Source: an uncultured Pseudomonadota bacterium (GTDB lineage Bacteria > Pseudomonadota > Alphaproteobacteria > Rs-D84). From it: 64,000 nucleotides of DNA. The notes below the pieces were generated by a model that was given only the letters and a program-made list of their open reading frames with translations, was not told the origin of the DNA and ran no database searches. Of the stretch, positions 1-64,000 are shown piece by piece. How positions within the stretch are numbered: the first letter of the stretch is position 1; each line of letters starts with the position of its first letter. The DNA lies in assembly GCA_902774285.1 (NCBI GenBank), contig CACYHO010000001.1, positions 6,888 through 70,887 of the forward strand, in the 5' to 3' direction. Made by a program: the position numbers and the translations under genes.

Positions 1-524
1 ATGGCATGTGATCCTGTTGCACATGCTGTGGACATCGCGATATTTGGACCACCGAAACCATATTTAATTGAAATATATCCCGCAGGCATATTTACAATCG
101 ATTTTGTAACAAAGAATGGACTTATAAAACGCGCACCATTTTTAAGCATTTCTGTATCGGTATCGGAAATCGAAGAAATTCCACCAACACCACTGCCTAC
201 TGAAACACCAATACGATTTTTATCACCATCATAATCGATAAGATTTGCATCATTTAAAGCCTCTTTTGCAGCGACCAACGCATACAAAGAAGTTTTTTCC
301 ATCTTTCTTTGTTCACGCGGTTCAACCGCAACATCTGGATTATATTCCCCCGGATTCGTCCCACATACTGGCATACCTGCAATTTGTGAAGAAATATCAG
401 AAACATCAAATTCTGTAACTTTGCGAATACCACTTTTACCATCTAATAAATTTTTCCATGCAAATTCTATACCGGTACCAACTGGCGACACAATTCCCAT
501 ACCTGTGATAACAACTCTTTTCAT
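1..524 (-). CDS. fabF: beta-ketoacyl-ACP synthase II, N-terminal part (runs off window start); absent from ORF track
   Basis: Manual translation from ATG at 524: MKRVVITGMGIVSPVG...GGPNIAMSTACATGSHA (catalytic TAC motif); directly downstream of acpP. Confidence 0.95.
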   Translation of the reverse strand, partial: MKRVVITGMGIVSPVGTGIEFAWKNLLDGKSGIRKVTEFDVSDISSQIAGMPVCGTNPGEYNPDVAVEPREQRKMEKTSLYALVAAKEALNDANLIDYDGDKNRIGVSVGSGVGGISSISDTDTEMLKNGARFISPFFVTKSIVNMPAGYISIKYGFGGPNIAMSTACATGSHA

Positions 525-590
525 AAATAAATCCTTTTTATAATCTTTGTCGCGCAAATCATACAATAAAATAAATATTAAATCAACGAC

Positions 591-620
591 ATAAAAACAA
601 TGCCACCGAAACGGTGGCAT
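591..620 (-). terminator. intrinsic terminator after acpP
   Basis: ATGCCACCG-AAA-CGGTGGCAT hairpin followed by T-rich tract on minus strand. Confidence 0.7.
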
Positions 621-647
621 CATTATCTTTTAATGATTCAGAAGCAA

Positions 648-893
648 TTATTTTGCGTGTGCTTCGATATATGCAACAGCATCACCAACAGTTGTCAATT
701 TTGTTGCTTCTTCATCAGGAATTGTGATATTGAATTCTTTTTCAACTTCCATAACAAATTCTACAACGTCCAAAGAATCAGCACCCAAATCATTTACGAA
801 AGATGCAGTTTCTACAACTTTTGCTTTATCAACACTCAATTTATCGCTTACGATATCTGTTACTTTAGCTAAAATTTCATCATGTTTTGACAT
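648..893 (-). CDS. acpP: acyl carrier protein
   Basis: [11 protein letters not shown] phosphopantetheine motif, acidic 81 aa. Confidence 0.97.
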
Positions 894-1029
894 TTCATAT
901 CCTTTGTTTATGTTAATCTTGTGGCCCGTTTTTCCCAGGCGCCTTTTCTAACAAATTATCATTTTATCATACTTGTGTCAAGGAATTATAACAAACGATA
1001 ACAAAGTGTTGACTTTTGAAAAAAATATA

Positions 1030-2028
1030 TTATGCGAACAATTCGTCTAATAAATCATTCATATTATTACGCAAATTATCTTTGTCTGGATTCCAAACCA
1101 AAGCACGCATAAGGAATTTATGAACATCATCCATTGTGACATCAGACAAATTCGCTTTTGTTGTGACATGTTTCCATGCAGTGCGCGGATCTATTATATG
1201 GAAACGACCACGTCCCATAAACACCCATTCGCTGTCTTGCGGCAAATCTTGTAATAATAATACAGCCCTGTCTGATAATGGCATATCGCCCCACATATCA
1301 TGATTGAAATCTAAATCTTCCCAGCGCATTTTGAATATTTTTGTTTTTGGCGCAAACCCGTAAATCAACATTAAAAATGCCGCACGTAAATTAGTATCTT
1401 TTTCTTTATTTATTACAGACAATAATTTTTTCAAACCAGATTTAGTCAATTTTCTTTCACGTCTTACAACAGTTATTTTTTCAATATTATCTAATGGGTT
1501 ATTTTTTCTGTATCCCATATCGCACGCATAATTAAAAATACTTTGTAACAATTCTTGCATGCGCAATGCCATCGAACGCCCATCAATATTATCCAAAGAT
1601 TGTTGTAAATCTTGTTGTGTTATATCTTGAATATTTTTATCAAATAAATTTTTAAAATGCTTGTCTATTGCACGTTTTAATTTTACAAAAGAATCTTCAC
1701 TGCGGCGCACTTTGTGTTCAAGATAAGATTGAACAAAATTTTTAAAAGAAATCCTTTTGCGCCTGTTTGGAATTTTCTTTGCAACATTGTCTAAAACTTC
1801 ATTAACTTTGGCACGCGCTTCTTCTATATCTGTTTCTGGATACTTGCCGATAATGATTCGTTTATCACGACCATTAACACGTTTGCGCACAAAAAAACTT
1901 TTCACACCGCGCTGTGTTATATACATACGCAATCTTGGTTCTGACAAATCTTGTACAACATCAAAACCAATCTCTGGTGCTGGCAAACTATCAAGAATAT
2001 AAGAATTAAAGAAAAATTGATGTGCCAT
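1030..2028 (-). CDS. tyrosine integrase-like protein (arm-binding + core-binding domains), catalytic motifs absent
   Basis: N-terminal LRMYITQRGVKSFFVRKRVNG...IGKYP...EAR arm domain; NP..RER, MRWEDLDF, WVF motifs; no TGxR, HxxR, LGH or Tyr nucleophile. Confidence 0.75.
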   Translation of the reverse strand: MAHQFFFNSYILDSLPAPEIGFDVVQDLSEPRLRMYITQRGVKSFFVRKRVNGRDKRIIIGKYPETDIEEARAKVNEVLDNVAKKIPNRRKRISFKNFVQSYLEHKVRRSEDSFVKLKRAIDKHFKNLFDKNIQDITQQDLQQSLDNIDGRSMALRMQELLQSIFNYACDMGYRKNNPLDNIEKITVVRRERKLTKSGLKKLLSVINKEKDTNLRAAFLMLIYGFAPKTKIFKMRWEDLDFNHDMWGDMPLSDRAVLLLQDLPQDSEWVFMGRGRFHIIDPRTAWKHVTTKANLSDVTMDDVHKFLMRALVWNPDKDNLRNNMNDLLDELFA

Positions 2029-2039
2029 TGTTTTTCCTT

Positions 2040-2531
2040 TTATTTTGTGCGTTGTTTCCAGAATATGAAATTATCCAACAATTTTTGTTTAGCTGCTTTC
2101 TGCTTTGCTTGTGCAGTTTTAAATTGTGCATATAACATTTGATATTTAACCAAATCTTCAAAAGCTGGGCACCCCTGACAAAACGCTTCATAAATCGTTC
2201 CGTCTGCCCGATTATTCATACACCTTTGTACTTGTTCTTCTGTATAAGAACTTTTATCTTTATCATCAAAAGGATTATGCATAACATAAAAACATGGATA
2301 CGCATGACACATATGTGCATAGTTACCAACATACTGCTTACATTCTTGTGGTTTAGTATTTGGATTTGGTGCACTTTTTATAAAAGCTTCTTCTATAGAA
2401 ACATTTTGCCCAAAATGAGGAATCGAAATCTGTTTCAACATTGTCCTAAATTTAACATCTTTTCTTAATCTGGCAATTTCAGTCGCCTTTTTTGCTTCCT
2501 TCCAAAATTTATAATCTTGTATTATGGACAT
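2040..2531 (-). CDS. hypothetical protein, Cys-containing (CQGCP)
   Basis: 163-aa ORF tightly packed between lepA and the integrase-like gene on the same strand. Confidence 0.6.
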   Translation of the reverse strand: MSIIQDYKFWKEAKKATEIARLRKDVKFRTMLKQISIPHFGQNVSIEEAFIKSAPNPNTKPQECKQYVGNYAHMCHAYPCFYVMHNPFDDKDKSSYTEEQVQRCMNNRADGTIYEAFCQGCPAFEDLVKYQMLYAQFKTAQAKQKAAKQKLLDNFIFWKQRTK

Positions 2532-2533
2532 GA

Positions 2534-4327
2534 CTATTCACCAACCTTTAATGCGTTAATAAATGCAGATTGTGGTATTTCTACATTACCGAATGTGCGC
2601 AAACGTTTTTTACCTTCTTTCTGTTTTTCAAGCAATTTTCTTTTACGTGTAATATCACCGCCATAACATTTCGCAGTAACGTCTTTGCGGTATGCAGCTA
2701 TGGTTTCACGTGCGATAATTTTTCCACCTATTGCGGCCTGTAATGGAATCTTGAATTGATGACGAGGAATTAAATCTTTCAATTTTTCAACTATTTGACG
2801 ACCACGCTTTTCTGCTGCCCCGCGATGACAAAGGAACGACAAAGGTTCCACATTTTCATCGTTCACCAATATAGAAACTTTTACCAAATCGCTTACACGA
2901 TAATCGTATAAAACATAATCAAATGAAGCATAACCAGACGATAAAGATTTTACACGATCATAAAAATCAAATACTATTTCAGATAAAGGTAATTGATAAA
3001 CTAAAACCGCCCTGTTCCCGACATAAGAAATATTTTCTTGGACACCACGACGTGATGCACACAATTCCATAATTGCACCCAAATATTTATCTGGCATCAT
3101 TATTGTTGCACGCACCCATGGTTCTTCTATAGATTCGATTCGTGTCACGTCTGGCATATCCGCTGGGTTTTCCAAATCCATTACCGAACCATCACGCAAA
3201 TGAATTTTATAAAGCACACTTGGCACAGTATTAATAAGTGATAAATTAAATTCACGATTTAATCTTTCACTTATAATTTCCATATGTAATAATCCCAGGA
3301 AACCACAACGCAAACCGAAACCAAGTGCCGAAGATTTTTCTGTAGTGAAAACAAAAGACGCATCATTCAATGCCAGTTTTTCTGCACCTTCACGCAGGTC
3401 AGGATAATCATTTGCTTCTACTGGAAAGAAAGAAGAAAACACTACAGGAACAGAAGGTTTAAAACCAGGCAACATTTCAACATTGCTTTTTGCATCACAA
3501 ATTGTATCACCCACTTTGCAGTCATGAATTGTTTTCATACCGGTAATAATAAAACCAATTTCACCGGTTGAAAGAGAATCTACATTTTCCATTTTTGGTG
3601 TGAAATAACCAACTTTTTCAACAACATATTCTGCGCCTGTTGCAATAAATTTGATTTTTTGTCCACGAGATAATGTTCCATCAACAACACGAACTAAAAC
3701 AACCACACCAAGATATGAATCATACCAAGAATCAACCAACAATGCGCGCGTTGGTGCATTTTCATCACCACTTGGCGCAGGCAACTTATTTACAATTTCT
3801 TCCAATAATTCTGGAACACCAGCACCTGTTTTCCCTGAAACACACAATGCGTTTGATGCATCCATGCCAATAACATCCGCGATTTGTTCACGTGTGGCTG
3901 CAACATCACTGGACGGCAAATCGATTTTATTTAATACTGGTAACATTTCCAAATCATTATCCAGCGCAAGGTAAGCGTTCGCCAAAGTTTGAGCCTGAAC
4001 ACCCTGGGTTGCATCAACCAAAATTATTGCGCCTTCACACGCTGCCAAACTGCGTGATACTTCATAAGAAAAATCAACGTGGCCTGGTGTATCCATCAAA
4101 TTTAATTGATAAGTTTCGCCATTTTTGGCCTTGTAATTCAACCGCACAGTTTGCGCTTTGATTGTAATTCCACGTTCACGTTCAATATCCATAGAATCAA
4201 GAACCTGCGCTTTCATTTCACGTGATTCCAGACCACCAGTATATTCAATAAGACGATCTGACAATGTTGATTTACCATGATCGATGTGCGCAACAATTGA
4301 AAAATTTCTGATATTACTTTGTTTCAT
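2534..4327 (-). CDS. lepA: elongation factor 4 (LepA)
   Basis: [41 protein letters not shown]. Confidence 0.99.
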
Positions 4328-4342
4328 CCTTTCCCCACATTT

Positions 4343-4693
4343 TTACATATCAATATTATTCAATAATTCTTCGATTCGGTTTGCACGTTCCAAAGTATCA
4401 TCATAAACAAATCTTATTTCTGGAACATATTTTTGATCTATTTTTTGTGCCAATTCAAAGCGCACCATTTTTGTTATTTCGTCCAATCTTTTCTGGGTTG
4501 CTTCAATATTGTCATGTGCATAAAAGAATATCTTTACAAATTGCATGCCACCGTGTGATTGCGCACCAACAAGGGAAACCCCGCTTATCAATTTATCGTC
4601 AGAAAAATTACGTTGTAAAATTTCTGCGACCAATGTTTGCACCTTGCTGGCTATTTTTTCAGATCTGTTAGAATTGGTTTGTTTTTTCATCAT
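4343..4693 (-). CDS. rbfA: ribosome-binding factor A (start revised to 4693 or 4690)
   Basis: R.EKIAS.VQ..VAEIL N-terminus and KYVPEIRFVYDDTLERA C-terminal motif; AAGGA upstream of MMKK. Confidence 0.85.
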   Translation of the reverse strand: MMKKQTNSNRSEKIASKVQTLVAEILQRNFSDDKLISGVSLVGAQSHGGMQFVKIFFYAHDNIEATQKRLDEITKMVRFELAQKIDQKYVPEIRFVYDDTLERANRIEELLNNIDM

Positions 4694-4797
4694 AATAATA
4701 CATTTCCTTTGCGGCAATGATACACCGGTATATAAAAAACACAAGAAAATTATTAAAGATGTTGAACAAAAATCCTAAATCTTATAAAATAATCTTT

Positions 4798-5370
4798 ATG
4801 AAAATCATAAATAACATCTTGGATAAATCGGCAAAGCCTTGGTATTCATGGCTTGTATGCTTGATGACAATATGTGAATCCATATTTCTATTTATCCCAC
4901 CAGAAGTCTTTATGACACCCGCAATTGTGGCGGACAAAAAGCGTGCACGACCAATAGTATTGGCTGCAGCGATTGGTTCTATAATTGGTGGCGCGATTGC
5001 GTATTTAATCGGACTTTGGCTGTTTGACACCGTTGGCATATGGTCAATCGAACATTTTGCAAGTATGGAAAAATTTGAATTAACCAAAGCATTGTTCACA
5101 AAATACGGCATCCTAATTATTATCGCAACCGCAATAACCCCTATTCCATACAAATTGTTGGCTTTATGTGCAGGATTTTTAGAATATCCAATTCTTATAT
5201 TTTTAGGTGTTTCTGCAATATTCAGAACAGGACGTTTTGCAATAATTGGCTTTTTACTTTGGCGTTTTCAAGAACAAGCAAATTTGATTGTAAAGAAATA
5301 TTCTTGGCAATTAACAATTGGTGCAATTATATTCGCACTATTGGGCTTATTAATAATAACAGTTTTGTAA
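4798..5370 (+). CDS. YqaA/DedA (VTT domain) membrane protein (start revised)
   Basis: ESIFLFIPPE, GSIIGGAIAY, TPIPYK, RTGRF motifs; promoter TTGAAC-17-TAAAAT ends 7 nt before ATG 4798. Confidence 0.85.
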   Translation: MKIINNILDKSAKPWYSWLVCLMTICESIFLFIPPEVFMTPAIVADKKRARPIVLAAAIGSIIGGAIAYLIGLWLFDTVGIWSIEHFASMEKFELTKALFTKYGILIIIATAITPIPYKLLALCAGFLEYPILIFLGVSAIFRTGRFAIIGFLLWRFQEQANLIVKKYSWQLTIGAIIFALLGLLIITVL

Positions 5371-5415
5371 AATATACCCTTGCCCAGTTATAAATTTTTT
5401 ACTATGATTAATGTC

Positions 5416-6186
5416 ATGACAGAAACAACTATATCTTTCGCAAATGTATCGGCCACATACGACAATAAACACGATGTTTTATCGGACGTGTCTTTTAATA
5501 TCAGTGGCGGCGCTTTTTACTTTTTAACTGGGGCCAGCGGTGCCGGAAAAACTACCTTATTGCGATTGATATATCAATTACACAAACCCGCCAGTGGAAC
5601 AATTAAACTTTTTGGAAAAGATTGTAGTGAATTATCACGTGATGAAATTTCTACGTTGCGTCAAAAAATGGCCATCGTATTTCAAGAATATTCTTTGATT
5701 TCCCATATGACCGTATTCGATAATATCGCATTGCCATTACGTGTCCGCGGATTCAGTAATGACAAAATTAAAAAACTGGTTACAAAAACACTAGAATGGG
5801 TTGGTTTGGGCAAATATGCAAATTCTTACCCTATGGAATTAAGTGGCGGCCAACAACAACGTATATCTGTTGCACGTGCTATTATTATTCAACCTTCTAT
5901 ATTATTAGCAGACGAACCAACTGGAAATCTGGATGACGAAAATGCTTCGCGTCTTATGGAATTATTTATTCAAATGAACAAAATGTTTGGGACAACGGTT
6001 ATATTGGCAACCCATAATAAAAAATTATTGGAAACATACAAATTCCCGGTAATCATTGTTGATAATCATCACGTTGCTTTTTCTGGTGTAAATACAGAAA
6101 GCACGGCGCGCAAATGGAAAGGCCCGCAACCACAAAACTATTTTTCAGAAATTTCTAAACAATTTGAAGATATTGGGAAAGCATAA
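5416..6186 (+). CDS. ftsE: cell division ABC ATPase FtsE (start revised)
   Basis: GASGAGKT, LSGGQQQR, LLADEPTGNLD; upstream of ftsX; TTGCCC-17-TATGAT promoter 7 nt before ATG 5416. Confidence 0.92.
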   Translation: MTETTISFANVSATYDNKHDVLSDVSFNISGGAFYFLTGASGAGKTTLLRLIYQLHKPASGTIKLFGKDCSELSRDEISTLRQKMAIVFQEYSLISHMTVFDNIALPLRVRGFSNDKIKKLVTKTLEWVGLGKYANSYPMELSGGQQQRISVARAIIIQPSILLADEPTGNLDDENASRLMELFIQMNKMFGTTVILATHNKKLLETYKFPVIIVDNHHVAFSGVNTESTARKWKGPQPQNYFSEISKQFEDIGKA

Positions 6187-7025
6187 TGAAAAAGACAAAA
6201 CTTGTATTTTCACTGGTTCGCGAACAATCTATGTTTATGACAGTAGTGTTGTCTGTTTTGACTTTCTTGTCTGTATTATCTTTGGGTATCGCACTTGCGG
6301 TTGGTGGCAGCGTTATCCGTTGGAATAATCAATGGGATAAATATGCAACAATTCAAATTACAAATCCAGATAATACAAATTATGTTAAAAAAGTATTTGA
6401 AGAAAACGCGAACAAATTTGATAATATCCAAGAAATTTCCAAAACAGAAATGGAACATATGTTGCAACCTTGGATTTCAGGCGGAGCAAAAATAAATAAC
6501 TATTTACCAACAATGTTTGAAGTAAAATTAAAAAAATCTTCTGACATGGCATTCATCAAAGATAAAATTGCGCCACGTGCAAAATTTCTTACACATACAT
6601 CCGCGTTAAAGACCTCTATTTCTGCCGGATGGAAGCTTGTGTCTATAACAACTTTGATATTGATATTGATGTTGACATCTATCGGTGTTTGCGTATCATA
6701 TATATCACGAAACATAGCGATGTTACATAAACATGAATTGGAAATATTAAACCAAGTTGGCGCAACAGATAATTTCGTTGCGAAACAAATGCAAATTATC
6801 GTCGCAAAAATAAGTTCTGTTGCTTGCCTTGTTGGGTTTGTTTGTGCAACACCAATTATTTTGATGATATTATCAACAGCACATTCAGCGCGCATTGGTT
6901 TAATGGCAACATTATCTCTTTCAACATCAAATTGGATCATTTTGATGTTGTTGCCAATAATAATTATTATGTTTTCAGTCCACATTACTAAAAAAACAAC
7001 ATTTAAAATATTGTCGGAAAATTAA
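6186..7025 (+). CDS. ftsX: cell division permease FtsX
   Basis: 4-TM topology, LQPW, HKHELEILNQVGATDNFVAKQ; coupled to ftsE. Confidence 0.85.
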   Translation: MKKTKLVFSLVREQSMFMTVVLSVLTFLSVLSLGIALAVGGSVIRWNNQWDKYATIQITNPDNTNYVKKVFEENANKFDNIQEISKTEMEHMLQPWISGGAKINNYLPTMFEVKLKKSSDMAFIKDKIAPRAKFLTHTSALKTSISAGWKLVSITTLILILMLTSIGVCVSYISRNIAMLHKHELEILNQVGATDNFVAKQMQIIVAKISSVACLVGFVCATPIILMILSTAHSARIGLMATLSLSTSNWIILMLLPIIIIMFSVHITKKTTFKILSEN

Positions 7026-7531
7026 TGAAATATATTCCTGCATCTTTGGTATTAATTTTTTGTTTCGTATTCGGCGGAATAATGTTTAAATCCATGACAC
7101 CACCAAGATGCGAATCTTTACACCAAGATGACACTATCTTTGTATTAACGGGTGATGCACGCCGTATCCCATATGCGATAAAAAAATTAGATTCATTGCA
7201 ATATGGAAACCTTTATATCATTGGTGCTGGCGTAACAACTATACCAAATCATGTACATGTAAATGTAGAATCCACATCTAAATCAACTTATCAAAACGCA
7301 CTGGCAATAAAGAAAATCGTAGCGGATCAAAATCTTGAACGTATTGTTGTTGTCACAACAGAAGATCATATGAATCGCGCATTGTATTTGTTAAGAACAA
7401 CTTTGCCAGATACAGATATTGTTGCATGTCCTGCTTCATTAACAGGTATGCCAACACCTGTACGTGTAAAACGTTGGACCGTTGAATATATGAAATACAT
7501 CGTTACAATGTTTGGAATAAAGGAAAGTTAA
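7025..7531 (+). CDS. YdcF/DUF218 family protein
   Basis: VLTGD..RI, STYQNA, VVTTEDHMNRA, EYMKY; conserved position after ftsX. Confidence 0.85.
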   Translation: MKYIPASLVLIFCFVFGGIMFKSMTPPRCESLHQDDTIFVLTGDARRIPYAIKKLDSLQYGNLYIIGAGVTTIPNHVHVNVESTSKSTYQNALAIKKIVADQNLERIVVVTTEDHMNRALYLLRTTLPDTDIVACPASLTGMPTPVRVKRWTVEYMKYIVTMFGIKES

Positions 7532-7533
7532 AA

Positions 7534-8241
7534 ATGTTACGAACTTTGATATTTAAAATTGTTTTGTTTATATGGTTTTTAGCATGGTCACCGTTACTTT
7601 TAATTGGTTTAATATCACCACAATTGGAACGCAAATTTATATTCGCAGATGCATGGGGTGTTTTATTTTTAGCAAGAATTATAACAGGAATAAAATATCA
7701 AATTCATTATCCTTCTACAAATGAAAATGGTATCCCTTTTAAACACAATATAAACCAAAGACTTGATGGTCGTTCTATTATCGCATCAAAACATATGTCT
7801 ATGTTGGAAGTCGCCATATTGGTTACACATGTCCCAAATTATTTCTTTATTATGAAGCGCGAATTACTATGGATTCCAATTTATGGTTGGGCATTCTGGA
7901 GAATCGGCTTAATCGGCGTTAACAGAACACGTGGCGCCACAAATATGAATACGTTGGCTAACAAAGTTACAAAAAGCATTATGCAAGGAATGACCCTTAT
8001 AATATTCCCAGAAGGAACCAGAACGGCCCCGAATCATAAAATACCATTAAAACGTGGTTTGTTATTTTTGGCATCACAATTAAAATTACCTATAACACCT
8101 GTTGGTGTTGATACTGGTTTATATTGGCCTAAACGTGGCAAAATGAAATCTGGTACAACACATATGTATTTTGAAAACGAATTACCTTCATCTGCAACAT
8201 TGGAAGAAGTTCACGAAGCAATAAATCGTCACAGTTGTTAA
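7534..8241 (+). CDS. plsC: 1-acyl-sn-glycerol-3-phosphate acyltransferase
   Basis: KHMSMLE (HxxxxD/E), KRELLWIP, IFPEGTR. Confidence 0.88.
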   Translation: MLRTLIFKIVLFIWFLAWSPLLLIGLISPQLERKFIFADAWGVLFLARIITGIKYQIHYPSTNENGIPFKHNINQRLDGRSIIASKHMSMLEVAILVTHVPNYFFIMKRELLWIPIYGWAFWRIGLIGVNRTRGATNMNTLANKVTKSIMQGMTLIIFPEGTRTAPNHKIPLKRGLLFLASQLKLPITPVGVDTGLYWPKRGKMKSGTTHMYFENELPSSATLEEVHEAINRHSC

Positions 8242-8651
8242 TTACACCATGATTGACGTTTGCCACCAGAATAAGAACGGCCAACTTTTTCTTTAATCAA
8301 AACAGAACCAATATCACGATTTTCAGAATCATAAACATTGGCATCTATGCGGCCAGAATATTTATCGTTTTTGATATTTTTTATTTCTATGACAGATCCT
8401 GTTGGAATCAATTCGCCCAATCTTTGTTTTGCATATTGTGCACGTTTTATTTCAGATTCACAATTACCATGCAATTCTGGTGTATCTACATTACGCAGAC
8501 GCACTTTGACAGACCTGACTTCTGTTTTATCGGCCAAAATAATATCACCAACAAAAGTATCGCCGTCAACTATGTGTGTGACACGCACAGGCGTCGCCAA
8601 ACAATATTGGCACATAAAGCATACCAAAAATAATACTAATACTTTTTTCAT
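8238..8651 (-). CDS. secreted thermonuclease (SNase-like)
   Basis: Signal peptide MKKVLVLFL; VDGDT, VRLRNVDTPE, DKYSGR, C-terminal SWC. Confidence 0.9.
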   Translation of the reverse strand: MKKVLVLFLVCFMCQYCLATPVRVTHIVDGDTFVGDIILADKTEVRSVKVRLRNVDTPELHGNCESEIKRAQYAKQRLGELIPTGSVIEIKNIKNDKYSGRIDANVYDSENRDIGSVLIKEKVGRSYSGGKRQSWCN

Positions 8652-9973
8652 TACGGTAATTTTGGGGACCACGTTGGTTCTACACCGTTTATTCCATCTT
8701 TTAATTCTATGTCATAAATATTTTGACCGGTTATATCTACACTGCGAATATGACTGATACGTCCTTCGCCGTCTTCGGCTTGTTCTGTTTCATAATACAC
8801 AATACGACGCGAACCAGGTGCCCAAGATGGTGCTTCCATATACCAACCACCTGCTAATATTTTTTCATGGCGCCCCTGTGGATTCATAATCCCAATATAG
8901 AAAGTATTTTCTGCGATTTTTGTAAACGCAATATAATTACCATCTGGCGACCACGCAGGTGTAGCATAACGCCCTGCTCCGAATGTTATGCGTTTTTGTT
9001 TACCTGTATTCAAATCAAGAACATGTATTTGTTGCGATCCTGAACTGTCTGAATTAAATGCCATATAACGACCATCAGGTGAATATGATGGGCTTGTATC
9101 AATATGATTACCAAATGTTAATTGCTTCAAAGACTTATCAGCTATATTATATTCATATATATTAGTGATACCATTTTTAACCAATGACAAAGCAACACGA
9201 TTGCCATCTGGTGAAAAACGTGGCGCAAAGCTCATACCACCAAAATTACCCAATTTTGTTTGATCGCCAGTATCTAAATCTAATACCCAAACCATTGGAT
9301 CATCATTTCTATAAGACAAAAACACAACACTGGACATATTCGGTGAAAAATGTGGCGACATAACAAATGTTTTCTTGTCTGATAAATAACGCATGCCATA
9401 TCCATCTTGATCCATTATCGCCATACGTTTTACACGATTATCAACTGGGCCAGTTTCAGCAATAAAGACTATTTGCGTATCAAAATACCCTGTTTCACCC
9501 GTCAATCTTTCATAAATTGCATCCGCCATTATGTGTGCAAGTCTGCGAACAGATTTCTTGGAAGCAATCAAACTTTGGGCTTCTATTTGTTCTTTGCCGT
9601 TTATATCCCACAAATAAAATTCTAATTTATAATTATCTTTACCTTCTGATTTTAAGCTTGCTTGAACAAGAGCCTGTGCCTTAATAGCGTTCCAACTTTT
9701 GAAATTTGGCATTTCATTCATTTTCACATATTCAGGAAAAGCATCATGATTAACAATTCTGAAAAGCCCCGTCCGTTTTAAATCATCTTCGACAACCTGT
9801 CTTAACATCTTGGCATCAGAACTGGATACCTTGCCAATCGGTTCAAATTTCTGAACAGCAATTGATGTCGGATCAACACCCCCGGCAACAATATCAACAT
9901 GCAATTCAGCATACGCATTTGATATAAACAAAACAGCCATAACAGACATCAAACAAGATAATATTTTACGCAT
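8651..9973 (-). CDS. tolB: Tol-Pal periplasmic protein TolB (start revised)
   Basis: Signal peptide, AHIMADAIYERLTGETGYFDT, MDQDG, repeated PxFSPDG propeller blades. Confidence 0.95.
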   Translation of the reverse strand: MRKILSCLMSVMAVLFISNAYAELHVDIVAGGVDPTSIAVQKFEPIGKVSSSDAKMLRQVVEDDLKRTGLFRIVNHDAFPEYVKMNEMPNFKSWNAIKAQALVQASLKSEGKDNYKLEFYLWDINGKEQIEAQSLIASKKSVRRLAHIMADAIYERLTGETGYFDTQIVFIAETGPVDNRVKRMAIMDQDGYGMRYLSDKKTFVMSPHFSPNMSSVVFLSYRNDDPMVWVLDLDTGDQTKLGNFGGMSFAPRFSPDGNRVALSLVKNGITNIYEYNIADKSLKQLTFGNHIDTSPSYSPDGRYMAFNSDSSGSQQIHVLDLNTGKQKRITFGAGRYATPAWSPDGNYIAFTKIAENTFYIGIMNPQGRHEKILAGGWYMEAPSWAPGSRRIVYYETEQAEDGEGRISHIRSVDITGQNIYDIELKDGINGVEPTWSPKLP

Positions 9974-10090
9974 AAAAAAATCCTTTCCTTTTAATACAGA
10001 GATGATTCTAGCACACATTAATATAAAAAAGCAAAAAATTAACAACAATACACCAAACAATACAAATGCCTATATTTCTGCCATTACACA

Positions 10091-10134
10091 TGTATACATA
10101 AATGTATTGACAAATGTAAATACAATGATATAGT
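10091..10134 (+). promoter_or_regulatory. sigma70 promoter with palindromic operator candidates
   Basis: TTGACA (10107-12), extended -10 TGaTATAGT (10126-34); TGTATACA (10091-98) and TGTAAATACA (10115-24) palindromes. Confidence 0.65.
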
Positions 10135-10167
10135 CAGTTGTAATTACTAAAGTATAGGAGTTGGTAT

Positions 10168-10398
10168 ATGCCTAATGTAATGCAACAATTATTCGTTATG
10201 AATATTGAAACCTTGCTGAAAGAATATGCTGCTTTTCGCGCATTCAACAAATCAGACTGCGTAATTAATATGCGAATTCCACATCAAATATTAGAAAGAA
10301 TCAAAGAATTAGCAGATGCACAGCATGTGCCCTATCAATCACTAATATCATCTGTTTTATTTTCATTGGCTAACGTTGACGAATCTAAAAAGGATTAA
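10168..10398 (+). CDS. CopG/ribbon-helix-helix antitoxin-like DNA-binding protein
   Basis: VINMRIP..ILERIKELA....VPYQSLISSVL pattern; AGGAG RBS. Confidence 0.75.
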   Translation: MPNVMQQLFVMNIETLLKEYAAFRAFNKSDCVINMRIPHQILERIKELADAQHVPYQSLISSVLFSLANVDESKKD

Positions 10399-10400
10399 AG

Positions 10401-11330
10401 ATGTTAAACAACACACCTTCCATACGAGAAACCAACATATACAAAACACTGAACCAAAGACGCCACCAAGATAATACATCGCTTTTTGGCGGCCAAGAAA
10501 CTTCTTCTTATTGGACTTTGGCCGATTTGACTATTTTATATCCAAACGATTTCGATATAAGCCAACCTATTTCAAGTTCTGTTATCACAAAAATAAACGG
10601 CATGGTTTTTAAAGCCATACCCGCATTTCAAAACTTAACACCACAACCAATTCATATATTAAACTTTAAAGAAGATTACAACGCATTTGTAAAAGAAGCA
10701 CACGAAATAAAAACAATAAAAAACGGAACAAATCAAAAATTATCACCCGTTGTTTGTGAATATTTATTTGGCCAAATAAATGGCGCAGAATTTGAACAAG
10801 CGTATTTTATGTGCCCAAACAGACAAATCGAAGATATAAAATCCATATCAAATCAGATAAGATTTGCCAATGTTCGTACCCAGGTAAAACGTTTAAGTGA
10901 AAATTTAGCATCTATCACAAAACATGCCGTTGGATCTAATTTGGATTCTTATTCTGACATATGGTCTTATTTATGGTGCAGATTATTCAATGTACAAAGC
11001 ATGGACGATTTACGTCAAAGATATTGCTTAAAAGAAAACGAAACCATTTTGGACTATATGACACTGGGACCATTAAATTATATGAACAAGATATTGCCAG
11101 AAATATTGTCACGAATTTATGCCAGACCACATGTTTCAATAGATGAAATAAAATATATTATATCCATTGTGATATCACCGGACAGAATTGTACAATTCAC
11201 AAAAGATTTCGGTGATCCAGTCACGAATTATACACAAAAGAATACAGAAACCAGCATATTGGCACCAATCAATCGTGCCAGAACAGCATTATGGTATAAA
11301 ACATACCCATTATCATTAAAACAAAAATAA
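10401..11330 (+). CDS. divergent DinD/BRO-like protein
   Basis: KLSPVVCEYL...FEQAYF; R.QVKRLSENLA; RLFN...DDLRQRYCLKENETILDYM resemble DinD blocks. Confidence 0.5.
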   Translation: MLNNTPSIRETNIYKTLNQRRHQDNTSLFGGQETSSYWTLADLTILYPNDFDISQPISSSVITKINGMVFKAIPAFQNLTPQPIHILNFKEDYNAFVKEAHEIKTIKNGTNQKLSPVVCEYLFGQINGAEFEQAYFMCPNRQIEDIKSISNQIRFANVRTQVKRLSENLASITKHAVGSNLDSYSDIWSYLWCRLFNVQSMDDLRQRYCLKENETILDYMTLGPLNYMNKILPEILSRIYARPHVSIDEIKYIISIVISPDRIVQFTKDFGDPVTNYTQKNTETSILAPINRARTALWYKTYPLSLKQK

Positions 11331-11358
11331 AAACCGCCCAAACGGGCGGCTTTTTATT
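11329..11358. terminator. bidirectional intrinsic terminator
   Basis: AAAAA-CCGCCC-AAAC-GGGCGG-CTTTTT between convergent genes. Confidence 0.8.
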
Positions 11359-11376
11359 TCAACGGTTTGCTTATAA

Positions 11377-11739
11377 TTATTTAACGTTACCAAAGTTTCT
11401 GATAACATCTTCGCAACCAATAAGTTTTGCACCTGTTGCAGACATAATGAACGATAACAACACACCAACCAAGAACAACAAGCTGAATCCAACCAACAAT
11501 CCCTGACCTTTTTCTTTGATATCTTTCATTTCTGCTTTACCAGACGAAATATATCCCCATGCCCAACCTGCGATATAGAATGCAGCACCAATAAATGCCA
11601 TTGTTCTAAGCAAATTGAATACACCGGACAAACTTTTCAAAGCATTGCACATATCATTACCAGCAGGTGCAGCAAATGCAGGAACAGATACCATCAAACC
11701 AATCAAAGCAAAATTGATTTTATTCATAATTTTTTTCAT
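11377..11739 (-). CDS. TrbC/VirB2-like pilin-type membrane protein
   Basis: Signal ending PAFA, two hydrophobic helices separated by a K-rich loop; AAGGAG RBS. Confidence 0.5.
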   Translation of the reverse strand: MKKIMNKINFALIGLMVSVPAFAAPAGNDMCNALKSLSGVFNLLRTMAFIGAAFYIAGWAWGYISSGKAEMKDIKEKGQGLLVGFSLLFLVGVLLSFIMSATGAKLIGCEDVIRNFGNVK

Positions 11740-11794
11740 ATAAAAACTCCTTTCTTTCGTATTATTTTATCATAAAAAAAGCATATTAACAAAT

Positions 11795-11828
11795 AAAAAA
11801 AGCGTCATTTTTCAAGATGACGCTTTTT
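11795..11828 (-). terminator. intrinsic terminator
   Basis: AAAAAGCGTCAT...ATGACGCTTTTT inverted repeat at lipoprotein gene end. Confidence 0.7.
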
Positions 11829-11843
11829 ACAATTCAATACGAA

Positions 11844-12212
11844 TTATCCGGCATAAGCAGGAACAATAACATATCTGTTTTTCAAAACTTGTTTTTTACC
11901 ACAAGTTTTGCAACCACATTTTGCTGGCGCAGGTTCTTCTGTCGCAGCAGGAAGAATTGCCTTTCTGTCATTACGTTGTGCGCCATATGTATCGTTAAAA
12001 TACAAATCTTCACATCTTACATTTTTATAGACAACCTTTTTGGCATCTTTCAAATTACGAATTTCATCACTAAATTCTTTACCTTTTTCATTATAGTAAT
12101 AAACACAGTTATCACCTTCCTGACGGTAACGAACATTAGTTTTGTAGTAATCATAGCCAGAACAGCCAGCGATTAATGTAAAACCCAATAAAGATAAAAT
12201 AACTTTTTTCAT
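11844..12212 (-). CDS. hypothetical lipoprotein
   Basis: MKKVIL...LIAGC lipobox; AGGA RBS. Confidence 0.75.
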   Translation of the reverse strand: MKKVILSLLGFTLIAGCSGYDYYKTNVRYRQEGDNCVYYYNEKGKEFSDEIRNLKDAKKVVYKNVRCEDLYFNDTYGAQRNDRKAILPAATEEPAPAKCGCKTCGKKQVLKNRYVIVPAYAG

Positions 12213-12338
12213 TTTGTTTTCCTTTTTTTGGTTCCTTATTTAAATTTTTACACAAATATATCCGTTGTCAAGTTTTATATAAAAATCACAAAAACCTGTC
12301 TTTTATGATATAATACCATAAAAAAGGAAGAAAAACAA

Positions 12339-13280
12339 ATGCACTACTCTGATTTTGGTCTTTCAAATACAAAAACATTGCTTAAACGTGCGTTGCGCGA
12401 TGGATATGCTGTCCCAGCATTCAATTTTTACAACATGGAAACATTGGATGCTATATTGACTGCTGCACAGATAACACAAAGCCCGGTTATATTGGCTGTA
12501 TCCGAAGATGCGCTTGAATACATGGGGGCCGATATACTTATGGGAATGATACGTGGCGCTAAGTATAAACGTGGTCAAATCGCGTTACACCTTGATCATG
12601 GACATTCTTTTGAAATATGTAAATACGCGACCGATCTTGGATTTTCATCAGTAATGTTCGACGGCAGTGCGTTACCATTAGAACAAAATATTTCCGAATC
12701 GCGTCGAATCGCTGATTATGTTCATAAACAGGACGTATCTTTGGAAACAGAACTTGGTATATTATCTGGCACAGAAGACAAAAACACAAAATCATTAGTA
12801 CATTCTTACACTGATCCAAGTATAGTTAAAAATTTTGTAAAACAGACACAAACCGATTCGCTGGCTGTCGCAATTGGGACATCTCATGGTGTATATAAAA
12901 GAAAAAGCGCCAATGAATCTTTGCGATTCGATATACTGACACAAATTGCAAACAATATACCAAACGTTCCACTTGTTTTACATGGGGCATCTAACATACC
13001 ACAAAAATATATTAAGCAGATAAACAAGTTTGGCGGAAACATAAAAAATGCGTATGGATTTTCACCCGTACAAATTCGTCGTGCAATATCATTACATATT
13101 GCAAAAGTAAACGTTGATTCCGATTCGCGTTTGGCTTTTACTGCAGCGGTTAGAAAAACACTGAACCAAAATCCAAGCATTTTTAATCCACGAGATTATC
13201 TGTTAAAAGCGAAAGACGAAATGACAAAAAATTGTATTGATGAAATACAAAATATTATGGGATCTGGATATAAAATATAA
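12339..13280 (+). CDS. fba: class II fructose-bisphosphate aldolase
   Basis: AVPAFN, HLDHG, SVMFDGS, AIGTSHG, LHGAS, KVNVDSD. Confidence 0.95.
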   Translation: MHYSDFGLSNTKTLLKRALRDGYAVPAFNFYNMETLDAILTAAQITQSPVILAVSEDALEYMGADILMGMIRGAKYKRGQIALHLDHGHSFEICKYATDLGFSSVMFDGSALPLEQNISESRRIADYVHKQDVSLETELGILSGTEDKNTKSLVHSYTDPSIVKNFVKQTQTDSLAVAIGTSHGVYKRKSANESLRFDILTQIANNIPNVPLVLHGASNIPQKYIKQINKFGGNIKNAYGFSPVQIRRAISLHIAKVNVDSDSRLAFTAAVRKTLNQNPSIFNPRDYLLKAKDEMTKNCIDEIQNIMGSGYKI

Positions 13281-13285
13281 TCAAC

Positions 13286-13313
13286 AAAAAACCGCCTATA
13301 CGGCGGTTTCTTT
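13286..13313. terminator. bidirectional terminator between fba and efp
   Basis: AAAAAACCGCC-TATAC-GGCGGTTT. Confidence 0.8.
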
Positions 13314-13329
13314 ATATCATGTTGATTTT

Positions 13330-13899
13330 CTATTTAGCTCTTTCTACATATTCTAATGTTTCAGTATTCACAACAATCTTTTCACCTTGTTCAATGAAAG
13401 TCGGAACTTGAACACGAACACCATTATCTAAAATTGCAGGTTTACCACCACTGCTTGTTGCTGTTTGACCTTTCAATGCAGGTTCTGTTTCTTCAACTGT
13501 TGCAACAACTGTTTTTGGCAGTGTGATCGATACAGGATGTCCTTCGACAAAGTTTGCTTTGACCGTCATTTCTGGCGCCAAGAATTTCATTTGTTCACCC
13601 AAACTGTCATTTGGCATTGTGAATTGTTCGTAATCTGACAAATTCATAAAGAATGCATCTGTGCCATCCGAATATAAATATTGACATTCGATATCTTCAA
13701 CCATCAACTTTTCAACTTTGTCTTCTGCGCGCCAACGATCCCCGCCTTTGTTTCCAGAATCAATATCACGCAAATCAGCTTGAACAAAAGCACCACCTTT
13801 ACCTGGTTTTACTTTTGTAATAGATGTGACAGAATAACGTTTACCATTGTGAGAAATAACCCAACCCACACGCATATCATTTGCAATAAAAGATGCCAT
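13330..13899 (-). CDS. efp: elongation factor P
   Basis: KPGKGGAF, KPAILDNG, VPTFI..GE. Confidence 0.98.
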   Translation of the reverse strand: MASFIANDMRVGWVISHNGKRYSVTSITKVKPGKGGAFVQADLRDIDSGNKGGDRWRAEDKVEKLMVEDIECQYLYSDGTDAFFMNLSDYEQFTMPNDSLGEQMKFLAPEMTVKANFVEGHPVSITLPKTVVATVEETEPALKGQTATSSGGKPAILDNGVRVQVPTFIEQGEKIVVNTETLEYVERAK

Positions 13900-13961
13900 T
13901 TGTTTACCCCTTGGTTTAAATTTACTTGATAAGAATATAATAAAGTTTTTATTTTGGCAAC

Positions 13962-13989
13962 AAAAAACGGCGCAAATGCGCCGTCCAAC
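13962..13989 (-). terminator. terminator (segment 3:4 of putative attenuator) upstream of efp
   Basis: ACGGCGC-ATTT-GCGCCGT followed by TTTTT on minus strand. Confidence 0.8.
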
Positions 13990-14051
13990 TTATCAAAAAT
14001 AAATTAGAACGATAAAGATGCGCCGTTGTCGGCAAGTGCAGTGTACAAATG

Positions 14052-14087
14052 TTACATAAACGCGCCGACAACAAGCAGATGTGTCAT
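14052..14087 (-). CDS. putative attenuator leader peptide MTHLLVVGAFM
   Basis: ATG 17 nt after dnaN stop; its Val-Val-Gly codons form one arm of a perfect 9-bp inverted repeat. Confidence 0.5.
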   Translation of the reverse strand: MTHLLVVGAFM

Positions 14088-14104
14088 TATAATTTATTTT
14101 ATTT

Positions 14105-15217
14105 TTACATACGCATTGGCATCAACACAAACAATGCATCTGTATCTTTTTCTGTAGATTTTATAATTGTTGGCGACAAAGATTCTTGCATTTCCATTTG
14201 GAATTTATCACCTTCGGCTTGACCAGCAACATCAAGTAAGAATTTCACATTGAAATTAATTGTAAATGTTGCATCGCCATTATATTCTACATCTAATTCT
14301 TGTGTTGCCGCACCTGCATCTGGGCTTGATGCACTTATAACCAATTTGTTCATTGAAAATGCCAATTGAACAGATTTTGTTTTATCGACACTGGCAACAG
14401 ATACCAAATCAACAGCATTAACAAATTGTTTTCTGTCCAAGATAGCAATCTTATCGTTACCCTTTGGAATAACAACCCGATAATTTGGATACTGAGCATC
14501 AACCAATTTGCTTGTCAATGTGGCAGCACCAACTGTAAAGCGAGCCTTTGTATCAGACAATTCAATCAAAACATCATCAACGTTTGCATCTTCTAACAAT
14601 TTTGATAATTCACCAATAACGCGTCTTGGTATAATAACCGAAGGCATACCCTTTGCAGCAGCAGGTGCATCAATCGCACACAATGCCATTCTTTGTGCAT
14701 CAGTTGCAACAGCTGTTAATTTACCAGTATCTTCGGATATATGGAAATAAATCCCCCCCAAATGATAACGAACATCGTCTGTTGGAATTGCAAATTTTGT
14801 TTGGTTAATTAAATGTGCCAAATCACCAGTTGTCATTTGGAATTTCGTACTTAAATTACCACCTGCCATTGCTGGGAAATTTTCTGCTGGCAATGTTGGT
14901 AAATGAAATACAGCACGGCCACTTGACACAACCAATTGATCACCTGATTGTTTAAAACTTATTTCTGCATCATCTGGAAGTTTACGAACTATATCATACA
15001 ACATTTGGACAGGTACAGTTGTTTTACCAGCCAAAGTAATATCGGCCGCAACATGTTCTACCAATTCCAAATCAACATTTGTAGCAGACAACACCAAATC
15101 ATCTGACACTTCGATTTTAACATTAACCAATATAGGCAAAGTAGCACGTTTTTCAACGATAGACTGCATATGCCCCAGCGCACGTATTAAAACCTGACGA
15201 AACACTGAAAATTCCAT
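14105..15217 (-). CDS. dnaN: DNA polymerase III beta clamp
   Basis: LPILVNVKI, ATNVDLE, VATDAQRM, YPNYRVVIP, VLMPMR. Confidence 0.98.
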   Translation of the reverse strand: MEFSVFRQVLIRALGHMQSIVEKRATLPILVNVKIEVSDDLVLSATNVDLELVEHVAADITLAGKTTVPVQMLYDIVRKLPDDAEISFKQSGDQLVVSSGRAVFHLPTLPAENFPAMAGGNLSTKFQMTTGDLAHLINQTKFAIPTDDVRYHLGGIYFHISEDTGKLTAVATDAQRMALCAIDAPAAAKGMPSVIIPRRVIGELSKLLEDANVDDVLIELSDTKARFTVGAATLTSKLVDAQYPNYRVVIPKGNDKIAILDRKQFVNAVDLVSVASVDKTKSVQLAFSMNKLVISASSPDAGAATQELDVEYNGDATFTINFNVKFLLDVAGQAEGDKFQMEMQESLSPTIIKSTEKDTDALFVLMPMRM

Positions 15218-15348
15218 AATTTGCTCCTGTTCTTTTTATTTCATTAATTTCCTGTTTGAAAGTGTACCAAAAAACACCGATTCGGTGCAAGAGCAAACTG
15301 ATAAAAAAGAAACTTTATTTTTATTTGACAAAACAATTTTTTATCAAA

Positions 15349-16119
15349 TTATTTTGCCAGCAATTTTTCCAATTTATTTCGTATTTTCTTTACATCATCA
15401 TATTTCTTGATAGTGCCTTTTTCAGCAAAAGATATATCACCTGTTTCTTCAGACACAACCAAAACAACAGACTTTGACATTTCTGACATACCTAACGCCG
15501 CCCTGTGTCGTGTACCGTATTTCCATTGCAATTGATTTTGTGACAAAGGCAATATTGCACCAGCATATTTAATTTTATTGTCTGATATTATAACAGCACC
15601 GTCGTGCAAAGGAGTCTTGTTAAAGAATATAGTTAAAAGTAATTCACTGGATATTATCGCATCTATCTTTGTTCCGTAACGTTCTATCACACCATCATCA
15701 ATTTCTTCTGGAAAAACAATCAATGCACCAGTATGTCTTTCTGACATATAAGCAACGGCTTTAATTATCTCTTCTACTGACTTTTGTTTATTTGAAGAAT
15801 TTTTAACATCTTGTTTGAACGCATATATCATATTTCTCCAACCACGAATATTTCCCATAAGTGCCAAAAATTTACGTAATTCTGGTTGAAAAATAACAAT
15901 TAAAGCAACCGACAAAAATAATGCCATCCAATGTAAAAAACGACCAAGTAAATATAAATGCAATATTGGCAATAAAAAACTTAAGGCCCATATCACCCCC
16001 AGTCCGAACAAACCTCGAACTAATTTTTCAGAAGATGTGTTTTTTATAAAACTTACATAAAAAACATAAACCAATAATACAATTATAAAAACCTGAATAA
16101 TATTTAGCCAATTAAACAT
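15349..16119 (-). CDS. cdaA: membrane diadenylate cyclase CdaA (DAC domain)
   Basis: 3 N-terminal TMs, IFQPELRKFL, TPLHDGAVII, GTRHRAALG, VSEETG. Confidence 0.93.
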   Translation of the reverse strand: MFNWLNIIQVFIIVLLVYVFYVSFIKNTSSEKLVRGLFGLGVIWALSFLLPILHLYLLGRFLHWMALFLSVALIVIFQPELRKFLALMGNIRGWRNMIYAFKQDVKNSSNKQKSVEEIIKAVAYMSERHTGALIVFPEEIDDGVIERYGTKIDAIISSELLLTIFFNKTPLHDGAVIISDNKIKYAGAILPLSQNQLQWKYGTRHRAALGMSEMSKSVVLVVSEETGDISFAEKGTIKKYDDVKKIRNKLEKLLAK

Positions 16120-16120
16120 G

Positions 16121-18205
16121 TTATTTTACCTTAAATAAAGAATTAGAAAGAATTTTGACAGGCCGCCTTAGCCAATCAGGATCTTCGCGTTTATATGGCG
16201 CACCACTTTTTTGCGCTGTTTGATAAGGGTGTTCGTCCGCCAACCAACCCTCTAATAAATCGCCCGCCAACACACCTGCGATTAAACCACCGGCGATACT
16301 TAATCCACCAGTCAAAGGTGACAATAATAAACCAATACCAACAGCAGAACCTACTTTACCAGCAACAGCAGCACCACTTATTTTAAAATCAGGTTCCGCT
16401 AAATTACCAGATATTTGCAAAGCATTGATAAGATTACCTGACAACGATAACTTTAATCCCCTTACAGGAACTGTGGCCAAAGATAATTGTATTGTTTCTT
16501 TACCTAAATCAAGGTTTCCTGCAAGACGCATATTTATAACTTTTGTTTCAACAGCCACCCCATTTTGTGTTTCTATTAAACCATTTCTTAATATAACATT
16601 CACGACAGCACCATCTATTTGAATCATATCTCGTTTATTACCAGTAAACATATCTTCTACATTATGTCGAAGATCTGTTAAGAAATCCCCACCGTACATA
16701 TACGCGACTAAATCAGCATGTGCAAAACCACGATCCGTTGACACAACAAGAACAGGACCTGTTATGGTTTGCATTATCTCTGACATATTTTTACCACGTG
16801 CTTTTACATATAAATCTATATTCATCGGCAAACCAGAAAGAATGTCTTTTACGTCTACTTGGTTAATTATTTCTCCAACATAAACATTATGACCAACTGC
16901 CGCCATTGTTGCATCATACATACCATTCTCGTATATATTTGAATCTATTACTGCATTAACATTGCCATCAGCAATACCAACATTAGCATCTATACGTGCA
17001 GAGTGATCCTTGATTTTTAATTTCACATCCATGTCAGACAAATCCAAATGTCTGTAAACTATAAAATGTTTAACATTAACATTTATTTCTGCATCTACAT
17101 TATACAGATACTGGCCGAACAACGGCATATCTTTAAACACATTTAAATCTCTATCTGGATGGATCCATTCTTTACCTACCCCGTACCAATCAGGGAAAGA
17201 TTTATATAAATTTATCATATCAGAAGAAACATTAAATCGCACAACAGGATTTATTTTAGCCCAATCGTATGTTCCAGAAAAACTAATTGATGACCCATTA
17301 GATTCTATTGAAGACTTTCTAAATGATATTTTCTTTTTACCTATACTAAACGCAACATTCATTTTGATTTTGGGCAAATCGATAATATCAACATTAAACC
17401 ATTTTCCTGATTTTTTAATATTTGGGATCTCGCCACGTATAATAAAATCTATTGGCAATTTACTGGTACCTTCTAAAGCTGTATCTACTATTAACGCCTC
17501 CCCACCCGTAGCAAAAGCGATTCGCACAGGATAAATTTTTCTTTCACTGTTGTATTCAGAAAATTGTACTACGAATGGAAAATTTATATCGTATGGTTTT
17601 ACCCAACCACTATATTCACGATTCGAATTTCGCATATAATTACTTATACCAAAACTTGATAATTCATATTTTTCACCGTATAAATTTACAGATAACTTAT
17701 CAATATCCATTCCACCAAAAGGCAACTGATTCACAGGATATTTGGCAATTGTATTTTTTTCTGTATCCGGTGTTTCTATTGGTGTTTGTGATTTATTAAA
17801 CACTGCTGAACTTTCATCTTTACCATTTTTTTCTAGTGCTATTTTTGCATCATGAATTTTTACATGACGAATAACAGGATGTGATCCAAACATTGATAAT
17901 AAATCTAATCTTACATCTATTTTTTTTGCACTGAACAGATTTTTATTTTTAGCCCAGTCTGCATTTGGAATACGAACATTATTTAATTCTATTTCTGGAC
18001 GTAAAGAAAAATGCCATGAAATTTTTCCGTCTATCTCAACCTGCATATTTGTGGCATCACGCAATGCATGTAAAATATTACCGCGCAATGATTCTAAATC
18101 TATTTGTGATAAAGCGATCCCAACAGCAACCAACAGCCCCATAAAAAACATGGCCAGTATTCTAAGTGTCCACAGATGTTTTCTATAAAACGCGTATAAA
18201 AACAT
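16121..18205 (-). CDS. AsmA family envelope protein
   Basis: N-terminal TM, DATNMQVEIDGKI...LRPEIELNNV.I.NADWA; C-terminal ISGNLAEP and Gly-rich helix. Confidence 0.75.
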   Translation of the reverse strand: MFLYAFYRKHLWTLRILAMFFMGLLVAVGIALSQIDLESLRGNILHALRDATNMQVEIDGKISWHFSLRPEIELNNVRIPNADWAKNKNLFSAKKIDVRLDLLSMFGSHPVIRHVKIHDAKIALEKNGKDESSAVFNKSQTPIETPDTEKNTIAKYPVNQLPFGGMDIDKLSVNLYGEKYELSSFGISNYMRNSNREYSGWVKPYDINFPFVVQFSEYNSERKIYPVRIAFATGGEALIVDTALEGTSKLPIDFIIRGEIPNIKKSGKWFNVDIIDLPKIKMNVAFSIGKKKISFRKSSIESNGSSISFSGTYDWAKINPVVRFNVSSDMINLYKSFPDWYGVGKEWIHPDRDLNVFKDMPLFGQYLYNVDAEINVNVKHFIVYRHLDLSDMDVKLKIKDHSARIDANVGIADGNVNAVIDSNIYENGMYDATMAAVGHNVYVGEIINQVDVKDILSGLPMNIDLYVKARGKNMSEIMQTITGPVLVVSTDRGFAHADLVAYMYGGDFLTDLRHNVEDMFTGNKRDMIQIDGAVVNVILRNGLIETQNGVAVETKVINMRLAGNLDLGKETIQLSLATVPVRGLKLSLSGNLINALQISGNLAEPDFKISGAAVAGKVGSAVGIGLLLSPLTGGLSIAGGLIAGVLAGDLLEGWLADEHPYQTAQKSGAPYKREDPDWLRRPVKILSNSLFKVK

Positions 18206-18216
18206 ATCTGACCATC

Positions 18217-19179
18217 CTATGGTAATTTAAACTCTAAAAACTTTATAACAGATTGCATAAAGTCTGGCAAGTCCGCTTTTAATGTTATTGTCTTTCCTGT
18301 TCCAGGATGCTTGAAAGTAATCCTGTATGCAAATAAAAATAATTTTTGTGTTGTTAAAAACGACCCTAAGATTCCATCTAATTTATTGGTTCGATCACCA
18401 TACAAATCGTCACCTATGATTGGCGCATGCAAAGAAAAAGCACTGTGTAATCTTAACTGATGCGTACGTCCCGTTTTTGGCAAAAACAATACCCAAGCTA
18501 ACATTCCGGCCGCTTCACCAAGCACCTTATATTCTGTTATTGCACGTTGTGCAGATACGGATTGCGGTATTTTTTTTACATCTTCAAAAACTTGACCTTT
18601 TGCGACATAATTTTCAATCACGCCTGATTTCTGTGACAAGCTCCCTTGTAATAAAGCCAGATATTCCTTGTGTGCTGTTTTGTTCTGAAACTGACTTGAT
18701 AGATCTTGAGCTGCTTTTTGGTTTTTCGCTACGACTAACAGTCCACTTGTTTCTCTATCTATTCTGTGAACCAATGATATTTTGTCATATGGAAAAAGCG
18801 CCGCAGCCATTTTATCTATTGATTTTTTAATACCAGTTCCGCCCTGCACTGCTAATCCAGCAGGTTTATTAAAAACCACGATATCCGTGTCATTATGAAT
18901 TATGCATTTTCTTAAATTTTCTAAATCGACTAAAGAATAATTGGCACCGTTTTCTGTCTTCTTTACAACTTTGTACGATTGCAATGTAGGCGGCAAACGA
19001 ACGATATCACCTTTGTTTAATATCTCCATCCCCTTGCAACGCGAAGAATTAACTCTTATTTGACCACCACGACAAAGCCTGTAAAAATCACGCTGTAACA
19101 TTCCTGGATAATTACGGACAAACCAACGTAACAAACGTGTTCCAGATTCCGCATCAGAAATAGTTATAAATTCAGCCAT
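18217..19179 (-). CDS. rluC: RluA-family pseudouridine synthase with S4 domain (RluC-like)
   Basis: NKPAGLAVQGG, VHRIDRETSG, TGRTHQLR, IIGDDLYG. Confidence 0.8.
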   Translation of the reverse strand: MAEFITISDAESGTRLLRWFVRNYPGMLQRDFYRLCRGGQIRVNSSRCKGMEILNKGDIVRLPPTLQSYKVVKKTENGANYSLVDLENLRKCIIHNDTDIVVFNKPAGLAVQGGTGIKKSIDKMAAALFPYDKISLVHRIDRETSGLLVVAKNQKAAQDLSSQFQNKTAHKEYLALLQGSLSQKSGVIENYVAKGQVFEDVKKIPQSVSAQRAITEYKVLGEAAGMLAWVLFLPKTGRTHQLRLHSAFSLHAPIIGDDLYGDRTNKLDGILGSFLTTQKLFLFAYRITFKHPGTGKTITLKADLPDFMQSVIKFLEFKLP

Positions 19180-19184
19180 ATATC

Positions 19185-19646
19185 TTATTCGCCATATGTA
19201 ATGGATACAACATTGTTACCGCCATCCATACAATTACCTGTTGCCCCACTTTCTTTATGATTAGAAGAAACATATCCAACAGAATCTGTCCATGCCTTGG
19301 TTACCAATGCTTCACAATCAGATTTATTCAACCCATTTATACGAACGATAAATTGACGATAATTAGATGGGTCAACCGCCAATTCATACGTTCCCCCATA
19401 AGGATTTTTATTGCTTACGGACATCGCAGCAAAAATGGTCGAATTATCAATATGCGAAAAATCATCATAATCCCCTAAAAGACCGCGCACACCTGAAACT
19501 ATGGTAACAACATCATCCATAACACGCGCTTGTTTTTGACGGTTTACCCCCAAAGAAATAAGAGCAAATGCAGTTGCTGTCAACATACCCATAATTGCCA
19601 ATACACCAACCATTTCGATCATTGAACGACCAGATTCTTGTCTCAT
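19185..19646 (-). CDS. type IV pilin-like protein (PilS-like globular domain)
   Basis: Class III signal QESG/RSMIEM with E5, hydrophobic helix, NPYGG, C-terminal Cys pair. Confidence 0.8.
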   Translation of the reverse strand: MRQESGRSMIEMVGVLAIMGMLTATAFALISLGVNRQKQARVMDDVVTIVSGVRGLLGDYDDFSHIDNSTIFAAMSVSNKNPYGGTYELAVDPSNYRQFIVRINGLNKSDCEALVTKAWTDSVGYVSSNHKESGATGNCMDGGNNVVSITYGE

Positions 19647-19694
19647 ATTACACCTCTATTTGATTTTTCTATTTTATATAATATCATATTTAGT

Positions 19695-21122
19695 ATGAAT
19701 TTTCAATTTAGAGATTTAATAGAAAACGCACCTTTATCACCCGGAATATACAAAATGTATGACGGGGACGGGAATCTTTTATATGTTGGCAAAGCCAAAA
19801 ATTTATTAAACAGATTACGTCAATATATTGATGCTTCCAAGCTGGAAAACCACAAACAGATTATGCGTTCTCTTGTTAGACGCGTTGAATGGGAAACAAC
19901 CAAGACGGAACAAGATGCATTAATATTGGAACAAAATCTTATAAAAACACTTAAACCAAAATACAATGTTATGCTAACAGATGGGAAAATGTACCCTATG
20001 TTAGCCTTAACAAATCATGAATTTCCGCGTTTATTAAAGTTTCGGGGTAAAATATCACAAAAAAAAGATGTTTTTGGACCATATCCTTCTGTTTATGCTT
20101 TGAATGACACAATTAAAACGATACAACGTGTTTGCAAATTAAGAACATGTAACGATACTTTTATGAAAAATCGATCAAGACCATGTTTGTTATACCAAAT
20201 AGGTCGTTGCAGTGCACCATGTTGCCTGTCACAACATGACTATGATAAAAATGTCCAATTGGCACGACGAATCTTAACTGGCGACAGTGAACCAATCATT
20301 GCTGATTTAACAAAGCAAATGAAAGATTTTTCAAACAAAATGGATTTTGAAAATGCCGCCGTTACACGCGACAAAATATCAGCATTAACAACAACCACAA
20401 ATCGCGGTATACGACAGAATCAGCCGTATACAAAAAATTTACAATGGGATGATAATGTAAAAGAATTGGAAAAATTATTGGAACTAAAATTGGAAACAAT
20501 TGGTGTATTTGATAATTCACATTTGTTTGGTAAACAACCCGTTGGTGCAATGATTGCATTTGGACATAACGGATTTATAAAATCATCTTATAGACATTTT
20601 AAATTACATGATATGAAACGCGCAGGAAATGATATTGCCATGATGGAAGAATTTGTCACACGCGCAATCAAAGATGGTCCAAAACTCGATTTAATAATTG
20701 TTGACGGCGGGATAGCCCAATGGAATATCGCACAAAAAGTATCAAAAAACACTATTCCTGTTTTTGGGATTACAAAAGGCGAAGTTAGAAATGGAGATGA
20801 ACATTTTATTATGCCTGATGGTTCTGAAAAAAGGGATATACCGAAAGATTCGACATTATTTTTAATGCTGCGTGCCGTTCGGGATGAAGCACATCGTTTT
20901 GTTATAACATACCATCGTGCAAAACGCGCTAAACAGTTAACAGCTTCTGTTCTTGATTCTATTGAAGGAATCGGCCCAAAACGCAAGAAACAATTATTAC
21001 AACATTTTGGTTCTGTGCACGCTATAATGGACGCAGATTTAAAAGCTTTAAAACACGTTCCAGATCTGGGGAAAAGTATTGCAGAAAAAATATATGCCTA
21101 TTTTCATTCAGAGATGTTATAA
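19695..21122 (+). CDS. uvrC: excinuclease ABC subunit C (start revised)
   Basis: GIY...YVGKAKNL, PKYN, Cys-rich segment, FDNSH, VDGG, RDEAHRF, GIGPK HhH. Confidence 0.96.
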   Translation: MNFQFRDLIENAPLSPGIYKMYDGDGNLLYVGKAKNLLNRLRQYIDASKLENHKQIMRSLVRRVEWETTKTEQDALILEQNLIKTLKPKYNVMLTDGKMYPMLALTNHEFPRLLKFRGKISQKKDVFGPYPSVYALNDTIKTIQRVCKLRTCNDTFMKNRSRPCLLYQIGRCSAPCCLSQHDYDKNVQLARRILTGDSEPIIADLTKQMKDFSNKMDFENAAVTRDKISALTTTTNRGIRQNQPYTKNLQWDDNVKELEKLLELKLETIGVFDNSHLFGKQPVGAMIAFGHNGFIKSSYRHFKLHDMKRAGNDIAMMEEFVTRAIKDGPKLDLIIVDGGIAQWNIAQKVSKNTIPVFGITKGEVRNGDEHFIMPDGSEKRDIPKDSTLFLMLRAVRDEAHRFVITYHRAKRAKQLTASVLDSIEGIGPKRKKQLLQHFGSVHAIMDADLKALKHVPDLGKSIAEKIYAYFHSEML

Positions 21123-21145
21123 TAAGCACTACAAAGGAGAAAAAA

Positions 21146-21745
21146 ATGAAAACATTTGTAAACTTTTTATCATCTTTCCGCATTGCTTCCGCATTTGCGA
21201 TTATATTTACTATTATGTTCAATTTACCATGGACAACATTTGTACTGTTTGTATTGGGCGCTGCATCCGACTGGTTTGATGGTTTTTTAGCACGCAAATA
21301 TAACTGTTGTTCAAAACTTGGTGGTGTACTTGATCATATTGGCGACAAGTTGCTTGTATGCAACACATTGATTATGTTAACCCTTATGGGTCCAGTATGG
21401 TACATAGTGATTCCTGTAATATTTATGATTGCGCGTGAATTATACATAAGTGGTTTGCGTGAATTTTTAGGGACACAAAAAATTGAAATGCCTGTCCCAA
21501 AGGCACGCTTTTCAATGGGCAAAATAAAAACAACAATTCAAATGATCGCAATAACTGCATTTTTATTATGGTTTGCAATATTCACATCTGTGACACCTAA
21601 CACAACAAGCACTGTTATATTTTATTTGATCTATGCATTACCAAAAATTGGTGTATTTGGTTTATGGTTTGCACTTGTTTGTTCTTTGTGGTCAGCCACA
21701 CAATATACATTTACATTTGCAGAAAAATTAAAGAAATTAAAATAA
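21146..21745 (+). CDS. pgsA: CDP-diacylglycerol--glycerol-3-phosphate 3-phosphatidyltransferase
   Basis: SDWFDGFLARK...G..LDHIGDK, RELYISGLRE, GKIKT. Confidence 0.9.
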   Translation: MKTFVNFLSSFRIASAFAIIFTIMFNLPWTTFVLFVLGAASDWFDGFLARKYNCCSKLGGVLDHIGDKLLVCNTLIMLTLMGPVWYIVIPVIFMIARELYISGLREFLGTQKIEMPVPKARFSMGKIKTTIQMIAITAFLLWFAIFTSVTPNTTSTVIFYLIYALPKIGVFGLWFALVCSLWSATQYTFTFAEKLKKLK

Positions 21746-21759
21746 TAAATTTACAAACT

Positions 21760-21790
21760 AAAAATCCGCCTGTACGGCGGATTTTCTTTT
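21760..21790. terminator. bidirectional terminator between pgsA and parE
   Basis: AAAATCCGCC-TGTAC-GGCGGATTTT. Confidence 0.8.
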
Positions 21791-21804
21791 GTTTGTAATT
21801 TTTA

Positions 21805-23769
21805 TTACACAAACAAATCTTTAACAAATTGTGCATGTTCTGTAATAAATTTGAATCTGAATTCTGGTTTTTTACCCATTAAATCATACACCAGTGTTTT
21901 TGTTTTTTCTGTGTCTTCTTGGCCCTCTTCTGTCTTTGGTGGCAAATCAACACGAATCAATCTGCGTGTCTTTGGTGACATAGTTGTTTCTTTCAACTGA
22001 TTCGGCATCATTTCACCCAAACCTTTGAATCGGGATATTTCGACCTTCTTATTTTTATATTTAGTGGTTTTCAATTCTTCCAATTCTTCATCGGTATCGA
22101 CATAAATCGATTCGGTTCCACATGTTAATTTATAAAGTGGTGGACAAGACAAATACAAATGCCCCCCATAAATAAGTTGTGGCATATATTGATAAAAGAA
22201 CGCCATAAGCAATGAAGCAATGTGACTTCCATCAACATCCGCATCGGTCATAACAATAATCTTTTCGTATCTAAGTTTATTGTCATCCCAATCTTTTGCC
22301 GTTCCTGCCCCAATAATATCAATCAAATCATTTAATTCGCGATTCGCACTGAACCTTTCATCAGAATTGGAAAGAACGTTTAAAACTTTTCCACGCAGTG
22401 GCATAATCGCCTGGGTTGCACGATCACGTGCCTGTTTTGCGGTTCCGCCAGCAGATTCACCCTCTACTATAAATAATTCTGTTCCTTCGACACCATGCTT
22501 TGAACAATCTGCCAATTTAGCCGGCATACGAATTCTTTTGGTTGGTGTTTTACGCGCAACATCTTTGACCTGTTTAGTCTTAATACGCGCATTTGCCAAA
22601 TTAACAACAAATTCCAATAATGCATTCGCAGTCTTTGGATCAGAAGCCAAAAACATTTCCCATGGATCACGCAAAGCGTTTTCTGTGTATCTTGCAATTT
22701 CAGGATTTGATAGTTTTTCTTTTGTTTGCCCCAAGAATTGTGGTGTTTTATAAAACACAGAAACGATTGCAGCCACAGAATCAAAAACATCTTCACTTAT
22801 AATGGAAGCAGCGGCTTTGTTATTTACTTTTTCGCCATATGCTTTTAATCCCTTGGTAATTGCAGCCTTGAATCCATTTTCATGTGTTCCGCCATCAATA
22901 GTTGCAATAGTATTACAGTAAGAAGCGAAGAATCCGTCATCAGACGCAGCACCATTTTCATCTGTTAAAACAGTCAAAGCCCATTCAACACGACCAGAAT
23001 CATCTGGAAAATCAATCGATCCACTGAATATTCTTGGTAAAATACGTGGTTTAGAATCTGTTTTTTCAGCAACAAAATCAGCCACACCGTTTGGATAAAA
23101 GAATACTTTATCCGATGGGATATTCATATCTTCTGTAAGAAGTGCAGGATTACAATGCCATTCAATCTTTACCCCACGTGATAAAAATGATTTTGCACGC
23201 GCCATACGATAAATCTTAATTGGTTTAAATACAGCATTTTCACCAAAGATTTGATCATCCAAAGTAAATTTTATTTTTGTACCGTGTGCTTTCGTAGCGG
23301 CACCTTTTGTAATTGGACTTGTAACCTTTCCACGTGAAAAAGTTTGATTCCATTCAAAACCATCCCTTGAAATCGTTACATCCATATTTGAAGAAAGCGC
23401 ATTTACTACCGCACTGCCTACCCCGTGCAAACCACCACTAGTCTTATAAACATTGTTATTAAATTTACCACCCGAATGTAATGTTGTAAGAATAACTTCC
23501 AGCGCAGATTTCCCAGGATACTTTGGATGCTCATCAACAGGAATACCACGACCATCGTCAGTTATTTCAATAGTTTTAGAATCGATCAGATTAACAACTA
23601 TCTTTTTTGCAAAACCGGCAACTGCTTCGTCGATTGAATTATCCATAATTTCAACCGGCAAATGATGCCAGGCCTTTTCGTCTGTTCCACCAATATACAT
23701 ACCAGGACGCAAGCGAACAGGTTCCAAACCTTCAAGTACTTCTATATCTGACGCATCGTATTTATTCAT
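21805..23769 (-). CDS. parE: DNA topoisomerase IV subunit B (start revised)
   Basis: EPVRLRPGMYIGG, GGLHGVG, VEGESAGG, PLRGK, TDADVDG; 654 aa without the GyrB insertion. Confidence 0.9.
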   Translation of the reverse strand: MNKYDASDIEVLEGLEPVRLRPGMYIGGTDEKAWHHLPVEIMDNSIDEAVAGFAKKIVVNLIDSKTIEITDDGRGIPVDEHPKYPGKSALEVILTTLHSGGKFNNNVYKTSGGLHGVGSAVVNALSSNMDVTISRDGFEWNQTFSRGKVTSPITKGAATKAHGTKIKFTLDDQIFGENAVFKPIKIYRMARAKSFLSRGVKIEWHCNPALLTEDMNIPSDKVFFYPNGVADFVAEKTDSKPRILPRIFSGSIDFPDDSGRVEWALTVLTDENGAASDDGFFASYCNTIATIDGGTHENGFKAAITKGLKAYGEKVNNKAAASIISEDVFDSVAAIVSVFYKTPQFLGQTKEKLSNPEIARYTENALRDPWEMFLASDPKTANALLEFVVNLANARIKTKQVKDVARKTPTKRIRMPAKLADCSKHGVEGTELFIVEGESAGGTAKQARDRATQAIMPLRGKVLNVLSNSDERFSANRELNDLIDIIGAGTAKDWDDNKLRYEKIIVMTDADVDGSHIASLLMAFFYQYMPQLIYGGHLYLSCPPLYKLTCGTESIYVDTDEELEELKTTKYKNKKVEISRFKGLGEMMPNQLKETTMSPKTRRLIRVDLPPKTEEGQEDTEKTKTLVYDLMGKKPEFRFKFITEHAQFVKDLFV

Positions 23770-23937
23770 ATCTTTTCCTATCTTTATCAAGGTATTATTA
23801 TAACATTTTTGAATTTTTATCAAGGCAAAACCGTTATTAGGTGCCAAAAAACAGCAAAAAAATAGTCAAAAACAACACTTGATTTTTAATATAATATACC
23901 TATATATTCCATACGAAGTTAATTAACAGGTAAAAAT

Positions 23938-25065
23938 ATGAACAAAAATCCTTATGAAGTTTTAGGTGTGGCGCGCGATGCCAGCGACGCAGATATCAAA
24001 AAGGCTTATCATAAATTGGTTATGAAATATCACCCGGACAAGAATCCTGGGGATAAAACCGCAGAAGAAAAATTCAAAGAAGTAAATAATGCCTTTGATA
24101 TCTTGAAAGATCCACAAAAACGTGCAGCATATGACCGATTCGGTGACGCAGCATTTGCCGGCGGCAACGGTGCCAGCGCAGGTGCTGGATTTGGAGGAAA
24201 CCCATTTGGCAACGGTTCTTTCCATTTTAACGGCGGCGATATGGGCGGCATGGAAGACATCTTACGCGAAGCCATGCGCGGTTTTGGATTTGGTGGTGGC
24301 GCTGGATTTGGCGAAGGCACACGTCAACAACAACGTGGCCGCGATTTACTGGACGAAGTTGTAATTGATTTAAAAGACGCCTATTTTGGCACAACACATA
24401 CTGTTAAATTTTCAAGCAATGTGAAATGTGAAAAATGCGGAGGACACGGAACTGCAGATGGCAAACCGGCAAAACCATGTTCAACATGTGGTGGAACTGG
24501 ATACGTTCATACACGTCAGGGATTTTTCGCTGTTGAAACCCCATGCCCAGATTGTCAAGGTTTAGGAAAAAAGATTGATAAAAAATGTAGTGCATGTGAT
24601 GGCACAGGAACGGTTAACAAACAAAGAACTTTGGATGTAAAGATTCCGGCCGGTATAATGGACGGTGCCAGATTACGTATGGCCGGTATGGGCGAAGCCG
24701 CCCCATTTGGTGGCACACCTGGCGATTTTTATATTGATGTCCATGTTCGTCCAAACAAAACATTTGAACGCGTTGGAAACGATTTGTTAATGCACCGTGA
24801 TTTAGATTTCACAACTCTTGCTTTGGGTGGCGAAATTGAAATTGAAACAATCGACGATAAAAAATTATCAGTAAAAATCCCAAGCGGAACACAAGTAGGT
24901 GAAAAATTACGCATACGCGGACATGGTATGCCAAACGGTCGTTCTGGATTCGGAGATTTGTATATAGAAATCGGAATTACAATTCCAAAAAAATTAACAG
25001 ATAAACAAAAGAAAGCGTTATCCGAATTTGCCGGAATAAAATCTGACAAAAAAAGTTGGTTTTAA
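23938..25065 (+). CDS. dnaJ: chaperone DnaJ
   Basis: HPD J-domain, G/F region, four CxxCxGxG repeats. Confidence 0.97.
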
Positions 25066-25094
25066 AAAAACATCCGCAAAATGCGGATGTTTTT
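25066..25094. terminator. bidirectional terminator between dnaJ and dnaA
   Basis: AAAAACATCCGCA-AAA-TGCGGATGTTTTT. Confidence 0.8.
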
Positions 25095-25129
25095 CTTTCT
25101 CCTCTTTTTCGTTCCACGGAACAAAACTT

Positions 25130-26413
25130 TTATTTACAGATTTTTACCATATCGTCAATTTCCGCATTCAACATTAAATCTGTTATTTTTTGTTTTTCAA
25201 TTTGTGAAAGTGCATAAACAACAGTTGCATGATCACGACCACCACAAATATTTCCAATTTCTGTCAAAGATAAATTTGTAGCACTTTTTAATGCGGCCAT
25301 CATTATTTGACGGGCGCGAACAAGGCGACGGGCGCGTGAATTACCACAAATTTCATCAAAAGATACACCCATTTTATCGCACATCGTTTTTACCATAGAC
25401 AAAGGTGTTTTTGATTTATTTAAAACGTCTGCCAATAAACGTGATGCAATATCCATATTTACACGTTCGCCCATCAATTCAGTATATGTTTTTATTTTAT
25501 TGATAATTCCATTTACTAAATGACCGTCACCATTGATTTGTTTTGCCAATTCATCAGCAACCACCATATCAACACCACCGCGAATCAACATTAAACGACG
25601 AACATATGCATTTGGTGCAATAACATCAACAGCCAAACCAGATGCAAACAATGATTGAATACGTCTGTCAAAACCATTCAATGCGTTTGGCGCACAATTA
25701 GCAGTCAATACAATATTTTTTCCAGCGGACTTTAAATCCATTATTAATTGTAAAAATTCTTCTGTAGTTGCGCGTTTACCAGCCAATGCGCAAACATCAT
25801 CCAATATAAACATATCGCAATTACGGCAAATGTCTTTGAAAGAAAATATTGTTCTGTCACGCAATGCACGCGCAAAGTCTGCAACAAATTGTCCACCAGA
25901 CATTCTTACAATATTTTTATCTGTGGCATTACAAATACAATCTAATAACATTGATTTGCCAGAACCAGATGGGCCATAAAGAAACAATTGTGAAAAAGAT
26001 GAATCTGACAAAGCTATTTTTTTACATGCTGCAACTGCGAACATATTTTCGTCACTGCAAATAAATTTATCAAAAACATTTTTGTTTTTTATTACTGGTT
26101 TAGATTCTTTAACGAATTCGCAAACTACATTGTCATTTGCAGATTGTACAATATTATTATTCGCACGAACACTTATATTTAAATCTAAAAGAAAATCCGC
26201 CGCTATATTTTTCAGGGTGTTTCCGTATTCCCTTGTGATATAGTCGGCGGTGAATTGATTTTGCGCAACAAGATCCAAACGATTTTCACACAAACTTGCC
26301 TGTAATGGGGCGATCCATGCTGTGAATCCGGCGGGATCTATTTTAGACGCGAAAGCCCCCATAACAGATTCAACATTTACATTCTTGTTTATCGCTATTG
26401 CTTGCATCGCCAT
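25130..26413 (-). CDS. dnaA: chromosomal replication initiator DnaA (divergent)
   Basis: LFLYGPSGSGKS, FILDD, RARQI, SLTEIG...GGRDHATV. Confidence 0.9.
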   Translation of the reverse strand: MAMQAIAINKNVNVESVMGAFASKIDPAGFTAWIAPLQASLCENRLDLVAQNQFTADYITREYGNTLKNIAADFLLDLNISVRANNNIVQSANDNVVCEFVKESKPVIKNKNVFDKFICSDENMFAVAACKKIALSDSSFSQLFLYGPSGSGKSMLLDCICNATDKNIVRMSGGQFVADFARALRDRTIFSFKDICRNCDMFILDDVCALAGKRATTEEFLQLIMDLKSAGKNIVLTANCAPNALNGFDRRIQSLFASGLAVDVIAPNAYVRRLMLIRGGVDMVVADELAKQINGDGHLVNGIINKIKTYTELMGERVNMDIASRLLADVLNKSKTPLSMVKTMCDKMGVSFDEICGNSRARRLVRARQIMMAALKSATNLSLTEIGNICGGRDHATVVYALSQIEKQKITDLMLNAEIDDMVKICK

Positions 26414-26657
26414 TTGCTCCTTTTTCCTTCCACTTAAAAAAGAGTCATAACTTTAATGGTTATAAAAACCACCCACACATAAAGCATACTTTATGCCGCC
26501 ATTCTCTTTTTTCTCTCGTTTTGTTGATTGATTTGAATCAACCGTTTGGATGCACAACAATGTATAAGATTTATTTCTGTTTGCAACCAAATGTTGATTT
26601 ATTTTTTAACATTTATTTTTTGACAACGATTCGTTTTTTTTTTAGATTTTCGCACTT

Positions 26658-26678
26658 TGTATATACACTGTATATACA
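26658..26678. promoter_or_regulatory. tandem palindrome TGTATATACA x2 upstream of dnaA
   Basis: TGTATATACA-C-TGTATATACA read directly; function inferred. Confidence 0.4.
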
Positions 26679-26687
26679 TTTAAAAAA

Positions 26688-27698
26688 TCAATTTAAAACA
26701 TAACCGCCATCTTGTTTTCTTATTAAACCTTGTAATTCCAACACAACTAAATCTGACTTGATTTCCGAAATGCTTTTTTTGACAAGATTTGCCAATACAG
26801 ATTCTGACACTGGAATCATTCCTAACTTATCTAAAATTTCATTTTTTTGATTATTATTTTTTATGTTTTTTTCTTCTTTTTTATTACCAAAGAAATCATT
26901 AACCCCCATACACAATGTTGCCATACCATTTTTTATCAAATAATTAGGTCCTTCACTTCGCGCATCACTTGGATGTCCAGGTATTGCAAATACGCGCTTT
27001 TTGTAATCAATTGCGAATCGTGCTGTTGTCATACTGCCAGATTTTGCATCTGCTTCACCTATAATCAAGGTATCAGATATCGCGGCGACCCAACGATTTC
27101 TTTGAACAAAATTTTGTGCGTTTGGCATCATACCAACCGGCATTTCACTGATTATTGCACCCCGTTCCAGTATTTCATAATAAAGCGATTCGTTTTCTAA
27201 TGGCCATATATAATCTACACCGCCCGCTAATACAGCAATTGTTTGCGAATTTCCATTTGTACGCAGTGCCCCAATATGTGCAGCAGAATCTGTTCCCATT
27301 GCCATACCTGATACAACCGCAAAATCATTATTTGCAAATTCTTGCGCTATATCAGATATAAAACTCATCCCGGCCGCTGTTGAATGGCGCGTTCCAACAA
27401 TGGACACACATTGTTTTGATAAAGTTTTCACATTTCCGCGCACACTTATAACAACAGGATGATTTTTAACATTCAACAAACCAATTGGATAACGTGGATC
27501 TGTATCACATATATATTCTACACCCATATCATATGCTTTATCTATTTCGCGTTTAACAGTATCGATAAAATCATCTGTTAAATCTAAATGATCCAGAATA
27601 TTTTCATCTGAATTAAATTCATTTAATAAACTTCTGTATTTAACAGGTCCTATTCCTGGCGTTCTTATTATCAAAAGTTTATTTAATATGTCTTTCAT
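26688..27698 (-). CDS. dprA: DNA-processing protein DprA
   Basis: IVGTR, VSGMAMGTD..AH, FVQRNR, SGSMTTA, GPNYLIKNG, LELQG. Confidence 0.96.
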   Translation of the reverse strand: MKDILNKLLIIRTPGIGPVKYRSLLNEFNSDENILDHLDLTDDFIDTVKREIDKAYDMGVEYICDTDPRYPIGLLNVKNHPVVISVRGNVKTLSKQCVSIVGTRHSTAAGMSFISDIAQEFANNDFAVVSGMAMGTDSAAHIGALRTNGNSQTIAVLAGGVDYIWPLENESLYYEILERGAIISEMPVGMMPNAQNFVQRNRWVAAISDTLIIGEADAKSGSMTTARFAIDYKKRVFAIPGHPSDARSEGPNYLIKNGMATLCMGVNDFFGNKKEEKNIKNNNQKNEILDKLGMIPVSESVLANLVKKSISEIKSDLVVLELQGLIRKQDGGYVLN

Positions 27699-27756
27699 AA
27701 CAAAAAAGATTGTAGAACAAATCTACAATCTTTTTTAAGTAAAAAATTGCGAAATA

Positions 27757-28377
27757 TTAATTTTCTTCAACCCATATGTAAATGTAATCAGACGGCAAAC
27801 TTTTCGCTTTGCCTTGACTAATTTTGCTTTCCCAATACGCACTTGGGCTTCCTTGTTGAGCAGTCCTTACACGTATCGCATCAATTCTTGGGTCATCTAC
27901 ACCGTTAACTACATCGCGAACCGCGGTTACAAATTCGCTATTATTATAAACTTCATTTACATTATAATAATTATTTTCAATATTGTGTGTTACAGCATCA
28001 ATAATGGCAGCTACATCAACATTTGCAGGCATTTGTGCCGGCCCAGAAGAATATCCACCGGTTTGAGATGCCCCCCCGGTTTGAGGTGTAGCAACAGTAT
28101 TATAAGAATAAGCAGGCTGTATCACAGGAAATCTTGACGAAGAAGAAACTGCGCCAGACGATGTCAAACTACTTGGTTTTACTTTGGAATTCAAAGAACC
28201 AACCCTTGCATTAGACAAAGTATTCGTACTTTCACCAGAAGATTTTACAGGTGTAACTTTTGCCCCAGCATTAATGGCTGCCGATAAAGCTGGTTGATTA
28301 CCCAACATCCTTACAGATGGCGCACCAAATGATACAACAGGTACAAAAACCCAAAATAATATTAAACACTTTTTCAT
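27757..28377 (-). CDS. hypothetical exported protein, Ser-rich
   Basis: MKKCLIL signal peptide; follows 28401..29195 on the same strand. Confidence 0.65.
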   Translation of the reverse strand: MKKCLILFWVFVPVVSFGAPSVRMLGNQPALSAAINAGAKVTPVKSSGESTNTLSNARVGSLNSKVKPSSLTSSGAVSSSSRFPVIQPAYSYNTVATPQTGGASQTGGYSSGPAQMPANVDVAAIIDAVTHNIENNYYNVNEVYNNSEFVTAVRDVVNGVDDPRIDAIRVRTAQQGSPSAYWESKISQGKAKSLPSDYIYIWVEEN

Positions 28378-28400
28378 GTGCATATCTTTTAGATATCTTA

Positions 28401-29195
28401 TTAATGACATTCTTTCATTAAATCTTTGTATGTATCATAATTTTTAACGTTTTGCCCTGCTTTATTTGCGTCTTCCATAACTTTCAAAGCACTACAAATT
28501 TTATCGTATTGTGGATCTTTGTTATTTTTGTATGTTAACAACAGAGATCTGTACAATTCATATTCCGATAACTTTGTGCTTTTTTGACCTTGAACTTTGC
28601 CATCAATTAATCTGTTACCAAACAATTCCATGGCACCAACGCCAAGTCCGGCACCACCAACAGTACTTGCAACTATACCACCAATACGTGCACCCTTTCT
28701 TGCATCCAAAATGCGTTTTTCCATTTCTTTTTCATTTGCCCAAGAACCACATTCAATATTCTCACCCCACATAAAATATTTAGGCGCAATATCAGAAACA
28801 GAAATTCTTGATTCGTCATCAGATTTTAATTCAACACGAACGAAACAAACATTATTTTGTGGATTAATAGTATCTTCAACCATATTTGCATAATTTGAAG
28901 TATCACTATATCGAGATGCCCAAACAAACGTATTGCCGATACCAATATTATTGTTTATGCACGCATTGCGTTCCGCTTCGCGCATATCGATTTCTGGTTC
29001 TTCTTCAACTACAGCGGTTGCAGATGTAACAGTGCCATTTGTGGCACTTATACCGTTCAATTGGTTAACAGAGGCAGTATAACGTTGCGTTGCGGCACCA
29101 ACCATCTTGCTAGACATCGCTGGACGCGCAGTTGGCGCAGCAAAAGCCCCACAAGAAATCAACGACAAAACAACCAATGATACAAAACGTCTCAT
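28401..29195 (-). CDS. hypothetical exported protein with glycine-zipper helix
   Basis: Signal peptide ending AFA; GGIVASTVGGAGLGVG; several Cys. Confidence 0.7.
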   Translation of the reverse strand: MRRFVSLVVLSLISCGAFAAPTARPAMSSKMVGAATQRYTASVNQLNGISATNGTVTSATAVVEEEPEIDMREAERNACINNNIGIGNTFVWASRYSDTSNYANMVEDTINPQNNVCFVRVELKSDDESRISVSDIAPKYFMWGENIECGSWANEKEMEKRILDARKGARIGGIVASTVGGAGLGVGAMELFGNRLIDGKVQGQKSTKLSEYELYRSLLLTYKNNKDPQYDKICSALKVMEDANKAGQNVKNYDTYKDLMKECH

Positions 29196-29264
29196 ATAAT
29201 ATCTCCTCTCTTATGCCCGATATTATACCACAAAAACGACAGAAAAACAAATATAATATCTAAA

Positions 29265-29852
29265 TTATTTTTTCCATTTCCATTCTATTTTTGATTCTTT
29301 ACCTTTGAAAAGACGCAGAATATTTTCACGATGTCGAACCAAACATAATACAGCTATGGCAAGGAACGCAAAACCAACACCTATACCGATAACAAAGCCA
29401 TATATTGGCATTAAACAAAACACAACTGTCGCCCCAGCAGAAGAAAAACCAGTCCCCAGCGCAACAATCAACCATTCAATACCCAATATAACGAAAAGTA
29501 ATGGATTCATCGCCAATAAAACACCAAAAAGTGCCGAAATTCCTTTGCCACCGCGAAAATTAAGCCACACAGGGAAACAATGTCCAACAATCGCGACAAA
29601 ACCACACCAGGCACCAAATGCATCGCCACCAGCATGGCAGCCAATCAAAACCGCCACTATGGCTTTGGTCATATCTAAAATCCAGGTTAACCCAGCAAGA
29701 CGCAAACCGCCCACCCGCATAACATTTGTTGCCCCAATATTCCCAGAACCAACTTTACGCAAATCACCTTTGTTAAATAGTTTTGCAACCAACAAACCAA
29801 ATGGTATCGACCCCAACAAATAAGATAATATTAAAGAAAAAAAGTAAGACAT
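29265..29852 (-). CDS. plsY: glycerol-3-phosphate acyltransferase PlsY
   Basis: YLLGSIPFG, GSGNIGATN, GHCFPV..FRGGKG, RHRENI.RL. Confidence 0.97.
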   Translation of the reverse strand: MSYFFSLILSYLLGSIPFGLLVAKLFNKGDLRKVGSGNIGATNVMRVGGLRLAGLTWILDMTKAIVAVLIGCHAGGDAFGAWCGFVAIVGHCFPVWLNFRGGKGISALFGVLLAMNPLLFVILGIEWLIVALGTGFSSAGATVVFCLMPIYGFVIGIGVGFAFLAIAVLCLVRHRENILRLFKGKESKIEWKWKK

Positions 29853-29925
29853 GTTATTTTCCCTTGATTTTGTGTTTGTTTTCTATAAAATAACAGAAAA
29901 CCATATAAAATAAAAGGAAAATAAA

Positions 29926-30186
29926 GTGGCAAATCATAAATCATGCAAAAAAAGAATTTTAGTAACAGCTAAAAAGAATGAAATCAATACTGCACGTCGC
30001 AGTGCTGTTAAAACCGCAACAAAAAAAGCATTAACAGCTATTGAATCTGGCGACAAAGCGGTTGCAATTGCTGCAACACGTGCTGCAGAAAGCAAAATAA
30101 TGAAAGCAGCAGGTAAAACAATGCCAAAGAAAACAGCTTCACGCAAAGTTGCACGTTTGGCAAAAAAAGTTGCTAAAATTGCTTAA
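29926..30186 (+). CDS. rpsT: 30S ribosomal protein S20
   Basis: MANHKS.KKR, TASRKVARL. Confidence 0.96.
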   Translation: MANHKSCKKRILVTAKKNEINTARRSAVKTATKKALTAIESGDKAVAIAATRAAESKIMKAAGKTMPKKTASRKVARLAKKVAKIA

Positions 30187-30206
30187 TAAAAATTTACAAA
30201 TTTAAG

Positions 30207-30230
30207 AACCACCCGATTGGGTGGTTTTTT
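30207..30230. terminator. terminator after rpsT
   Basis: AACCACCC-GATT-GGGTGGTTTTTT. Confidence 0.8.
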
Positions 30231-31689
30231 ATTTTGTCTTACCTTTATATTGTTGCGGTTTGTTTAATTTTTGCACCCTTGCCAAAGCCGCCTTATACAC
30301 ATCTTCATAATTCACAGCAGAACTGCTACTTTGTATACCGTACTTTTTATAATATTCTATTGCCATAGAATAATTTACTATGGCCCTGTCATAATTCCCC
30401 TTGAATTCATAGGCCATCCCAGCATTATAACAAGCCTTGGCATATTCTTTGCGTTCTGTTGTTTTTAAAACTTTTTGACAATATTGGATACACAAATCAT
30501 ATTTCTTTAAATTTAATGCGGTGATTGCTATATCATTATACAAATCGGAACCTGTTGCCCCCTGCTTTTCGATAGAAAGTAAATTTTCAAGTGCTTTTTT
30601 ATATTCTTTTTTATTATACAAAGCTATTGCTGCATCATATTGTTTTTGCAAGGAAACTTTTTTACCATCAGAAATCGCATACAATGGATTATTAAAATGT
30701 TTCATACACGATTGACAAAGATCGCCTGTACGTTTTCCGGTTTCATGATAAACAACACCTAAATATCTCTTTTGTGAATCAGAACACCATGTTTTATAAT
30801 TTTTTCTGGTCAAACTTAATTGATTTACACTAGAAACATTCACACAGGAAGCTCTTTTTGACGGACAAGTGTACATATCCAACATAGATTCACAGAAATT
30901 ATCAACATTTAAATATACGTTTGCTTCAAATTCGCACCTATCTTTTGTCCCTGTGTTTGCAGACATATGCTTCCACCATATCATCATTGCGTTTGCACAT
31001 TTAACAGGGTCGGCATAATTCTTTTTTATAACAGGACACAAATAAGAGATATTAGATTCATTATTATAAACAGCGCAAAATAATGCGGCAAATTCATTCG
31101 GTTTCAAAGAAGCGCCACACAATTGATTAAACATTCGTTTCAATATTGTATCATGTTTTGTAAATTTCTTTGTTTTTGTATTTTGTGTATATTGTCTGTA
31201 CTTTGCCCAGCCTATTATCAGTTTTAACATATCTTCATTTGTTGCCTTTCGTGATGCGAAAGTTTTCTGATTTGCTGCCAAATGGTACCACTTTGCTTCT
31301 TGCTTGTTATAATCTTTTAACGATAATGGTGAATAAGTTGAACCCGCCCCAATTGTATTTTTCGTACCCTTGAAAAGCCCGCGATCATCGTACACGCATG
31401 GCATAGGAACTTCTTCCAGTATTAATTCTGCAAATATAATATTCAAAGACTTATCAAATAATTTTTCAATATCAGAATACTTATCTATTTTGACTGCTGT
31501 ATAATCTGTCTTTTTTTTCTGTGCCTGTTTTTTTACTGTTGAAACCTCTGTTTTTGGTTTTCCTGATTGTCCTGATTTTGACTGTGCAAAACCGTGAGCA
31601 CCGATCCCCAAATTAAACACTAAAGCCCCACCAATAATAAGTTTGTTTAGCTTTTCGATTCCAAAAACAAAACGTTCTTTTTTGTTCAT
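30229..31689 (-). CDS. exported GH24 (phage-lysozyme-like) muramidase fused to C-terminal TPR repeats
   Basis: E-x8-D then TIGAG (LEEVPMPCVYDD...NTIGAG); LKPNEFAALFCAVYN; GTKDRCEFEANVYL; 3 TPRs; N-terminal signal/TM. Confidence 0.6.
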   Translation of the reverse strand: MNKKERFVFGIEKLNKLIIGGALVFNLGIGAHGFAQSKSGQSGKPKTEVSTVKKQAQKKKTDYTAVKIDKYSDIEKLFDKSLNIIFAELILEEVPMPCVYDDRGLFKGTKNTIGAGSTYSPLSLKDYNKQEAKWYHLAANQKTFASRKATNEDMLKLIIGWAKYRQYTQNTKTKKFTKHDTILKRMFNQLCGASLKPNEFAALFCAVYNNESNISYLCPVIKKNYADPVKCANAMMIWWKHMSANTGTKDRCEFEANVYLNVDNFCESMLDMYTCPSKRASCVNVSSVNQLSLTRKNYKTWCSDSQKRYLGVVYHETGKRTGDLCQSCMKHFNNPLYAISDGKKVSLQKQYDAAIALYNKKEYKKALENLLSIEKQGATGSDLYNDIAITALNLKKYDLCIQYCQKVLKTTERKEYAKACYNAGMAYEFKGNYDRAIVNYSMAIEYYKKYGIQSSSSAVNYEDVYKAALARVQKLNKPQQYKGKTK

Positions 31690-31803
31690 TAATAATATAA
31701 AACCTTGCACCAAGGAATTATACCATAAATTCAACAAAATAAAAAGACGTTAATAAAATACCGCCCAAACGAGCGGTGTTCTATTCATCTTATTATATAT
31801 ATA

Positions 31804-33429
31804 TTAATTTAATGGCGCACCCCAATGTTGTTGGATGCTACGTTCTGCATCCATCGGGCTTATTAAAACCTGAGGTGTCAAGATAACAACCAATACTTCA
31901 CGTGATGCTTCTGTATCACGGGAACCAGACAACGCCATAAAGTCTGCATCGCCAAGACCATATCTTGTATCATTATTCTTTTGTTTTTCAAATCCTGATA
32001 CGACCAACATTTGACCAGATTCCATAATTACTTCCTGCATAAACGAACGTTCTTCTACTTCTGGTAATTGCAACGTAACCGCACCAATTGTTTGTTGGTT
32101 CATCTTTAACAATTCACGAATTGACATTTTGAACAGAAGCAATATTTTGCCATTTTCCAAAATATTTGGCAATAATTGCATTGCGAATCCTGTTTCCAAA
32201 TCGTCTTGATCAACAGTACTTGATTCAACAGTTGTAAATGTACGCGATTCAAAACGTTTGATATAACCTGTTGTCTTGGTATTTGTCACAGGCGCAACGC
32301 GGTTATTACGTGTTGTCACACCAACGTTTGTAACCAATGAAACCTTACCCTGCTTTGCCAAAGCTTCAATCAAAGCATTTGACCCTGCAGCACGTGCCAT
32401 AGAACCATTATTTATCTGATCATTTGTATATGCACCTGCAACAACAGCGCCTGCCGCATCCAAATGTGTTGCACCCGTAGATCCAGACAAAGCATTTGAC
32501 AACACAGCAATATTCATAGAAGAAGTTTCTGTCGATACTAAATTATTTTTTGGATTTGCAACGATATTCAAACCAGATGCAGAATTAATAGCCGCTGCCA
32601 AATTCAATCCAAATGCAGAATGATTATTCAAAGATACTTGCAATACTTTGACATCAATTGTCACCAATTGAGAAAGTCGTTTATTTTGTTTTGCGATATA
32701 TTCACCAACACGACTTAAAATCGAAGGTGATGCAGTCACAGTAATTGTTCCTAAACTGCGAGATACTGTGAATTGTGCATTTTTAGAATTATTAATAATA
32801 GAATTAATAGTAGCTTCAACTTCATCCCATTCTTTCAATGTAGATTCCAAGGATACTTGATTTCCAGAATCTGTTTGGACGGATGATTGATAGGAAACAT
32901 CTGTTCCCAATGCATACAATGTATATGTCCGTGTTTCTGTTTCATAGAAAACAATCGAGTCTTTATCATAATACCAAAGCAAATCTAAATCTGTTGCTAT
33001 TTGTGAAAGCAACCCAGACAATTTACCAGTATATGCAACATCAACTGTCTTTTTCAATTTTTCACTATCAACTTGGCTATCAATCTTTACAGGAATCCCT
33101 GTAACAGAATTAATATCATTTGCCAAAACCTGCAACGTAACAGGTTCGTTCAACAAAAGTGTTATACCCGTATCCGTTTCAAATTTAGATGGCAAGCTAT
33201 TTTTGTGTTCCAACAATGTGGACTTGTTTCCCAACCATACACCTTCGGACATAGAGACCGTATCGCCACCAGCAACCTTAGCCCGAGGATTCTTTGCCAT
33301 TTCAAATGCTTCATACGCATTGACAAAGTTTTGATCCACCGTCGCAGAAACCTTGGCAGATTCATGTAATGTGCAACCTGTCAAAGCCACCAGTAAACCA
33401 ATTAAACAGATATTTAAACGAATTTTCAT
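31804..33429 (-). CDS. pilN: type IVb pilus lipoprotein secretin (PilN/BfpB-like)
   Basis: LTGC lipobox; YTGKLSGLL, ETRTYTL, GTITVTASP, QVTIDVKV-like segment, ALAKQGKV, SGQMLVVSGFE, LVVILTP. Confidence 0.85.
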   Translation of the reverse strand: MKIRLNICLIGLLVALTGCTLHESAKVSATVDQNFVNAYEAFEMAKNPRAKVAGGDTVSMSEGVWLGNKSTLLEHKNSLPSKFETDTGITLLLNEPVTLQVLANDINSVTGIPVKIDSQVDSEKLKKTVDVAYTGKLSGLLSQIATDLDLLWYYDKDSIVFYETETRTYTLYALGTDVSYQSSVQTDSGNQVSLESTLKEWDEVEATINSIINNSKNAQFTVSRSLGTITVTASPSILSRVGEYIAKQNKRLSQLVTIDVKVLQVSLNNHSAFGLNLAAAINSASGLNIVANPKNNLVSTETSSMNIAVLSNALSGSTGATHLDAAGAVVAGAYTNDQINNGSMARAAGSNALIEALAKQGKVSLVTNVGVTTRNNRVAPVTNTKTTGYIKRFESRTFTTVESSTVDQDDLETGFAMQLLPNILENGKILLLFKMSIRELLKMNQQTIGAVTLQLPEVEERSFMQEVIMESGQMLVVSGFEKQKNNDTRYGLGDADFMALSGSRDTEASREVLVVILTPQVLISPMDAERSIQQHWGAPLN

Positions 33430-33462
33430 ATTTGTCCCCCGTCCCCAATTTGTTCAGGTATA

Positions 33463-34380
33463 TTATTCTTCTGTTGTTGAAATAACTAAAACACGATTTC
33501 CTTTGTAAAATTTAGCATATGGAATCGGTGTTGCGCGTTCAAAGTTACGGACCAGTGCAGACGCCACATCAACAAAACGTCCTTTGAATACAGCACTTGC
33601 TTCGATTGGATATTCACGTGCTGTTGTCCAAACCAAATCCCAACCTTCTTTGTCACACCAAGATTGCAAAACCTGACGCAAAGTTTGTCCATTTGTCACA
33701 ACCCAAGAACGAACCTGGTCTTGAATTGCGGCAGGTGCCTCTTCATCAACATATTCGTTTACAGAAACTTCTTTGTCAGAACCATTTGTTGCATTACAAG
33801 TTTTTTCCGCAGCAAACCCTGCACGCTGTGCAAACACAGCATAAGAGTCTGCAGATTTATTACAATTCTTGTGGCTGCTGCGTGACATCGCCAAAACAGA
33901 ACCGCCATCATCTTCCATCATTTCACGACGCATCAATGGCATTTCTGCATTATTAGCACATTCATAATCAAAACCCGCAGGTATTTGTATACCATTAGAA
34001 ATATTTGGACCACCAGTCCACCCAGCGCCATTTGTCACAATATTATTTTCAATAACCAAACCAGATCCGACTTTCGAGACTATTTTCGCTTCGCTGTTCG
34101 CGCATCCTAATTCACCACAGGCAATTTCAACATCCGCTTCGGATCCTGCCAAAGGCCACACAGGTACATCTTGTTGAACATTGGAAAAATCTTCAACTTC
34201 ATCATATTCGTAAATGTTGTAAACTGGTTCTTGGGCAATATATTCATCTTCTGCAATATATTCTTGTGTCCCAGAATCATAAAACACTTCCGATGTAGTA
34301 ATTTGTTGAATCTTGTCAGCCGCCCCGGCAACACTTACCAGACCAGCAAAAATAACAAATGCGCAACATTTATTGAACAT
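33463..34380 (-). CDS. exported protein with C-terminal TcpQ/PilL-like domain
   Basis: WVVTNGQTLRQVLQSWCDKEGWDLVW...YPIEASAVFKGRF...FYKGNRVLVI; directly upstream of the secretin. Confidence 0.75.
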   Translation of the reverse strand: MFNKCCAFVIFAGLVSVAGAADKIQQITTSEVFYDSGTQEYIAEDEYIAQEPVYNIYEYDEVEDFSNVQQDVPVWPLAGSEADVEIACGELGCANSEAKIVSKVGSGLVIENNIVTNGAGWTGGPNISNGIQIPAGFDYECANNAEMPLMRREMMEDDGGSVLAMSRSSHKNCNKSADSYAVFAQRAGFAAEKTCNATNGSDKEVSVNEYVDEEAPAAIQDQVRSWVVTNGQTLRQVLQSWCDKEGWDLVWTTAREYPIEASAVFKGRFVDVASALVRNFERATPIPYAKFYKGNRVLVISTTEE

Positions 34381-34546
34381 TTTTTTCCTTTCCTTTTAAT
34401 TATTATATACAATTATACCAATTTGACCGAATCTGTGCAAGACTTAAAAACATAAAAATTATAAAAAAATAATACACATAAAAAATCGCGCGAATCGGTA
34501 AAACATGTTATACTTACCATGAAAAAACTTAAATCAGGGGTAAAAA

Positions 34547-35089
34547 ATGACAAATATGATTATGCTTGTTTTACTAATAGTGTGTACTTTGACAAGTTTG
34601 TGCACTGTTTTTTACATATTTTTGACAAATAAAAACATACATAACATCAATAAAACTTTAACATATCAATACAATTTGATGGTCAAAATTCAAAACGTGC
34701 TTAAAAATAAATTTTCAGTTAATGAAACAACAGACAAAGCAGAAATAATATACCAAGATTTATTGCAAGATTTAATTCCAATCATGGCGACAATAGACAT
34801 AATGCCACGCACAACTTCTGAACACCCACTTTGGCGCGCTTTGGGAGGGATAATGGATGAATACGCAAAAAATCCTTTTGTCCTTGAAAAATTGCGTCGC
34901 GCTATAAAACTTGATTCAAACATAGCCCACAATGTAAGCCATTATCTGAACCGTGCAAACTTATTCTTACAACATATGTCAGCAACAGATACAGATGGTA
35001 TTTTATCAACAACTTTTACCGATGGTTTGCTGGGACAATCATTAACATTTTTTGCCCAAGCACAGGCACTGGCATCAACAGATAAATGA
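34547..35089 (+). CDS. membrane-anchored hypothetical protein, C-terminus resembling TipN/GPR-type polar proteins
   Basis: N-terminal TM; D...VSHYL...L......DTDGILS....GLLGQ pattern (family call weak). Confidence 0.6.
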   Translation: MTNMIMLVLLIVCTLTSLCTVFYIFLTNKNIHNINKTLTYQYNLMVKIQNVLKNKFSVNETTDKAEIIYQDLLQDLIPIMATIDIMPRTTSEHPLWRALGGIMDEYAKNPFVLEKLRRAIKLDSNIAHNVSHYLNRANLFLQHMSATDTDGILSTTFTDGLLGQSLTFFAQAQALASTDK

Positions 35090-36426
35090 AAATATTAAAT
35101 GAACAACTTATTCGCAAAATTTCCAATCTGCGTTGTGAACCAGAATGGTTGCTTCAATGGCGTCTTGAAGCCTTTGAAAAATGGCAACATATGAAAGAAC
35201 CGCATTGGGCAGAAATTGATTACGAACCGATTGATTATGATTCTTTGAATTATTACAACCAGCAACAAAAAATTGATAATTCAGAATTAAAAGAAACATA
35301 CGAAAAAATGGGCCTACCAGAATCTGAACAACGCGCATTACTTGGTATGGCGACAGATACTGTTATTGACAGCCAATCTGTGCACACTTCATACAGCGAA
35401 GAATTAAAAAGACTTGGTATAATATTTTTACCTTTGTCCGAAGCTGTTGTTAAATATTCTGATCTGGTAAAAAAATATTTAGGAAGTGTTGTACCAAATG
35501 ATGATAATTTTTTTGCCGCACTTAATGCAGCAGTATTTTCAGACGGGACATTTGTGTATATTCCAAAAGGTGTTAAATGCCCTATTGATTTAGCAAGTTA
35601 TTTCAGAATTGAAACAGCCAAAATTGGTCAATTTGAACGAACTTTAATTATAGCAGAAGAAGGTAGCAGTCTTTCTTATATGGAAGGATGCAGCGCCCCA
35701 CGCCGTCCAAATCATCAATTACATAGTGGCGTTGTAGAAATCATTGTTCATGATAATGGATATGTAAAATATTCAACTGTTCAAAATTGGTATGCGGGAG
35801 ATTCTGCCGTATACAACGATTCTAAACATAATAAAAATGGTATTTTAAATTTTGTTACAAAACGTGGTAAATGTTTCAGTAATGCAGGACTTGATTGGAC
35901 CCAGGTTGAAATTGGATCTGCAATGACCTGGAAATACCCTTCAACTATTTTATACGGTGACAATTCACACAGTGATTTTTATTCTTTATCTATCACACGT
36001 GGAACACAACAAGCAGATACTGGAACAAAAATGATTCATATTGGTAATCAAACAAAATCAAACATTATTTCTTATGGTGTTGCAACAGATTATTCACGTC
36101 AAACATTCAGAAGCTTGGTTTCGTTCTCTGGTGTTAATGGGAAAAATTCGTGCAAATGTGACAGCCGTATTATTGGAGATAATGCCACAGCAAATACAAT
36201 CCCGACAGTTATTCACAGTAATGCACAAAACGAACAATCTCACGAAGCAACAACAGGTGCAATAGATAAAGACGCTCTGCTTTTCCTTATGCAAAACGGA
36301 ATTGATGAAGATGAAGCAATCGCTTTAATTATTGGATCTATGGCGTCACCAATAATATCTAGATTGCCAATGGAATTCTTGGTAGAATCGAAACAATTAA
36401 TACAAATGGCTTTAAAGAAAGAATAA
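35086..36426 (+). CDS. sufB: Fe-S cluster assembly scaffold SufB
   Basis: EPEWLLQWRL, FAALNAAVFSDG, GQFERTLI, EGCSAP, QQADTGTKMIH, HEAT. Confidence 0.96.
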   Translation: MKILNEQLIRKISNLRCEPEWLLQWRLEAFEKWQHMKEPHWAEIDYEPIDYDSLNYYNQQQKIDNSELKETYEKMGLPESEQRALLGMATDTVIDSQSVHTSYSEELKRLGIIFLPLSEAVVKYSDLVKKYLGSVVPNDDNFFAALNAAVFSDGTFVYIPKGVKCPIDLASYFRIETAKIGQFERTLIIAEEGSSLSYMEGCSAPRRPNHQLHSGVVEIIVHDNGYVKYSTVQNWYAGDSAVYNDSKHNKNGILNFVTKRGKCFSNAGLDWTQVEIGSAMTWKYPSTILYGDNSHSDFYSLSITRGTQQADTGTKMIHIGNQTKSNIISYGVATDYSRQTFRSLVSFSGVNGKNSCKCDSRIIGDNATANTIPTVIHSNAQNEQSHEATTGAIDKDALLFLMQNGIDEDEAIALIIGSMASPIISRLPMEFLVESKQLIQMALKKE

Positions 36427-36429
36427 AAA

Positions 36430-37107
36430 ATGTTAGAAATAAAAAATCTTTGTGTATCAATGGACAATAAACCATTATTAAAAAATATTAATATAGTCAT
36501 CAAAGATTGCGCACGCCACAGACTTGCCGGACATAATGGTTCTGGCAAATCAACACTGGTTAATACGATTGCTGGCGATCCTTCTTATCATATTGATAAG
36601 GGGCAGATAATTTTTAACGGTAAAGATATAACAAAAGAAAACGCAACAACACGTGCATTGATGGGTGTGTTTATTGGTGCACAAAACGTTCCTGAAATTC
36701 AAGGATTGACCGTTTTAAGTTTTCTTAAACATTCAATGGTTGCACACACACATTTCAATACTGGTAAAGAATTATCGATGGGTGAATTTTTGGAAAAATT
36801 GGAATATGCTCGCGAACAATTAAATATTCCAAAAGAATGGTTAAATCGTTACGTAAACGTCGGTTTTTCTGGCGGGGAAAGAAAACGCATAATGTTATTA
36901 AGACTGATTTTAACACAACCACAACTTGCTATTTTGGACGAACCCGATTCTGGTGCAGATAAAGAAGTACAACAGCAAATCATTGATACTATTAGCAGTA
37001 TGCCAAAAACTACATTCTTGTTTATTTCACACCAGGATGCATTTGCTTCAAAAATTAACATTACTGAAACAACCACTTTGGATAATGGCGAAATTATGAT
37101 AAAATAA
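36430..37107 (+). CDS. sufC: Fe-S assembly ATPase SufC
   Basis: GHNGSGKST, VNVGFSGGERKR, ILDEPDSG. Confidence 0.93.
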   Translation: MLEIKNLCVSMDNKPLLKNINIVIKDCARHRLAGHNGSGKSTLVNTIAGDPSYHIDKGQIIFNGKDITKENATTRALMGVFIGAQNVPEIQGLTVLSFLKHSMVAHTHFNTGKELSMGEFLEKLEYAREQLNIPKEWLNRYVNVGFSGGERKRIMLLRLILTQPQLAILDEPDSGADKEVQQQIIDTISSMPKTTFLFISHQDAFASKINITETTTLDNGEIMIK

Positions 37108-37131
37108 TAAAAACAACAAAAAGGATGACAA

Positions 37132-37965
37132 ATGAAAAACATTACACAATTAAAACAATGGCTTTTGATTAAACCTCTTATATTTTCTTTGATGTTTGTT
37201 GGTTTGGTAGTTATATTTGGATTAACGTATTCTGTATTTCAAACATTTGTAAACTTTGGTACAATTATACCAGCTTACACAATATTGGGATTGTCCTTTA
37301 TACTTTCTGCATATTATATGATTAAAAAATTACCACACGATAAAATGCCACGTACAGATTTTATTGCAATAACAAATGGCGCATCACTTATTTCAATCAT
37401 ATCTTCTGTTATTGCTATATCAGCAATTGGTTTTTATGGTGCAAATATTCAACAAAAAATGATGATGATGTATTTGTTACATCAAACAACATTTGGCTTA
37501 ATAATGATTAGTGTTATATTATTATCATTATATGTCTTGGGCGTTGCGATATCTGGAATTTATGCAAAATATAAACGTATAACAACTATTGGTATATCCC
37601 CATGGAAAGCTATTTTATCAATGCCTTTTGCGTTTTTAATGTTATGGACACCAGGATATTTAATTGAAGAAAAAGGCAAAAAATCAAACCTGTTGATAAA
37701 ATCAAAATGGTATACACGTTTTAATAATTGGGTTATATCTAATTTTTCAAATACATTGTTTGTATTTTTATTCTTGTTGTTTGCCAAATCTATCATCGCC
37801 GGTTTATCAACATCAATATTAACAGTTGCTTTATTAATTGTTTACATATTGTGGTATGTAAAACACAAATCAGATTTTATTAAAAATATAAATGATGGCT
37901 ATGCCATGACAAGTGTTGGTATTAATATTGCTGTACTGCTTGCTGTGTTGATATCATCGTTATAA
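37132..37965 (+). CDS. polytopic membrane protein, unknown function
   Basis: Multiple hydrophobic helices; AAGGA RBS. Confidence 0.7.
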   Translation: MKNITQLKQWLLIKPLIFSLMFVGLVVIFGLTYSVFQTFVNFGTIIPAYTILGLSFILSAYYMIKKLPHDKMPRTDFIAITNGASLISIISSVIAISAIGFYGANIQQKMMMMYLLHQTTFGLIMISVILLSLYVLGVAISGIYAKYKRITTIGISPWKAILSMPFAFLMLWTPGYLIEEKGKKSNLLIKSKWYTRFNNWVISNFSNTLFVFLFLLFAKSIIAGLSTSILTVALLIVYILWYVKHKSDFIKNINDGYAMTSVGINIAVLLAVLISSL

Positions 37966-37980
37966 TCAAAAGGATACAAC

Positions 37981-39024
37981 ATGCACAATATTGTATTTTT
38001 CATTGGTTTAATATTTATTTTATGGATCGGTCATTCAATATTTATCCCACTGCTTTTTGCGACATTTTTGTGGTATTTATTGAATGCGATTGCCACTTAT
38101 TACAGACGTATTATGCCATGCAAAAAATCAGATTCGTGCAACATTTATTTGAAACGATTTTATAATATAACGTCCATTATTTTATCATTTGCAACCGTTG
38201 GTGGTGTTATATATTTATTCGCCACCCAGGTTCGACCAATGTTATCCGAACTTTATAATGCAACACCAATATTACAACAAAAATTATTGATGTTTTCGGA
38301 ATACATTGCGAAATTAACCGGTATAACTATCAATATGAATTTGATTCCAAACCTGCCGCAAATAGCCGGATACGTCGGATCATCATTGGCTGGAATAGCG
38401 ACATCTACCGGTATGGTTTTAATATATTTGATATTTATGTTTGTTGAACAAAGTTCGTTTAGTAAAAAAATAGACGCAATTCAATTAACAAAAATAAAAT
38501 CAAAAAAATTGCACTTTATTTTAAACAGTATTGACGAAAACATGAAAAAATATTTGTTCACAAAAACATTTATTTCTGCTGCAACAGGTTTATGTGCATA
38601 CATCGCATTACATATTATTGGTTTGGAATATGCATCTGTTTGGGCATTTATTATTTTCATATTAAATTATATTCCAACCATTGGTTCAATACTCGCCTGC
38701 GCCTTGCCAATTTTATACGCATTAATAAGTGGCGACACATGGCATTTACCTGTATTCACAGCTATATCTTTGATTGGTTTAGAAATTATTTTTGGAAATA
38801 TACTAGATCCAAAATTAACAGGAAAAACTCTGAATATATCCACGCTAGCCATATTGATAAATTTGGTCTTCTGGGGTATGATTTGGGGACTGGCGGGAAT
38901 GTTCTTTAGTGTTCCTATTTTGGTTGCCGTATATATTACAACCGCACAATTTTCATCAACACGTTGGATCGCAACATTACTTTCAACTGATGGAAAAATA
39001 CCAGACGAAACACAAAACGATTAA
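37981..39024 (+). CDS. AI-2E family transporter
   Basis: LNYIPTIGS, GNILDPKLTG, FWGMIWG..GMFFSVP. Confidence 0.9.
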   Translation: MHNIVFFIGLIFILWIGHSIFIPLLFATFLWYLLNAIATYYRRIMPCKKSDSCNIYLKRFYNITSIILSFATVGGVIYLFATQVRPMLSELYNATPILQQKLLMFSEYIAKLTGITINMNLIPNLPQIAGYVGSSLAGIATSTGMVLIYLIFMFVEQSSFSKKIDAIQLTKIKSKKLHFILNSIDENMKKYLFTKTFISAATGLCAYIALHIIGLEYASVWAFIIFILNYIPTIGSILACALPILYALISGDTWHLPVFTAISLIGLEIIFGNILDPKLTGKTLNISTLAILINLVFWGMIWGLAGMFFSVPILVAVYITTAQFSSTRWIATLLSTDGKIPDETQND

Positions 39025-39467
39025 ATACGTTTTAATATAGCAATTGCGTTTTCAAGAATAATCTTGGCAGATACAGAGTCTAATTCTGCCTTGATTTTTT
39101 GTATGCTTTTGCGCCCTATTTCTTCCTGGGCGGCACTGCTGGTCAGGTTTTCTTCAACAAAAATTATTGGCAAGTCTGTATTGTGCGATAAAGATTTAGC
39201 AAATTCGCGAACCATCTTGGTGGTATCAGATTCAGAACCATCAGAATGCAACGGCAAACCTATAACTATCCCTGATATTTTATCTTCTGTGACTATACCC
39301 AAAACATTTTGAACTAATTCGTCTTGGGATTTAATATAAAGCTGAGGTCTGGCAAAGGCAAAATCACGATTTTCATCTGATACAGCAATGCCACATCTGC
39401 GCAATCCCCAATCAAGAGAAATTATGCGCCCAGTCTGCGGAAAATCCTTGTAATCAGATAAAATCAT
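39021..39467 (-). CDS. ruvX: YqgF/RuvX pre-16S rRNA nuclease
   Basis: SLDWGLRRCGIAVSD, IGLP, EENLTS, DSVSAKIIL. Confidence 0.92.
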   Translation of the reverse strand: MILSDYKDFPQTGRIISLDWGLRRCGIAVSDENRDFAFARPQLYIKSQDELVQNVLGIVTEDKISGIVIGLPLHSDGSESDTTKMVREFAKSLSHNTDLPIIFVEENLTSSAAQEEIGRKSIQKIKAELDSVSAKIILENAIAILKRI

Positions 39468-39504
39468 TGTATAATCCTTTATGTTTTAAATAATAGGATT
39501 CAAA

Positions 39505-39801
39505 ATGGCATTTAGCAAGCAACAATTACAGAAATTTGCAGATTTAATCAAAATTGAGATATCTGATGAAAAATTGGATCAAATGAATATTGATTCCGTT
39601 GTTGAATGGTTGGATAAATTACAACAAATTGACACAACTGGCGTCAACCCAATGTTAAATCCCGCCGAACACACTTTGCCTTTGCGTGAAGATGTTGTGA
39701 CGGAACCAAATATGCGCGAAAAGATATTGGCAAACACGCCTGACACAACCGGTGTATCCCGCGGATATTTCGCCGTACCAAAAATTATGGACGAAGAATA
39801 A
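39505..39801 (+). CDS. gatC: Asp/Glu-tRNA amidotransferase subunit C
   Basis: IDTTGV.P, LREDVV, GYFAVPKI. Confidence 0.93.
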   Translation: MAFSKQQLQKFADLIKIEISDEKLDQMNIDSVVEWLDKLQQIDTTGVNPMLNPAEHTLPLREDVVTEPNMREKILANTPDTTGVSRGYFAVPKIMDEE

Positions 39802-39813
39802 AAGGTTATAAAA

Positions 39814-41283
39814 ATGATAAATTTAACAATTAAAGAAGCTCTTCAAAAATTAAAAAGTCGCGAAATTTCTGCAACAGAATTAACAAAATGCTATTTGGAA
39901 CGTATTGAACAATTCGGCAAAGATTTAAATTGTTATATCACTGTTACACCTGAACGTGCATTGAAGGATGCTGCCGCATCTGACGAACGTTATGCAAATG
40001 GCTCTGCATTGCAACTGGACGGTATGCCAATCGCAATGAAAGATTTATTTGCGACACGTGGTATACGCACAACAGCCGCATCACGTATGTTGGAAAACTT
40101 TATTCCAGAATATGAATCAACAGTATCCCAAAAATTTATAGATGCAGGAACAGTTTTATTAGGTAAAGCAAATCTTGATGAATTTGCGATGGGAACATTT
40201 TCAAAAACATCTTTCTTTGGTGCACCTGTTAATCCATGGCAAATGGAAAAAAGATTAACAGCCGGAGGATCATCAGGTGGTTCAACATCTGCCGTCGCCG
40301 GGGGACTTGCTATTGCAGCAACCGGAACTGACACCGGTGGTTCAATTCGTTTCCCATCTGCAATGACAGGCCTTGTTGGAATGAAACCAACATACGGTTT
40401 ATGTTCACGTTGGGGTTGCGTTGCATTTGCATCAAGTCTTGATACCCCAGGTCCAATTGCAAGAACCGTTGAAGACGCTGCATTAATGTTGTCCGCAATG
40501 GCTGGACATGATCCAAAAGATTCAACATCTTCACCAAATGCACATTTTGAAAGCGATGGTAATTTACAACCAATTTTAGGTGATGGAAAAAAATTACGTA
40601 TTGGTGTTATCAAAGAATTTAATAATGTTAAAATTTCAGATGATATGAAAATATTATTTGAAAAACGTATTGCCGATTTAAAATCTATGGGCGCAGAAAT
40701 TGTTGAAGTATCTATCCCAAATATTTTGGACGCTTTGGCTGCTTATTACATCATTGCCCCAGCAGAAGCATCTTCGAACTTGGCTCGTTATGATGGTATG
40801 AGATATGGTTTACGTGTCGAAGGTGATGGTCCATATGATACTTATAAAAAGACACGCGCCGCTGGTTTTGGCGAAGAAGTTCAACGTCGTATGATTATCG
40901 GAACAGCTGTATTATCAAGTGAATCTTATGAAGTATATTTTATGCAGGCCGCACGTGTCCGTCGCATGATTGCAGACAGTTTTAAATCCGCATTTGAACA
41001 ATGCGATTTGATTATTTGTCCATCAAGCGCTGGAACAGCGATGCCTCTTGATTCAGATTTAACACCACTTGAATACTACGCACTTGATTTATTCACAGTT
41101 GCTATGAATTTGGCTGGTATTCCATCTGTATCTATCCCATGTGGATTGGCACAGAACGGTTTGCCGTTAGGTATGCAAGTTGTTGGTCCAAGATTTGCAG
41201 ACATGCAGGTTTTGCAATTGGCAAAACATATTGAATCTGCGGCAAATGTAGATAATCGTCCAACAATAATAATGGGGAAATAA
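39814..41283 (+). CDS. gatA: Asp/Glu-tRNA amidotransferase subunit A
   Basis: KD, GGSSGGS, GTDTGGSIR, SSNLARYDG. Confidence 0.98.
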   Translation: MINLTIKEALQKLKSREISATELTKCYLERIEQFGKDLNCYITVTPERALKDAAASDERYANGSALQLDGMPIAMKDLFATRGIRTTAASRMLENFIPEYESTVSQKFIDAGTVLLGKANLDEFAMGTFSKTSFFGAPVNPWQMEKRLTAGGSSGGSTSAVAGGLAIAATGTDTGGSIRFPSAMTGLVGMKPTYGLCSRWGCVAFASSLDTPGPIARTVEDAALMLSAMAGHDPKDSTSSPNAHFESDGNLQPILGDGKKLRIGVIKEFNNVKISDDMKILFEKRIADLKSMGAEIVEVSIPNILDALAAYYIIAPAEASSNLARYDGMRYGLRVEGDGPYDTYKKTRAAGFGEEVQRRMIIGTAVLSSESYEVYFMQAARVRRMIADSFKSAFEQCDLIICPSSAGTAMPLDSDLTPLEYYALDLFTVAMNLAGIPSVSIPCGLAQNGLPLGMQVVGPRFADMQVLQLAKHIESAANVDNRPTIIMGK

Positions 41284-41287
41284 AAAA

Positions 41288-41363
41288 TGGTGGCTGGAAG
41301 TAGAATCGAACTACTGACACAGGGATTTTCAGTCCCTTGCTCTACCAACTGAGCTATCCAGCC
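41288..41363 (-). tRNA. tRNA-Phe(GAA)
   Basis: GGCTGGATAGCTCAGTTGGTAGAGCAAGGGACTGAAAATCCCT...TTCGATT...CCAGCCACCA, 76 nt, encoded CCA. Confidence 0.97.
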
Positions 41364-41414
41364 AACGAAGAGCATATTATAGTATAAAAAACAAAAAAGC
41401 AAGGAAAAATAGAA

Positions 41415-42941
41415 ATGTTTACGATTAAAGGCAAAACAACTGATTGGGAAGTAGTTATTGGTTTGGAAACACATATAGAAGTTTTATCAAACAGCAAACT
41501 GTTTAGTGGTGCGTCCGCTGATTATAATCCGACGGTTGCCCCAAATACCCAGGCTTGTATGATCGATGTCGCCATGCCGGGTATGTTACCGGTATTAAAC
41601 AAACACTGTGTTGAACAGGCTATTAAATTCGGCTTGGGAATTAATGCAGAAATATCAAGACATTCTAAATTTGCCCGTAAACAATATTTTTACCCTGACC
41701 TGCCCCAGGGATATCAAATTTCACAACCAGCAGAAGAACCTCCTGTGGTTGGACGTGGCTGGGTTGAAATTATGGGCGACGATGGAAACCCTAAAAAGAT
41801 TTTTATAGAACGTGCACATATGGAACAAGATGCGGCAAAAAACAAACACGACATGCACCCAACAAAATCTTTTGTAGATTATAATCGTGTTGGTGTTATG
41901 CTGCTTGAAATCGTAACATTTTTGGACACAAAAAATCCTGAAAACAATTCTTATATAACATCACCTGATGAAGCAGAAAGATATTTACGCGAAATCCGTG
42001 AAATTGCACGCGCCCTTGGTGTATCAAAAGCAAATATGGAAGAAGGTTCTATGCGTGCAGACGTTAATGTTTCTGTTCGCCCTGTTGGAGAAAAGACATT
42101 CAGAACACGTACAGAAACCAAAAATATGGTATCATTCAAATTTATTAAAAATGCGATTGAATATGAAGCACGTCGTCAGATAGAAATATATGAAAACGGT
42201 GGTACAGTTTCACAAGATACTATGCGCTATCACCAAGATGATGGAACTACATCTGTATTACGTAGCAAAGAAGATGCTCTTGATTACCGTTATTTCCCAG
42301 ATCCAGATTTATTGGAATTAGAAATCACAGATGAAGAAATTGAACGTATTCGTAAAACAATGCCAGAATTACCAGCTGCGACACGCGCACGTTATATCAA
42401 CGAATACGGGTTATCAGAATATGATGCGAATCGTTTAACAGAAACAACAGACATTTCAAAATGGTATGATACAGCGGTTGATGGGAAAAAAGAACGTGCA
42501 AAACCAGTTGCTAACTGGATGATATCTGAATTGTTTGCACACCCTGAAAACTTTGACATCACAAATGAAATCAAAGAAAATACAGATCCGGATGCACCAC
42601 GTATTATTACCCCAGAAAATATTTCTGAATTGGTTGATATGATTGCCGCGAACGAAATCAATGGTAAACAAGCCAAAGAAATATTTATCAAAATGTTGGA
42701 TGGTGAACGTGGCACAATCCATGAAATTGCCGATAAATATGGCATGAAACAAATCACTGATACCGGTGCAATAGAATCAGCAGTTGATGAAGTTATCAAA
42801 AACAATCCGTCCCAGGTTGAACAATATAAATCTGGCAAGGTTGGATTACTCGGCTTCTTTGTTGGCAACGTTATGAAATCCACACATGGTCAGGCAAACC
42901 CAGCAATGGTAAGTGATTTATTAAAACAAAAACTGGGATAA
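41415..42941 (+). CDS. gatB: Asp/Glu-tRNA amidotransferase subunit B
   Basis: VIGLETH, YFYPDLP.GYQISQ, GSMRADVNVS, DYRYFPDPDL, Yqey domain. Confidence 0.98.
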   Translation: MFTIKGKTTDWEVVIGLETHIEVLSNSKLFSGASADYNPTVAPNTQACMIDVAMPGMLPVLNKHCVEQAIKFGLGINAEISRHSKFARKQYFYPDLPQGYQISQPAEEPPVVGRGWVEIMGDDGNPKKIFIERAHMEQDAAKNKHDMHPTKSFVDYNRVGVMLLEIVTFLDTKNPENNSYITSPDEAERYLREIREIARALGVSKANMEEGSMRADVNVSVRPVGEKTFRTRTETKNMVSFKFIKNAIEYEARRQIEIYENGGTVSQDTMRYHQDDGTTSVLRSKEDALDYRYFPDPDLLELEITDEEIERIRKTMPELPAATRARYINEYGLSEYDANRLTETTDISKWYDTAVDGKKERAKPVANWMISELFAHPENFDITNEIKENTDPDAPRIITPENISELVDMIAANEINGKQAKEIFIKMLDGERGTIHEIADKYGMKQITDTGAIESAVDEVIKNNPSQVEQYKSGKVGLLGFFVGNVMKSTHGQANPAMVSDLLKQKLG

Positions 42942-42944
42942 CAT

Positions 42945-43127
42945 ATGAAAGATATGCTACATGCTTTGGCATTAATCAATCGTGAAATGGTGCGTTTTTC
43001 CGCGCTTGCAAAGGTTGACAGTTCCAAAAAGAACAAACAATATAAATCTTTGCACGATTCTTATACCAAGGCACGCGCCAGACAATATCAACAAATTCGA
43101 ACAACAAAAAGAACAAAACATAAGTAA
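42945..43127 (+). CDS. small basic hypothetical protein
   Basis: 60 aa, starts 3 nt after gatB stop, co-oriented. Confidence 0.45.
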   Translation: MKDMLHALALINREMVRFSALAKVDSSKKNKQYKSLHDSYTKARARQYQQIRTTKRTKHK

Positions 43128-43144
43128 AAAGAGATTATAAAAAA

Positions 43145-43600
43145 ATGAAAGCAATAACAATTATTGAAAACAATCATGTGACAGGTGTTGTTTACGGTAC
43201 TGTTGAAATTGGCACATCTGTAAAAACTGTTCCATACAAAAAAACAATAAATAAAAAAGTTTCTGTAAATAAAACAACAAAAACAAAACAATCAAATATT
43301 CGTTCAAACACTTATCAAAAATCTAAAAAAACAGCAAATTTGATACCTATTGCCAACGCGATAGAAATAAGAGTTTTATATCAAATTAAAAGTCCTGTTG
43401 CAAAATCAGACGCTGAAAAACGTTATAAAAAACTCTTGAAAAAATTAAACAATAAACGATCTCGTAAATTTATGTTTTCAGAAGACAGAGAAGTTATAAA
43501 TGAAGCAATGGTTAAATCGCACGAACTTCGTCTGCAACATGAAGAACATATTTTAAAACAACAGCAAATAAAGTATGCCTGGGAACAGTATCAAAAATAA
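43145..43600 (+). CDS. basic hypothetical protein
   Basis: 151 aa Lys-rich ORF in tight co-oriented run. Confidence 0.55.
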   Translation: MKAITIIENNHVTGVVYGTVEIGTSVKTVPYKKTINKKVSVNKTTKTKQSNIRSNTYQKSKKTANLIPIANAIEIRVLYQIKSPVAKSDAEKRYKKLLKKLNNKRSRKFMFSEDREVINEAMVKSHELRLQHEEHILKQQQIKYAWEQYQK

Positions 43601-43610
43601 GGAATAAAAA

Positions 43611-43943
43611 ATGCAAAACATTATCGTTTTTATTTCACCAGACATAGATTATATGATGCGGGATAAAATAGCACATGTTTTATCCCTGAATCATATTGAA
43701 ATAACACCCGATATAAATTGTGCAAATCTTGTAATACAAAAAGAAGATATTGAAGAAAGTATTCAGAAAATTTTTGAAAAATTAAATTCAAAACCTTATG
43801 AACTTATCGCATATCCAATAGAAGTGCCAATAACACCAACAAAAAAAATTAAACACTATGTTCCAAAAAACATTGATATAAAACGTTTTAATAAAACAAG
43901 ACAATTTAACAAACAAACAATATATAACACAAGACACAGATAA
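43611..43943 (+). CDS. hypothetical protein
   Basis: 110 aa, AAGGA RBS, ends 4 nt before miaB. Confidence 0.55.
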   Translation: MQNIIVFISPDIDYMMRDKIAHVLSLNHIEITPDINCANLVIQKEDIEESIQKIFEKLNSKPYELIAYPIEVPITPTKKIKHYVPKNIDIKRFNKTRQFNKQTIYNTRHR

Positions 43944-43947
43944 AAAA

Positions 43948-45249
43948 ATGCAGAAATTCTTTATACAAACTTTTGGTTGCCAAATGAACGTGTATGACGG
44001 ACAAAGAATTGCCGCCATGCTGGAAAAACATGGTTTCACACAGACAGAAGATGTTGCTGACGCAGATTTAATTATATTAAACACCTGCTCTGTTCGTGCC
44101 AAGGCAACTGATAAAGTTTATTCTGCATTGGGCAGAATACGACGCGCAAAGAAAGAATCTGCCCTGCTTGGGATTGTTGGTTGCGTTGCGCGTGAATCTG
44201 GTGCAGACGCATTTCGCAGAATCCCAGAATTAAATTTTGTTTTGGGGCCACAAAGTTATCATAAATTACCAGAAATCATTAAAAACCCAGATACAAAATT
44301 ATTAAATATTGATTTGGGTGGTTTGGAAAAATTCGACGAATTACCAAAAATGACAAAAACCCCGTTGGTTGCATATATTCCAATTCAAGAAGGCTGTAAT
44401 CATTGTTGCACATATTGTATTGTTCCATATACTCGCGGGCGCGAATTATCACGTCCATTTAATGATGTTATCAAAGATACAATTAATGCTGCGAAAACTG
44501 GCGCGGTTGAAATATGTTTCCTGGGCCAAAATGTAAATGGTTATAAATATACAGATGAAAATGGCAAACTTTATAAATTATCTGATTTAATAAAAGAAAC
44601 TGCTAAACTGCCCGAAATCAGCCGTATACGCTTTACGTCCAGTTATCCAACAGAAATGTCCGACGACCTTATTGAAATGTTTGGTATCGAACCAAAATTA
44701 TTACCATTTTTGAATATGCCAATTCAAAGTGGTTCGCCACGCATTTTAAAAAAAATGAACAGACCAGATGATATAGAAGCCTATAAAACAATTGTAAAAA
44801 AATTAAAAAACGTTCGTCCGGACATTCAAATATCATCTGATTTTATTGTTGGTTTTCCAGACGAAAATGATGAAGATTTCGAAGAAACATTAAATATTGC
44901 ACGTGAAATAAAATATATAAATTCATATTCCTTTAAATATTCTCCACGTCCACATACGGCGGCGGCATTAATGCCAAACCAAATCAGCGAACAAATCAAA
45001 TCTGTTCGTCTTCAAAGACTTGATTCGCAATTGAATGAAAATCAACGTGCATTTAATATGTCTTGCATTGGTAAAGAAATGATCTGTTTATATGAAAGCA
45101 TTGATAAAACTGGTCGTCATCTTGTTTTCCGTACACCATATATGCAACAGTGTATCGTCGAAAAACCAGATTATGAAATTGCACCATTGCAAAAATTAAA
45201 AATTACAGATGCAAACAAATCTTGCCTTCGTGGGGAAATAATCAAATAA
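43948..45249 (+). CDS. miaB: tRNA-2-methylthio-N6-dimethylallyladenosine synthase
   Basis: TFGCQMN, NTCSVR, GCVA, radical SAM CNHCCTYC, IVGFP. Confidence 0.95.
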   Translation: MQKFFIQTFGCQMNVYDGQRIAAMLEKHGFTQTEDVADADLIILNTCSVRAKATDKVYSALGRIRRAKKESALLGIVGCVARESGADAFRRIPELNFVLGPQSYHKLPEIIKNPDTKLLNIDLGGLEKFDELPKMTKTPLVAYIPIQEGCNHCCTYCIVPYTRGRELSRPFNDVIKDTINAAKTGAVEICFLGQNVNGYKYTDENGKLYKLSDLIKETAKLPEISRIRFTSSYPTEMSDDLIEMFGIEPKLLPFLNMPIQSGSPRILKKMNRPDDIEAYKTIVKKLKNVRPDIQISSDFIVGFPDENDEDFEETLNIAREIKYINSYSFKYSPRPHTAAALMPNQISEQIKSVRLQRLDSQLNENQRAFNMSCIGKEMICLYESIDKTGRHLVFRTPYMQQCIVEKPDYEIAPLQKLKITDANKSCLRGEIIK

Positions 45250-45251
45250 TT

Positions 45252-46553
45252 TTAAAATCGTATTTTGCCATTTAATGACAGTTTGTAATTAACGGCAAAT
45301 TCATCTTTGAAAACATTAATTGATACGGATACCCCTGCTTCGTCAACAACAGACAAGAACCCGATATTGAAACCTATATTCCAAAAAGCTTTTTCGTCTG
45401 TTGCGATATTTGCACCATATTCGTATTTAATACCATCCATGATAAAATCATATTTAGCCATTATACCGGTATGTAAATTTAAATCTGTGTCACTAAAATC
45501 CATTATTTCGTATCTTTGCAACATAAAACCAACAAATGGCACAAATACAAATTCCGGTATTTTTGTGTAATCATAGCCTACATTTAACCTCAGATATTCA
45601 GATATACCATTTGGATTATTAGAAATATTTTCATTTACGTATATATTATCAGTCTTGAAATCAGTACGATTTATACCGATTAAACCATCAACCCATAAAT
45701 CGTCAATATATTGTTTTGCACGAATATCCAAACCATAGACCAATCCAGTAAATTCATTCAAATCATCACCATACGAAAAACTGTTTAAATTAACACCAAT
45801 ACGAAAAGATAAATTTTCATATTTATTATCTATGTAAACGTGTGTCCCAAAATTATTTATTTTATCCGATAAAATATAATCAAATTTCGCACCTGCCTCA
45901 GAATCTGTTATATCTGTAAAAGAATCCAATAAATTTGAACGCGTGATTGTCTTTATGGGATTCATCAAAATCATCGGGTTAAAATGATAAGAAGAATTCA
46001 TTATTGAATTTACTTCATTCATATTTATCGCCCTGTCCATCGCCAGCAGCATTTTGTCATTTGGATTATTTGATCTAATGTTTCCTAAAAAACTTCCACG
46101 CGGATCATTAAATACAACTTCATAATTCGTTTCACGAACTAAATATAAACTAACATCGCCAGAATGCGCTTCAAAACTTGTTCTATATAAACCATCAATG
46201 TCTTTTACAGATACATCATTTAAAATATCATCAGTTGTTATATGCTCTACTCGATCACCATTGTGCCAATTGCTAATATTATTTATATACAACGAAACAT
46301 CTGTATCAAAATCAATATCAGCTTGCCAATTTTGCCAGTCTGAAAAATCATTTATTACAACGGAAGAATCGGATATTACATATTTATCTATTACATACTC
46401 GCCAATACCTATATTTTTTATTTTATTCAAATCAATACTATGTTCATTCGTTATGTGTGCAATATGATCAGATCCCAACGTATCCACATATATGTCTGCA
46501 TAAGCATTCATACAAACCAACACTGTAAAAAACGATAATAGGTATTTATTCAT
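45252..46553 (-). CDS. outer-membrane protein with autotransporter-like C-terminal barrel
   Basis: Signal peptide ending AYA; alternating beta strands, PFVG, terminal Phe. Confidence 0.6.
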   Translation of the reverse strand: MNKYLLSFFTVLVCMNAYADIYVDTLGSDHIAHITNEHSIDLNKIKNIGIGEYVIDKYVISDSSVVINDFSDWQNWQADIDFDTDVSLYINNISNWHNGDRVEHITTDDILNDVSVKDIDGLYRTSFEAHSGDVSLYLVRETNYEVVFNDPRGSFLGNIRSNNPNDKMLLAMDRAINMNEVNSIMNSSYHFNPMILMNPIKTITRSNLLDSFTDITDSEAGAKFDYILSDKINNFGTHVYIDNKYENLSFRIGVNLNSFSYGDDLNEFTGLVYGLDIRAKQYIDDLWVDGLIGINRTDFKTDNIYVNENISNNPNGISEYLRLNVGYDYTKIPEFVFVPFVGFMLQRYEIMDFSDTDLNLHTGIMAKYDFIMDGIKYEYGANIATDEKAFWNIGFNIGFLSVVDEAGVSVSINVFKDEFAVNYKLSLNGKIRF

Positions 46554-46593
46554 AACATGTTAATGCTAGCACACCATAATTTTTTTATACAAT

Positions 46594-46620
46594 AAAAAAA
46601 TCCCGTATAAAACGGGATTT
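46594..46620 (-). terminator. terminator after OMP gene
   Basis: AAATCCCGT...ACGGGATTT with T-tract on minus strand. Confidence 0.75.
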
Positions 46621-46642
46621 CAAAGCGAAACGAGGAAAGGTT

Positions 46643-47245
46643 TTAGAATTTATAACGAATACCAATATCACCACTGAAATTATGCATTCCAGACGCAACA
46701 TCAATATAGTTATAACGTGCGGCCACTTCAACATCAAAACATCCAAATGGCATCGCTAAACCCAAAGTCCCCATTGCAGAAAACCTTGTATTAGATTTGC
46801 TTTGTTCTGCGGCTTGTATATCTATGAATGCAAGACCGGCACCAAGACCTGCAAACGGTTTGATATAATGGAAATGCCATAAATCTACATACCCGTTGGC
46901 CATCAATTCGATATTTTTTGACGAAACACCAACATTTTCTATATCACCAAAAGCCTTATTTTTGTTTCCTTTTGTAAAGAAAGAACCTTCGACTTCAACA
47001 CGTGTTTTATCATATAAAGATAAGCCCAATGCTGCACGAGCTTGGTACAAGTTTTGGGTTACACTTTCTTTAGCATCATTATAACGATAATTTAAATTTC
47101 CGTATGTGGCACCACCACGCAGTGCAACATATGGTAAAACATCCCAACCCATAAAGCTGGTAGTTTGCTGTTCATATGATCGTCCACCTGCGAATGCTGG
47201 TGCGGCAATCAATACTGCCATAGATGTGGCAATAAGTTTTTTCAT
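46643..47245 (-). CDS. 8-stranded outer-membrane beta-barrel protein (start revised)
   Basis: MKKLIA..PAFA signal, RVEVE, MANGYVD, KPFAGLGAG, GIRYKF; AAGGAG RBS. Confidence 0.85.
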   Translation of the reverse strand: MKKLIATSMAVLIAAPAFAGGRSYEQQTTSFMGWDVLPYVALRGGATYGNLNYRYNDAKESVTQNLYQARAALGLSLYDKTRVEVEGSFFTKGNKNKAFGDIENVGVSSKNIELMANGYVDLWHFHYIKPFAGLGAGLAFIDIQAAEQSKSNTRFSAMGTLGLAMPFGCFDVEVAARYNYIDVASGMHNFSGDIGIRYKF

Positions 47246-47373
47246 AAGTTTCTCCTTTTGTTGCTGATTAATCTCAACACTTTGTATTCTATCAAAAGAT
47301 ATATAATATTCATATAGGCACATATCCATAGGACATGTGTCATAACCCACAAAATCAGCCGTATAAATAAGTT

Positions 47374-48048
47374 TTATGAAATCAATTTTTTAATAACAAA
47401 ATCAGATAACATTAAACCAAATGTTCCTGTGACAGTTATCATTGAACCAAATTCTCGACCACCATTTTTTTGTGGTGTTGCTGTTTCGGTTGAATAAACA
47501 ACAGGAAAATCTTTTAAATGTTCTTCTTTCGCTAAATGTCTTATTTTGGAAGCCAAAGGACATACACAAGTCTTTGATATTTTGTCAATTTTGATTTTTG
47601 ATATATCTGTCTTGCGTGCTGCGCCCATACTTGAAACAAATGGTACATTGTTTTTAAAACACCATTTATAAAGTGCTATTTTTGATTGAACACTATCAAT
47701 TGCATCAATAACAAAATCAGGCTTTATATCAATATTTGTTTTGTCATCAAAAAACACATTTAAAACATCAACACGAATATCCGGATTTATATCGTGAATC
47801 CTAGATTTAGCAACCTCTACCTTTGATTTTCCAATTGTAGAATCAAGCGCAAACAATTGACGATTTATATTAGATTCTTCCACCATATCAAAATCTATTA
47901 AAATAATACGCCCCACCCCACTGCGCGCCAAAGATTCGATTGCAAAAGAACCAACGGCACCACATCCAACAACCATTACTGTTGATTGTTGTAATTTCTT
48001 TATAGCATCCACCCCTAATAACAAAGTTATTCTATGCAATCTGTTCAT
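47374..48048 (-). CDS. tcdA: tRNA threonylcarbamoyladenosine dehydratase (ThiF family)
   Basis: GCGAVGS, ESLARSG, SNINRQ, DAID, SSMGAA, CPLA, VVYSTE. Confidence 0.88.
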   Translation of the reverse strand: MNRLHRITLLLGVDAIKKLQQSTVMVVGCGAVGSFAIESLARSGVGRIILIDFDMVEESNINRQLFALDSTIGKSKVEVAKSRIHDINPDIRVDVLNVFFDDKTNIDIKPDFVIDAIDSVQSKIALYKWCFKNNVPFVSSMGAARKTDISKIKIDKISKTCVCPLASKIRHLAKEEHLKDFPVVYSTETATPQKNGGREFGSMITVTGTFGLMLSDFVIKKLIS

Positions 48049-48727
48049 TGTTTAATACCCTTAAAGTATTATCATATATTATTTGATCCGCACGCGGTTC
48101 ATTTTTCATAATTGATATTGTATCAATAATTTTTTCCAAAGAAACATTATTTTTTGCATCTGTTTCAACTAATATTTTACACAATGGAATTTGTTGTATA
48201 CGGTTTATTTCTTGGCTTTTATCGGTTTTATGAATTGAAAAATAAACATTATAATTTTGTAATAACATATTTAATATTTCATCGCTTCCGTTAAAATCAT
48301 GTACAACAATTATTGGCAATTTAGATTTTTTATAAGCTTTTAATATATGTAATATTTTATCCCATGCACCAACACAATGTAAAAATACTGGTCTATTTAA
48401 TTTTATCGCTACATCTAATTGCTTTTGAAATATTTCAATTTGATTATCCATATCAGGCTTATATTTATCAAGGCCTATTTCACCAACCATAAAAGCGTTA
48501 TTAGATCTTAATAACTTTTCCAATCTTGATTCAAAACCTACATTGACATTTTGGACGAACCATGGATGAATACCAAAACAACCATAGATATTTTCATCTG
48601 TTTTTATTTTATCCATCAACAATCCCCATTCAGATTCATTTACCGCACAACAGACAGTCCCAACAACATCTGTTTGGAAAACATGGGTAATATAATCAAG
48701 ATGGCTATGTGCATCTATTATTTTCAT
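48032..48727 (-). CDS. TatD family hydrolase
   Basis: IDAHSH, GIHPW, VGEIGLD, LHC, LVETD. Confidence 0.9.
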   Translation of the reverse strand: MKIIDAHSHLDYITHVFQTDVVGTVCCAVNESEWGLLMDKIKTDENIYGCFGIHPWFVQNVNVGFESRLEKLLRSNNAFMVGEIGLDKYKPDMDNQIEIFQKQLDVAIKLNRPVFLHCVGAWDKILHILKAYKKSKLPIIVVHDFNGSDEILNMLLQNYNVYFSIHKTDKSQEINRIQQIPLCKILVETDAKNNVSLEKIIDTISIMKNEPRADQIIYDNTLRVLNNEQIA

Positions 48728-48780
48728 AGAAAACATTAAACCATAAAATCAGCGATTTTCAACTATAGTCTTTCCATAAT

Positions 48781-48974
48781 AAAAAAGACCACTTACGTGG
48801 CCTTTTTTATCTCTGGTGGACGCACAGGGACTGGCTCGGCATAAATGCCTGCGCCGCATTCGTTAGCGTTCAAACTTCACTTTGCTTGTTTTCACTTACT
48901 CATAGTCGAACGATGGTTCTCGTCCTGCTGTGCTACAAAAATAAAACACCACCTTTGCGGTGGTTTTTTATTTC
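48781..48974 (-). repeat. tRNA-linked (RtT-like) repeat unit ending in a 19-bp copy of the tRNA-Lys 3' end
   Basis: 48814-48832 identical to 48975-48993 (period 161 bp); a terminator hairpin follows each CCA; GGACGAGAACC...GTTCGAC motif. Confidence 0.75.
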
Positions 48975-49050
48975 TGGTGGACGCACAGGGACTCGAACCC
49001 TGGACCCACTGATTAAGAGTCAGTTGCTCTACCAACTGAGCTATGCATCC
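48975..49050 (-). tRNA. tRNA-Lys(CTT)
   Basis: GGATGCATAGCTCAGTTGGTAGAGCAACTGACTCTTAATCAG...GGTTCGAGTCC...GTCCACCA, 76 nt. Confidence 0.97.
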
Positions 49051-49106
49051 AGAAACTTGTCGCAAACGATTATAGAATATTTTCCACCAAATGCAAGGCA
49101 TTTGTC

Positions 49107-50438
49107 TTATTTCTTCAAATATTGTGTTGGGTTGTATGCTTTGGTCCCCTTGCGAATTTCAAAATGAAGTTGCGGTTGATCAACCTTGCCTGTTTTTCCA
49201 ACGCGACCTATTTGTGTTCCGACATTAACACGCGCACCACGTTTAACAGCCATAGAATCAAGATGTGCATATATCGTCATCCATCCATCACTGTGTTGAA
49301 TAATTATTAAATTACCCATGCCTTTGACTTCATTACCAGCATACGCGACAACGCCATTTTCTGCTGCTTTGACAGCCGTCCCCTGCGCCGCAGCAATATT
49401 GATACCATCATTAAATAAACCATTATTTTTTGCACCATATGCAGATAAAATCTTGCCCCGCAACGGCCATGAAAACTTTGAACTTGAACGCGCAACAACC
49501 TTTGGCAATTGTTGTTTTGGATTTGAAGATATCTTTTGTTTTTCTGTATTTTTCGCAACAATTTTTGTATCAACTGTTTTTGTGGTTGTTTTATTTTCTG
49601 TTGTATTTTTCGCAGGTGTTATTTTTTCTGTTTTTATTTCAGATGCAGATACTGTTTTAACATTGTTTAACTTTGGCACTTTGATTTTTTGACCAACAGA
49701 TAAAACAAACGGACTGGATATTTTATTCATAACCGCCAAATCATTAACCGGTATTTCATATTTACGCGACAAAGAATACAATGTATCGCCCTTTTGTACC
49801 GTGATTTCTTGCAAATCAACACGTTTGGTTCCTGTTGGTTTTATTGCTTCTTTGGCCACAACTTTTTCTTTGGCGATAACATTTGGCACTTCCTGGTTTA
49901 CAGTTGCGCTTCGTTTTGTTGTTAATTTTTGACCGATTGATAAAGTATAAGGTTCGTGTAAATCATTTATTTGCGCAAATTCAGAAACAGTCATACCGTT
50001 TTTACGTGCCAAAGAATAAACAGTATCCCCCTTGGCTACGATAATTATATCACCTAATTCTTTCTTTAGTGTTTCTTTATCTATAACACTGTTTCCGCCA
50101 TACATAGGCACAATCAAATAATCTGATTGTTCTTCTGCTGTTTTTGTTTCTGAATTTTCTGGGACCAAAACATAATCATCAACACTGGCATATAAAACAT
50201 AATCGTTTATATTTGTTGACCCATATAATTCAGGCGACGCATACACACCATAATCTGTCACAGCAGAATTATAAATTTCAGGTTGTGTGTTTGGGTCTGC
50301 CAACAATGCAGGATATCTGTCTTCGATAAACATACCGATACTATCTGGAATTGAAGCAATTTTTGGTTGTAAATCACATGCACCCAAGACCAGTGCACAC
50401 AAAGCAGACACTTTAAAAAAAGTTTTATGCATTCTCAC
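49107..50438 (-). CDS. LysM x2 + M23 lipoprotein (NlpD/DipM-like)
   Basis: LGAC lipobox, two KGDT.YSL LysM repeats, NDGINI, YAH, PQLHFE (degenerate zinc ligands as in NlpD). Confidence 0.88.
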   Translation of the reverse strand: MRMHKTFFKVSALCALVLGACDLQPKIASIPDSIGMFIEDRYPALLADPNTQPEIYNSAVTDYGVYASPELYGSTNINDYVLYASVDDYVLVPENSETKTAEEQSDYLIVPMYGGNSVIDKETLKKELGDIIIVAKGDTVYSLARKNGMTVSEFAQINDLHEPYTLSIGQKLTTKRSATVNQEVPNVIAKEKVVAKEAIKPTGTKRVDLQEITVQKGDTLYSLSRKYEIPVNDLAVMNKISSPFVLSVGQKIKVPKLNNVKTVSASEIKTEKITPAKNTTENKTTTKTVDTKIVAKNTEKQKISSNPKQQLPKVVARSSSKFSWPLRGKILSAYGAKNNGLFNDGINIAAAQGTAVKAAENGVVAYAGNEVKGMGNLIIIQHSDGWMTIYAHLDSMAVKRGARVNVGTQIGRVGKTGKVDQPQLHFEIRKGTKAYNPTQYLKK

Positions 50439-50487
50439 GCTTTGAATTATATCATAAAATCAATGTAAAATAAAATGGTTATGCGCA

Positions 50488-51189
50488 CTAATCACGCATA
50501 AACATTAAACTGATTTCAAACAATAATAACATTGGGACAGCCAATAAAATCTGGGACAATATATCTGGCGGTGTTAGCATTGCCGCCAATATAAATACAC
50601 CAATTATGACATATCTGCGACTTTTGATTGCTGTCTGCTTTGAAAGCAACCCGACCCTGTTTAAACCAACTAATATCAACGGTAATTGAAAAGCCAACCC
50701 AAATACTTTTAGCAACCCGATAGAGAACGCCAAATATCCTTTGATTGATGGCAATAATACTGTTGGCACAGATGCAGATTCATTTATTTCAATGAAGAAT
50801 TTAAATACAAACGGGAACAAAACATAAAAAGCAAATGCCGCACCCAACACAAACAATAATGGTGAAAAAACAAATATCGGTATCAAAAATTGTTTTTCAT
50901 TTTTATGAAGTCCTGGTGCAATATATGCCCAAACATTCCATAACAACACTGGCACAGTTATAATCAACGCAACCAATGTAGCCAGTGAAAACTGTATCAT
51001 TAAACCATCGGTTATTTCCGTATATAATAATGCCGCGTTTTCCCAAACGTTCATCAAAGGCGCACTTAAAAAAGATTCAACACTATCAGACATTATCCAT
51101 CCAAAAACGAAAGACAACACAAACACAACCGCAGTCCACAATATCCTGCGACGCAATTCTGAAAAATGTTGCATTAATGTCATCTTCAT
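50488..51189 (-). CDS. tatC: twin-arginine translocase TatC
   Basis: HFSELRRR, APGLHKNE, FQLP, LTPPD..SQ. Confidence 0.96.
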   Translation of the reverse strand: MKMTLMQHFSELRRRILWTAVVFVLSFVFGWIMSDSVESFLSAPLMNVWENAALLYTEITDGLMIQFSLATLVALIITVPVLLWNVWAYIAPGLHKNEKQFLIPIFVFSPLLFVLGAAFAFYVLFPFVFKFFIEINESASVPTVLLPSIKGYLAFSIGLLKVFGLAFQLPLILVGLNRVGLLSKQTAIKSRRYVIIGVFILAAMLTPPDILSQILLAVPMLLLFEISLMFMRD

Positions 51190-51455
51190 TTTTTGCGTAC
51201 CCGTTTTTTAGTTTTTTTAACGGTTTCACCGAACACATCTTTCGTTGCATTTTCTAACAAATCATCAATTGGTTTTTCAAGATCGATTCTTTGTTGTAAA
51301 TTTTCTGAAAAGTCAGTTATTTTCCAAATAATATTTCTAATATATTTAAATACACGTGCTAAAAATTTAGCGACATCAGGCCAATACTTCGCAGGCACAA
51401 CACAAATTGCAACTAATAAAATTACTAAAAATTCAGTCCAACTGATTCCCAGCAT
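51186..51455 (-). CDS. tatB: twin-arginine translocase TatB
   Basis: MLGISWTEFLVI...P...P amphipathic helix; overlaps tatC start. Confidence 0.8.
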   Translation of the reverse strand: MLGISWTEFLVILLVAICVVPAKYWPDVAKFLARVFKYIRNIIWKITDFSENLQQRIDLEKPIDDLLENATKDVFGETVKKTKKRVRKK

Positions 51456-51463
51456 ATTATACC

Positions 51464-52078
51464 TTAATCGTAAAAATCATCGCCATCGTTTGTTGACGCT
51501 GTTTTATGACGTGACAATTGAAAATAATTCTTTCCAAAATCTGTTTTTATTTTCAAATCATTAAATACCACATCGGTTTTAGCAGATGTCGCATCAACCA
51601 CAGACCAAGATTTTAATTTCACAGGACTTTTATCAAATACCACATCCATGTGTCCCAAACCTTCTTGATCACGCAAATTCATCTTTAAAGTAAAAGTGTT
51701 CTTATCAGAACTTGTTTCGTATACATTGATATCAGCATTCTGTAAATCTATTTTTTTACGAACCAATATTCCGGCCGGTGTACTGGTTAATGGAACAGTT
51801 GTAATTTGATCCAAAGATTTATCATAAAAGTATAAATCTTTGCCATCAGAAATTAATTGTATTGGTGCATTTTTATAATCTAATCTGACACGGCCTGGAC
51901 GCAACATTGAAAAAAGTCCCGTTTGTGTTTTACCATTTGATGTTTGTGTAAAACCACCATTTAAACCAGTTATAGAATTCAGATATTTTTCAGCCGATAT
52001 AACCAGATTTTTATCCACGGCAGCATTTGCACCGACACACACAAACAAAGAAAATAATATTGTTATTATTTTTTTCAT
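51464..52078 (-). CDS. lolA: outer-membrane lipoprotein carrier LolA
   Basis: FTQ...G...RPGRVRLDY, ISDG, PL.STP. Confidence 0.88.
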   Translation of the reverse strand: MKKIITILFSLFVCVGANAAVDKNLVISAEKYLNSITGLNGGFTQTSNGKTQTGLFSMLRPGRVRLDYKNAPIQLISDGKDLYFYDKSLDQITTVPLTSTPAGILVRKKIDLQNADINVYETSSDKNTFTLKMNLRDQEGLGHMDVVFDKSPVKLKSWSVVDATSAKTDVVFNDLKIKTDFGKNYFQLSRHKTASTNDGDDFYD

Positions 52079-52080
52079 TC

Positions 52081-53031
52081 CTACATCCCCTTGAAAGCAT
52101 TTATAATTTTATCACGAACATTTTGCAAACTGTCTTCGATCACAGCACCAGCAGCACACATATGTCCACCCCCACCCATAGATTCTGCAATTTTATTAAT
52201 AGGTATTTCACGTGACCGAATAGAAATACCAATCAAATTCTCTTTGTGTTCTTTTAATAATACAACGTATTGAACACCGTGTATTTGGGCCAGCAATGAT
52301 AAAACTATTTCGCCACGACCATCCAATTTTTTATAATCTTCATGGGATATTGTTGCAAGCGCAAGACGACCTTTCATAAAAAATTCTGCTTCTGATACAA
52401 CTTTTGATTCTACCAATACAGTCTTTTTATCTTTATTGTTCAACAGATTTACCAAACGTGGTATATCAGCCCCTGCTTCAAGCAATTTGGCCGCATCTTT
52501 GAAAACATCACTGTGTCTAACAAATTTAAAATTGCCAGTATCTGTAATGATTGCCAGCATTAAAAGATCAACTATATCTTGATCAATATTAAAATCGGCA
52601 TCTCTTACAATATCGTAAATTATTTGAGATGTGGCGGCCTTTTCTTCATCATCAAAACATAAATTACCAACAATATCATCGTTAAAATGATGATCGATTT
52701 CAACCACAAAATCCGCAGCATTTACATACTTTTCAGCACCGCCAAGATGCTTTCTTGTTCCATAATCAACCAAGATGTACAAATCATAATTTGAGTTTTC
52801 TGGCAAATTTTTATAAAACACAGCTTCTTTACGAAGCGGAACATTATCCAATTCGCGCGGCACATTACCATCATATATAACTGTTGCTTTTTTACCAAAA
52901 TTTAATTCTATGATTTTCATTAATGCCAGCGCAGAACACAAAGCATCACCATCCAGATTCTTGTGCCCAGATATAGCAATTGATTTAGCATTTTTTATTT
53001 TTTCTATAAAAACTTGTACTTTTTTCTTCAT
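52081..53031 (-). CDS. nrnA: DHH/DHHA1 phosphoesterase (NrnA/Pde2-like)
   Basis: H.N.DGDA, VD, IDHH, TDTG.F, SIRS, GGGGH. Confidence 0.85.
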   Translation of the reverse strand: MKKKVQVFIEKIKNAKSIAISGHKNLDGDALCSALALMKIIELNFGKKATVIYDGNVPRELDNVPLRKEAVFYKNLPENSNYDLYILVDYGTRKHLGGAEKYVNAADFVVEIDHHFNDDIVGNLCFDDEEKAATSQIIYDIVRDADFNIDQDIVDLLMLAIITDTGNFKFVRHSDVFKDAAKLLEAGADIPRLVNLLNNKDKKTVLVESKVVSEAEFFMKGRLALATISHEDYKKLDGRGEIVLSLLAQIHGVQYVVLLKEHKENLIGISIRSREIPINKIAESMGGGGHMCAAGAVIEDSLQNVRDKIINAFKGM

Positions 53032-54782
53032 AACGCTATGTCTTCCAAAGTGAATTGTGCGCTTACGCGACCGTTATATTCATTTTCTTTCAGTTTACCT
53101 AACATCATTATTGTAGTATTTGTATTTGCATCGTCCAGTAAAAAATCACCAACTGGTGTTCCTACCAAATTAAACCCAACAAAAGATAATTGATTACCAT
53201 TGCTGCAACGAACCATTCCACGCAAATGCGCACCGTTTCCCATAACCGTTGCAAATTTTAAAACCGCACCACGCAATACCAATGTTGGTTCTGGATTACA
53301 TTGACCAAACGGTGCCAAATCAGATAACTTTTCGACCAACTTCATATCAGCGCTGCCCGCATCAATTTGTGCATCAACAAATATTTCTGGATTTGGTTTT
53401 ACACCACCCAGCTGTTCATTAACAGATTTTTCAAGAAAATCACAAAAATCTTTTTCTTTATCAACGTTTAAGGTGAATCCAGCAGCTGCAGCGTGTCCAC
53501 CACCTTCTGATAATATACCAAGCGCTAATGCTTCATGGATAATCTTGCCAAGATCTATTTCTGGTATTGAACGTCCAGAACCGTTTATTACCCCATCACA
53601 ACGTGTTGCAACACATGTAGGTAAATTATATTTATCTTTTAAACGCCCTGCGATAATTCCCATAACGCCACCATGCCAATTATCACCACAAACGAATAAA
53701 CTGCATTTTCCATCTCTGCAATATTTATCTGCAATATCAGCAGCATCTATCATTATAGAATTTTGAATATCTATTCTTTCTTGATTCATATGATGCAATT
53801 GATTGGCCAAATCATTAGCAATAAGCGGGTTATCCGTTAACAACAATTCTAATGCAGGTGATGCAGAATCAAGACGCCCTGCTGCATTAAGTCGTGGACC
53901 AATCGCAAAACCAGCAGCATAAACAGAAGGCGTTTTTATACCCGCCAAATCCATTAACGTTCTTAACCCCAGATTCTGGCGCAACCCCATAACTTTTAAT
54001 CCAGTAGCAACAAACGCACGATTCAAACCAATTAACGGCATCGTATCACATATGGTCCCAAGTGCTACCAAATCCATATAATTTAGTAAATTGACCTGTT
54101 GTTTGTCATTATCAAAAAAGTTTCTATTTTTTAATTCACGATTCAAAGAAACCAATGTTAAAAAAGCAACGCCCACCCCTGCCAAAAAAGAAAGATTTGA
54201 TGTGTCGTCACTGCGTTTCGGGTTCACAACAGCATCTGCATTTGGCAAAACAGCATCTGGGGAATGATGGTCAGTTATAACAACTTTTAATCCAAGTTCT
54301 TTGGCTTTATCTACTTCTGCATTACCACTTATCCCACAATCAACAGTTATCATCAAAGAAACACCGTCTTTCGCGATCTGTTCAATTGCAGCAACATTTA
54401 ATCCATAACCTTCACCTTCACGTGTTGGTAAATGCCAAGATACATCAACACCAATGCTGCGTAAATATTTTACAAAAATTGCAGTAGATGTTACACCATC
54501 AACATCATAGTCACCATATATAGCGATTTTTTCACCATTACATATGGAATCTGCAATAACGCGTGTTGCATTGTCCATATCTTTTAAAACATATGGATCA
54601 GGCATATATTCTTTAATAGAAGGATGTAAAAACACATCAACAGCATCATCGCCAACAATTCCACGTGACGCCAGAATATTTTTGACCAAATTTGTTGTAT
54701 CGTTTAAATCTGATTCCAGACTATAATCATCCGACACAGTCCAGGCTTTTCCAAGCATGGACTTTTCTACTATCTTTCGCAC
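53028..54782 (-). CDS. recJ: ssDNA exonuclease RecJ
   Basis: YGDYDVDG, TVDCG, TDHH, PRLNAAGRL, GSGRS, GGH, APFG..NPEP. Confidence 0.97.
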   Translation of the reverse strand: MRKIVEKSMLGKAWTVSDDYSLESDLNDTTNLVKNILASRGIVGDDAVDVFLHPSIKEYMPDPYVLKDMDNATRVIADSICNGEKIAIYGDYDVDGVTSTAIFVKYLRSIGVDVSWHLPTREGEGYGLNVAAIEQIAKDGVSLMITVDCGISGNAEVDKAKELGLKVVITDHHSPDAVLPNADAVVNPKRSDDTSNLSFLAGVGVAFLTLVSLNRELKNRNFFDNDKQQVNLLNYMDLVALGTICDTMPLIGLNRAFVATGLKVMGLRQNLGLRTLMDLAGIKTPSVYAAGFAIGPRLNAAGRLDSASPALELLLTDNPLIANDLANQLHHMNQERIDIQNSIMIDAADIADKYCRDGKCSLFVCGDNWHGGVMGIIAGRLKDKYNLPTCVATRCDGVINGSGRSIPEIDLGKIIHEALALGILSEGGGHAAAAGFTLNVDKEKDFCDFLEKSVNEQLGGVKPNPEIFVDAQIDAGSADMKLVEKLSDLAPFGQCNPEPTLVLRGAVLKFATVMGNGAHLRGMVRCSNGNQLSFVGFNLVGTPVGDFLLDDANTNTTIMMLGKLKENEYNGRVSAQFTLEDIAL

Positions 54783-54825
54783 TCTATACTCTTTTTTTTA
54801 TTGTCGGTATTATTATAATACAAAA

Positions 54826-56490
54826 TTATTCAAATAGCAATGGCATGATTCCATCAAGTATCGCACCAGCCGTTGGAACAGCATTCCATGCTGCCGTCTT
54901 CCATCCACCAGATTCCTTTGTACCCTGCGGTTCATCTAACATAATTAATATTACATATTGTGGTGCAGAAACAGGGAATATCCCAGTAAACACGGTAACA
55001 TTTCTATTTTTATCCACATGTTTATCAGAACCACGTTTTTCAGCTGTTCCTGTTTTGCCACCAACTTCTATACCTTTGACCCTGGCTTTTTTGGCAGTTG
55101 TTTCTTCAGCAATATGCAACATTATTGTACGCAATTTAGCAGATATATCTGAATTTAAAACACGTTCCCCACGTACAGCGCCTATATTTCTTTTCAATAA
55201 AGTAGGATATATATATATTCCACCATTTGTCATTGCATTTACCCCCAACAATAAATGCATCGGTGTTACTGCGATACCATGTCCAAAGGCCGCCGTTGCA
55301 CGTTCTGTTGGCCCCCATGTTTTATATGTCATGGCCCGTTCTGTTTTACCAAACTCTAATTGTAAAGGTTTATCAAAATGAATTCGTTCAAAAAACTCTT
55401 TCTGTGCACCTTCTGGTAAATCTAACGCGATTCGGGCACTGCCCACATTACAAGAATACAACATTATTTCCGGTGCTTTCAATGTCCGATGCCCGCCTTT
55501 CTTTACAACATCACGTTTAAAAGATGATACATCATCAATTGGTTTACGCATAGCAGGACGACCATATTTATCATATATCATCAACGGTTCATCAACCTTG
55601 TAATCTTTGTTTTGCAAACCGTTTTCGTAAGCCAAAGCTGTATTAAATATTTTAAATATGGAACCCATTTCAAAATTATCACGCATCAATTTAAAACGAC
55701 GCGTATACACAGGTATTGAATTAATATTATTTGGATCAAAATCTGGTATTTGAACCATAGCGATCATTTCACCAGTAGACGAATTCATTAACATACCCAT
55801 TGCGCCTTTGGCATTATATTTATTCATCGCAATCGTCAATTGTTCATGGAAAATATTTTGAACACGCGAATCTATGGATAAACGTAACGGATCTTTGTTT
55901 TCACGTAAATATTTATCATATATTAATTCTGTACCTTCCAAACCTTCGTCTTTACCAGAAAAACCAACAACATGCGCGAATACATTTCTTTGTGGATAAC
56001 GTCTTTGTGTAAATTGTTCTATCTCAAAACAATCATATAATCTATGTGCTTGTTTTATTTCTTTTATTTGCTCTTCGTTTGCATTCTTTTTTATATACAA
56101 ACCGCGACGTCCAGACCGTATCAAAGCCAAAGCATCTTCTACACTGTAATCTGATGGCGCAATCTTATTAATGATATTTGCAACAGCATTTATATCTTTT
56201 TCTTTTACGCGCGGGGGGAATAGTTTTATATTTCCAGATTTAACACTTTTAGCCAGAACAACGCCATTTCTATCAACGATATCCGCACGACTTTCTATTT
56301 GTGCATTTTGATCATTATATTTTCTGTAATCGTTACTCTGTAATCCCAGTTGCAAAGTTCGCAAAACAAACATCGCAAACAAAAATGAAAAACCAACTTT
56401 GACCCAATGTAAACGTGATGCACTTTCGTAATTATATACGGACCCTTTGTATTCATGTGGTAAAATATCTTTTCCTATGACAAAACGCAT
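54826..56490 (-). CDS. ftsI: class B penicillin-binding protein FtsI
   Basis: RADIVDRNG, GSIFK (SxxK), SCN, KTGTA; coupled to ftsL-like gene. Confidence 0.88.
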   Translation of the reverse strand: MRFVIGKDILPHEYKGSVYNYESASRLHWVKVGFSFLFAMFVLRTLQLGLQSNDYRKYNDQNAQIESRADIVDRNGVVLAKSVKSGNIKLFPPRVKEKDINAVANIINKIAPSDYSVEDALALIRSGRRGLYIKKNANEEQIKEIKQAHRLYDCFEIEQFTQRRYPQRNVFAHVVGFSGKDEGLEGTELIYDKYLRENKDPLRLSIDSRVQNIFHEQLTIAMNKYNAKGAMGMLMNSSTGEMIAMVQIPDFDPNNINSIPVYTRRFKLMRDNFEMGSIFKIFNTALAYENGLQNKDYKVDEPLMIYDKYGRPAMRKPIDDVSSFKRDVVKKGGHRTLKAPEIMLYSCNVGSARIALDLPEGAQKEFFERIHFDKPLQLEFGKTERAMTYKTWGPTERATAAFGHGIAVTPMHLLLGVNAMTNGGIYIYPTLLKRNIGAVRGERVLNSDISAKLRTIMLHIAEETTAKKARVKGIEVGGKTGTAEKRGSDKHVDKNRNVTVFTGIFPVSAPQYVILIMLDEPQGTKESGGWKTAAWNAVPTAGAILDGIMPLLFE

Positions 56491-56780
56491 TATTCACCCA
56501 CCATTGGTATACTATCTATGTGCACAGTTTTACTAAACGATACTGTTTCTGCCTTTGGGTTAACACCTATAACAGAACCACGCAAAGAATCGGCAGAAGA
56601 CAACGCAGAAAACCTGGTTTTTGCGATATCATATTCGTGTCTTGTATTTTCCATATTACGACGCACTTCATCAAGATTAGTATTTTGAACACGATAGGCC
56701 ACTTGCAAAAAAGAAATTATAAAACCGATACCAATTAACATGGCCCAGCCTATATTATACATTTTTTCATCGTCGCGCAT
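56490..56780 (-). CDS. ftsL: cell division protein FtsL-like
   Basis: Single TM plus coiled coil, directly upstream of ftsI. Confidence 0.65.
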   Translation of the reverse strand: MRDDEKMYNIGWAMLIGIGFIISFLQVAYRVQNTNLDEVRRNMENTRHEYDIAKTRFSALSSADSLRGSVIGVNPKAETVSFSKTVHIDSIPMVGE

Positions 56781-56810
56781 AAAAAATCCTTCCTTTATTG
56801 ATATATTGTA

Positions 56811-57173
56811 TCACAAATTCTTAAAAAAACTAATCATAGATTGAATACCATTTAATCGCCCAGCTCCAAAATTTAAATTAAGCGATGCAAATTCACCAGC
56901 CAAATCCATTTCCTTTATTTCTTGAATTGTTTTCCCATCGACAATTGCCAAAATTATTGCAACAATTCCACGAACCATTGAAGAATCTGCACGGCCATAA
57001 AATTTACCATCTTTTGCGCAAATTTGAACAAATGAAGCACACCCAAAAATTTCATTACATGTCGCACCATCTGGAACAGATTCCAAAGATTTACCAAAAT
57101 CCATAACCATTTCTAATTTTTCAACCGGATCTTCAATCAACAACAAAGCATTTTTTATGTCAGAATATTTCAT
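56811..57173 (-). CDS. sufE: SufE sulfur acceptor
   Basis: GCAS.V, ADS.MVRG, R.NG. Confidence 0.88.
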   Translation of the reverse strand: MKYSDIKNALLLIEDPVEKLEMVMDFGKSLESVPDGATCNEIFGCASFVQICAKDGKFYGRADSSMVRGIVAIILAIVDGKTIQEIKEMDLAGEFASLNLNFGAGRLNGIQSMISFFKNL

Positions 57174-57175
57174 AA

Positions 57176-57490
57176 CTACCACCCCTGCTCTGTTAAATCT
57201 AATTCAAGCCGTGCAGCATCACTCATTCGTGATAAATCCCATGCCGGATCCCAAACCAATTTCACATCAACAACTTTGCCGTTTACGACAGATTCTACAT
57301 TTGATTTTACCTGGCTTAAAATATCTTCCATCATCGGACATGTTGGACTTGTGAAAGTCATTTCAATAACAACACTGTCATCATTTATCGCAATACTATA
57401 AATCAACCCCAAATCCCAAATATTCACTGGAATTTCAGGGTCGTACACCTTTTTGATTTCATTGATAATATCTTCGCGCAAATCAGACAT
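57176..57490 (-). CDS. SufT/DUF59 Fe-S assembly protein
   Basis: VYDPEIPVNIWDLGLIY, TSPTCP, WDPAW...RMS. Confidence 0.92.
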   Translation of the reverse strand: MSDLREDIINEIKKVYDPEIPVNIWDLGLIYSIAINDDSVVIEMTFTSPTCPMMEDILSQVKSNVESVVNGKVVDVKLVWDPAWDLSRMSDAARLELDLTEQGW

Positions 57491-58603
57491 TTATTTCAAA
57501 ATTTCCTTTATTACATCAACAACAGATTTAGCATCTTCCATTGTGTTCCACGGACCAACAGAAATCCGAACACTACCATCAATATTTAATTTTTTATGTA
57601 TCCACGATGCACACATATTACCAACCCGGATACAAATATCATGCGCGCCAATCATTGCACCAAAATCAATCACATGCATATCTTTCACAATAAAAGAAAT
57701 CATAGACGCATCACGTTTTGTAAAAATTTTTATTCTTTCGATTTTTGACAATTCATCATACATATATTCAATTAAATCGTGTCCGCTTTTCCAATCAGAT
57801 AAATATTTTATAGCACTTTTCAAACCAATAATTTGTGTCAAAGGCAAAGTCCCCGCTTCAAATTTTTCTGGTGATTTGTTTAACAAAACGGACCCGTCGT
57901 CCATAATGCGATTAACCATACCGCCACCAAATTTATCAACGTTCCACACCTCAGGATTTTTGATATACATTACCCCGACACCTGTATCAGCCCCAATTTT
58001 ATGCCCTGAAAAGACAAGGAAATCGCAATCAAATTTTTTAATATCTATTTTGTTGTGTACGACAAATTGCGCCGCATCCACGATTGTGATGGCATTTGGA
58101 TTAATCTTTCGAATTGATTGTATTATCAACTCAACATCTTGTGCAACACCAATAACATTAGACATTGCTGTTATAACATATACATCTGCCAGTGGAAGAT
58201 TATCTTTATCAATATTTAATTCTTTATCCAATGGCATAACAACAATGTTGCAACCACTATTATTGGCCCACATTTCAAAAGGAAGACGCGCACTATGATG
58301 TTCCAAATCAGAAACCGCAACTGTTAATATTTTATCCGAATATGTGTTTTTTAAGATATTAACTATCCTGTTGATTGCATCAGTTGTCCCAGATGTCCAA
58401 ACAATATTTTCTTTATCTGAATTTATGAAATCCGCAACCGTTTTACGAGATTCATCAACCAAAGTATCAACATGACCTGCACGCGCACAAATTCCACGCC
58501 CGGCATTTGCGTATGAATTAGCCAGAAAATCGGCTTCAGATTCTATCACTGATTGTGGTTTTAACCAACTTGCAGCGGCATCCATATACACGAATTGTTT
58601 CAT
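57491..58603 (-). CDS. sufS: cysteine desulfurase (SufS-type)
   Basis: YMDAAAS, EHHS, DAAQ, FSGHK, FEAGT, RVGNMCA. Confidence 0.88.
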   Translation of the reverse strand: MKQFVYMDAAASWLKPQSVIESEADFLANSYANAGRGICARAGHVDTLVDESRKTVADFINSDKENIVWTSGTTDAINRIVNILKNTYSDKILTVAVSDLEHHSARLPFEMWANNSGCNIVVMPLDKELNIDKDNLPLADVYVITAMSNVIGVAQDVELIIQSIRKINPNAITIVDAAQFVVHNKIDIKKFDCDFLVFSGHKIGADTGVGVMYIKNPEVWNVDKFGGGMVNRIMDDGSVLLNKSPEKFEAGTLPLTQIIGLKSAIKYLSDWKSGHDLIEYMYDELSKIERIKIFTKRDASMISFIVKDMHVIDFGAMIGAHDICIRVGNMCASWIHKKLNIDGSVRISVGPWNTMEDAKSVVDVIKEILK

Positions 58604-58675
58604 ATCGTTTTTCTCTTGCTTTTTGTTACGATTATAATAAACTAAATCGAAATATCAATAACTAAGGAGAAAAAG

Positions 58676-58993
58676 ATGGCACTTAAACATGCTAATGACG
58701 AAACATTTGATTCGATGATTCAAAACGGTTTGACTTTGGTAGATTTCTGGGCTTCTTGGTGTGGTCCTTGCCAAATGTTTGGTCCAATATTTGAAAATGT
58801 ATCTGATGAAAAAACAGATGTTAATTTTGTAAAATTTGAAATTGACGATGTCAACAGACGTACACCTGCAAGATTTGGTATACGCAGTATCCCAAGCGTT
58901 CTGGCATTCAAAGACGGCGAATTAAAAGAAGCCCGCACAGGATTAATGGACGAAGAAACACTTATCAAATGGATAGAAGAATTAAAAGGCTAA
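58676..58993 (+). CDS. trxA: thioredoxin
   Basis: WCGPC, IRSIP. Confidence 0.96.
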   Translation: MALKHANDETFDSMIQNGLTLVDFWASWCGPCQMFGPIFENVSDEKTDVNFVKFEIDDVNRRTPARFGIRSIPSVLAFKDGELKEARTGLMDEETLIKWIEELKG

Positions 58994-58997
58994 TTCA

Positions 58998-59429
58998 ATG
59001 GTAAAAAAGAATTACAAGAACATAACACTTGATCCAAAATATACCCCAAAAAAATCTGAACAATATATGTGCCCTGAACAATTGGCATATTTTTATCAGA
59101 TATTAAACACGCAACGCGATCAAATTATGAATGATCGTGAAAGTGTTTTAAACGATGTTCGTATGGCTGAAAAAAATGAAACAGCCGGGGTTGGCGACGA
59201 ACAAGATCAGGCAACAGCAGAACAAGAAATAACTATGAATTTGCGCATGTCTGAACGCAATGCGAATTTATTACAAAAGATAAACGCTGCACTGGAACGT
59301 ATTGAAAACGGCACATTCGGATACAGTGTTATATCCGGTGACGAAATTGGTTTGCAACGTATGCTTGCACGTCCATTGGCAACAATGACTGTCGAAGAAC
59401 AAGAAGAATACGAACAACGTAAACATTAA
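58998..59429 (+). CDS. dksA: RNA polymerase-binding factor DksA (Cys-less globular domain)
   Basis: YM...QL.YF, DEQDQA coiled-coil tip, I..AL.RI..G.FGY, RMLARPLAT. Confidence 0.9.
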   Translation: MVKKNYKNITLDPKYTPKKSEQYMCPEQLAYFYQILNTQRDQIMNDRESVLNDVRMAEKNETAGVGDEQDQATAEQEITMNLRMSERNANLLQKINAALERIENGTFGYSVISGDEIGLQRMLARPLATMTVEEQEEYEQRKH

Positions 59430-59459
59430 AAAAACACCGCCCAAATGGGCGGTGTTTTT
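59430..59459. terminator. bidirectional terminator between dksA and tatA
   Basis: AAAAACACCGCCC-AAAT-GGGCGGTGTTTTT. Confidence 0.82.
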
Positions 59460-59473
59460 ATATCTAAATAAAA

Positions 59474-59662
59474 TTATTTTGATTTCTTTTTGGCAACAGC
59501 CTTCTTTTTGGCCGATGCAGATTTTGGTTCTTCTTTGACTTCTTTTTTGAAAGTCTTAATACCACTTGCAATATTTTTCATCATCGCAGGGATCTTGGCA
59601 GAACCAAACAATATCAAAATCAAAACAACAATTATTATTATTTCCCAAATACCACCACGCAT
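59474..59662 (-). CDS. tatA: twin-arginine translocase TatA
   Basis: GIWEIIII...LFG.AKIP...GIKTFKK. Confidence 0.93.
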   Translation of the reverse strand: MRGGIWEIIIIVVLILILFGSAKIPAMMKNIASGIKTFKKEVKEEPKSASAKKKAVAKKKSK

Positions 59663-59680
59663 AATTTATCCCCTTTGGTT

Positions 59681-60427
59681 TTATTTTGTTACGTAACAAT
59701 CAAGACCATCAGATTTTGCATTTCTGCAAAAACCATTTGCATCTGTTGCATTTTGGAATGCAACACGCAATCTGTATGTTGTTTGACCTTTAACCTGTGC
59801 GGCCAAGATAACAAATTGTTTGCCACTAAACAAACTGCTGTGCGCCGAACGCAATTTTTGTTCTGCAGATTGTGCAGCAGCGCGTGTACCATAAGAACCA
59901 AATTGAACATAAACGCTGCCATTTGAAGATGCCACTACAGGTTTAGCCACTGGTTTAGCTGCAGGCTTAGCTGCAGGTTTTGCGGCTGGTTTTGCCGTTG
60001 TTTTATCCGGATCAAAAGTTACTTCTTTTCTGTCACCTACAACACGAACAGGTGTGCCGTTTGTTTCCACTGGTTTTACTTCGGCTGGTGCTGGTGCAGG
60101 TTTTGCTTCTGCAACAGGCGCTGGTTTTGGTTGTGGTGCAACCTCTACCGGTTTAACAGGAACCTTCAAATCAGCAACAGGTGCAGGTTCAACATTCGCT
60201 TTTTGAACAGGGGCATCCAAATCAATATTTACACTTGTACCCGAATCGCTTCCAACGCGTGCAATTATAATCCAAGTTGCCAATATAATAATTAAAACCC
60301 CCAACCCCATCAACAACCACGGTTTCTTTGGACGCGGTGTTGTGAAAGGTGTCGCTTCTGGCAAAGCATCAACGCTTGAAGATTCTTCTTCAAGGTCTAA
60401 TAAATCTAATTCTTGATCTTGGTCCAT
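59681..60427 (-). CDS. SPOR-domain cell division protein
   Basis: TM, Pro/Ala/Lys linker with KPAA repeats, VQFGSY...YRLRV...FC...DC. Confidence 0.88.
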   Translation of the reverse strand: MDQDQELDLLDLEEESSSVDALPEATPFTTPRPKKPWLLMGLGVLIIILATWIIIARVGSDSGTSVNIDLDAPVQKANVEPAPVADLKVPVKPVEVAPQPKPAPVAEAKPAPAPAEVKPVETNGTPVRVVGDRKEVTFDPDKTTAKPAAKPAAKPAAKPVAKPVVASSNGSVYVQFGSYGTRAAAQSAEQKLRSAHSSLFSGKQFVILAAQVKGQTTYRLRVAFQNATDANGFCRNAKSDGLDCYVTK

Positions 60428-60487
60428 AATATCCCCCTATTTTTATCTCATAGAGATATTATATCATAAAAAAAGAATAAACCAAAA

Positions 60488-60628
60488 TTATTTTGGCATA
60501 TTTCCAAAATTAGGAGGAACAATCAATTTATGATTTTCTTCAATGATTGGTTCGTTTTCACATTTGCAGCATCCCGCAACACAAACCACCAAAGAACAAA
60601 GTGCCAATAAAATTGCAATTTTTTTCAT
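60488..60628 (-). CDS. 46-aa lipoprotein (DUF3035-like); absent from ORF track
   Basis: MKKIAILLALCSLVVCVAGC lipobox, LIVPPNFG motif, AAGGA RBS. Confidence 0.7.
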   Translation of the reverse strand: MKKIAILLALCSLVVCVAGCCKCENEPIIEENHKLIVPPNFGNMPK

Positions 60629-60647
60629 GATTTCTTTCCTTGTCTTT

Positions 60648-60677
60648 AAAAGGGGCGAAATATTCGCCCCCTATTTT
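60648..60677 (-). terminator. terminator after thrS
   Basis: AGGGGCGAA-ATA-TTCGCCCC hairpin with T-tract on minus strand. Confidence 0.75.
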
Positions 60678-62410
60678 TACAATGGCATTTTAACAGCATC
60701 AACCATTTCAGAAATAAATTCAGACAATGGTTTAACTGATTGGCCTTCTTTACCTAAATGACGCAGTGTTACTGATTTGTCATTCATTTCTTTTTCGCCA
60801 ACAACCGCAATTATTGGCGTTTTTGCTAATGACAATTCACGGACTTTGTAATTTACCTTTTCGTCACGTAAATCAGCACGTGCATATATACCCGCATTAC
60901 TTAAAGATTTCACAACTTCATTTGCATAATCTTTATATTTTTCAGATACAGGGACAACAACAACTGGTTCTGGTGACAACCATAATGGTAAATTACCACC
61001 TGTTGATTCCAATAAAATACCCATAAATCTTTCGATAGAACCTAACATTGCACGATGCAACATTATCGGGCGATGTTTTTCTCCGTCTTCACCAACATAA
61101 GACAAATCAAATCTTTCTGGTAAATTCATATCTAATTGAACTGTACCGCATTGCCATACGCGCCCCATAGAGTCTTTCAAATAATTATCGATTTTTGGAC
61201 CATAAAATGCCGCATCATTTTCCGCAATCTCGTATTCAATACCATTCTTATCTAATGCGTTTTTAAGCGCACCTTCCGCCCTGTCCCAAACTTCATCAGA
61301 ACCGATACGAAATTCAGACAAAGGCCGTGTTGCCAATTTCATTGTAATTTTTTCAAATCCGAATTTACCATAAATATCTTTGATAAAACGCAAGATTTTT
61401 ACAACTTCTTCTTCCAATTGTTCTTCTGTACAGAAAATATGGGCATCGTCTTGGGTAAATTCACGCACACGCATCAAACCAGACAAAGCACCAGCGGCCT
61501 CGTAGCGATTTACTTTACCAAATTCAGCTAAATACAATGGTAAATCTTTATATGATTTCATGCCATTGCCAAACACCAACATACCACCAGGACAAGACAT
61601 AGGCTTTACACAGAAAACTTTACCATCTTGGGTTGTACCAGAATAATTATGCGCACCGTACTTAGCCCAGTGACCAGAACGTTCCCACAAACATCTATCC
61701 ATAACTGACGGTGTGGAAATTTCCTGATAACCAGAACGCTCTTGACGCGCACGAATATATTCAATCAACTTGCGATAAATTTTGTATCCCTTGTCATGCC
61801 AAAATACTGCACCCGGCGCATATTCTGGTTCAAAATGAAACAAATCCATATCTTTACCCAGTTTACGATTATCACGGGCAGCAGCTTCTTCTTGCATTTT
61901 CAAGAAAGATTCCAAAGCTTCTGCACTTTCAAACGCATCAACATAAATACGTTGCAACATTTTATTTTTAGAATCACCTTTCCAATAAGCGCCCGCAACA
62001 TTACGGATTTTAAAACCGTCCCTTGGCAAATCTTTGGATGATGCAACATGTGGTCCACGACATAAATCTGTGAAATCACGGAAAGTATAAATTGATAATA
62101 CTTCGCCATTTGCATCATATTCATTCAACCATTCCATTTTATAAGGCTGATTTTTAAAGATTTCTTTGGCTTCTTCCAAAGATATTTCGCGTCTATCAAA
62201 ACGACCGTCACTTTTAATCAAAGATTTCATTTCTTTTTCGATTGCCGCAAAATCATCTTCGCTGAATCTGTGTTCGGTATCGAAGTCATAATAAAAACCA
62301 TTTTCAATTGCCGGACCACCAGCGAATTTAACATCTGGATATAATTTTTGAACCGCTGCCGCCATTACGTGAGCCAGTGAATGACGAACTGTTTCTATTG
62401 GATAGGACAT
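60677..62410 (-). CDS. thrS: threonine--tRNA ligase (no TGS domain)
   Basis: RHSLAH, DLCRGPH, KPMSCP, RVREFTQDDAH, FYGPKID, HRAMLGSIERF. Confidence 0.98.
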   Translation of the reverse strand: MSYPIETVRHSLAHVMAAAVQKLYPDVKFAGGPAIENGFYYDFDTEHRFSEDDFAAIEKEMKSLIKSDGRFDRREISLEEAKEIFKNQPYKMEWLNEYDANGEVLSIYTFRDFTDLCRGPHVASSKDLPRDGFKIRNVAGAYWKGDSKNKMLQRIYVDAFESAEALESFLKMQEEAAARDNRKLGKDMDLFHFEPEYAPGAVFWHDKGYKIYRKLIEYIRARQERSGYQEISTPSVMDRCLWERSGHWAKYGAHNYSGTTQDGKVFCVKPMSCPGGMLVFGNGMKSYKDLPLYLAEFGKVNRYEAAGALSGLMRVREFTQDDAHIFCTEEQLEEEVVKILRFIKDIYGKFGFEKITMKLATRPLSEFRIGSDEVWDRAEGALKNALDKNGIEYEIAENDAAFYGPKIDNYLKDSMGRVWQCGTVQLDMNLPERFDLSYVGEDGEKHRPIMLHRAMLGSIERFMGILLESTGGNLPLWLSPEPVVVVPVSEKYKDYANEVVKSLSNAGIYARADLRDEKVNYKVRELSLAKTPIIAVVGEKEMNDKSVTLRHLGKEGQSVKPLSEFISEMVDAVKMPL

Positions 62411-62457
62411 AATTTACCTTCTTCTTTTTTATATATTATTATTTAATTGCTTGCTTA

Positions 62458-62486
62458 TTATAATACGCGCGAAAATTTATCGCAAA
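62458..62486 (-). promoter_or_regulatory. proximal sigma70 promoter of thrS
   Basis: TTGCGA-17 nt-TATAAT on minus strand. Confidence 0.6.
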
Positions 62487-62493
62487 TAAAAAT

Positions 62494-62550
62494 CTAGACC
62501 CCCAAAGGGGTTGTAGTAGTCAATGTTAAAACAAATAATTTATAAATCAT
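62494..62550 (-). CDS. Thr-rich leader peptide MIYKLFVLTLTTTTPLGV
   Basis: 5 Thr in 6 codons (ACA TTG ACT ACT ACA ACC) directly upstream of thrS; ATG 7 nt after a -10 box. Confidence 0.7.
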   Translation of the reverse strand: MIYKLFVLTLTTTTPLGV

Positions 62551-62557
62551 GCTTTAT

Positions 62558-62586
62558 ATTCTAGTACCATAAAAACAAAAAGTCAA
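62558..62586 (-). promoter_or_regulatory. distal sigma70 promoter driving the leader
   Basis: TTGACT-17 nt-TAGAAT on minus strand. Confidence 0.7.
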
Positions 62587-62615
62587 AAAAAATCCGCCTT
62601 TACGGCGGATTTCTT
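62585..62615 (-). terminator. terminator after TPR gene
   Basis: AAATCCGCC-GTAAA-GGCGGATTTTTTTT on minus strand. Confidence 0.82.
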
Positions 62616-62619
62616 ATTT

Positions 62620-63573
62620 TTAATTCAAGTCACTCAACAGGTTTTGAAGCCGTGACATACTTTCTTCATCGTTTAATGCGACAGCGATTGCAAACGCTGA
62701 TTCTAAATCAGTTCTTGCGGCATCAACATTCCCGATATTCAAATTCAACGCTGCTGATTTTTCAAAATAAGACATTGCATTGCTTGATTGCTCTTCGCGC
62801 ATATCTTGTGTTGGTGCGGCCTGAATTTGTTCACTTATGATACGAACGGCAGATGTGTAATCGTTAATCGCGTTTTCATATTCACCCAATGCCGTATAAG
62901 CTTCTGCACGTTCTGCATATACATTTGCAGAAATACTGCCCTCTGTTCTTGCCAAAGAATTTGTATAATCAGCAACTGCGCCCTGCCAATTCTTTAACCA
63001 CAAATTCAACTGGCCACGTTTTGCATACAAATCACGCAAATTCAAAACTTCGCTTGGTTTCATAGATTGTGCAGCCAACGCATTGTTAATATCAGTCAAT
63101 GCTGCATCATAATTTTCAAGACGTGCATTCAACAAAGATCTATCATAGAAAGCAACTGCATTCATACCATCTATTTCCAAAGCAGAATCAAAATCACTTA
63201 ATGCCTTTTGATAATCGCCAATTTGCATATACGCCTCACCACGCAAAGTGTATGTATTCGAAGCGGCGTTCGCATCAATCGCAGCATTCAAATCCGTAAT
63301 TGCAGCATCCATATCACCAGCAATTAATTTTTCTTTTGCTGTTGCAATATAATCGTCTGCTTGGGCCAAAATTTCTTCTGTGACAGTCACATTTGTACGT
63401 GGATGTGTAAATTCATGACTGCGTCCCAAAATATAAAATGTAGATGCAATAAAGAACAAAATTATGAACCAATATGCATAAATCGACCAAGACCAAACAC
63501 AACAGCTGTTTTGAACGGCCTTGCTTGCAACTGATGTTGACTTTGTTTTCTTTGTGTTTTTTATTTTTTTCAT
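62620..63573 (-). CDS. membrane-anchored TPR protein
   Basis: N-terminal TM then repeated Y..RG.AY...GDY..A..D units. Confidence 0.85.
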   Translation of the reverse strand: MKKIKNTKKTKSTSVASKAVQNSCCVWSWSIYAYWFIILFFIASTFYILGRSHEFTHPRTNVTVTEEILAQADDYIATAKEKLIAGDMDAAITDLNAAIDANAASNTYTLRGEAYMQIGDYQKALSDFDSALEIDGMNAVAFYDRSLLNARLENYDAALTDINNALAAQSMKPSEVLNLRDLYAKRGQLNLWLKNWQGAVADYTNSLARTEGSISANVYAERAEAYTALGEYENAINDYTSAVRIISEQIQAAPTQDMREEQSSNAMSYFEKSAALNLNIGNVDAARTDLESAFAIAVALNDEESMSRLQNLLSDLN

Positions 63574-63602
63574 AAAGATCTCCCTTCCCTGTTAGTTTGA
63601 TT

Positions 63603-64000
63603 TTAGAAATTTTTTAAAATCAGGTCAATCGTTTTCTTATCTATTTCTAAAATTTTTTCTGGCTTTAAATTTCCTAACTTTACTGGCCCATATGAAATAC
63701 GATGTAAAGCCTTTACAGGCGACCCGATATGCTTTAAAACTATTCTAATTTCGTTCTTCTTACCTTCTGTGACAGTTATCTGTAAATTATGTTCGTCTAA
63801 TTCTTCTATTTTCATCGGACGATAGTTTATGCCATCAATACACACCCCCTTGCGCGCAAGGCATAAACCTTGTTTTGTGTATTTATCCACTGTTGCAATA
63901 TATGTCCGCTCTATATGATTTTGTGGCAAAGACATTTTACGCGCCAAATCGCCATTATTTGTTAACAACAATAAACCAGTAGTTTTAAAATCCAAGCGTC
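63603..64000 (-). CDS. RsuA/RluB-family pseudouridine synthase, C-terminal part (runs off window end)
   Basis: RLDFKTTGLLLLTNNG, EGKKNEIR, LHRISYG. Confidence 0.9.
   Translation of the reverse strand, partial: RLDFKTTGLLLLTNNGDLARKMSLPQNHIERTYIATVDKYTKQGLCLARKGVCIDGINYRPMKIEELDEHNLQITVTEGKKNEIRIVLKHIGSPVKALHRISYGPVKLGNLKPEKILEIDKKTIDLILKNF

Follow-up and report, generated by a model that had tools for sequence, protein, structure and literature searches.

In classical attenuators, which control biosynthetic operons, a leader ORF led by a Shine-Dalgarno (SD) sequence is followed by a pause hairpin and by antiterminator and terminator hairpins that exclude each other, with the stop codon upstream of the terminator. 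In Escherichia coli, the pheM leader of pheST is an attenuator of a synthetase gene that works through Phe codons, and it is a multi-hairpin system of the gammaproteobacteria. At pyrBI, the ORF of the leader extends across its one terminator hairpin, and a ribosome trailing the polymerase suppresses termination there; E. coli thrS itself is controlled at the level of translation by an operator that mimics the anticodon arm of tRNA-Thr and is bound by threonyl-tRNA synthetase (ThrRS). On the basis of RNA-seq, a Thr-dependent attenuator comprising a leaderless ORF, MKRVRPFLETTPGFVPAR, and one hairpin has been annotated at thrL-thrS of Streptomyces lividans TK24 (Droste et al. 2021, PMC8079986); at msrDL-msrD, a stalled ribosome occludes the first half of a terminator of -7.9 kcal/mol (Fostier et al., 10.1101/2021.11.29.470318); and in mycobacterial polycysteine leaderless short ORFs, a ribosome stalled on the run of cognate codons blocks an RNA structure (Canestrari et al., 10.1101/834739).

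The window analyzed here is a stretch of 64,000 nucleotides, and the features of the leader lie on its minus strand. The thrS gene (60,677..62,410) encodes a protein of 577 amino acids with tRNA_SAD, class II core and anticodon-binding domains, which in a domain search lacked an N-terminal TGS domain; its SD region, GAAGAAGG, is at 62,417..62,424 and is also seen in relatives. Upstream lies a gene with TPR repeats (62,620-63,573; TPR Pfam families on the ORF), followed by an intrinsic terminator (62,587..62,615, a 12-pair stem and then a T run) that, judged by its sequence, shields the next promoter, P1, from upstream transcription. P1 (TTGACT-17-TAGAAT, 62,558..62,586) has its boxes at 62,586-62,581 and 62,563-62,558. 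It is followed by an upstream ORF (uORF) of 18 codons plus TAG (62,494..62,550, ATG at 62,550) that encodes MIYKLFVLTLTTTTPLGV and contains the codons ACA TTG ACT ACT ACA ACC (62,509..62,526), i.e., five Thr codons in six. Next come the core of a hairpin, termed hairpin A (ACCCC-UUUG-GGGGU, 62,498..62,511), and, read from the window, a U-rich tract 3' of it, AUUUUUAUUU (62,484..62,493). P1, the uORF, this hairpin, the U tract and a second promoter-like site, P2, all lay base for base where a sequence-only reading had put them on this strand. Its interpretation fared well as to the Thr run, the reading frame, the missing SD sequence, the missing antiterminator and the position of P2, and poorly where it called the design unusual and envisaged a wider use of uORFs in the genome.

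A strict motif for the leader, ACNACNACCCCNNNNGGGG, matched 236 of the 256 genomes of the genus Ca. Enterousia and 255 of the 328 genomes of the order Rs-D84 (Alphaproteobacteria), whereas a reversed control pattern matched nine of the 328. Fifteen genomes negative for the strict motif were inspected; the upstream region was readable in 14, and 10 of these had a variant leader. A leader was present in 53 of the 63 thrS upstream regions that were read, and it stays with thrS while the upstream neighbour gene varies. Sequence comparison directly shows which parts make up the leader, how far they are conserved and in which frame the uORF is read, and it is the conservation across relatives, which we regard as decisive, that puts the arrangement well beyond chance. 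As the compared sequences are relatives, the counts overstate independence, and L111-L125 were chosen by the motif itself. Among 78 other proteobacterial thrS upstream regions (L033-L110), no Thr-rich uORF was seen except a doubtful one (L106). In a class-wide search, the motif was found in 20 of the 397 genomes from outside the order, a figure that may be no more than background. Twelve of the 26 out-of-order matches were read (L144-L155), and L144 alone lay at thrS, in a genome of another order, with the leader 70 nt before the gene; the match in an unpublished genome of the class-wide sample (G367) was not near thrS, and this genome contributes to the tally alone. Motif matches at a second locus (ACCACCACCCC...) were discarded, being another frame of a coding gene (LPPPPL) and belonging to no Rfam family. 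Public RNA data had no bearing on leader transcripts: one metatranscriptome contained 7% of the words, and at 88% likeness 12 short contigs of relatives were found, covering coding parts only.

Across 52 relatives the uORF is 15-21 codons long. The ATG lying 3-12 nt past the -10 box sits in the Thr frame in 52/52, and an ATG-started frame is open to hairpin A in all 52 leaders for the Thr frame, versus one and five of the 52 for the other two frames. The distance from ATG to hairpin is 36, 39, 42, 45 or 48 nt, so that the differences are multiples of three. These observations suggest that the uORF is translated. Counted back from the hairpin, successive codon positions are Thr in 51, 50, 47, 39, 30 and 26 of the 52 leaders, i.e., Thr conservation climbs toward hairpin A. 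The Thr codons mix ACA, ACT, ACC and ACG, with positions 1-2 nearly fixed and position 3 nearly random; at codons -2 and -3, third-position entropy was about 1.75 bits versus 0.45-0.9 bits at positions 1-2. Conservation of the Thr run with synonymous variation was the check that had been proposed for this leader, and it came out positive. The overlap of Thr codons and hairpin that had been described was likewise seen: in the window the last Thr codon, ACC, opens the 5' arm of hairpin A, and the codon nearest the hairpin is Thr in 51/52.

Leaders contain two to eight Thr codons (mode five), set against a genome-wide Thr frequency of 6.2%, and some have just three, directly at the hairpin (L025, L121, L130). 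Six-residue windows with at least five Thr are rare, with 13 among the 258,611 in the genome's ORFs, and of 49 small ORFs that follow a promoter one, the thrS leader, had at least five of one residue in seven codons. The genome has three tRNA-Thr genes (GGU, CGU and UGU); all three tRNAs would be substrates of ThrRS, and each would be sampled by the mixture of Thr codons.

The C-terminus of the peptide is conserved and its N-terminal half is freely variable. Together with a promoter of its own and a terminator-like end, a conserved C-terminus would suit an independent tiny gene, whose product, a hydrophobic peptide ending TTTTPxGV or a short RNA, acts in trans and not in cis on thrS. For the attenuator-derived peptide peTrpL and RNA rnTrpL of Sinorhizobium such trans roles are reported and provide a precedent. 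We consider this explanation very improbable. Wherever it was seen, the leader directly precedes thrS, irrespective of which gene lies on its other side; the residues that are conserved, and not those of the free N-terminal half, are the ones set by the hairpin (ACC CCN .. GGG GUN) and the Thr codons; and a second hairpin, described below, covaries past the supposed end of the transcript.

With the -10 box of P1 ending 7 nt ahead of the leader ATG, the mRNA would be leaderless or have a 5' UTR of no more than about 3 nt; on sequence grounds, a leaderless or nearly leaderless P1 transcript is most likely. In 51 of the 52 relatives there is a comparable promoter, whose -10 box is separated from the leader ATG by 4-11 nt (7 nt in 23 and 9 nt in 19). 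An SD-like 4-mer precedes the leader ATG in 0/52 and the thrS ATG in 46/52. The leaderless start that had been claimed is thus borne out at the sequence level by an in-frame ORF close to a promoter and by the absence of SD-like 4-mers from all 52 leaders. In L144, the relative from another order, AAGGA stands 10 nt upstream of the leader ATG. Promoter-like hits in the window numbered five, versus 3.3 ± 2.0 in shuffled sequences, and were therefore not significant.

Hairpin A was classed as terminator-like by a scan of the window and appears in its fold. Its core (four CG pairs plus an AU) is invariant in 53 aligned matches and its loops vary. Because it never covaries, the argument for its pairing is one of sequence conservation, and this conservation is confounded with that of the Thr-Pro and Gly-Val codons. 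Outer CUA/UAG pairs, which had been drawn as part of the stem, are present in the minimum free energy fold of the window, where they stretch the hairpin to 62,516-62,494 and take in the stop codon, but they are not conserved beyond the closest relatives. The stability of hairpin A is -8.6 kcal/mol here, with a median of -9.1 in relatives, which places it within the weakest 10% of the 158 gene-end terminator-like sites of the genome (median -13.3). In the best 8-nt window after the hairpin there were at least five U residues in 31 of the 52 leaders, four in 16 and three in five; in most relatives the tract is UAAUUUCUAUU, with a conserved C interrupting it, and the outgroups L026 and L027 have almost no U tract. 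Under the same scan rule, the hairpin was terminator-like in the window and in 31 of the 52 relatives. We treat it as a candidate terminator.

The 142-nt leader folded no better than shuffled sequences (z = -0.21). No antiterminator partner was found: the 5' arm of hairpin A paired upstream in 0/52 truncated folds, as had been predicted for a leader with no separate antiterminator, and GGG occurred inside the uORF in one of the 52 leaders. The exclusive 1:2, 2:3 and 3:4 hairpins of classical attenuators were absent from the 52 leaders. Pairing between the U tract and a 3' arm released from the hairpin (GGGGGU:AUUUCU, predominantly G-U) is weak and missing in the window's leader, and we discarded it. 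No pairing with the thrS ribosome-binding site was found in the one leader folded that far, i.e., the window's own. An operator of the E. coli thrS type was also rejected; the loops of hairpin A (3-5 nt) and of the second hairpin (3-9 nt) are variable and are not anticodon-like 7-nt loops. From both hairpins it is 55-100 nt downstream to the thrS SD. U-rich stretches resembling TTCTTT occur upstream of the Thr run in the leaders.

We propose that this is a ribosome-mediated, Thr-sensing leader that gates read-through from P1 into thrS, a reading that we judge from the sequences to be somewhat likelier right than wrong. The P1 transcript would begin no more than about 3 nt from the AUG of a uORF of 15-21 codons. 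The uORF would close in the Thr run, and its last ACC would also supply the opening three bases in the 5' arm of a small G+C hairpin with a U-rich tract after it. When charged tRNA-Thr is scarce, the ribosome would dwell on the Thr codons nearest the hairpin, with its footprint over the ACCCC arm. With hairpin A blocked, RNA polymerase would read into thrS, on top of the transcripts from P2. When translation is unimpeded or absent, hairpin A would form and part of the P1 transcripts would stop there. From the layout we infer that P1 and P2 are active, which way the response goes and how ribosome and RNA polymerase are timed relative to each other.

A ribosome's footprint extends about 12 nt past its A site. 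Of the Thr codons, the four with the highest conservation are either part of ACCCC or 0-9 nt ahead of it, so occlusion of hairpin A by a ribosome stalled on them is plausible on geometry only; when stalled at the conserved codons nearest the hairpin, a ribosome would sit over the 5' arm. Several observations sit uneasily with the proposal, among them the weakness of hairpin A and its interrupted U tract. With the stop codon 3' of the hairpin, a ribosome that translates fast and trails the polymerase closely would mask the hairpin as well, and there is no pause hairpin to synchronise the two; in leaders with five or six Thr codons, a halt at the first of them would leave the ACCCC core free; and the covarying second hairpin has no role in the proposed mechanism.

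The same geometry can be read with the opposite sign, as coupling of the pyrBI type. Threonine-replete cells would read through and starved cells would terminate, with P2 as the floor for thrS expression; a fast ribosome trailing RNA polymerase would bar hairpin A, and a halt at the first Thr codons would free its core. We consider both the scheme and this detail of it unlikely. The uORF spans the whole hairpin, with its stop codon at or past the 3' arm in most leaders, and an ORF running through the hairpin is the layout of the pyrBI leader. The missing antiterminator fits as well, since the ribosome could then do nothing but prevent termination. Where a leader has five or six Thr codons, moreover, 12-15 nt separate the first from ACCCC, and a ribosome halted at it, with a footprint of the size given above, would leave the core uncovered. 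However, Thr conservation peaks at the hairpin and is lowest 12-15 nt upstream, the reverse of what opposite-sign control needs, and the leaders with just three Thr codons directly at the hairpin also argue against it. To our knowledge, every amino-acid-specific control of a synthetase gene (T-box, pheM-pheST) induces on starvation. We therefore retain induction by scarcity of charged tRNA-Thr as the preferred direction.

P2 (TTGCGA-17-TATAAT, 62,457..62,485) was found by the window scan and by positional conservation, with 46 nt between the end of its -10 box and the thrS ATG. Its single-sequence scores are no better than those of shuffled sequences, and its support is the conserved position: in about 42 of the 52 leaders, the best promoter-like site starts 10-15 nt past hairpin A. 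This agrees, at the sequence level, with the second promoter that had been proposed before thrS.

Within the P2 spacer there is a further conserved and covarying hairpin, absent from the sequence-only reading, which we term hairpin B (UGCGA-uaaauuu-UCGCG, 62,468..62,484). It begins 9 nt past the stop codon in the window, and a comparable hairpin starts 6-10 nt past the stop in 43 of the 52 leaders. When the 52 leaders were aligned with MAFFT and folded with RNAalifold, three invariant C-G pairs (the CCC/GGG core) alone were recovered. This poor yield was due to misalignment of hairpin B; the set was then realigned to a covariance model derived from 10 leaders that share one geometry. Four of the five pairs of hairpin B then changed on both sides and 95.4% of cells were paired; its covariation score was reached by 0/500 shuffles, for an alignment that had been fitted to the model. 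The hairpin is retained in four leaders (L113, L114, L128 and L140) where the promoter-like site shifts downstream.

These features bear on the question whether hairpin A is an intrinsic terminator at all. The leader could be a Thr sensor in which hairpin A is instead a pause, a processing or stability signal, or part of an interference between P1 and P2, with hairpin B belonging to the device. In keeping with this, hairpin A is weak and its U tract imperfect, and the -35 box of P2 is only 10-15 nt past it. Hairpin B, covarying 6-10 nt past the stop codon, would be abutted by a ribosome at that codon, and it is kept where the promoter-like site is displaced; it exists on P1 read-through RNA alone, and such RNA must therefore be made and must matter. 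On the other hand, the scan does class hairpin A as terminator-like, 31 of the 52 relatives satisfy its rule, and the msrD terminator works at -7.9 kcal/mol. Sequence evidence for a specific alternative was not found, and the window's folded leader showed no pairing with the ribosome-binding site. A non-terminator role for hairpin A is, in our judgment, improbable, and termination at hairpin A, gated by the ribosome, is the reading that we keep. Hairpin B may be placed where the leading edge of a ribosome at the stop codon would end. A more elaborate possibility, which we rate as quite unlikely, is a reader of ribosome position with two hairpins fused to a promoter, in which A gates read-through and B reports whether the leader has been translated to its end and links this to how P2 is used or to what becomes of the read-through RNA. 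If that were true, it would be a 130-nt module joining an amino-acid sensor to control of a second, overlapping promoter, a layout of two hairpins and overlapping promoter that we did not find in the literature examined.

The suggestion that uORF attenuation is used more widely in this genome drew no support from scans of small ORFs. Among 98 small ORFs with at least four of one residue in six codons, from 396 upstream regions, no cognate uORF was found besides the thrS leader, in scans that could miss weak leaders of aminoacyl-tRNA synthetase genes with two or three cognate codons; the remaining residue runs are the F, L, K, I, N and S runs typical of A+T-rich DNA. Ca. Enterousia and other Rs-D84 are described as uncultured gut bacteria with genomes of less than 1 Mb and without amino-acid biosynthesis (PMC12306168), so that their threonine must come from outside. 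The thrS leader would then be among the few amino-acid-specific sensors that Rs-D84 has kept.

Compared with known systems, the thrS leader resembles E. coli thrL (Rfam Thr_leader, RF00506), trp, his and leu in having a run of cognate codons before a hairpin and a U tract, with the ribosome as the sensor. It differs from these classical attenuators in that it is leaderless, has one hairpin and no antiterminator, and has its stop codon within or after the hairpin. RF00506 was not among the 30 Rfam matches at E ≤ 10 in 62,300-62,750, which sit on the neighbour's terminator and are far below gathering scores. Nor did a T-box model match at E ≤ 10 in that interval, where the leader is about 140 nt with one 5-bp hairpin. 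As in pheM, a leader with cognate codons would control a synthetase gene, although pheM is a classical multi-hairpin system that senses Phe; as in pyrBI, the ORF spans the hairpin, although there the signal is UTP-dependent pausing of the polymerase and not codon-specific stalling. The mycobacterial Cys ORFs differ in that, in the thrS leader, hairpin A is terminator-like and about 90 nt from the thrS ribosome-binding site.

The sequence-only reading had called this design unusually compact, a view that did not hold, as a leaderless thrL-thrS is already annotated (PMC8079986) and occlusion has been demonstrated for msrDL. The msrDL attenuator is alike in having one Rho-independent terminator of low stability, without an antiterminator, and differs in sensing a macrolide via the nascent peptide, in its SD-led ORF of six codons, and in a NusG-dependent pause site, which allows time for coupling and has no known counterpart in the thrS leader. 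The S. lividans thrL, for which no U tract, second promoter or second hairpin was described, shares with our locus a leaderless short ORF before thrS, Thr codons followed by Pro-Gly (..ETTPGF..) and one hairpin, and differs in belonging to an actinobacterium, in having two Thr codons only and in being annotated without a functional test. Compared through the published peptide, the two have the TTPG motif alone in common, and a degenerate pattern made from that peptide for its DNA found no locus in the genome contigs searched. Our results leave the general picture of attenuation unchanged and would extend leader-peptide control of a synthetase gene to the Alphaproteobacteria, with hundreds of natural variants forming a compact series on how one hairpin, without an antiterminator, could turn ribosome dwell into a transcription decision. 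Given the precedents of S. lividans thrL-thrS and of one-hairpin occlusion at msrDL, we class the thrS leader as an established type of control in a lineage that is new for it.

The leader lies on the minus strand. Upstream of it is a TPR-repeat gene (62620-63573, minus; Pfam TPR families) ending in a strong terminator (62615-62587, minus), which the scan called on both strands and which adjoins the -35 box of the promoter P1 with zero spacer. P1 (TTGACT at 62586-62581, a 17-nt spacer, TAGAAT at 62563-62558) is followed, 7 nt past its -10 box, by the ATG (62550) of a uORF (62550-62494) encoding MIYKLFVLTLTTTTPLGV*. Codons 9 and 11-14 specify Thr (ACA, ACT, ACT, ACA, ACC; 62526-62509), and the last of them, ACC, begins the 5' arm of hairpin A (ACCCC-UUUG-GGGGU; 62511-62498). 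An outer extension of the stem, between CUA (62516-62514) and the stop codon TAG (62496-62494), is possible and is present in the MFE structure. Next come the tract AUUUUUAUUU (62493-62484), the promoter-like site P2 (TTGCGA-17-TATAAT; 62485-62457) and, beyond 46 nt of A-rich sequence that includes GAAGAAGG, thrS (62410-60677), all on the minus strand; the sequence-only reading had described every one of its features exactly. The encoded ThrRS (577 aa) has tRNA_SAD, class II core and anticodon-binding domains, begins in the editing-domain region, and is without the N-terminal TGS domain. The host genome has 855 kb at 36% G+C, and its ThrRS is 84-85% identical to those in MAGs titled Candidatus Enterousia sp. 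or Alphaproteobacteria bacterium. Enterousia is placed in the order Rs-D84, whose members have genomes below ~1 Mb without amino-acid biosynthesis (PMC12306168).

The evidence from the window alone is thin. Promoter-like matches were about as numerous as in shuffled sequence (5 versus 3.3 ± 2.0), and the 142-nt leader folded no better than shuffles (z = -0.21). The Thr run is rare: at least five Thr occurred in 13 of 258,611 six-residue windows across the ORFs of this genome, where Thr makes up 6.2% of codons.

We inspected 65 loci with a thrS upstream region, a non-random sample; two (L006 and L131) were cut by a contig end, and 53 of the 63 usable regions had the leader. It was absent from the other ten, namely the TGS-bearing thrS loci L029, L030 and L033-L035 (no TGS-bearing gene among those inspected had it) and some short thrS loci (L028, L129, L132, L134, L139); every leader-bearing locus inspected had a short, TGS-less thrS. 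In the best matches from an even draw of relatives (L001-L030), the leader preceded thrS in 23/23 same-genus loci with upstream sequence and in 3/6 loci of other families. The motif ACNACNACCCCNNNNGGGG, almost always single-copy per genome, was found in 255/328 genomes of the order and 236/256 of the genus, while a reversed control pattern matched nine genomes (as counted by eye from the table). Loci L111-L125 were selected by the motif itself and L126-L140 for absence of its strict form; because 10 of the 14 latter loci with readable upstream sequence still had a variant leader, the motif tally underestimates the true frequency. At L118 (G313) a ~130-nt insertion with long inverted repeats (GTCATTCCCGCGCAGGCGGGAAT...), and at L111 (G054) a small ORF of ~110 codons, separates the leader from thrS; in both, the leader, hairpin B (a second hairpin downstream of the uORF stop) and a TATAAT box are kept together upstream of the insertion.

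Outside the order, a Thr-rich uORF was absent from 78 other proteobacterial thrS loci (L033-L110), save for one doubtful case, L106. The motif occurred in 20/397 genomes of a class-wide sample, a rate that may not exceed background; this sample included one unpublished genome (G367), whose match lay away from thrS. Among 12 inspected of the 26 out-of-order matches, one was at thrS: L144, from genome G350 of a different order in this class. Its leader, 70 nt upstream of a thrS that lacks TGS, encodes MSWIVNKTTTRLTTTP*, and the stop falls within the hairpin loop. This leader may be Shine-Dalgarno-led rather than leaderless, since AAGGA stands 10 nt before its ATG.

The Thr-codon leader before thrS is real and strongly conserved, and its codons were compared in 52 distinct leaders. 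At the six codons before Pro, Thr was present in 26, 30, 39, 47, 50 and 51 of the 52, increasing towards hairpin A. Codons -2 and -3 had entropies of 0.45-0.9 bits at positions 1-2 versus ~1.75 bits at position 3, and all four Thr codons (ACA, ACT, ACC, ACG) were in use there; the expectation that relatives would conserve the run with synonymous variation was thus borne out. Apart from the fixed ACC, Thr codon use in the leaders matched that of the genome, whose tRNA-Thr genes carry the anticodons GGU, CGU and UGU. An ATG-started frame was open to the hairpin in the Thr frame in 52/52 (1/52 and 5/52 for the other two). The ATGs 3-12 nt past the -10 box shared the Thr frame without exception, at 36, 39, 42, 45 or 48 nt from ATG to hairpin. 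The N-terminal half of the peptide varied freely, and its conserved end, T-T-P-x-G-V/L, is dictated by the hairpin sequence (ACC CCN NNG GGG UNN). The leader is almost certainly translated, judging from these patterns. In 51/52, -35 and -10 boxes separated by 16-18 nt ended 4-11 nt before the leader ATG (7 nt in 23, 9 nt in 19), and a Shine-Dalgarno-like 4-mer preceded the leader ATG in 0/52, versus 46/52 for thrS ATGs. We infer that the leader mRNA is leaderless.

The stem of hairpin A was invariant (four C-G pairs plus A-U in 53 aligned matches, with variable loops), so it has no covariation support. When folded locally, the 52 leaders spanned -7.3 to -12.7 kcal/mol (median -9.1), and the most U-rich 8-nt stretch downstream of the stem held at least five U in 31/52, four in 16/52 and three in 5/52. 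In most relatives this tract has a near-invariant C (UAAUUUCUAUU), missing from the window's own leader (62484-62493). The same rule found terminator-like sites at 158/764 ORFs of the genome (median -13.3 kcal/mol), and the window's hairpin A, at -8.6 kcal/mol, falls within the weakest 10% of them. The msrD terminator functions at -7.9 kcal/mol (10.1101/2021.11.29.470318), so termination at hairpin A is plausible.

The claim that no separate antiterminator exists held up: when RNA truncated after the 5' arm was folded, the arm paired upstream in 0/52, GGG occurred inside 1/52 uORFs, and the interval from hairpin A to thrS contained CCC in 1/52. With the 5' arm removed, the 3' arm was paired in the MFE in 28/52, in most of 11 folds inspected with the following AUUUCU; this predicted pairing of GGGGGU with AUUUCU, mainly through G-U pairs, would be weak.

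Together the parts are consistent with a Thr sensor: ribosomes occupying the Thr codons would prevent hairpin A, and one-hairpin attenuation by ribosome occlusion is most likely the mechanism. Assuming that a ribosome covers ~12 nt past its A site, one with that site on the best-conserved Thr codons (0 to -3) would cover ACCCC, prevent hairpin A and allow read-through into thrS. Because these codons are the ones that would place it there, their conservation favours read-through upon stalling, as in other known synthetase controls, over the opposite sign, a pyrBI-like coupling of ribosome and polymerase. However, because the stop codon is 3' of the hairpin, hairpin A would also be masked by a fast ribosome that follows the polymerase closely; where a leader has 5-6 Thr codons, halting at the first would leave the ribosome short of the hairpin core and the core uncovered. 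Owing to these difficulties two alternatives are retained: the opposite sign, and a hairpin A that is something other than a terminator. No pause hairpin that would synchronise ribosome and polymerase was present in the leader.

Hairpin B is an extra part that has no place in this mechanism. It has the form UGCNN-loop-NNGCR and starts 6-10 nt past the stop codon in 43/52 (counted by eye). After realignment with a covariance model from 10 leaders, 4/5 pairs had changes on both sides (e.g., CG 14, AU 12, GC 12, UA 3, GU 2), 95.4% of cells were paired and 0/500 shuffles reached the covariation score, in an alignment fitted to the model and sequences that are kin. Hairpin B sits in the P2 spacer. 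Between hairpin A and thrS, the top-scoring promoter-like site started 10-15 nt after A in ~42/52, usually as TTGCNN-17-TATAAT, with single-sequence scores not above shuffles. Hairpin B is no by-product of P2, because it is retained at four loci (L113, L114, L128, L140) where the promoter-like site is shifted just downstream. It is possible only on RNA from P1, so RNA that reads through hairpin A must be produced and must be of consequence.

The suggestion of wider uORF attenuation in this genome gained no support: scans that covered every upstream region turned up no second uORF carrying a run of a cognate, non-A+T-rich residue. Of three loci in other genomes, L141 (G111:C11:103500-104500), L142 (G089:C7) and L143 (G155:C1), the last two have, just upstream of a putative proS (assigned by eye on its N-terminal sequence), a gene that ends ..LLPPPPLTGL.., ~100 nt before the proS start. 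These four consecutive Pro codons beside a candidate prolyl-tRNA synthetase gene may be coincidence or Pro-dependent coupling.

Rfam gave no Thr_leader or T-box match at the leader, and the portions of literature covered by our search held no report of a thrS leader in Alphaproteobacteria, nor of regulation in Rs-D84. Alternative hairpins set the classical leaders (thr, trp, his, pheST) apart from this one. In the msrDL experiment, the only terminator, a weak one, was kept from acting by a stalled ribosome that covered its first half (10.1101/2021.11.29.470318). In mycobacteria, the structure blocked by polycysteine leaderless ORFs is one that conceals a ribosome-binding site (10.1101/834739). 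For Streptomyces lividans, a one-hairpin, leaderless thrL upstream of thrS (peptide MKRVRPFLETTPGFVPAR) was annotated from RNA-seq without functional tests, and leaders are listed also before alaS, leuS and trpS (PMC8079986). Apart from its one extra part, hairpin B, the present leader is a further case of a known control type, and in its leaderless ORF before thrS with one hairpin it resembles S. lividans thrL (PMC8079986).
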